DNA of 32,000 nucleotides from assembly GCA_026387835.1 (NCBI GenBank), contig JAPLKZ010000005.1, positions 1-32,000 of the forward strand, in the 5' to 3' direction. Source of the stretch: Candidatus Saganbacteria bacterium (GTDB taxonomy: Bacteria > Margulisbacteria > WOR-1 > JAKLHX01). Positions 1 to 32,000 of the stretch are shown here, piece by piece. Below the pieces are notes generated by a model that searched no databases, was not told the origin of the DNA, and saw only the letters and a list, made by a program, of their open reading frames with translations. How positions within the stretch are numbered: position 1 is the first letter of the stretch; every line of letters begins with the position of its first letter. A program made the translations under genes and the position numbers.

Positions 1-6793: not shown

Positions 6794-8002
6794 ATGCATG
6801 TGAGAAAATATCTCATAAAAACCTACGGTTGCCAGATGAATGAAAATGATTCCGAGATCATTGCGGGCATCCTCGAAAAGAACGGTCTTGTTAAGGCTTC
6901 AGATATTAAAGAGGCTGACATCGTGATCGCCAACACGTGCTCGGTCCGCGACGCGGCAGAGAGAAAAGCAGCCGGATTCATAAATACACTTATCAAGCTC
7001 AAAAAAGAAAAACCCGGCCTGCTTGTCGGGGTCGTGGGCTGCATGGCAGAGAGGCTGGGGGAGGAGCTGGTCAAAAAGTTCAAATTCGTTGATTTTGTTA
7101 TGGGGACAAGCGACTTCCGCAACTTCAAAGACACTTCCATAATCAAACGCGAGCCATCCGTAAATGCCTGGATCACGATAATGGAAGGCTGCGATAATTT
7201 CTGCTCGTTCTGTATCGTTCCTTACGTGAGAGGCAGGGAAAAGAGCAAACCCGTTGCGGATATATTGAAAGAGATCGATGAACTCGATAAAAATGTTTTT
7301 AAAGAAATAACACTTCTAGGCCAGAACGTGAACTCATACTCTTACGGTTTTCCGCATCTTCTGGACGCGGTCTCGAAGATCAATGGCATCAAAAGGATAA
7401 GGTTCATGACCTCCCATCCAAAGAATATGTCGGATGAGATAATCGAAGCGGTAAAAAATACCCCCAAAGTCTGCGAGAACTTCCATCTCCCGCTCCAGAG
7501 CGGGGACGATGAAATATTAAAAAGGATGAACAGGGGATATGACAGCGATTATTTCAGGAGGCTTGTCGAAAAAATAAGAAAAAAGATCACGGCATCAGCA
7601 ATTACTTCTGATGCGATAGCCGGTTTTCCGGGTGAGACGGATGAACAGTTCGAAAACACACTGCACTTGATATCGGAGCTGGAACTGGACGCGGTCAACA
7701 CGCTTGCTTATGATGTAAGGCCCGGCACAGCCGCGGAAAAGATGGAAGGAAGAGTGCCTCAGAAGATCGTCGATGAAAGGCTTCAGCAGCTTATAAAAGT
7801 TGTGGAAGAGACTTCATTCAAAAAGAACCAGTCTCTTGCCGGGTCAGTACAGGAGATCCTCGTAGAAAAAAAAGGCAAAGGCAGGACCAGGAGCCACAAA
7901 ATGGTAAAATATCCAAGTGAAGCGGATGAGACCGGAAAACTCATAAAAGTCAGAATAAAATCGGCAAAGTCGTGGGTGTTGCTAGGAGAGGTTGTAAGTT
8001 GA
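6794..8002 (+). CDS. miaB: tRNA-i6A37 methylthiotransferase MiaB (radical SAM)
   Basis: The N-terminal IKTYGCQMNENDSE is present, as is the radical-SAM CxxxCxxC motif in MEGCDNFCSFCIVPYVRG. A C-terminal TRAM-like domain follows. Confidence 0.9.
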   Translation: MHVRKYLIKTYGCQMNENDSEIIAGILEKNGLVKASDIKEADIVIANTCSVRDAAERKAAGFINTLIKLKKEKPGLLVGVVGCMAERLGEELVKKFKFVDFVMGTSDFRNFKDTSIIKREPSVNAWITIMEGCDNFCSFCIVPYVRGREKSKPVADILKEIDELDKNVFKEITLLGQNVNSYSYGFPHLLDAVSKINGIKRIRFMTSHPKNMSDEIIEAVKNTPKVCENFHLPLQSGDDEILKRMNRGYDSDYFRRLVEKIRKKITASAITSDAIAGFPGETDEQFENTLHLISELELDAVNTLAYDVRPGTAAEKMEGRVPQKIVDERLQQLIKVVEETSFKKNQSLAGSVQEILVEKKGKGRTRSHKMVKYPSEADETGKLIKVRIKSAKSWVLLGEVVS

Positions 8003-8029
8003 TATAATGAAACAAGCAAGGAGAAAATA

Positions 8030-8983
8030 ATGACAAGCGAAAAAAACGATTCCCTGATGATATTTTCGGGCACGACGGCGCCGGTATTCGCGTCGGATGT
8101 GGCAAATTATATCGGGCTTAAGCTCGGAGGGATACAAATATCAAAGTTCCCGTCGGGCGAAATATACGCGCGCATCAAAGATAATGTGAGGGGGAAATCC
8201 GTTTTCGTGGTGCAGACGGGGACGCAGAACGTGAACGAAGATATCATGGAGCTTCTGATAATAATAGATGCTATGAAAAGAGCTTCCTGCAGGAGCATAA
8301 CAACTGTCATCCCGCACCTTCCGTACGCAAGACAGGACAGAAAGGCGGCGTCCCGCGAGCCGATCTCCGCAAAGCTGATCGCAGACCTTTTAACAGCAGT
8401 CGGAGTGCACAGGGTTATAACGATCGATATGCATTCAGACCAGATACAGGGGTTCTTTAACTGCCCGGTGGACACACTTACGGCCCTGCCTCTGTTCGCG
8501 GCCTATATAAAGGGCAAGAACATCAAGGATCCCGTCATAGTGGCCCCTGATACCGGCAGGGCTAAGACCTCGAAAAAACTGGCTGACAGGCTGGGTTGCC
8601 CGCTTGCGATAATTCACAAACAGCGGCCGGAGCACAGCACGTCAGAGGTGACCCATGTGGTCGGCGATGTGAAAGGCAAGACAGCTATCATAGTGGACGA
8701 CATGATAGATACCGCGGGCACCGCCACGAACGGCGTAAAAGCGCTTATCGATATGGGAGCTGAAAAGGATGTGTATCTGATGGCGACGCATGCGATCCTG
8801 TCAGGCCCGGCAGTGGAGCGGATAACAAAGGCGGGGATAAAGGAATGCATCGTCACCGATTCCGTTCCCGTACCTAAGGAAAGACAGTTCCCTTCGTTAA
8901 AAATAATATCGGTAGCCCCGCTGTTCGGCGAGGCGATAATGAGAGCGCATGAGAATTTGTCGATAAGTTCGTTATTTGATTAA
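8030..8983 (+). CDS. prs: Ribose-phosphate pyrophosphokinase
   Basis: The sequence is Prs-like over its full length: IFSGTTAP...SKFPSGEIYARI...VVQ, then HLPYARQDRK, DMHSDQIQGFF and the PRPP-binding loop IIVDDMIDTAGT. Confidence 0.92.
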   Translation: MTSEKNDSLMIFSGTTAPVFASDVANYIGLKLGGIQISKFPSGEIYARIKDNVRGKSVFVVQTGTQNVNEDIMELLIIIDAMKRASCRSITTVIPHLPYARQDRKAASREPISAKLIADLLTAVGVHRVITIDMHSDQIQGFFNCPVDTLTALPLFAAYIKGKNIKDPVIVAPDTGRAKTSKKLADRLGCPLAIIHKQRPEHSTSEVTHVVGDVKGKTAIIVDDMIDTAGTATNGVKALIDMGAEKDVYLMATHAILSGPAVERITKAGIKECIVTDSVPVPKERQFPSLKIISVAPLFGEAIMRAHENLSISSLFD

Positions 8984-8994
8984 CCCCCTCTGTA

Positions 8995-9016
8995 TCTCCC
9001 CCTTTTCAGGGGGAGA
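8995..9016. other. GC-rich hairpin (tctccccc-ttttca-gggggaga) downstream of prs
   Basis: It has a perfect 8 bp stem with a 6 nt loop. No T-run follows on either strand, so it is not a clear intrinsic terminator. It resembles the GC-rich hairpins at 31648-31697. Confidence 0.35.
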
Positions 9017-9042
9017 GGGGAAGGAATTTAGGAAAAGAGGAA

Positions 9043-10317
9043 ATGCAAAAAGAAATTAAAATAGGATTGATCGGGTTCGGTACCGTCGGGAGCGGTGTGG
9101 CCGCGCTTTTACAAAAGAACGCGCTCTACATCGAAAAAATGACGGGCGTGAGCATAAGGATCGATCGGATAGCGGACACAGATATTTTAAGGAAAAGACC
9201 TGTAGACATCGATATGCGTATTATGACGCAGGACGCTTACGATATCATAAAAGATAAAAAGATAGACATTGCAGTGGAAGCGGTAGGCGGCACTGACCCC
9301 GCGCTGAGATTTGTCATCGACGCGATAAACGAAGGAAAACATATAGTCACTTCAAATAAAGAACTGATGGCGAAACACGGCCCCGCAATACTTGAAGCTG
9401 CCGATAATAAAGGGGTCCGCGTACTTTTCGAAGGTTCCGTGGGAGGCGGGATACCGATAATAGCAGGCCTCAGGCGGCTTTTGTCGGCCAACAGGATAGA
9501 GGAAGTGTACGGGATAGTGAACGGCACTACAAATTATATTCTTTCGGACATGGCCGCGTCAGGCAGGGACTTTTCGGCCTCTCTTGAAGCGGCAAAAAGA
9601 CTGGGATACGCGGAATCGGACCCCAAGAACGATATAGAGGGATTTGACGCGTCTTTCAAGGCCGCCATCCTTGCTTCTGTCGCTTTCGGGCAAAAGGTCA
9701 ATTGGGAAAAAATATATTTTGAAGGAATAGACGGCGTTACCGTGGAAGATGTCCAGTATGCGGAGGAAATGGGATACAGCATCAAACTTCTTGCAGTAGC
9801 AAAAAGAAAGAACGGCGGATGCGAGATCCGCGTGAATCCGGTCCTCATCGATAAAGACCATCCCCTTGCCGGGGTCTCAGGGGCTTACAACGCGATATAC
9901 GTAAAAGGCGACAGTGTCGGCGAGCAGATGTTCTACGGCGAGGGCGCGGGCGGCGGGCCCACGGCTTCCGCTGTCGTTTCGGACGTGATAGAGATAGCCT
10001 TAAATCCGGATAAGGGGAATATAAAGCTTGAAGGCGAGGCAAAGATCGCGAACATAGATGACTGCGAAAGCAGGTTCTATGTAAGGCTGAGGGCCAAAGA
10101 CGCTCCGGGAGTTCTCGCGGCAATAGCGGGCGCTTTCGGGGACAAAAAGGTAAGCATTCAGAGCGCGCTCCAGAAGGGCACTATTGATAATATCGCCACA
10201 ATTGTTATAATTACTCATAAGGTCAAGGAAAGAAATTTCCGTGAAGCGGCAGAGACGATCTCGAGACTGCCTCAGATAGACACGATAGGCAGCATAATCC
10301 GGGCGGGAATGGAGTAA
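9043..10317 (+). CDS. hom: Homoserine dehydrogenase with C-terminal ACT domain
   Basis: The NAD-binding motif IGLIGFGTVGSG is present. The catalytic region reads ...GIVNGTTNYIL...LGYAESDP..DIEG.DA..K. The ACT-like tail begins FYVRLRAKDAPGVLA. Confidence 0.9.
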   Translation: MQKEIKIGLIGFGTVGSGVAALLQKNALYIEKMTGVSIRIDRIADTDILRKRPVDIDMRIMTQDAYDIIKDKKIDIAVEAVGGTDPALRFVIDAINEGKHIVTSNKELMAKHGPAILEAADNKGVRVLFEGSVGGGIPIIAGLRRLLSANRIEEVYGIVNGTTNYILSDMAASGRDFSASLEAAKRLGYAESDPKNDIEGFDASFKAAILASVAFGQKVNWEKIYFEGIDGVTVEDVQYAEEMGYSIKLLAVAKRKNGGCEIRVNPVLIDKDHPLAGVSGAYNAIYVKGDSVGEQMFYGEGAGGGPTASAVVSDVIEIALNPDKGNIKLEGEAKIANIDDCESRFYVRLRAKDAPGVLAAIAGAFGDKKVSIQSALQKGTIDNIATIVIITHKVKERNFREAAETISRLPQIDTIGSIIRAGME

Positions 10318-10320
10318 TAA

Positions 10321-11238
10321 ATGCTACTTGGAATATTGTCACCTTTTATGAAGAAGATAGTGGATGAAGAAGCTTCGTTCCCGTCGCCGTCGGCAAAAAC
10401 AAAGATCAACAAAGCGATAGGAAGGTACAAGCTTCTTTCAATAGGCCAGAAATGGAAAGAGCACATGGAGGACATAAAGTTCGCGCTGGCCGACCTCCTG
10501 CTGGCAAGGGGCGAGGAAAAGGACTATAAAGAAGCCCTCGAAAGTTATAACCTGATAATCGCAAAGACCCGCAGCGCCGCCCTCAAAGGCAGGTCGCTGA
10601 TCGGGAAAGCGGAGCTTGCCATCATGGGGATCGCCAATATGAGCGCCGATGAGGCCATAAAGCTCTGCAAAGAAGGGTGCAAACTTCTGAAAGGCGACCT
10701 AAGGGACTTTTTTGTCGCGAAAGGCACGGCCGTCGAAGCCGAACTGCTCGTAAAAAAATCTGGCCAGAAGAACATAAAGACTGCGGCAAAGCTTTTTGAC
10801 CGGCTGATAGGCAGGAAGAACGCCAACCCTTATTTCCGCGGCAGGGCGCTTGTCGGCAAAGCCGAGCTGATACTTTACTTCGGGCTGGACACGCTTTCAA
10901 AGGGAGTGTCGCTTTGCGAGGAAGCCCTCAGGATATTCATTGACAGGCCTCTCGACTATTTCGCGATAAAGGGAAAGCTCATCGAAGCGGAAATGCTGGC
11001 AAGAAGAGGCGGCCCGTCAGACCTGCAGAAAGCAGAGAATGTCTGCGAAAAAGTGATCACCAGCTCATCGGCCCACAAAGACCTTCAGTCAAGGGCAAAA
11101 CTTGTCCTGGCTGAGATCTCCAAGAAAGAAAAAGCAAAACAGCTGTTCGAGGAAGTGCTCCACCAGGAAGACATCGATCCATACCTTATAGAGAAAGCTA
11201 AATTGGTCAAGGAAAGGTTCAGGAATAAAGCGAACTGA
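10321..11238 (+). CDS. Hypothetical alpha-helical repeat protein (TPR-like internal repeats)
   Basis: A pattern recurs four times: KGRSLIGKAELAI / RGRALVGKAELIL / KGTAVEAELLVKKSG / KGKLIEAEMLARRGG. I recognise no catalytic motif. The start codon directly abuts the hom stop. Confidence 0.5.
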   Translation: MLLGILSPFMKKIVDEEASFPSPSAKTKINKAIGRYKLLSIGQKWKEHMEDIKFALADLLLARGEEKDYKEALESYNLIIAKTRSAALKGRSLIGKAELAIMGIANMSADEAIKLCKEGCKLLKGDLRDFFVAKGTAVEAELLVKKSGQKNIKTAAKLFDRLIGRKNANPYFRGRALVGKAELILYFGLDTLSKGVSLCEEALRIFIDRPLDYFAIKGKLIEAEMLARRGGPSDLQKAENVCEKVITSSSAHKDLQSRAKLVLAEISKKEKAKQLFEEVLHQEDIDPYLIEKAKLVKERFRNKAN

Positions 11239-11251
11239 TCAGGTCGGCCCC

Positions 11252-12043
11252 TTAAAAAAATGAAAGCGCTTTCTTTATTTCGGGAAGCGCTTTTTTTGCG
11301 GCTTCTTCCCCTAATTGCACGAGACGCTCGGCTTTGTCCAGTTCAAGCGAGGATATCCTCTCATGTACCGGCGTGATAAGCACATCGCAGCCTTTCTTTT
11401 TGTCCCGGTCCTGGTTGAGTATAAAAAGGTCAAGGGCCCTGTCAAATATCTCAAGGATGTTCTTGAAATCATCCGCTTCTTCGAGCCTGGGGATGACATC
11501 GACGCCGATGACTATGTCGGCTCCCATCTTTCTGACGATGTCTGACGGAAGGTTGTTTTTTAAGACCCCGTCGACAAGAAGATGTTTTTCATACTTAAAA
11601 GGAATGTACATCCACGGAAAAGAGCAGGACGCGCGTACCGCTTTGCATACTTCGCCTTTATCAAGAACGACCTCTTCACCGGTCTTTATGTCGATGGTAA
11701 CGGCCGAAAAAGGCTTTTCCATGTCAGCAAAGGTTTTTTTGCCTATCTGGCTGATCACAAAGTTCTCGATCTCCTCGCTTGAGACCAGTCCCGATTTTGA
11801 AAGGACGATCCTGAAGAAGTTCTTCCATTTGACCTTCGTCGCGATCTCCATCATCGTGGTAATGTTCACGCCGCCGGCAAACAACGATCCGATAAGCGCT
11901 CCCGCGCTGGTCCCCGCGATCATGTCAACAGGGATCCTGTGATCGTGGAAGACCTTTAATACGCCGATGTGGGCGAGGCCTCTTGCACCTCCGCCGGAAA
12001 GCGCAAGGCCTACTTTTTTCTTCCTGAAAGGATTAAAGAGCAT
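11252..12043 (-). CDS. Patatin-like phospholipase (RssA-type)
   Basis: The oxyanion motif GLALSGGGARG is present. The nucleophile elbow is GTSAGA (GxSxG). A DG(V) dyad region is present (LVDGVL). Confidence 0.85.
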   Translation of the reverse strand: MLFNPFRKKKVGLALSGGGARGLAHIGVLKVFHDHRIPVDMIAGTSAGALIGSLFAGGVNITTMMEIATKVKWKNFFRIVLSKSGLVSSEEIENFVISQIGKKTFADMEKPFSAVTIDIKTGEEVVLDKGEVCKAVRASCSFPWMYIPFKYEKHLLVDGVLKNNLPSDIVRKMGADIVIGVDVIPRLEEADDFKNILEIFDRALDLFILNQDRDKKKGCDVLITPVHERISSLELDKAERLVQLGEEAAKKALPEIKKALSFF

Positions 12044-12073
12044 GATTATTTTCTATCTTAACATATTTCATCT

Positions 12074-12901
12074 TCAGATCTCCTCGATTATCCTTATTAC
12101 GATGTTCGGGTCAACAAAATTCGCGGTGCCTACGGCGATCGCGTCTGCTCCCGCGGCAAAAAACTCTCTCGCATCGGACGCGTTCATTATCCCGCCCATT
12201 CCAATGATCGGGACTTTAACCGCCTTTCTTACCTGCCTGATGAGTGACAGCGCGGTCTGTTTTATGGCAGGTCCGGAAAGGCCCGCAGTGAGTTTTTTCT
12301 TAGAATTAAGGACATCGACGGTGGTTTGAACGGTATTTATCATCGAGATAATATCGGCTCCCGCTCCGGCCGCGGCTTTCGCGATCACGGTAATATCTTT
12401 TACATTAGGCGTCAGTTTTGCTATCAAAGGAAGGCCGGTCGCCCTTCTGACGCTTGAGACCACTTCTCTTGTGAGAACCGGGTCCTGTCCGAATACCATG
12501 CATCCTTTATCGACGTTCGGGCAGGAGATGTTTATCTCTATCGCATCGATCCCTTTTTCCTTGTCCAGGACCTTCGCGATATCGGCATATTCTTCCACGG
12601 TCTCCCCCGCGATATTGACGATAACCGCGGTCTTGATCTTCCTTAGTTTAGGAAGGCAGTTCTTTATGAAATATTTGACCCCGTCATTTTGAAGCCCTAT
12701 CGAATTAACGAGGCCGTTATCGACTTCCACAAGACGCGGCTGGGGATTACCGCTCCTCGCCTTTAAAGTTACGGTCTTCGTGACGATAGCTCCGAGCTTT
12801 TCGATATCGACGAGGTCCGCAAACTCGAGACCAAATCCGAAAGTACCGGACGCGACCATGACCGGATTCTTTAATTTTAAACCGCCAAGGACTACTGCCA
12901 T
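12074..12901 (-). CDS. pyrD: Dihydroorotate dehydrogenase, class 1B catalytic subunit
   Basis: Conserved stretches include LKLKNPVMVASGTFGFG, NSIGLQN.G, EINISCPN and GGI...DA.EF..AGA. It overlaps pyrK by 10 nt. Confidence 0.9.
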   Translation of the reverse strand: MAVVLGGLKLKNPVMVASGTFGFGLEFADLVDIEKLGAIVTKTVTLKARSGNPQPRLVEVDNGLVNSIGLQNDGVKYFIKNCLPKLRKIKTAVIVNIAGETVEEYADIAKVLDKEKGIDAIEINISCPNVDKGCMVFGQDPVLTREVVSSVRRATGLPLIAKLTPNVKDITVIAKAAAGAGADIISMINTVQTTVDVLNSKKKLTAGLSGPAIKQTALSLIRQVRKAVKVPIIGMGGIMNASDAREFFAAGADAIAVGTANFVDPNIVIRIIEEI

Positions 12902-13665
12902 ATTATTTCCTTTGGATCGAACACCGGGCCGTCCTTACAGACCCTTTTACTGCCGTCTTTTGTGCTGATCACACAGCCGAGGCACGCGCCGATGCCGCAC
13001 GCCATCCGCTCTTCCATCGATACCTGGCAGGAGATGCCGTGCTTTGCGGCAAGATCGCTCACGGCTTTTAGCATCGCTTTCGGGCCGCAGGCATATATCG
13101 CGGACTTTTTTGGGTCAAGGGATGAAAGATATGAAGAATACAGCGCCGCGACGTCGCATTTTGCGCCGCACGAGCCGTCATCGGTCGAAATATAGAGTTT
13201 TGTGCCTTTTTTTGCAAAGTCGTTCCTGCAGACAAGAAGTTCTTCGGTCGTCGCCCCCATGAAGAGATGCGACCCGATCTTCTTCTTTTTCAGTTCTTCT
13301 TCAAGGCCGTAGAGCGGGGCGGTCCCGCATCCGCCGGCTATCAGGATGGCGGTCTTTCCTTTGATTATCCTGAACCCGTTGCCGAGCGGGCCGATAACGT
13401 TCAATGTTTCCCCTTTTTTCCTTTTGGACAGGATTTCCGTCCCTTTTCCGACAACATGATAGAGAAGCGAGAACGAGTCTTTTCCGATAATATGGAAGCT
13501 GAACGGCCTGCGGAGCAGGGGAGTGGACGAGTTCAAAACTCTTACCTGGACGAACTGTCCGGGGCGTGCTTTAGTTGTTATTTTCCTGGACGAAAGAGCG
13601 ATCTTAAAATAACCGGGGGCGGTATTTATATTCTCAAGTATCCTGCAGTCTTCCTGAAATAGCAT
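12892..13665 (-). CDS. pyrK: Dihydroorotate dehydrogenase electron-transfer subunit (FAD/2Fe-2S)
   Basis: The FAD-binding RPFS motif is present. An NAD-type GGCG(T)AP loop is present. The C-terminal Cys cluster reads MACGIGACLGC. Confidence 0.88.
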   Translation of the reverse strand: MLFQEDCRILENINTAPGYFKIALSSRKITTKARPGQFVQVRVLNSSTPLLRRPFSFHIIGKDSFSLLYHVVGKGTEILSKRKKGETLNVIGPLGNGFRIIKGKTAILIAGGCGTAPLYGLEEELKKKKIGSHLFMGATTEELLVCRNDFAKKGTKLYISTDDGSCGAKCDVAALYSSYLSSLDPKKSAIYACGPKAMLKAVSDLAAKHGISCQVSMEERMACGIGACLGCVISTKDGSKRVCKDGPVFDPKEIIWQ

Positions 13666-13717
13666 TTGACTTAATTTTAGCAGAGTGGGCCCGCGCGTTC
13701 AAACAGAGTCCGGGGCC

Positions 13718-15412
13718 CTATATATGCCCCAGATAGTTCAATATCTGTCTGAAAGGTTCGGGGGTTATCCTCACATCTCCAGTGAACGGGAAATCGAGGG
13801 CCAATATGGTGAACAATATCAGGGTAATAAGGACAGCAAGAAGCGAGGTCATAAATATCTGCGGGACCGTGTTCTCGGTACCGAAAAACATGGTGAAACA
13901 GATCGTTATCAGGCCGCCGCTTATCAGGACGAACCAGAGCAGCGGATGGACCCCGTTATTTGATTCGTTGATCCGCATGCGTCTCAGCTCGCCTTTCTCG
14001 TTAAGTTTATGCACGGATTCCTGGAGGAAGATCTTCTCGGTCTCGGTGCGGGGCCGGTACGAAGCGTACAACCTGTATATTCTGGTGGAAAGCTCCTGGA
14101 CATGCAGGCTTCTCTCCCCTTTTGAAAGAAGAGGCCATTCTTCGTTTATAATGCCTTTTGTATAATCATCCAGCGCTGTACAGATCTTTATCCTGAAATC
14201 CGGAGAGAGACCTTCGCTGTCGCGGTAAAGGTCGGCGATAGCGTTGGCCTCTTTTGACACGTTCGTGCTCGCGGTCTCAAAACTCTGCCATGAGATCACA
14301 ACCATAAAAGCCAGAAGGACGGCGTAGATCACGCCCAGCGTCGTGAAAATATAGCCGGCCACGTCATTGTGCTGTTTTAATTTATGGGCAGGCATCAATC
14401 TTCCCGCGATATAAAGCCCGCTGACGGAGATCAATAATGATATGAGCAAAACTTTTTCAAGAAGCCGCAGTATTACGTCAAGGCAGCCGACCGGCTCGCC
14501 GTCCATTTCGATAAAGACCTCTTCTTTTGATGTAATACGGATCTCTTTGCCCCTTTTTATTATAACCTTTTTATTTGAGAGATGATGCCCGCCGTATATG
14601 CTCCCGATGTTTCGCAGGACCTCGATACGGCTCATGCCTTCCACTATCACGATATCGAAACTGCCGTCGTCAATGGCGGCGTTAGGCGCGATCATCATGC
14701 CGCCGCCGAAGAATTTACCGTTCGCGGCCACGCCGGCAAGCACCGGGCCTTCAAAAAAACCATGGCCGTCGACATTGACGGTGATCTTATGATTTTTCAG
14801 GAATATAAGGCTGGATAATATCCCGAGGATGAAAGCGGCTTTTCCCCGGAATACCTTCGGCGACCGGTTCACCCTTTCGGCGACGTCGGAAGAAAAGCCG
14901 ATGCTTGATTCGTTGATGAACCTTCTTGAAGTGAAAGAACCGTTCTTTTTTCTGAAGATCGCCATGCCAGCATCTATTTTCTTTATATCGTTGTTGAGTA
15001 ACCTGTTGACCTGTTCTTCGACCGACAGGTCGTCTATACCGAGAGTGCGGGACAGATCCTCTCCCGTGCCGCTCGGGAAATATCCCAGGCAGGCTTCATG
15101 GTTTATCTTCTTGTCGGAATCGTAAAAGCCGTTAAGGACCTCGTTCAGCGTGCCGTCGCCGCCCACCGCGATGATCGCGTCGTACCCGTCATAGAGCGCT
15201 TTACCCGCGATGTAGGTGGCGTGTATGTTGCCCTTTGTAAATGAAAAATCCAGCTTCCCGAGTTTAAGCTCAAAAGCTTCCTTTACGCGCGGCCAGATCT
15301 TTGCCGTATTTCCGCCGGCGGAATGCGGATTGACGATGAAATAATACCTCGGCACCATATTGATATTATACTTCAAATACCGATCTTTTGATGAAATTCC
15401 GTAAAAAAACAT
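13718..15412 (-). CDS. Fusion protein: YegS/BmrU-type lipid (diacylglycerol) kinase domain + DUF4239-like membrane domain
   Basis: The N-terminal half has YFIVNPHSAGG and IIAVGGDGTLNEV (DAGK_cat). The C-terminal half has TM segments and AGYIFTTLGVIYAVLLAFMVVISWQSFETA...EANAIADLYR, typical of DUF4239, and ends LDFPFTGDVRITPEPF. The true start is probably the Met at 15358 (MVPRYYFIVNP). Confidence 0.75.
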   Translation of the reverse strand: MFFYGISSKDRYLKYNINMVPRYYFIVNPHSAGGNTAKIWPRVKEAFELKLGKLDFSFTKGNIHATYIAGKALYDGYDAIIAVGGDGTLNEVLNGFYDSDKKINHEACLGYFPSGTGEDLSRTLGIDDLSVEEQVNRLLNNDIKKIDAGMAIFRKKNGSFTSRRFINESSIGFSSDVAERVNRSPKVFRGKAAFILGILSSLIFLKNHKITVNVDGHGFFEGPVLAGVAANGKFFGGGMMIAPNAAIDDGSFDIVIVEGMSRIEVLRNIGSIYGGHHLSNKKVIIKRGKEIRITSKEEVFIEMDGEPVGCLDVILRLLEKVLLISLLISVSGLYIAGRLMPAHKLKQHNDVAGYIFTTLGVIYAVLLAFMVVISWQSFETASTNVSKEANAIADLYRDSEGLSPDFRIKICTALDDYTKGIINEEWPLLSKGERSLHVQELSTRIYRLYASYRPRTETEKIFLQESVHKLNEKGELRRMRINESNNGVHPLLWFVLISGGLITICFTMFFGTENTVPQIFMTSLLAVLITLILFTILALDFPFTGDVRITPEPFRQILNYLGHI

Positions 15413-15419
15413 CCGATAT
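15391..15419 (+). promoter_or_regulatory. ECF-sigma-like promoter motif (site G): aTGAAAT-N16-CGATAT
   Basis: gaTGAAATtccgtaaaaaaacatcCGATATataaaagatATG. The -10-like element ends 9 nt before the ATG at 15429, so the transcript would have almost no leader. Confidence 0.45.
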
Positions 15420-15428
15420 ATAAAAGAT

Positions 15429-16952
15429 ATGAAAACCGCTTTTCAAAGGATATTATTTCCGCTGGAATGCAACGGCCGTCACGCGGCGATCGCGGGAAGG
15501 ATCGATGACGCGATACAGGACTATAGAAGACCGTATTTTAACGGTTACCGGACGCCTGTCCAGAGGGCCGGAACAGTTCTTGAATTCAATTCAATGGCAT
15601 CGGGACTGGCAAAAAAATTGTCAGGCAATGCTGTCCCTATCGGTGACGAAACCATGCGCAGGGCCCTTGTCAGGACTTTCTGGCTGAATCCCAACGTGAC
15701 GCTTGGCAACGGCAAGTTCATCTTTAAGGGAAGCAACGAGGGAGGGACGATCCCTGTCATCTGCAGAAGCGATGACGAGGAAATGCCGCTCGAGATCCCT
15801 GTAAAAGTGGAACAAAAAAGGTGCCTAGTCGAATCTCTGGTAAAAGCGGTCATCGGCGAGTCGGAAACGCTTTGCGCACAGGATTTTCTAAAGGTCGCTT
15901 CGTTGCTGAACGATCCGCGGCTGTTCGCGGACGTAAAAACATTCGATCCTGAAGCTATCCTCGTGCCCCTTCCCGAACATAACGGGGTCGCGGGCGACAG
16001 GCCGGACAACTGCTGGTCCCCGGAGAGGATCGAACCCTCGCTGAAAAATTATTCGGCGCAGAGAGCACAGATTTTGGAAGCCAACAGGAAATATTTCGAA
16101 GAGATGTTCAGGATATTCCCGGTCAGGGACGACACGGGTGAAAAACTTGAAGTAGGCAGCGGCCTCGGCAATTTCAGGGCGATGATACCGCAACGGCTTT
16201 GGCCTTCGATGATCCACATGGACTGGAATACAGCGCTGACAGCTTATGTAAAAAAGCACTATGAAGGCGCGAGGGCCGAAACGGGGAATATATACGATAT
16301 CCCGTTCCCTGACGCGGCTTTTGAGAATGTCTTCGGCCTGACGCCTTTTGTCTCGTTATATTATCTCGACCACGCGATGGCCCAGATACACAGGGTGCTC
16401 AAGCCCGGAGGGACGCTGTTCGCATTTCAGGATATCATACCCAACGACAATCAGATGTCGGAACAGCTGGTCAGAAGAGGACTTTTTCCATACAGGAACC
16501 GGACCGCTTACAGTACAAAAAAGATCGACAGCAAAAAATTCCTGCTCAATATGGCCCTTGATGCATCCTGCAAAAAGATTGCCGATCGATCAGCATGGGA
16601 ACAATATCTGAAAGTATCCAACGGGAAAATGGTGATACAGAACTGCTACGAATATTTACATCACTGGCTGGTCAATGAGATGAAATATGCCGGTTTCGAT
16701 ATCCTTTATGCCGGGTTTGAAAAAGTATTTGAGGTAGCCATGAGGCAGATCCATCACGTGGATGTTGATCACAGCGGTAGCGTGATCGATCCTGATGTAT
16801 TGTTCAGATTTCAATGCGTCGAAGACGGTCCTTTTCACATGCAGCTTGAAATCCCGGGAGAATTGCCAGGTGACATCCGACGGGCCATCGGTCCTGACAG
16901 GCTGATCGAGTATTCAATAATCTGGGCCGTAGTAGGGCGGAAGAGAGAATAG
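15429..16952 (+). CDS. Large class I SAM-dependent methyltransferase-domain protein with unknown N- and C-terminal regions
   Basis: The central region has motif I LEVGSGLGNF, then DIPFPDAAFENVF and HRVLKPGGTLFAF. The ~230 aa N-terminal and ~160 aa C-terminal parts are unrecognised. Confidence 0.7.
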   Translation: MKTAFQRILFPLECNGRHAAIAGRIDDAIQDYRRPYFNGYRTPVQRAGTVLEFNSMASGLAKKLSGNAVPIGDETMRRALVRTFWLNPNVTLGNGKFIFKGSNEGGTIPVICRSDDEEMPLEIPVKVEQKRCLVESLVKAVIGESETLCAQDFLKVASLLNDPRLFADVKTFDPEAILVPLPEHNGVAGDRPDNCWSPERIEPSLKNYSAQRAQILEANRKYFEEMFRIFPVRDDTGEKLEVGSGLGNFRAMIPQRLWPSMIHMDWNTALTAYVKKHYEGARAETGNIYDIPFPDAAFENVFGLTPFVSLYYLDHAMAQIHRVLKPGGTLFAFQDIIPNDNQMSEQLVRRGLFPYRNRTAYSTKKIDSKKFLLNMALDASCKKIADRSAWEQYLKVSNGKMVIQNCYEYLHHWLVNEMKYAGFDILYAGFEKVFEVAMRQIHHVDVDHSGSVIDPDVLFRFQCVEDGPFHMQLEIPGELPGDIRRAIGPDRLIEYSIIWAVVGRKRE

Positions 16953-16972
16953 ATATCCGCTATCGCCGCGAA

Positions 16973-18226
16973 TTATTTAACTGATGCCATGCTTTTCAGA
17001 AAGACCTCGACCTGTGTATCGGGAAATTCGCCGATGATGTCAGTGAAGCATCTTTCATCAGCTTTTAAAAGCGCGTTCAAAAAAACAGCCCGTGGTGCCG
17101 TGGTCATGCCGGCTATAAAAAGTGCAGCGGTCTTGTTGTCGAACCGGTCCTGGACAACAGACAAAAGATTTCTGGATTCACAGGAGATCAGGGCCGCCAG
17201 ATCCGGCATCGATTCACCTGCGTTGCTGATGATCCCCGCCAGACTTTCGGAGGTCAGCGACTGAAGCGCTGAAGGAACGTTTGTTCTAAATCCGGCGGGT
17301 GCATTTAAAACACGGTGGGTTATCAGCCGGATGAGTTTTTCATCTTTTACTGCGGTATGCAAAAGCCATGCAAGAGGTGCGCGGTGCATTTGTTGCACTC
17401 TCAGCGCGAATAGTTCAACAGGACTTGGGTCCAGTTTTTCAAACGCCGCTGTTTTTATGGCTTCGGGAACCTCCTGGCTGCCATAGAACAGGTTCAAAAA
17501 TTGTGTATCTGCAAAAACAAAGGCGGAAACTCTTTCAGGTTTGATCAGGCCAGTTTTGAATATTGACGCGCTTTTGTCATCAAATACCCCGTTGAACAAT
17601 ATGTTCCCTCCAGTTGTATCTGACATCTTGTCCGAATTTAATACGCCGGCCAAATAAATAAGGACCGGTTCGCTTCCTTTTCCTGATAAAGAGGGCGGGT
17701 TTTTGATAAGGGCGGATATGGCTTGTCTTACAGCCCATTTTGTGTCCGGCCCGGCTGAAGCCATCTCTGCGACAAAATTACAATTCATCTGGTGGATCAA
17801 TGCCGGGATATGATCCTTGTCTTTCCATTCGGGATTATTAAGCAGCTCTGCGGACCTTGCCGGGCCCAAAATCTGGAGAATTGACGAGGTTGTTTCCGAG
17901 TAAAAATCAGGTTTGTGTAAATCTTTTGCCGAAAGGTCAAAAAAAGCGAATAATGCTTGGGCGGCTCTTGCATTGTCAGTGATATTTCCGATCATATCAG
18001 CTCTAGATCTGTCGGTCATTTTCGGATCCAAAAACACGTTTGAGATAACATCAGTCGGAAGAAAAGGATGATTCAACACTTGGATCAACCTTTCATGAGG
18101 GAGGCTTTGCAATGGCATCCTTTTGGCCGCGACATCAATTGCGAGCTTCCCTGCGCGGACCTTGCTGACGGTCAGATCTGTACGTATCATTATATTCCCC
18201 TTTCGATCGGTCATTTTTCGGCTCAT
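16973..18226 (-). CDS. Hypothetical protein (helical, no recognised domain)
   Basis: This is a long ORF with no overlapping alternative. Degenerate xNPxxP-type helical-repeat signatures occur (LNHPFLPTDVI, LNNPEWKD, IKNPPSL, LNAPAGF). The more likely start is the Met at 18190, which is preceded by the RBS AAGGGGA. Confidence 0.6.
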   Translation of the reverse strand: MSRKMTDRKGNIMIRTDLTVSKVRAGKLAIDVAAKRMPLQSLPHERLIQVLNHPFLPTDVISNVFLDPKMTDRSRADMIGNITDNARAAQALFAFFDLSAKDLHKPDFYSETTSSILQILGPARSAELLNNPEWKDKDHIPALIHQMNCNFVAEMASAGPDTKWAVRQAISALIKNPPSLSGKGSEPVLIYLAGVLNSDKMSDTTGGNILFNGVFDDKSASIFKTGLIKPERVSAFVFADTQFLNLFYGSQEVPEAIKTAAFEKLDPSPVELFALRVQQMHRAPLAWLLHTAVKDEKLIRLITHRVLNAPAGFRTNVPSALQSLTSESLAGIISNAGESMPDLAALISCESRNLLSVVQDRFDNKTAALFIAGMTTAPRAVFLNALLKADERCFTDIIGEFPDTQVEVFLKSMASVK

Positions 18227-18230
18227 GTAT

Positions 18231-18270
18231 TTATCGTATGAAAAGACGGTGAATTTCAGTTATTTTTCGA
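18231..18270 (-). promoter_or_regulatory. ECF-sigma-like promoter motif (site C): GAAAAATAA-CTGAAAT-N16-CGATAA
   Basis: The minus strand reads cGAAAAATaacTGAAATtcaccgtcttttcataCGATAAatacATG. Confidence 0.45.
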
Positions 18271-18331
18271 ACCATTTCCGTAAGCTCCCGTTTGACCGTC
18301 GCGGTGAAAAGAACGCAATCCCCTCATGCAG

Positions 18332-18359
18332 TTCAAAAGATATGATTTTGTAGTAAAAT
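18332..18359 (+). promoter_or_regulatory. Possible sigma70 promoter of the tRNA cluster (TTCAAA-N16-TAAAAT)
   Basis: The -10 ends 11 nt before the 5' end of tRNA-Gly. Confidence 0.35.
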
Positions 18360-18370
18360 AGATGATATAT

Positions 18371-18441
18371 GCGGGATTAGTTGACCGGTTCAACATCAGC
18401 TTCCCAAGCTGAAAAAATGGGTTCGACTCCCATATCCCGCT
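18371..18441 (+). tRNA. tRNA-Gly (anticodon CCC)
   Basis: Manual cloverleaf: acceptor GCGGGAT/ATCCCGC, D stem GTTG/CAAC, anticodon stem TCAGC/GCTGA with loop TTCCCAA, T arm ATGGG-TTCGACT-CCCAT. No CCA is encoded. Confidence 0.85.
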
Positions 18442-18447
18442 CATTGT

Positions 18448-18518
18448 GGCGTCGTGGCCGAGTGGTTAGGCTACGGTCTGCAAAACCGTTTACGCCGGTT
18501 CGAATCCGGCCGACGCCT
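18448..18518 (+). tRNA. tRNA-Cys (anticodon GCA)
   Basis: Manual cloverleaf: acceptor GGCGTCG/CGACGCC, anticodon stem ACGGT/ACCGT with loop CTGCAAA, T arm GCCGG-TTCGAAT-CCGGC. Confidence 0.85.
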
Positions 18519-18537
18519 TTGTTATAATTGGGTGCAA

Positions 18538-18611
18538 GCGCGTTTAGCTCAGCTGGTTAGAGTACTTGCTTGACAGGCAAGGGGTCACTGGTTCGAACCC
18601 AGTAACGCGCA
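18538..18611 (+). tRNA. tRNA-Val (anticodon GAC)
   Basis: Manual cloverleaf: acceptor GCGCGTT/AACGCGC, D arm GCTC-AGCTGGTTA-GAGT, anticodon stem CTTGC/GCAAG with loop TTGACAG, T arm ACTGG-TTCGAAC-CCAGT. Confidence 0.88.
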
Positions 18612-18630
18612 TTGAACGAAGTGAAATGCG

Positions 18631-18657
18631 CAATCCCGCGAACGCGGGATTGTTTTG
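18631..18657 (+). terminator. Intrinsic terminator after the tRNA cluster
   Basis: caatcccgcg-aa-cgcgggattg is followed by tttt. Confidence 0.6.
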
Positions 18658-18686
18658 CGACAGCAAAAAGGTTACTGGGAGAGAAA

Positions 18687-18770
18687 GGCATCTTTCCGCC
18701 GAGCAAGTGAGAGGAAGAGCAGCCGACACCCGAACCTCAAGCGAGGTGAGGCTGCGTAAGGAAAGATGCC
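18687..18770 (+). other. Nested stem-loop structure (candidate small structured RNA or att-site remnant)
   Basis: Three stems nest cleanly. The outer 11 bp stem is ggcatctttcc (18687-97) with ggaaagatgcc (18760-70). Inside it, gcagcc (18719-24) pairs with ggctgc (18750-55). The innermost stem is cctc (18735-38) with gagg (18743-46). Confidence 0.3.
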
Positions 18771-18807
18771 ATGGCCCGAAGCTGCCCCGCCCACGGGGCG
18801 CGGAGGC

Positions 18808-18825
18808 CGAACCCAGTAACGCGCA
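18808..18825 (+). repeat. Direct repeat of tRNA-Val 3' end (cgaacccagtaacgcgca)
   Basis: It is identical to 18594-18611 (T-loop 3' half, T stem, acceptor 3' strand and discriminator). Confidence 0.9.
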
Positions 18826-18945
18826 GTTGTTTTTTCTTATAGTTAAGAGGAAAATTCGGAATAGGGGTTTCCTCTTTTTCGTTTTATGGAGTTTTTCCTA
18901 TAACTTTCCTATAACTAATTAACGATTATGTGCTTTTCCGGCATC

Positions 18946-18988
18946 TAAAAATGTGTGGGATTTACAATGAAATATAACGATGTATAAT
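18946..18988 (+). promoter_or_regulatory. Promoter region of the lipoprotein gene: sigma70-like TTTACA-N16-(TG)TATAAT overlapping a degenerate copy of the ECF-like motif (site F, TGGGAT-N16-CGATGT)
   Basis: taAAAATgtgTGGGATttacaatgaaatataaCGATGTATAAT. The first 24 nt closely match site B upstream of the paralog operon (aaaaatgtgtgaaatttaca). Confidence 0.45.
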
Positions 18989-19012
18989 TAGACTACCTTA
19001 AGGAATTACATT

Positions 19013-19630
19013 ATGAATAAATGGTTTTCTTTGTTTTGTCTAATAGTTATTTCTTTGGTTGTTATTTTGTCAGGATGTGCTCAAAGCCCTGTTGCATCTA
19101 TAACCTCAACTACAGGAGGCAGAGAATACTACCCGAACACGCAGGGATATAGCTGGACTTATACAAATACATCTGGCAGCACTACAAGTGATTGGACAGA
19201 GTCATTCACAGGCGTGACCACTTACAATGGAATGACTATGCAAGTTCTTCATTCCAATTCTGGCGCTGGTTCTTCGGACGCTTTGATTGTAGTTACGGAT
19301 AACAATGCGAAACAATATGGCACTCTCGCCAGTCCCACCACAGAAGCAATAACTGGATTGGTCTTTCCTCTGTCAATAAGAAGTTCATGGGTTGATTCTG
19401 TTACCTCACCAGTGTATACGGATACCGTCATTTCTATTGAGGATGTAACTGTACCCGCAGGGACATTTACAAACTGCTTCAAAATAAAGTCTGGTAGTAT
19501 ACATTCAAGCGGATATGGTTTTTATAAATGGCTTGCAAAAGATGTTGGATTTGTTAAATGGGTAAGTGTAGCTCCAGGTCAAACGGACGGCTCTTCCTAT
19601 ACAGACGTGTTAAAAAGCAAGAACTTTTAA
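19013..19630 (+). CDS. Hypothetical lipoprotein
   Basis: The signal peptide has a lipobox (VVILSGC-AQSP). The mature part is Ser/Thr-rich. The gene is more AT-rich than its neighbours. Confidence 0.65.
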   Translation: MNKWFSLFCLIVISLVVILSGCAQSPVASITSTTGGREYYPNTQGYSWTYTNTSGSTTSDWTESFTGVTTYNGMTMQVLHSNSGAGSSDALIVVTDNNAKQYGTLASPTTEAITGLVFPLSIRSSWVDSVTSPVYTDTVISIEDVTVPAGTFTNCFKIKSGSIHSSGYGFYKWLAKDVGFVKWVSVAPGQTDGSSYTDVLKSKNF

Positions 19631-19851
19631 TTCATCATCTGCACTATCGGCTCCATTAAAGCTTTATTGTCTTTGCCTGAAACCCTACGAAAATCATTCA
19701 TCACTACAAACTTATTGACACTTGCCTGCACATGTTCCGGTGATACATGAGTATATATTTCCGTCGTCTTAATGCTCGTATGGCCTTGACTGTTTTGGCT
19801 ATGTTTTTGAAAAATTTCACATAATTTATGTTCCGGTGGAAAGTAGTATAA
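19627..19851 (-). pseudogene. Decayed 3' fragment of a tyrosine recombinase/integrase gene
   Basis: The minus-strand frame reads PPEHKLCEIFQKHSQNSQGHTSIKTTEIYTHVSPEHVQASVNKF. LGH.SIKTTEIYTHV is the catalytic-Tyr box of tyrosine integrases, and HKLCEIF is a degenerate HxLRHTF box. There is no start codon, a stop lies just upstream, and the region between the boxes is shortened. Confidence 0.65.
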
Positions 19852-19894
19852 TTATAAAATAATCCGCCGGCTGGCGGAAAGAAGGAGGAAAACA

Positions 19895-20749
19895 ATGTTA
19901 ATAGTTATATTGATCGTCGCGGTTTTTATTTTTTTTGCAGGCGTCAGGATCGTACGGCCGACGCACAGGGGGCTCATCGAAAGACTGGGAAAATACAGAA
20001 AGTTTGCCCAGCCGGGATTTCAATGGATAATTCCCATGATCGACCAGATGTACCAGATCAATATTACTGAAGTCATGATCAATGCCGAGCCGCAGGAGAT
20101 AATCACAAACGACAATTTGAATGCCCGTGTCGACGCGCAGGTTTATTTCAAAGTAAGAGAAGACGAAACTAATGTAAAGAACTCCCAGTACAATGTCAAT
20201 AATTACAGCTATCAGATAGTTAATCTGGCAAGAACGACGCTCAGAAATATCATCGGAACACTATCATTAAAAGCGGCAAACAGCGAAAGGGGGCGTATAA
20301 ACGAAGAACTCCAAAAGACGTTAAAAAAAGAGACCGCCAGCTGGGGGATAGATATTGTAAGGACCGAGCTTAAAGAAATCGATCCGCCAAAAGATGTTCA
20401 GGAGACAATGAATAAGGTCGTAAAAGCCGAAAACGAAAAGATGGCGGCGATCGACTTTGCCACCGCTACAGAAACGATGGCCGACGGCCAAAGGCGCGCC
20501 GAGATCAAGAAAGCGGAAGGTTCGAGGCAGGCCACGATACTTGAAGCCGAAGGAGAGGCTCAGGCTATTGCGCTTGTAAACGAAGCCGCGAATAAATATT
20601 TTATCGGCAATGCGCAGATCCTTAGAAAACTGGAGGCGGTTGAAAAATCCCTCATGAATAACGCGAAAGTCGTTGTGCCGATGAACAGCGAGCTTGTGAA
20701 CGTGATCGGCGAGCTGGCAGGCGTTGTACCGATAAAAACTAAAAGTTAA
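19895..20749 (+). CDS. SPFH/band-7 (stomatin/HflK-like) membrane protein
   Basis: An N-terminal TM segment is followed by VRIVRPTHRGLIERLGKYRKFAQPGFQWIIP. The C-terminal region is coiled-coil and Ala/Glu-rich. Confidence 0.85.
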   Translation: MLIVILIVAVFIFFAGVRIVRPTHRGLIERLGKYRKFAQPGFQWIIPMIDQMYQINITEVMINAEPQEIITNDNLNARVDAQVYFKVREDETNVKNSQYNVNNYSYQIVNLARTTLRNIIGTLSLKAANSERGRINEELQKTLKKETASWGIDIVRTELKEIDPPKDVQETMNKVVKAENEKMAAIDFATATETMADGQRRAEIKKAEGSRQATILEAEGEAQAIALVNEAANKYFIGNAQILRKLEAVEKSLMNNAKVVVPMNSELVNVIGELAGVVPIKTKS

Positions 20750-20795
20750 TTGCTTTTGGTCCTGACACCCCGCATCCGATCCAATATATACTTAA

Positions 20796-22082
20796 GTGAT
20801 GATGTCAGAACGACCGATAATCATCGGGTTTGGTCCTGCCGGTATGTTTGCCGCTCTTGAATTGATAGAACTGGGCTATAGCCCTTTGATATTTGAGAGG
20901 GGCAAAAGCATAGAAGAGCGCTCCGCGGACATTGAGAAATTTTTCAGGGAAAGAAAACTTGATGCCGGATCAAATATTCAGTTCGGAGAAGGCGGGGCCG
21001 GTTCTTATTCGGACGGGAAGCTGTTCTCCAGGAAGAACAATTCTCCGGTCGCAAGTAAAGTCCTGGAAACTTTTGTCAGATTTGGCGCTCCTGACGATAT
21101 AATTTTCAAAAGCAAACCTCATCTCGGGACGGATGTTTTGTGCGAGATCGTTAAAAACATCAGGAAATATATTATCTCAAAGGGCGGAGAGATCAATTTC
21201 TCTTCGAAAATGACAGGCCTTATTGTCAGTAACGCCAGAGCAAAAGGCGTCGTCATTAATTCTGTTAAAGAATATTTGTCTTCAAAGATATTCCTTGCTA
21301 TAGGCCATTCAGCCAGAGATACATTTGAAATGCTGCATGAGCAAAATATACTTATTGAACAGAGGCCGATATCTGTCGGCGTGAGGATAGAACATCCGGC
21401 CGAACTTATAAATATGATCAGGAATAACAAGAAAGCCGCAACATATTCATTTTTATACACTGATAAGGAATCCGGCAGGCGCGTTTATACATTCTGCATG
21501 TGCCCGGGAGGCGAGATAGTGAACGCCTCTTCCGAAAACGGGCATTTAGTGTTGAACGGGATGAGCTATTCAAAACGGGACTTAAAATATTCAAATTCCG
21601 CGATCGTTGTGACCTGTAAGACTTCGGATTACGGCTCTGATCACCCTTTGGCCGGGATATATTTTCAGAAAAAGATCGAACAAAAGGCTTTCGTCGCGGG
21701 CGGGGCCTGTTGGGAAGCTCCGGCGCAGAACCTTGAAGATTTCCTGCGCGGCAAAATGTCCGCAGCTCTGTTGGAAAATTCTTTCAGGATGGGAGTGAGA
21801 CCAACACAGCTGTCAGATCTGTTCCCCGGTTTCGTCGCTGAGCATCTAAAAAAAGCATTTCTCCTCTGGAAAAAAGAATATCCGCTTTTTGTGAGTGACC
21901 AGGCAATATTGCTCGGAGCGGAAACTAGGACAACCTGTCCTGTCAGTTTTCCGAGGAATGTCAGGTGCGAGTCCGTAAATGTGAGAAATCTGTTTCCGAT
22001 AGGAGAGGGGGCCGGTCATGCGGGAGGCATAACCAGTTCGGCAATAGACGCGATAAAAGCGGTGCGCGCGGCGGATGGTTGA
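20796..22082 (+). CDS. FAD-dependent oxidoreductase (COG2509-like uncharacterised dehydrogenase)
   Basis: The dinucleotide-binding start IIIGFGPAGMFAALEL...FERG is present. The C-terminus GEGAGHAGGITSSAIDA is typical of this family. The start codon is GTG. Confidence 0.75.
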   Translation: MMMSERPIIIGFGPAGMFAALELIELGYSPLIFERGKSIEERSADIEKFFRERKLDAGSNIQFGEGGAGSYSDGKLFSRKNNSPVASKVLETFVRFGAPDDIIFKSKPHLGTDVLCEIVKNIRKYIISKGGEINFSSKMTGLIVSNARAKGVVINSVKEYLSSKIFLAIGHSARDTFEMLHEQNILIEQRPISVGVRIEHPAELINMIRNNKKAATYSFLYTDKESGRRVYTFCMCPGGEIVNASSENGHLVLNGMSYSKRDLKYSNSAIVVTCKTSDYGSDHPLAGIYFQKKIEQKAFVAGGACWEAPAQNLEDFLRGKMSAALLENSFRMGVRPTQLSDLFPGFVAEHLKKAFLLWKKEYPLFVSDQAILLGAETRTTCPVSFPRNVRCESVNVRNLFPIGEGAGHAGGITSSAIDAIKAVRAADG

Positions 22083-22086
22083 AGCT

Positions 22087-22106
22087 AACCCAGTAACGCC
22101 CATTGA
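22087..22106 (+). repeat. Third direct copy of tRNA-Val 3' end plus downstream flank (aacccagtaacgcCcattga)
   Basis: It matches 18596-18615 at 19 of 20 positions and lies 4 nt after the oxidoreductase stop codon. Confidence 0.8.
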
Positions 22107-22146
22107 TTATTTGCGGTGTTAAGGGGAAAGGTCAACGGAAGAAAAA

Positions 22147-22512
22147 TTATCCAATAAGTTCATTTATTATCTTAAGCATTTTATCCGGCTCAAAGGGTTT
22201 TGCCAAAAATATATTATTCCCGGAATAATTACCTTTGGTCCTCTCATCGCTCTTCGTATAAAGAGCCGTAAGGATGACCACAGGGATGTTCTTTGTTGTA
22301 TCATCTTCCTGAAGCAAAGCTTCCACTTCTCCGCCGTCCATATCCGGCAGCATTATGTCCAACAATATAAGGTCAGGCCTTTGTGCCTTTGCCTTTTCGA
22401 CCACCTCAGCACCTTTCGTAACTTTTATCACTTCGTAATTTGCTTTTGTAAGCCTTCTCTCGATCATTGTCAACAGGTCTTCATCATCATCAACAATCAT
22501 TATCTTTTTCAT
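22147..22512 (-). CDS. Stand-alone response-regulator receiver protein (CheY-like)
   Basis: Receiver hallmarks are present: IMIVDDDEDL, DLILLDIMLPDMDG and the conserved KPF. There is no output domain. Confidence 0.88.
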   Translation of the reverse strand: MKKIMIVDDDEDLLTMIERRLTKANYEVIKVTKGAEVVEKAKAQRPDLILLDIMLPDMDGGEVEALLQEDDTTKNIPVVILTALYTKSDERTKGNYSGNNIFLAKPFEPDKMLKIINELIG

Positions 22513-22543
22513 CCGCTTCCTCTTTCACTGAAACTTTGAAGCA

Positions 22544-22572
22544 ATTATATTATACGATATGAGCCGAGTCAA
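22544..22572 (-). promoter_or_regulatory. sigma70 promoter (TTGACT-N17-TATAAT) for the 22147-22512 receiver gene
   Basis: The minus strand reads TTGACTcggctcatatcgtataaTATAAT ~30 nt upstream of the ATG. The RBS is GAGGAAG. Confidence 0.6.
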
Positions 22573-22603
22573 GGAGAGATCATTTTACCGCCGAGCATGG
22601 CAT

Positions 22604-22632
22604 TTGACTTGCCCCCCCCACAGTAATATAAT
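22604..22632 (+). promoter_or_regulatory. sigma70 promoter (TTGACT-N17-TATAAT) for the kinase operon
   Basis: TTGACTtgccccccccacagtaaTATAAT, with both hexamers near consensus and a 17 nt spacer. Confidence 0.6.
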
Positions 22633-22647
22633 TTAGCAAATTGCTAA
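22633..22647. promoter_or_regulatory. Perfect 7-1-7 palindrome TTAGCAA-a-TTGCTAA immediately downstream of the -10 (operator-like)
   Basis: It starts 1 nt after the -10 hexamer and therefore overlaps the predicted transcription start. Confidence 0.45.
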
Positions 22648-22662
22648 TTAATAAAATGGGTT

Positions 22663-23883
22663 TTGATTGTTTGTTTGTGGGAAAAAACCATGACACAGAA
22701 AGACAGAACTAAAGAAAGACTGATTGAAGAGATAAAGCTCCAGCAAAAGCGGATAGCGGAACTTGAGACAACAAACGCTGAGCGCAAACGGGAGGCTGAA
22801 GAGGCGCGCCGCATGGTGACGGTGGTGCGCGACTCGAACGATGCGATCACGATCCATGATTTTGATGGGCGGATCACCGCCTGGAACCACGGAGCCGAGC
22901 TGATGTTCGGCTATAGCGAAAAAGAGGCGTTGCAGATGACTATTTGGCAACTCGCCCCTCCCAATAAAGCGGCAGAGCAAAAGGATTTTAACCGCCGGCT
23001 TTTTGCGGGTGAAAAGGTCTACTCGTTTGATACCCAGCGGCTGACCAAAGACGGGCGCCTGCTCGACGTCTGGCTGACGGTAACGAAACTGGTGGACGAT
23101 GCGGGAAAAGTAATTGGTATTGCCGCTACAGAACGCGATGTCACAGAGCGCAAAAAAACGGAGAAGGAGAAAAAGGCCGCGGAAGAATCAAAGATCGCCA
23201 CAGAGATAAAGTCGAAGTTCACATCCATGGTCTCGCACGAACTGAGGAGCCCGCTCGCGGCCATTAAGGAAGGTGTAAATCTCGTAGTCGAAGGCTTGAT
23301 AGGGGATATCAATGATAAGCAGAAGGACATGCTTACCCTCGTCAAAAATAATGTCGACAGATTAGCGCGCCTGATCAATAACGTCCTGGATTTCCAGAAG
23401 ATACAAGCAAAGGGAATGGAATTTAAACTCCTGCCGAACGACATCAATGAAGTAGCGTCTGAAGTCGCCAAAACTATGAATGTCATGGCGGAAATCAAAC
23501 AGTTGAGCATTACAACAAACTTCGATGATAATGTCCCTAAGATCAAGTTCGATAAAGACAGGATCAACCAGGTGATCACCAATTTAGTGAGCAACGCGAT
23601 AAAACTCACCGAAAAAGGAAGTATCGTTATCGGTACAAAAGCGGAGCATGACGAGGTGCATGTAATGGTGCAGGATACAGGCCCGGGGATCAAGAACGAG
23701 GACATACAAAAGCTCTTTCAGCCGTTTGAGCAGCTGGACAGCGCAAGAGACAGGAAAAAAGGCGGCTCCGGGCTGGGACTGGCCATTTCAAAAGATATCA
23801 TCACCGCGCATAAGGGGAATATATGGGCCGAGTCTGAATTCGGCAAAGGAGCGACTTTTCATTTCACCCTGCCGGTAAAATAA
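22663..23883 (+). CDS. Cytoplasmic PAS-domain sensor histidine kinase
   Basis: The protein has a coiled-coil, then PAS (ITIHDFDGRITAWNHGAELMFGY), then the H-box SHELRSPLAAI, then an N-box and G-boxes (QDTGPGI, GGSGLGLAISK). No TM segment is present. ATG at 22690 (MTQKDR) is a more plausible start than TTG at 22663. Confidence 0.88.
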   Translation: MIVCLWEKTMTQKDRTKERLIEEIKLQQKRIAELETTNAERKREAEEARRMVTVVRDSNDAITIHDFDGRITAWNHGAELMFGYSEKEALQMTIWQLAPPNKAAEQKDFNRRLFAGEKVYSFDTQRLTKDGRLLDVWLTVTKLVDDAGKVIGIAATERDVTERKKTEKEKKAAEESKIATEIKSKFTSMVSHELRSPLAAIKEGVNLVVEGLIGDINDKQKDMLTLVKNNVDRLARLINNVLDFQKIQAKGMEFKLLPNDINEVASEVAKTMNVMAEIKQLSITTNFDDNVPKIKFDKDRINQVITNLVSNAIKLTEKGSIVIGTKAEHDEVHVMVQDTGPGIKNEDIQKLFQPFEQLDSARDRKKGGSGLGLAISKDIITAHKGNIWAESEFGKGATFHFTLPVK

Positions 23884-23896
23884 CGCGGGAGAAGTT

Positions 23897-24259
23897 ATGG
23901 CAAAGAAAATCCTGGTAATTGACGACGAATCTGATCTGCTCAAGGTCACATTGGTAAGATTAGAGGCGACCGGATATGAAGTGTGCGGCGGTGTCGACGG
24001 CCAAGAGGCGCTGGAACTTGCAAAAAAATATGCGCCCGATCTGATAATACTTGATGTGTACCTGCCCCTGATTAACGGGGATGAGGTCGCCAAAATATTG
24101 AAAAAGGATGAGGAGTTAAGGCATATCCCGGTAATTTTGATCTCCGCTACCACCAGATCTCTTTCTGAAAGAGCAGGGGAGAGCGGGGCGAGCGGTTTTC
24201 TTGCAAAGCCGTTTGAGCCTGAAGAGTTGATCGGTTTGATCAAAAAGATCCTGGGATAA
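23897..24259 (+). CDS. Stand-alone response-regulator receiver protein
   Basis: Receiver hallmarks are present: ILVIDDESDL, DLIILDVYLPLINGDEV and KPF. There is no output domain. Confidence 0.88.
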   Translation: MAKKILVIDDESDLLKVTLVRLEATGYEVCGGVDGQEALELAKKYAPDLIILDVYLPLINGDEVAKILKKDEELRHIPVILISATTRSLSERAGESGASGFLAKPFEPEELIGLIKKILG

Positions 24260-24279
24260 ATGAAAGGTCAAGAATCTCC

Positions 24280-26136
24280 CTACCCCTTTATTTCACCAAT
24301 GCCGTCAAGTTCCGCGATGAGTTTTTCAAGTTCGCTGTAGCCTTTGTCTATCTTTACCTGATGAACATGCGCCTGTTTCTGCAACCGCTGTATCTCCTGC
24401 CACTCATTTTTTGCGCTTGCTTGCGCTATTATCAGATTCAATGATTCCAAAGCGGTCTCTTCATCATCAATTGTCTTTTCAACCTCTTTTGTCTTTGCTA
24501 TTATTTGTTTACGCTTATTATTTATGTCATGTTCAATGCGCGGCGATTCATTCTTTGCCTGTTTTTTTGCCTTTTTCGGTTTTTTCCCTTCTTTTTCCCA
24601 GCCGGCATTATCCAAAAAGTCCTGATAAGTACCGTTATAGAACATGGCTTTATCTTCATTGAACACTATCAGTTTTTTTGCGAGATGATGCAGGAACATT
24701 TCGCTGTGGGTGACTATCACTACTGCGCCGGGAAATTCATCCAGAGCCGCTATCATGGAATCGCAGGATTCAACATCAAGGTGGTTCGTCGGTTCGTCCA
24801 GTAAAAGGATATTGGTCGGCGTCAGCAATATCTTCGCGAGAGACACCCTGCTTTTTTCCCCGCCTGAAAGGACCGATATTTTTTTTAATGCCAGATCGCC
24901 CGTGAACATCATTGCTCCGCACGTGCGCCTTATTTCCGTCTTGCTCAGGTCCGGCCTGAGCCTTGTCAGTTCTTCTTCTATTGTCAGTCCAGGATCAAGC
25001 CTCTCGATGTTCGTCTGGCCAAAATAGCCCATTTTGCAATTGGGATTATGGACAATTTCTCCTTCAACCGGGTTCAGTTCGTTAGCCAGCAGCCTTAAAA
25101 GCGTTGATTTGCCTTTTCCGTTCTTGCCGACGACGCATATCCTGTCTTTTTTTCCTATCGAAAAAGAAAGTCTTTTTATCAGCATATTGCCGGGCGTATA
25201 GCCGAAACTGAGATCTTCGACATTTATCAGATGAGATGAATGTGTTTCAAACCCGTTGAACCTGAAACCCAGTTCGGTTATTGTCGAGAGCTCTTCCTTT
25301 TTACCCATTTTGTCCAGGGCTTTTATCCTTGACTGCACAAGACTTGCTCTTGCCGCCAGGGCGCGGAACCGGTTTATGAATTCCATGGCTTCTTCCCTTT
25401 TTCTGTTCTCTTTTAACCGTGTCCTTTCATAGACTTCTTCTTCAACCGCGATCTGCTCAAACAGTTTTACGGTATCTCCTTCTATCTTTTTCATCTTGTG
25501 CCTGTGTATGCCTATGGTATGGGTGGTGACGCTGTTCATAAAATCCCTGTCATGCGTTATGAGCATCAGTTCGTTCTCCCAGTTCCGAAGGAACCTTGTC
25601 AGCCAGCGGATCGAAATGATGTCAAGATAATTTGTCGGTTCATCGAGCAATAACAGATGAGGCTCCGCAAGCAATACTTTCGCAAGATTAAGCCTTACCT
25701 GGAAGCCGCCTGAAAATTCAAGAGGGGACCTGTACATTTCTTCTTCAGAAAAACCAAGCCCGGATAATATCTTCTCGGCCTTCCATATCTGGTCCTGCTC
25801 CTGCGGCCGCAGCCCCAGGCAGGCTTCCTGCAGAACGGTCGGCTCGTAAAATCTGAGATGCTGTTTTAAATATCCTACGGTATAATTTTTCGGCAGTGAA
25901 AGATGCCCCTCATCAGGGGACATCTCCCCGGTGATAAGCTTAAATAGCGTGGTTTTTCCGGAGCCGTTCCTTCCTACAAGGCCAATTCTTTCACCGCTAT
26001 GGATATTGAAGCCTATATCATCGAATAGTGTCTGGTCCCCGAATGTCAGGGATAAATTGCATACTTGCAGCATATTATTAATATAGCATGAGCAAAGGTG
26101 CTTGACAGACAAAACCCTATCGAGGCAGTCACTCAC
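24280..26136 (-). CDS. ABC-F family ATPase (two ABC domains, Uup/EttA-like, C-terminal coiled-coil)
   Basis: Two Walker A motifs are present (GRNGSGKTT, GKNGKGKST). Two signature motifs are present (FSGGFQVRL, LSGGEKSRV). There are no TM domains, and the tail is Lys-rich and coiled-coil. The likely true start is the Met at 26073 (MLQVCNLSLTFG). Confidence 0.88.
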   Translation of the reverse strand: MSDCLDRVLSVKHLCSCYINNMLQVCNLSLTFGDQTLFDDIGFNIHSGERIGLVGRNGSGKTTLFKLITGEMSPDEGHLSLPKNYTVGYLKQHLRFYEPTVLQEACLGLRPQEQDQIWKAEKILSGLGFSEEEMYRSPLEFSGGFQVRLNLAKVLLAEPHLLLLDEPTNYLDIISIRWLTRFLRNWENELMLITHDRDFMNSVTTHTIGIHRHKMKKIEGDTVKLFEQIAVEEEVYERTRLKENRKREEAMEFINRFRALAARASLVQSRIKALDKMGKKEELSTITELGFRFNGFETHSSHLINVEDLSFGYTPGNMLIKRLSFSIGKKDRICVVGKNGKGKSTLLRLLANELNPVEGEIVHNPNCKMGYFGQTNIERLDPGLTIEEELTRLRPDLSKTEIRRTCGAMMFTGDLALKKISVLSGGEKSRVSLAKILLTPTNILLLDEPTNHLDVESCDSMIAALDEFPGAVVIVTHSEMFLHHLAKKLIVFNEDKAMFYNGTYQDFLDNAGWEKEGKKPKKAKKQAKNESPRIEHDINNKRKQIIAKTKEVEKTIDDEETALESLNLIIAQASAKNEWQEIQRLQKQAHVHQVKIDKGYSELEKLIAELDGIGEIKG

Positions 26137-26146
26137 ATATGGGGTA

Positions 26147-27439
26147 TTATTTAATTCCGCAGAACCTCAAAAAATTGCCGCCGAGCATATTTGAAACATC
26201 CCTCGCGATATCCTCCTCGGTGAGCGGAGTCCCTTTCGGTAATTTTAAATATTGCGCTGTAAGGACATCAGCGATGATCTGACGCGAATGTGACCATTTA
26301 TATGCCAGTTGGTCAAGCACGCGCGCGTCCGAATGCTGCGGTACAACGGTAGTTCCCGCAAGTTCAAGCCTCAAGGTAGTTATCCTTTCGATCTCGGCCG
26401 GGGTGTTAAGGAACCACCAGCATCCGAAAGGCATCAGGTTCGGGAATTTGCGGGCAGCGACCGCCAGCTCTCTCTGATTGGTATCGGAGAGCAGCGTGAC
26501 GAAGAACCTGACATCTGGAGTATTGCTGCAAAGCCGCTCGACGGCTTCAATGGTCGCACTTCCGACACCGTCCCCGGCTTGGCCGAGGATCGGATTGACG
26601 CCTCTTTTTACTCCGATCATCAGCGCTACGGGCAGATCCCTCTCTTTTGCCATCGGCAGGACCGCATTATTAAACATTTCCGTGATATGACCATTGTCCG
26701 TGCTTGTTTTGGTCAGTTCTCCTGAAGAAGGATAGTCAAAGTCCGGCGGAAGAGAGGCTGCAAGATATACCGGCTTCATTTTATCAGCCCAAGTTTCCAA
26801 AAATCTTCTTATACCGGTAAAATCATGAGAACCGGAGACTCCCATGACCTGTACGGCTTTGGTCCAATTTGTGAAAAGAGGGTCGACCCTGAGAGCTGTC
26901 ATGAAGCGCCGGTCAGGTTGAACTCCCTTTTCCCAGACAGCCCTTTCCTCGTCAACGAAAGGATCATTCGTCATTACAACACGGTCGATATTAGCCAGTC
27001 TAAAAATAGTCTCTATATGCCTTTCATATGGTTTGTTCCCGAGAGCCTTTCTGTATCCGGTCAGATCGGGCTGCCTTAAGTTTTGGCCTAACATGCTCAA
27101 TGTCGTCAGGACACCCCTGCATGCTTCGGATACGGGCGTATTGTCGACGAACAAAGTCTTGTAGATGCGATCAGCCTTCTGATCAATTGGAAGTCTGTTA
27201 AATGAAGCGATAGCCGAGGCGGTAACTTGAGACCGGTCTTGCAGGCCTATTGTCCTGAAATATTCCGCTTGCAGATAATGATATGTCATAAGATGATCGA
27301 TGCCCCATAAGTTCAAACTTCCGAAAGGCGGGCTGAAAAGGTGGGTGTGCATGTCGACCACTTTGCAGTCCCTGACCCGTCTTGCGATCGCGCTTGATAT
27401 ATCCGCCGGATGATTAAGAACAGCTGACCCTACTATCAT
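26147..27439 (-). CDS. TIM-barrel metal-dependent hydrolase-fold protein (amidohydrolase / glucuronate-isomerase-like)
   Basis: VVDMHTHLFSP...GIDHLMTYHYLQAEYFR resembles the HxH metal motif and N-terminal layout of the UxaC/amidohydrolase superfamily. The specific activity is not assignable. Confidence 0.5.
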   Translation of the reverse strand: MIVGSAVLNHPADISSAIARRVRDCKVVDMHTHLFSPPFGSLNLWGIDHLMTYHYLQAEYFRTIGLQDRSQVTASAIASFNRLPIDQKADRIYKTLFVDNTPVSEACRGVLTTLSMLGQNLRQPDLTGYRKALGNKPYERHIETIFRLANIDRVVMTNDPFVDEERAVWEKGVQPDRRFMTALRVDPLFTNWTKAVQVMGVSGSHDFTGIRRFLETWADKMKPVYLAASLPPDFDYPSSGELTKTSTDNGHITEMFNNAVLPMAKERDLPVALMIGVKRGVNPILGQAGDGVGSATIEAVERLCSNTPDVRFFVTLLSDTNQRELAVAARKFPNLMPFGCWWFLNTPAEIERITTLRLELAGTTVVPQHSDARVLDQLAYKWSHSRQIIADVLTAQYLKLPKGTPLTEEDIARDVSNMLGGNFLRFCGIK

Positions 27440-27474
27440 GATATTCTCCTTTTCGATTATTTGCTTACATTCTC

Positions 27475-27514
27475 TTGTCGAACGTTCTTTTTGAAAATTT
27501 CACTTAATTTTCAC
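27475..27514 (-). promoter_or_regulatory. ECF-sigma-like promoter motif (site A): GTGAAAATTAA-GTGAAAT-N16-CGACAA
   Basis: The minus strand reads gGTGAAAATTaagTGAAATtttcaaaaagaacgttCGACAAgag. The -10-like element lies 35 nt upstream of the ATG at 27439. Confidence 0.45.
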
Positions 27515-27539
27515 CGGTTCGTTTATCCTAAGCAAGGGC

Positions 27540-28148
27540 CTATTCAGTTTTGATCCTTAGCGGAAAAATAGTTATTGTTTCCCTTGTGATGCCCATCATA
27601 TCGCCGGGAAAGGACTCATGTCCCATGCCGGGAGCGGCATCAGTGCTTATCGCAAATTTTTCCAGCGAAACCCTCCTGTTCCTGCCGTCCTCGGTCCAGC
27701 TGACCGACTTTGCGTTAAGAGCTTCCTCCAATTCCCGTCTCCAGTTCGGTTTCTGATGCATCAAGGATACGTGTTGCGTGACCGCTGTCAGCCCGAAAAA
27801 TTCCTGATTGCCGGTTTTTTTTGTGACCGGATTTATTCTGCTGACCGTGCTGTAATAGGTCCCATACTGCCTGAGATCTACCGTTTCCTCCAGGGCCTTT
27901 CTAAGCAGAGTTAAGACAGCACCTTTTTCGGACTTGCTGAGAGAACCATAGTTTTTTGAGCTTGAGGACGACCCCGAGCAGCCGCTCAATAACAGCGGCG
28001 AACAAATGATGAACAGTGCTACTGTCGCGATCTGCGATGAGACTGTTTCCTTTGCCTCCGGCCTGTCTACGGGTTTTGCCGCTGTCTGGCGCTGCTGCGA
28101 GACATTATAAGCGATCCCTCCTGATATCGATTGCACCGTATTTGTCAT
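27540..28148 (-). CDS. Hypothetical membrane-anchored protein (internal lipobox-like LLSGC after a 40 aa N-terminal region)
   Basis: The hydrophobic segment VALFIICSPLLLSGCSGSSSSS begins ~aa 42, and no alternative start lies nearer to it. The ATG overlaps the stop of the upstream paralog (ATGA), which implies translational coupling. Confidence 0.6.
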   Translation of the reverse strand: MTNTVQSISGGIAYNVSQQRQTAAKPVDRPEAKETVSSQIATVALFIICSPLLLSGCSGSSSSSKNYGSLSKSEKGAVLTLLRKALEETVDLRQYGTYYSTVSRINPVTKKTGNQEFFGLTAVTQHVSLMHQKPNWRRELEEALNAKSVSWTEDGRNRRVSLEKFAISTDAAPGMGHESFPGDMMGITRETITIFPLRIKTE

Positions 28149-29113
28149 GATTTAGTCTCCTTACCAGCGGCTCCTGCGAGTTGTCTTTCGGCTTCCCTGA
28201 TTTTTAAAATCCTCTGTTCGCAACGCGCCTTTAGAGCAGGTGTAGCGTTTGACTGGCCATTTATTTGCTCGATAATATGAATACTATCGGCTACATTTAA
28301 CAGTCGTTCGAGAACATCTATATCCAGGAGGTAGCAAACTACTCTTGACTGCGCCCTCCGCACGCCGTCAATTGTCGCCTTAGCCCGCTCATTTTTTAGG
28401 GCGATAAGCAATAATATGTCATTTGATGTTTCTGGATGCGCAGCTATAAGGCCCATTGCTATGTCATCTTTGCAAATATTATAGATCCGCGTAATATCTG
28501 CTCCGGACAGTCCTGCACATAATCTTTTAAAAGCGTTGGAGTGGTCTTCCGGGGATTTTTCGATTATGCGCATCAATGTTCCCCTTCCGGCATTATCTGC
28601 AGAAGATAAGACTGCCAGCATGGGATCTCCGTCATTTAGGGACTCGACCATTTTCCGGATCTCACTATCAGCAATAAATGCTTTTATTGTTGCGAAAGCC
28701 GCCATTTTCCTTTGATGGTCTATCTGGCGATCCAGCATTACGGATACGCAAACATATTTCGGGACGATGCCGGCGGCAAGATAGGATGCGGCAATCTTAT
28801 TACAAGGCAATGACTGAAACGCTTGATCCCTTGTATTACTTTGTACGCTCATAAGCCTTTCAGTCGATATTGTTCCGGTCGTGATCCGCCTTATCAGCTG
28901 CAACAGGACATCATTTTGTGGAGCAAACGCTCCTGATCGCGCAACAAAATATTCCGATCTTGATAACCGGGCCAATGTCCAATTATTAATGAACGGGTCC
29001 GCCGCTTTGCTTATTTGTGATGAGAGCGGGTCGTGCACCCCCAAGAACCTTCCGTGGCCGAACATGAACTTTCCGAGCGTTGCGGTATGGCCGTATTTAC
29101 TGATCAGTAACAT
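28145..29113 (-). CDS. Paralog 1 of a three-member tandem family of unknown function (322 aa)
   Basis: All three members share the N-terminus ML.SKYGHTATLGKFMFGHGRFLGVH.PLSS...DPFINNWTL.RLS. They share the core ESLNDGDPMLA.LS.ADNA.R..LMRIIEKSPEDHSNAFKRL and IAAHPET. The RBS is AGGAGG. Confidence 0.7.
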   Translation of the reverse strand: MLLISKYGHTATLGKFMFGHGRFLGVHDPLSSQISKAADPFINNWTLARLSRSEYFVARSGAFAPQNDVLLQLIRRITTGTISTERLMSVQSNTRDQAFQSLPCNKIAASYLAAGIVPKYVCVSVMLDRQIDHQRKMAAFATIKAFIADSEIRKMVESLNDGDPMLAVLSSADNAGRGTLMRIIEKSPEDHSNAFKRLCAGLSGADITRIYNICKDDIAMGLIAAHPETSNDILLLIALKNERAKATIDGVRRAQSRVVCYLLDIDVLERLLNVADSIHIIEQINGQSNATPALKARCEQRILKIREAERQLAGAAGKETKS

Positions 29114-29128
29114 GAATGATCCTCCTTT

Positions 29129-30025
29129 TTACTTTCCTTTTTCCGCTATTTTTCTGTTGCAACGCGCTATGAGATCGGCGCTTGCATTCGGCTGACTTTT
29201 TATTAACTCTAGAATGTAGATGTTATCGGCCACATTAAATAGCCGTTCAATAACGTCCCCTTCAAGATGATGGAAAAGTAATATTGCCTGTGCCCTATGC
29301 ACTCCTTCAATTGGCGCCTTAGCCCGTGGAAGTTTTAGGGCGATATCCAATAATACAGTTTGCGGAGTCTCGGGGTGCGCGGCTATGAGGCCCATCACTG
29401 CCTTGTCTTTACAAGTAGTATAGATCTGACTTATGTCTGCTCCGGACAGTCCCTCACTTAGTCTTTTAAAAGCGTTAGAATGGTCTTCCGGTGATTTTTC
29501 GATTATGCGCATCAATGCTTTCCTGTCGGCATTATCCGCAAAGGATAAGAGTGCCAGCATAGGGTCTCCGTCATTTAGGGACTCGACCACTGCCTGGATT
29601 TCACCAAAAGAAAGAGATGCTTTTACAGTGTTGAAAGCCATCACTCTACTTTGAAGGTCTATCCCGGGAAGCCGTATCATATGTATGCAAAACGCTTCAG
29701 GGATGATGCCGCCAGCAAAATAGACTTCAGCAATGGTGTTTAAATACACAAGCGCTTGGTTTCTTAGAACCTTTGGTATGCTCATGAGTTTTTCGACCGA
29801 TATTGTTCCTGATTCCATACGCCTTGCCAGCTGTTTGATAACTTTATTTTGCACATCCTGATCATCCGACATTGACAGCCGTCTCAACGTCCAATTATTG
29901 ATGAACGGGTCTTCCGCTTTTCTTACGTTTGATGAAAGCGGATTATGCACACCCAAGAACCTTCCGTGTCCGAACATGAACTTACCAAGCGTTGACTTAT
30001 AACCGTATCTGCTGACCGATAACAT
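29129..30025 (-). CDS. Paralog 2 of the tandem family (298 aa)
   Basis: It has the same conserved blocks as paralog 1. A 15 nt spacer containing an RBS separates neighbouring genes. Confidence 0.7.
   Translation of the reverse strand: MLSVSRYGYKSTLGKFMFGHGRFLGVHNPLSSNVRKAEDPFINNWTLRRLSMSDDQDVQNKVIKQLARRMESGTISVEKLMSIPKVLRNQALVYLNTIAEVYFAGGIIPEAFCIHMIRLPGIDLQSRVMAFNTVKASLSFGEIQAVVESLNDGDPMLALLSFADNADRKALMRIIEKSPEDHSNAFKRLSEGLSGADISQIYTTCKDKAVMGLIAAHPETPQTVLLDIALKLPRAKAPIEGVHRAQAILLFHHLEGDVIERLFNVADNIYILELIKSQPNASADLIARCNRKIAEKGK
29879..29994. repeat. 116 nt tract identical to 30797-30912 (paralog 2 vs paralog 3 N-terminal coding region)
   Basis: I compared the two tracts base by base and found 116/116 identical. 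The flanking sequence is clearly diverged. Confidence 0.9.
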
Positions 30026-30040
30026 AAATGATATTCCTTT

Positions 30041-30940
30041 TTACTTTCCTTTTTCCGCTATTCGTTTATCGCAACGCGCTTTGAGATCGGGACTCGCATT
30101 AGGCTGATCTTTTATTAACCCGAGAATATAAACACTATTGGCCGCGGCAAAAAGCTTTTCAAGGTTGACTTCCTGCACGTAATGGTAAGGCACTCTTGCC
30201 TGCGCCTTACGCATTCCTTCATCTGATGCTTTAGCCGGTTTATTTTTCAGGGCGATATCCCATAATATTGTAAGCGGAGTTTTGGGATGCGCGGCAATCT
30301 CGTCCATCACAAGAATGTCTTTGCAGATCCCAAAGATATAAGTTATATCTCCTTCGGATAATTTTCCACTTAACCTGTTAAAAGCGTTGGCGCAGTCTCT
30401 CGGGGATTTTTCGATTATTCGCATCAGTGTTTTTTTGCCGGCGAAATCCGCAAAGGATAAAAGCGCCAGCAAAGGGGATCCGCTGTCAAGGGACTCGACT
30501 ATTCCCAAGATCTCACTATCAGAAATTATTGATTTTATAGGATAGAAAGCCGCTTCTTTCCTTTGATGTTCTACCCGGGGATTCATCATTATAGATTTGC
30601 AGGCATCTTTAGGTACGATGCCGGCGGACAGATAGGGTTCGGCAATGGAAGTATCAGGCAAACTCATGAACGCCTGGTCCCTTATAGCTTTATGTACGGC
30701 CGTAAGCCTTTCAACGGATATTGTCCCGGACCCGATCCTCATCACAAGCTGATCCACAACTAAATTTCTCACGATCAGATCATCAGATCTTGATAACCGT
30801 CTCAACGTCCAATTATTGATGAACGGGTCTTCCGCTTTTCTTACGTTTGATGAAAGCGGATTATGCACACCCAAGAACCTTCCGTGTCCGAACATGAACT
30901 TACCAAGCGTTGCGGTATGGCCGTATTTACTGACCAACAT
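30041..30940 (-). CDS. Paralog 3 of the tandem family (299 aa), first gene of the operon
   Basis: It has the same conserved blocks. Its RBS is AAGGAG. Its C-terminus ...NASPDLKARCDKRIAEKGK parallels that of paralog 2. Confidence 0.7.
   Translation of the reverse strand: MLVSKYGHTATLGKFMFGHGRFLGVHNPLSSNVRKAEDPFINNWTLRRLSRSDDLIVRNLVVDQLVMRIGSGTISVERLTAVHKAIRDQAFMSLPDTSIAEPYLSAGIVPKDACKSIMMNPRVEHQRKEAAFYPIKSIISDSEILGIVESLDSGSPLLALLSFADFAGKKTLMRIIEKSPRDCANAFNRLSGKLSEGDITYIFGICKDILVMDEIAAHPKTPLTILWDIALKNKPAKASDEGMRKAQARVPYHYVQEVNLEKLFAAANSVYILGLIKDQPNASPDLKARCDKRIAEKGK
30797..30912. repeat. 116 nt tract identical to 29879-29994
   Basis: See the partner feature. The 27 nt immediately 5' in coding sense (gcgttgcggtatggccgtatttactga) is identical to paralog 1 instead. 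Confidence 0.9.
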
Positions 30941-30977
30941 AAGTGGTTCTCCTTTAATTCATTTATCTTGCAAATAG

Positions 30978-31017
30978 TTATCGGCATTATTTTATGTAAA
31001 TTTCACACATTTTTGAT
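30978..31017 (-). promoter_or_regulatory. ECF-sigma-like promoter motif (site B): CAAAAATGT-GTGAAAT-N16-CGATAA
   Basis: The minus strand reads tCAAAAATgtgTGAAATttacataaaataatgcCGATAActa. The -10-like element lies 37 nt upstream of the ATG at 30940. Confidence 0.45.
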
Positions 31018-31072
31018 TTAGGATCCTATTTTGTTCGTGGGTGTAAATTGTGGTTTTGCTTTTATTAAAGCC

Positions 31073-31636
31073 TCAGATATTCAGGAAATTCCCCAGCAGT
31101 TTTTTACCATCCTTAGTGAGTATTGATTCCGGGTGGAACTGGACGCCTTCCACTTTGAATTCTTTATGACGTATCCCCATTATCTCGCCGTCTTTCGTCC
31201 AGGCGGATATCTCAAAACAGCCGGGAAGGCTTTCTTTTTCAACTATCAGGGAATGATATCTTGTCGCAGTGAAAGGATCGGGCAGGCCTTTGAAGATAGT
31301 TTTTCCGTCATGATGTATCTGCGAGGTCTTGCCGTGCATGAGGTTCACGGCGCGGACCACTTTCCCTCCAAGGGCTTCCGCTATGGACTGGTGGCCCAGG
31401 CAGACGCCGAGAATAGGGATTTTCCCAGCGAAATCCTTGACTACATCCATAGATATTCCGGCTTCTTTCGGGGTGCAGGGTCCCGGAGAGATAACGATCT
31501 TTTCGGGGGCAATATTTCTTATTTCATTTATCGTAATTTTGTCGTTGCGGTATACCCTCGTTTCGGCGCCGAGCTCGTTGAGATACTGCACGAGATTATA
31601 TGTGAACGAATCGTAATTATCTATCACGAGGAGCAT
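31073..31636 (-). CDS. Anthranilate / aminodeoxychorismate synthase component II (class I glutamine amidotransferase)
   Basis: Conserved stretches include [26 protein letters not shown], the nucleophile in GVCLGHQ, and the catalytic HPES in VQFHPES. TrpG and PabA cannot be told apart from sequence alone. Confidence 0.88.
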
Positions 31637-32000
31637 AAATCCTCACCCCGCCTCGCCCCGCCTTTGGCGGGGACCCGGCACCCCTCTCCACTTCGTGGAG
31701 AGGGGAAAGCAAACTGTTTAAGCTTTTTAAGAACGCTGTTAATATCGGAGATCACCTCATCATTATTAAAACGCAAAATATTTATTCCCTTATTTTCAAT
31801 GATATTTTGTCTTGCCAGATCATATTCCTTTAAATTATGATGAATATTGCCGTCGATTTCAATCCCCAGCCTGATCTCAGGACAAAAAAAGTCCAAAATG
31901 AAACCATCCAAAGGGACTTGACGTCTGAATTTAAGCCCGCAAAGCCCGCGGTTACTCAGATATTTCCATAGAAGGATTTCTGCTCGCGTGGAACTCTTCC
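31624..32000 (-). CDS. DUF559 (Vsr-like) endonuclease-domain protein, 5' end outside the window
   Basis: I translated upstream of the listed ORF and obtained ...[51 protein letters not shown]...ILRFNNDEV. The frame is open to the window edge. The C-terminal tail PSPRSGEG... is encoded by GC-rich hairpins and overlaps the amidotransferase start by 13 nt. Confidence 0.75.

Follow-up and report, generated by a model that had tools for sequence, protein, structure and literature searches.

Three consecutive genes of related sequence, followed by a fourth that overlaps the last of them, raise the question of which kind of protein is encoded in triplicate on this Candidatus Saganbacteria contig and whether the fourth product is its partner. 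The window is the whole stretch of 32,000 nucleotides that was analyzed. A sequence-only reading had seen in this locus a diversifying accessory system: paralogs with a variable middle that cooperate with a membrane-anchored partner of 202 aa, have a promoter of their own, and serve in immunity, as adaptors, or in surface interactions. The analysis described here leads to a different reading, which is probable but leaves ample room for doubt—the paralogs would be lineage-specific cytoplasmic protein-binding scaffolds that have been tandemly duplicated.

Architecture of the paralog array

The locus consists of the following features:

30941..31072, minus strand: AT-rich leader of 132 nt between trpG/pabA and paralog 1
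30041..30940, minus strand: paralog 1 (p1; NCBI NTZ10_01045), 299 aa, N-terminal module and predicted ARM/HEAT/LRV-like α-solenoid
30785..30940, minus strand: N-terminal module (N-module) of p1 (aa 1–52), from HMMER matches, alignment, and AlphaFold2 (AF2)
30026..30040, minus strand: p1/p2 spacer of 15 nt with the ribosome-binding site (RBS) AAAGGAA
29129..30025, minus strand: paralog 2 (p2; NTZ10_01040), 298 aa
29870–30025, minus strand: N-module counterpart in p2
29114..29128, minus strand: p2/p3 spacer of 15 nt with the RBS AAAGGAGG
28145..29113, minus strand: paralog 3 (p3; NTZ10_01035), 322 aa
28958–29113, minus strand: N-module counterpart in p3
27540..28148, minus strand: 202-aa ORF (NTZ10_01030), whose start overlaps the p3 stop (ATGA)

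The three paralog ORFs lie in tandem exactly as the sequence-only reading had placed them. p1 is identical to P0001, a Candidatus Saganbacteria protein annotated as hypothetical, and p3 is distinguished by a 7-aa insertion behind the N-module; its C-terminal tail is also longer. At the DNA level, p1–p3 form a direct repeat of three copies with a period of 912 to 939 nt. Shine-Dalgarno–like sequences are found in both 15-nt spacers (AAAGGAATATCATTT and AAAGGAGGATCATTC), AAAGGAGAA precedes p1, and AAGGAG is located 8 nt upstream of the 202-aa start at the ATGA overlap. Together, the RBS-bearing spacers and the overlap display the tight translational coupling that had been proposed. An identical p2(partial)–p3–202–430–ABC-F locus is present in Logan assemblies of at least 10 independent sequencing runs; hence, the array is no artifact of a single assembly. 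Its neighbors are trpG/pabA, a uronate isomerase, and an ABC-F protein; elsewhere in the window, most genes have housekeeping or envelope products, and phage genes are absent. A dedicated alternative promoter (site B) had been postulated as well. This finds no counterpart in the leader, the minus strand of which contains neither a σ70-like nor a σ54-like promoter match, no terminator, and no structured RNA (folding z-score −0.09).

At the protein level, p1–p3 are 58 to 59% identical to each other (p2 versus p1, 58%), with a mean column identity of 74%. Their alignment contains the conserved N terminus, the variable middle (approximately aa 53–150), and the conserved core of the original description. 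The whole-gene dN/dS is 0.43 to 0.46 with confidence intervals that exclude 1, and by region it amounts to ~0.2 in the N-module, 0.29 to 0.37 in the core, and 0.60 to 1.07 in the middle. Values above 1 occur only in one 25-codon interval (columns 126–150; 2.5, 1.3, and 5.6), which is small, was picked after inspection, and is driven by low dS. The middle is under relaxed constraint, with positive selection not being demonstrable. In the N-terminal codons 26 to 50, the DNA of p1 and p2 is 97% identical. Because dS is only 0.18 in this segment compared with ~0.75 elsewhere, the N-terminal identity of this pair stems in part from recent homogenization by gene conversion and not from selection alone; the 5′ ~150 nt of p2 are homogenized with p1. 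Compared with p3, the same codons show a dS of 0.49 to 0.74 and a dN/dS of ~0.2, and judged in this way the segment is under true purifying selection. The array itself would have arisen by unequal crossing-over, with one gene plus its 15-nt spacer (~912 nt) as the unit and with 5′ ends that are still partly homogenized.

The N-terminal module and the predicted α-solenoid

The AF2 model of p1 (pLDDT 94.3, pTM 0.86) is all-helical with ~20 helices, and its sole β-structure is a short N-terminal hairpin; the underlying alignment is deep over the N-module only, and helical repeats are prone to over-confident prediction. The best PDB matches obtained by Foldseek are designed armadillo repeat proteins, importin-α, axonemal ARM proteins, and Pumilio (prob 0.9–0.99), and nearly all of the top 50 are ARM, importin, or PUF solenoids, with TM-scores of ~0.2 and E-values of ~2.5e-3 that identify the repeat class and no specific protein. 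By this model, p1 is predicted to be an ARM/HEAT-type α-solenoid of stacked tandem helical repeats. Neither p1–p3 nor the 202-aa protein matches a family in Pfam, NCBIfam, PADLOC, or PHROGs; for p1–p3, no Arm or HEAT model of Pfam reaches threshold and LRV (PF01816; gathering threshold, 21.6 bits) gives no match. Among the relatives introduced below, only P0005 (32.7) and P0004 (21.9) lie above this LRV cut-off, and a few match HEAT_2 or HEAT weakly, under the gathering score. A family-type repeat of ~48 aa is recognizable once in p1–p3, at residues ~212 to 233. The degenerate helical (LRV/HEAT-like) repeats suspected from the sequence are thus borne out by the model, the Foldseek matches, and the Pfam matches of relatives. 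Likewise, the statement that the paralogs carry no catalytic motif and no recognizable function agrees with the lack of any enzyme or known-family match. p1–p3 are basic (pI 9.0–9.3; N-module net charge +4 to +6) and have neither a signal peptide nor a TM segment, which renders a surface role unlikely.

The N-module occupies the N-terminal ~45 to 70 aa and follows the motif G.GS.FG.GR..GVHNP.GS..KA.DPFIN..TL.RLS. In p1, residues ~8 to 43 form its family-specific part—a helix, a small β-hairpin (21–26), and a helix—and residues ~44 to 70 form the first solenoid repeat; the module is modeled with a pLDDT of 89 to 97. Positions 44 to 66 of its profile match the designed armadillo repeats 4rv1/4hxt (E = 1.9e-9), and in an alignment of 32 diverse members, R21, H26, P28, K35, A36, and D38 are invariant. 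An exhaustive HMMER search of 1.84e9 representative proteins returned 61 matches at E < 1e-3, nearly all of which align only positions 16 to 71, at their own N terminus. The module heads ~60 other protein clusters of 52 to 1462 aa, most of which run on into LRV/HEAT-like repeats, and p1–p3 match the 32-sequence N-module HMM with E-values of 1e-24 to 2e-31. On sequence grounds, p1–p3 can be assigned to a "GVHNP/DPFIN" N-module family, defined here by the extreme N-terminal motif followed by helical repeats. All named members stem from Margulisbacteria or Saganbacteria MAGs, the 185,579 species-representative genomes searched contain only three family loci, and full-length relatives of p1–p3 are confined to this genome. 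The family appears to be small, previously undescribed, and so far seen only in Margulisbacteria/Saganbacteria. Many members, not all, also carry the C-terminal motif "(S)HYEY ... KQ..IL.EL.kINPELA", the HMM of which (14 members) finds no significant match in p1–p3; lacking it, p1–p3 may function differently from the rest of the family. The relative P0026 has C-terminal TM helices, and weak enzyme-like domains are found at the C termini of P0004 (HAD-like) and P0054 (CrtC-like), both under the Pfam cut-offs.

That such an array consists of decaying or functionless duplicated ORFs, recently born and under little constraint, is highly improbable. The confinement of full-length relatives to one genome, the fairly high dN/dS with a nearly neutral middle, and the adjoining orphan gene (see below) would fit; however, none of the three ORFs is disrupted and each has a strong RBS, the dN/dS intervals exclude 1 with values of 0.2 to 0.37 in N-module and core, the fold is predicted with confidence, and the N-module is kept in Margulisbacteria relatives of many kinds.

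In the preferred reading, the ancestor would have been a chromosomal gene for a cytoplasmic armadillo/HEAT/LRV-type α-solenoid, now present as three tandem duplicates. The strictly N-terminal N-module (~45 aa) runs straight into the first helical repeat in the model and may cap the solenoid, dock on one conserved cellular partner or ligand, or both. The divergent solenoid surface, chiefly residues ~53 to 150, would provide paralog-specific binding. Gene structure, paralogy, fold class, family distribution, genomic contexts, and selection regime are direct results of this analysis; by analogy with the fold class, here ARM/HEAT solenoids, the paralogs most likely serve as scaffolds or adaptors that bind without catalysis.

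The invariant polar residues R21, H26, K35, and D38 could equally belong to a small catalytic or ligand site. A small-molecule–binding, nucleic-acid–binding, or enzymatic family, in which the invariant R/H/K/D of the basic N-module form the active or ligand site and the solenoid serves as substrate platform, would be comparable in principle to the HEAT-like AlkC/AlkD DNA glycosylases or PUF RNA binders. The conservation across the 32 diverse members, the basic charge, and the Pumilio domains among the Foldseek matches point in this direction, but the Pumilio matches rank beneath ARM at a TM of ~0.25, no sequence or profile match to enzyme or nucleic-acid–binding families was found, and neighbors of DNA repair or RNA metabolism are not consistent, with one convergent radA at one locus. 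We regard it as unlikely. Slightly more credit, on the whole still little, is given to the idea that the N-module serves Margulisbacteria/Saganbacteria as a docking or targeting element of their own, by which a diversifying repertoire of armadillo-like binders is connected to a single conserved machine, for example, an envelope complex, a protease, or a secretion apparatus. If true, adaptors or effectors of this kind would form a new modular system, and the Saganbacteria array, with three copies and a co-translated orphan lipoprotein, would be its local elaboration.

Genomic contexts of relatives and the 202-aa ORF

The genes of relatives are chromosomal and embedded among housekeeping genes. 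Orthologous positions recur, namely acyltransferase–X–radA in L011 and L025 and dapB–X(X)–smpB in L012 to L014, the latter with one or two copies; tandem pairs with spacers of 16 to 23 nt occur in L012 and L014. The copy-number variation predicted earlier is therefore seen in the wider family, as one versus two copies between dapB and smpB. Since at least three distinct conserved positions exist across different MAGs, genomes are suggested to carry several family members.

Host-associated bacteria deliver ARM/ankyrin-type effectors, and some Margulisbacteria are protist symbionts. A secreted or translocated effector repertoire was considered, in which the N-module is a lineage-specific export or targeting signal for variable ARM/HEAT solenoids delivered to another cell. 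An invariant N terminus followed by highly variable length and sequence across ~60 clusters, the presence of ARM-like repeats, the suggested presence of several members per genome, and the tandem expansions are in line with it. Unlike disordered secretion signals, however, the N-module has a folded and packed predicted structure that continues into the first repeat, and no secretion-system genes adjoin the array in the window. The T2SSE ATPases near L011 and L025 are found two genes away and belong to the common housekeeping pilus genes. The TM helices of P0026 and the weak enzyme-like domains of P0004 and P0054 suggest intracellular roles, and the metagenome contig names may point to sediment or groundwater samples. 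Delivery of the paralogs to another cell is thus very doubtful.

The 202-aa protein is composed of a polar N-region of 39 aa, a hydrophobic segment (40–54), the lipobox LLSGC (Cys57), a Ser-rich/Gly-rich linker, and an α+β domain of ~140 aa. The hydrophobic anchor and lipobox reported earlier are present as described: IICSPLLLSGC fits a PS51257-like core regex, with [LVI][ASTVI][GAS]C and an h-region both found, and Kyte-Doolittle hydropathy peaks at residue 40 (2.58). Cys57 behind an n-region of 39 aa lies outside the usual pattern of a short, positively charged n-region (Cys within ~35 residues), and the only alternative in-frame start is a GTG at codon 5. A single-sequence AF2 model has a pLDDT of 66.5, with 70 to 88 across most of residues 60 to 202. 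Among 5.8 billion (5.8e9) proteins, the sequence finds only itself and is a strict orphan. The product is probably a genome-specific lipoprotein or membrane-anchored protein and could also be an N-in single-pass membrane protein instead of a lipoprotein; were it processed as a lipoprotein, the folded domain would sit across the membrane from the paralogs.

No homolog of the 202-aa protein stands beside a family member in any other context examined. Because of this absence and its orphan status, it does not appear to be a conserved functional partner of the family, which speaks against the membrane-partner claim. The sequence-only reading had itself named, as one half of what would count against it, that homologs are never linked to the membrane protein, and this half is what was found. 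The orphan would be co-translated with p3, and the ATGA coupling could reflect a genome-specific functional link.

These contexts also bear on the accessory module outlined at the beginning. A tandem array with middle dN/dS of up to 0.60 to 1.07 and a post hoc interval above 1, coupling of paralogs and 202-aa gene by 15-nt spacers and ATGA, and differing copy numbers among relatives are what it would lead one to expect. Against this stand the orphan partner, the missing export signal, the whole-gene dN/dS far under 1, the negative promoter search, and the stable orthologous positions that relatives hold amid housekeeping genes. Neither a toxin, nuclease, nor defense gene is found nearby, PADLOC defense models gave 0 matches for the five proteins tested, PHROGs gave none, and no defense, phage, plasmid, toxin, or enzyme signals were found for the array. 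The diversifying accessory system is accordingly set aside as quite unlikely.

Comparison with known systems

The α+β domain of the 202-aa ORF has its best Foldseek matches, in PDB and BFVD, among phage tail terminator/completion proteins (lambda gpU, T5 p142, and DUF3168), with E-values of 1e-4 and 2e-5 and prob up to 1.0 for the single-sequence model as query. However, the TM-scores are only 0.27 to 0.44 at 7 to 14% sequence identity, and a lipoprotein signal is unexpected in such proteins. With 0 PHROGs matches, no phage gene context, the weak fold resemblance, and no tblastn match against 50,697 phage records, a role as tail terminator is not supported. Bacterial lipoproteins, the substrates of signal peptidase II, share with the 202-aa ORF the h-region (40–54), the lipobox L-S-G-C, and a Ser/Gly-rich linker after the Cys; typical signals place the Cys within ~15 to 35 residues, whereas it is located at 57 herein.

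For the paralogs, the LRV repeat (PF01816) is one point of reference, as their "..HP.TP..LL.LA" unit (IAAHPETPQTVLLDIAL) is LRV-like. The prototype, the Azotobacter vinelandii LRV protein, likewise has helical repeats behind a small N-terminal domain and binds a 4Fe-4S cluster. The family repeat of p1–p3 measures ~48 aa compared with 24 aa in LRV, and their N-module is without a cysteine cluster. ARM/HEAT solenoids such as importin-α and the designed ArmRPs (5aei/4rv1) likewise consist of all-helical tandem repeats arranged in a solenoid, and the likely mode of action in common would be binding and not catalysis. They differ in superhelix geometry (TM ~0.2, rmsd 13–17 Å), and the repeats of p1–p3 are irregular. 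In contrast to these solenoids, the family of p1–p3 is bacterial, lineage-restricted, and equipped with a unique N-terminal module.

Organization and surroundings of the paralog array

The array is formed by three tandem paralogs, p1, p2, and p3, and is followed by an orphan reading frame of 202 aa. The ORF list gives exactly the coordinates that the sequence-only reading had assigned to these four genes.

Genes of the array and selected neighbors in the window
30041-30940, minus strand: p1, 299 aa by the ORF list, annotated as hypothetical protein NTZ10_01045
29129-30025, minus strand: p2, 298 aa by the ORF list, annotated as hypothetical protein NTZ10_01040
28145-29113, minus strand: p3, 322 aa by the ORF list, annotated as hypothetical protein NTZ10_01035
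27540-28148, minus strand: 202-aa ORF, from the ORF list
26147-27439, minus strand: 430-aa gene, homologous to PDB 2q08, 2qee, and 3hk5 (E 2e-111)
18371-18611, plus strand: cluster of three tRNA genes (Rfam RF00005, 60.8-67.1 bits)

The paralogs share 58-59% protein identity (mean column identity 74%), are basic (pI 9.0-9.3), and contain no hydrophobic segment (maximum Kyte-Doolittle value over 15 residues ~1.5). On the DNA level, the array is a direct repeat of three copies with a period of 912-939 nt. Both spacers between the paralogs measure 15 nt (AAAGGAATATCATTT and AAAGGAGGATCATTC) and carry a Shine-Dalgarno-like core; the start of p1 is preceded by AAAGGAGAA. The stop of p3 overlaps the start of the 202-aa ORF in an ATGA, with AAGGAG located 8 nt upstream. 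The ribosome-binding spacers and the overlap, both claimed earlier, are thus read directly in the sequence.

The source record is a Candidatus Saganbacteria MAG with a contig of 281,595 bp. Independent Logan assemblies from at least 10 sequencing runs match the window at 99.9-100% identity from a partial p2 through p3, the 202-aa ORF, and the 430-aa gene to the ABC-F gene. Every Logan contig with the window locus (L018-L024) stops at position 29908 or 29994, within the near-identical p1/p2 segment (29885-30025 vs 30800-30940). These ends are repeat-induced assembly breakage, and the breakpoints fit gene conversion still ongoing between p1 and p2. Since the independent assemblies agree, the array is real; short-read assemblies break at its repeats. 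An assembly artefact is excluded by this concordance and by a DNA identity between the copies of just ~61-79%.

The gene content of the window (miaB, prs, hom, pyrD, and the like) is that of ordinary chromosome. Upstream, the array is adjoined by trpG/pabA; downstream, the 202-aa gene is followed by a 100-nt gap, the 430-aa gene, and an ABC-F ATPase. The 430-aa gene has no Pfam match and a chance-level NCBIfam match only, and its homology clearly points to a BH0493-type uronate isomerase (a homolog of Bacillus halodurans BH0493) of the amidohydrolase superfamily. In the 132-nt leader 5' of p1, the coding strand shows no sigma-70-like match. A sigma-54 promoter was rejected for want of a sigma-54-like match in this leader, and a riboswitch or structured leader was rejected as well (no Rfam match at E<=1, folding z = -0.09). 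No convincing terminator was found after p1, p2, p3, or the 202-aa gene. Hence, the dedicated alternative promoter that had been proposed for the array is not confirmed, and the array genes may be co-transcribed with their neighbors.

Two further features of the window were recorded. A 95-aa ORF (31624-31911, minus strand), which is the immediate upstream neighbor of trpG/pabA and runs into the start of that gene, resembles by eye a DUF559/Vsr-like endonuclease fragment and has an odd Arg/Gly-rich C-terminal tail. An envelope-type trio (1850-6454, minus strand) comprises, in this order, 804-aa, 257-aa Ser-rich, and 451-aa signal-peptide proteins; the first of these (4040-6454) has a Gly-rich C terminus and, internally, long near-identical repeats (…NGVYSNGSYADPAWITSLAGSKISGVVTAES.NTFKNKTISDTNNSISLSAGTIPNLDASKITTGTL…).

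The N-module and the distribution of its family

The paralogs and the 202-aa ORF give no significant match in Pfam, NCBIfam, PADLOC, or PHROGs, and a full-length paralog profile matches nothing among PDB sequences. In a word-indexed search of 5.8 billion proteins, p1-p3 recover themselves only; the profile of their conserved N-terminal part, the N-module, recovers two fragments, a limit of the word index. Searched exhaustively by HMMER with a three-sequence profile, 1.84 billion cluster representatives yield 61 proteins at E<1e-3, including 17 at E<1e-10. The matches are confined to profile positions ~16-71 (up to ~100 in some, beyond that in two), with the query cluster and P0062 (a repeat-only match) as exceptions to this N-terminal matching. 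The module has the consensus M-G-x-x-x-V-x-x-G-x-G-x-G-S-x-F-G-x-G-R-x-x-G-V-H-N-P-x-G-S-x-x-G-K-A-x-D-P-F-I-N-L-x-T-L-x-R-L-S, and six of its residues (R21, H26, P28, K35, A36, and D38) do not vary across a 32-sequence alignment.

In the matched proteins, which range from 52 to 1462 aa, the N-module sits at or near their own N terminus. A rival reading takes the paralogs for secreted effectors and the N-module for an N-terminal targeting module; we consider it quite improbable. In most relatives, the N-module is followed by ~48-aa helical repeats ('..L...LT..EL..LA.S....V...V..HP.TPR..LL.LA'), and many end in a '(S)HYEY ... KQ..IL.EL.kINPELA' motif. Pfam LRV is above cut-off in two relatives, and HEAT_2 or HEAT is weak in three. 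The paralogs keep the family-type repeat once (IAAHPETPQTVLLDIAL, residues ~212-233) and lack the C-terminal motif; within the family, they form a divergent branch specific to this genome. Since p1-p3 and the N-module lack a matching model in both Pfam and NCBIfam, and the titles and abstracts listed by a full-text search for 'Saganbacteria' contain no mention of the family, it appears undescribed as far as these sources reach.

Some relatives have further regions: in P0004 (1462 aa; L001 5923-10311), the N-module is combined with LRV repeats and a region that weakly resembles HAD-like hydrolases, P0054 (671 aa) joins it to a weak CrtC-lipocalin-like region, and P0026 (206 aa) has two predicted TM helices at its C terminus. 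N-myristoylation of the 'MG' N termini in relatives was rejected because V, I, or L usually occupies position 6, in place of S/T/A/G/C/N. A 417-aa helical orphan of the window (16973-18226, minus strand), with an HP..P-type segment and a helical-repeat-like appearance, was rejected as a further relative (hhalign probability 0.3%).

Every member with a named source belongs to a MAG of Candidatus Margulisbacteria/Margulisiibacteriota or Saganbacteria. Pattern scans of 185,579 species-representative genomes find at least three loci, and at least 10 contigs come from metagenomes—counts that are lower bounds since the strict patterns derive from a 7-sequence subset. The same scans of viral contigs, phage genomes, and plasmids return no family locus, and a mobile-element or phage origin was rejected on this ground. 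Exact-sequence look-up of P0001 (identical to p1) and P0024 gives no contig on record. Family genes lie among housekeeping genes that differ from locus to locus, with some orthologous positions recurring.

Recurrent positions of family genes
L011 5698-6594 and L025/L026 10001-10861: T2SSE ATPase, small ORF, acyltransferase, family gene, convergent radA
L012 Ga0315293_10119171, L013 Ga0315275_10005483, and L014 Ga0315288_10071566: dapB, family gene(s), smpB
L002 8142-9017: degenerate 291-aa relative directly 5' of P0015

The first position is shared by the divergent members P0019 and P0028; hence, family members can be stable orthologs, too, besides recent duplicates. Between dapB and smpB, one copy is present in L013 and two tandem copies in L012 (23-nt spacer) and L014 (16-nt spacer). 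This is copy-number variation of the family at one chromosomal position, of the kind that the sequence-only reading had proposed to survey. The glgA-adjacent member P0015 (L002-L005, L009) has upstream of it the 291-aa relative, which matches the 'TL.RLS…VR.AV..NLA' repeats (E 7.8e-10) and is devoid of the G-rich/GVHNP half of the N-module. Given the tandem pairs and variable copy number at relatives' loci, tandem duplication and copy-number variation are family traits, and the three-copy array of the window is the largest among the family loci seen.

Solenoid fold, selection, and the 202-aa protein

The AlphaFold2 model of p1, computed from a 62-sequence family alignment, has a mean pLDDT of 94.3 and a pTM of 0.86. 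It consists of ~20 helices, with a short β-hairpin at residues 21-26 within the N-module and disorder at residues 1-3 only. Its Foldseek matches in the PDB include designed armadillo repeat proteins, importin-alpha, axonemal ARM proteins, Pumilio, and the HEAT region of TSC2 (probability 0.9-0.99, at E of just ~2.5e-3 and TM ~0.2). The degenerate helical repeats suspected from the sequence thus belong to an all-helical ARM/HEAT-type class. Positions 44-66 of the N-module profile match the designed ARM proteins 4rv1 and 4hxt (E 1.9e-9) and recur inside family members; hence, the solenoid has 'TL.RLS.S....VR.AV..NL' as its first repeat, which leaves N-module residues ~8-43 as the truly family-specific element. 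That the N-module, with its invariant residues, instead binds a ligand or nucleic acid, or is enzymatic, has a small but appreciable probability.

Nei-Gojobori dN/dS for the three pairs of p1-p3, by alignment columns
Whole gene: dN/dS 0.43-0.46, bootstrap 95% CI leaving out 1
N-module, columns 1-52, pairs with p3: dN/dS 0.20-0.21, dS 0.49-0.74
N-module, columns 1-52, p1 vs p2: dS only 0.18, codons 26-50 with 97% DNA identity
Middle, columns 53-150: dN/dS 0.60, 0.76, and 1.07
Post-hoc window, columns 126-150: dN/dS 2.5, 1.3, and 5.6 (25 codons, small, picked after inspection; values driven by low dS)
Core, columns 151-300: dN/dS 0.29-0.37

In the comparisons with p3, the N-module is under true purifying selection. 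Its low dS between p1 and p2, together with near-identical gene ends and spacers, indicates recent homogenization of these two copies. The middle values fit relaxed constraint or mixed site classes. The variable middle is real, and the diversifying selection once read into it is not demonstrated by these values. That p1-p3 are near-neutral junk ORFs, for which the near-neutral middle might be cited, is highly improbable.

The 202-aa protein starts with a polar region of 39 aa, followed by a hydrophobic segment at 40-54 (Kyte-Doolittle maximum 2.58), the lipobox LLSGC with Cys57, and a Ser-rich linker, in agreement with the anchor or lipobox noted ~40 aa in. Lipobox and h-region fit a lipoprotein. 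Compared with typical lipoproteins, Cys57 behind a 39-aa n-region is atypical; the sole alternative in-frame start is a GTG at codon 5. If the protein is so processed, its domain would be extracytoplasmic and the paralogs cytoplasmic, which argues against a stable complex. Among 5.8 billion sequences it finds only itself, and no similar protein lies downstream of family members at the other loci found. An accessory system or immunity system in which the coupled gene supplies a membrane partner is unlikely: the 202-aa protein is linked to no other member. L006, from an uncultured-bacterium MAG, is the sole other case of a downstream membrane protein. There, a family member (6001-6990) precedes a same-strand 1051-aa ORF (7152-10307), probably a membrane protein by the long hydrophobic stretches of its N-terminal half and unrelated to the 202-aa orphan.

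In a single-sequence AlphaFold2 model of the 202-aa protein, residues 1-59 are disordered and most of 60-202 forms an α+β domain (pLDDT 70-88). The best Foldseek matches in PDB and BFVD are phage tail-terminator/tail-completion proteins (gpU, p142, DUF3168-like; E 1e-4 and 2e-5, TM only 0.27-0.44). PHROGs and phage genomes give no sequence support for a phage identity, and the window has no phage context. The modeled likeness is a low-confidence, unexplained lead.

Proposed role and relation to known solenoids

We favor, as slightly better than an even prospect when all parts are taken jointly, a reading that makes p1-p3 cytoplasmic binding scaffolds of the ARM/HEAT/LRV-like kind, from a lineage-specific family. 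Herein, the invariant N-module would cap the solenoid and/or dock a conserved partner or ligand, and the divergent solenoid surface would confer paralog-specific binding. The array would have arisen by unequal crossing-over, followed by partial homogenization. Fold class, family, genomic contexts, and selection regime are results of the analysis; the binding function itself is suggested by analogy.

A previously unannotated family is defined herewith by a sharply conserved N-terminal motif and variable ARM/HEAT/LRV-like solenoids, and the view of an accessory system with a membrane partner is corrected. In practice, the genes can be annotated as a helical-repeat scaffold family and the 430-aa gene as a BH0493-type uronate isomerase. 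Margulisbacteria and Saganbacteria, to which all finds of the family are so far limited, are non-photosynthetic sister lineages of Cyanobacteria, and duplicating, lineage-specific families of binding scaffolds are candidates for clade-specific cell biology. Alpha-solenoid repeat proteins are very common, as are their expansions. The family is new within the sources covered, yet of the α-solenoid type, and the analysis ties it neither to a process nor to a surprising mechanism. Compared with armadillo, HEAT, and Pumilio solenoids, p1 has no specific relative and a different superhelix, and it shares with them the class of repeat.
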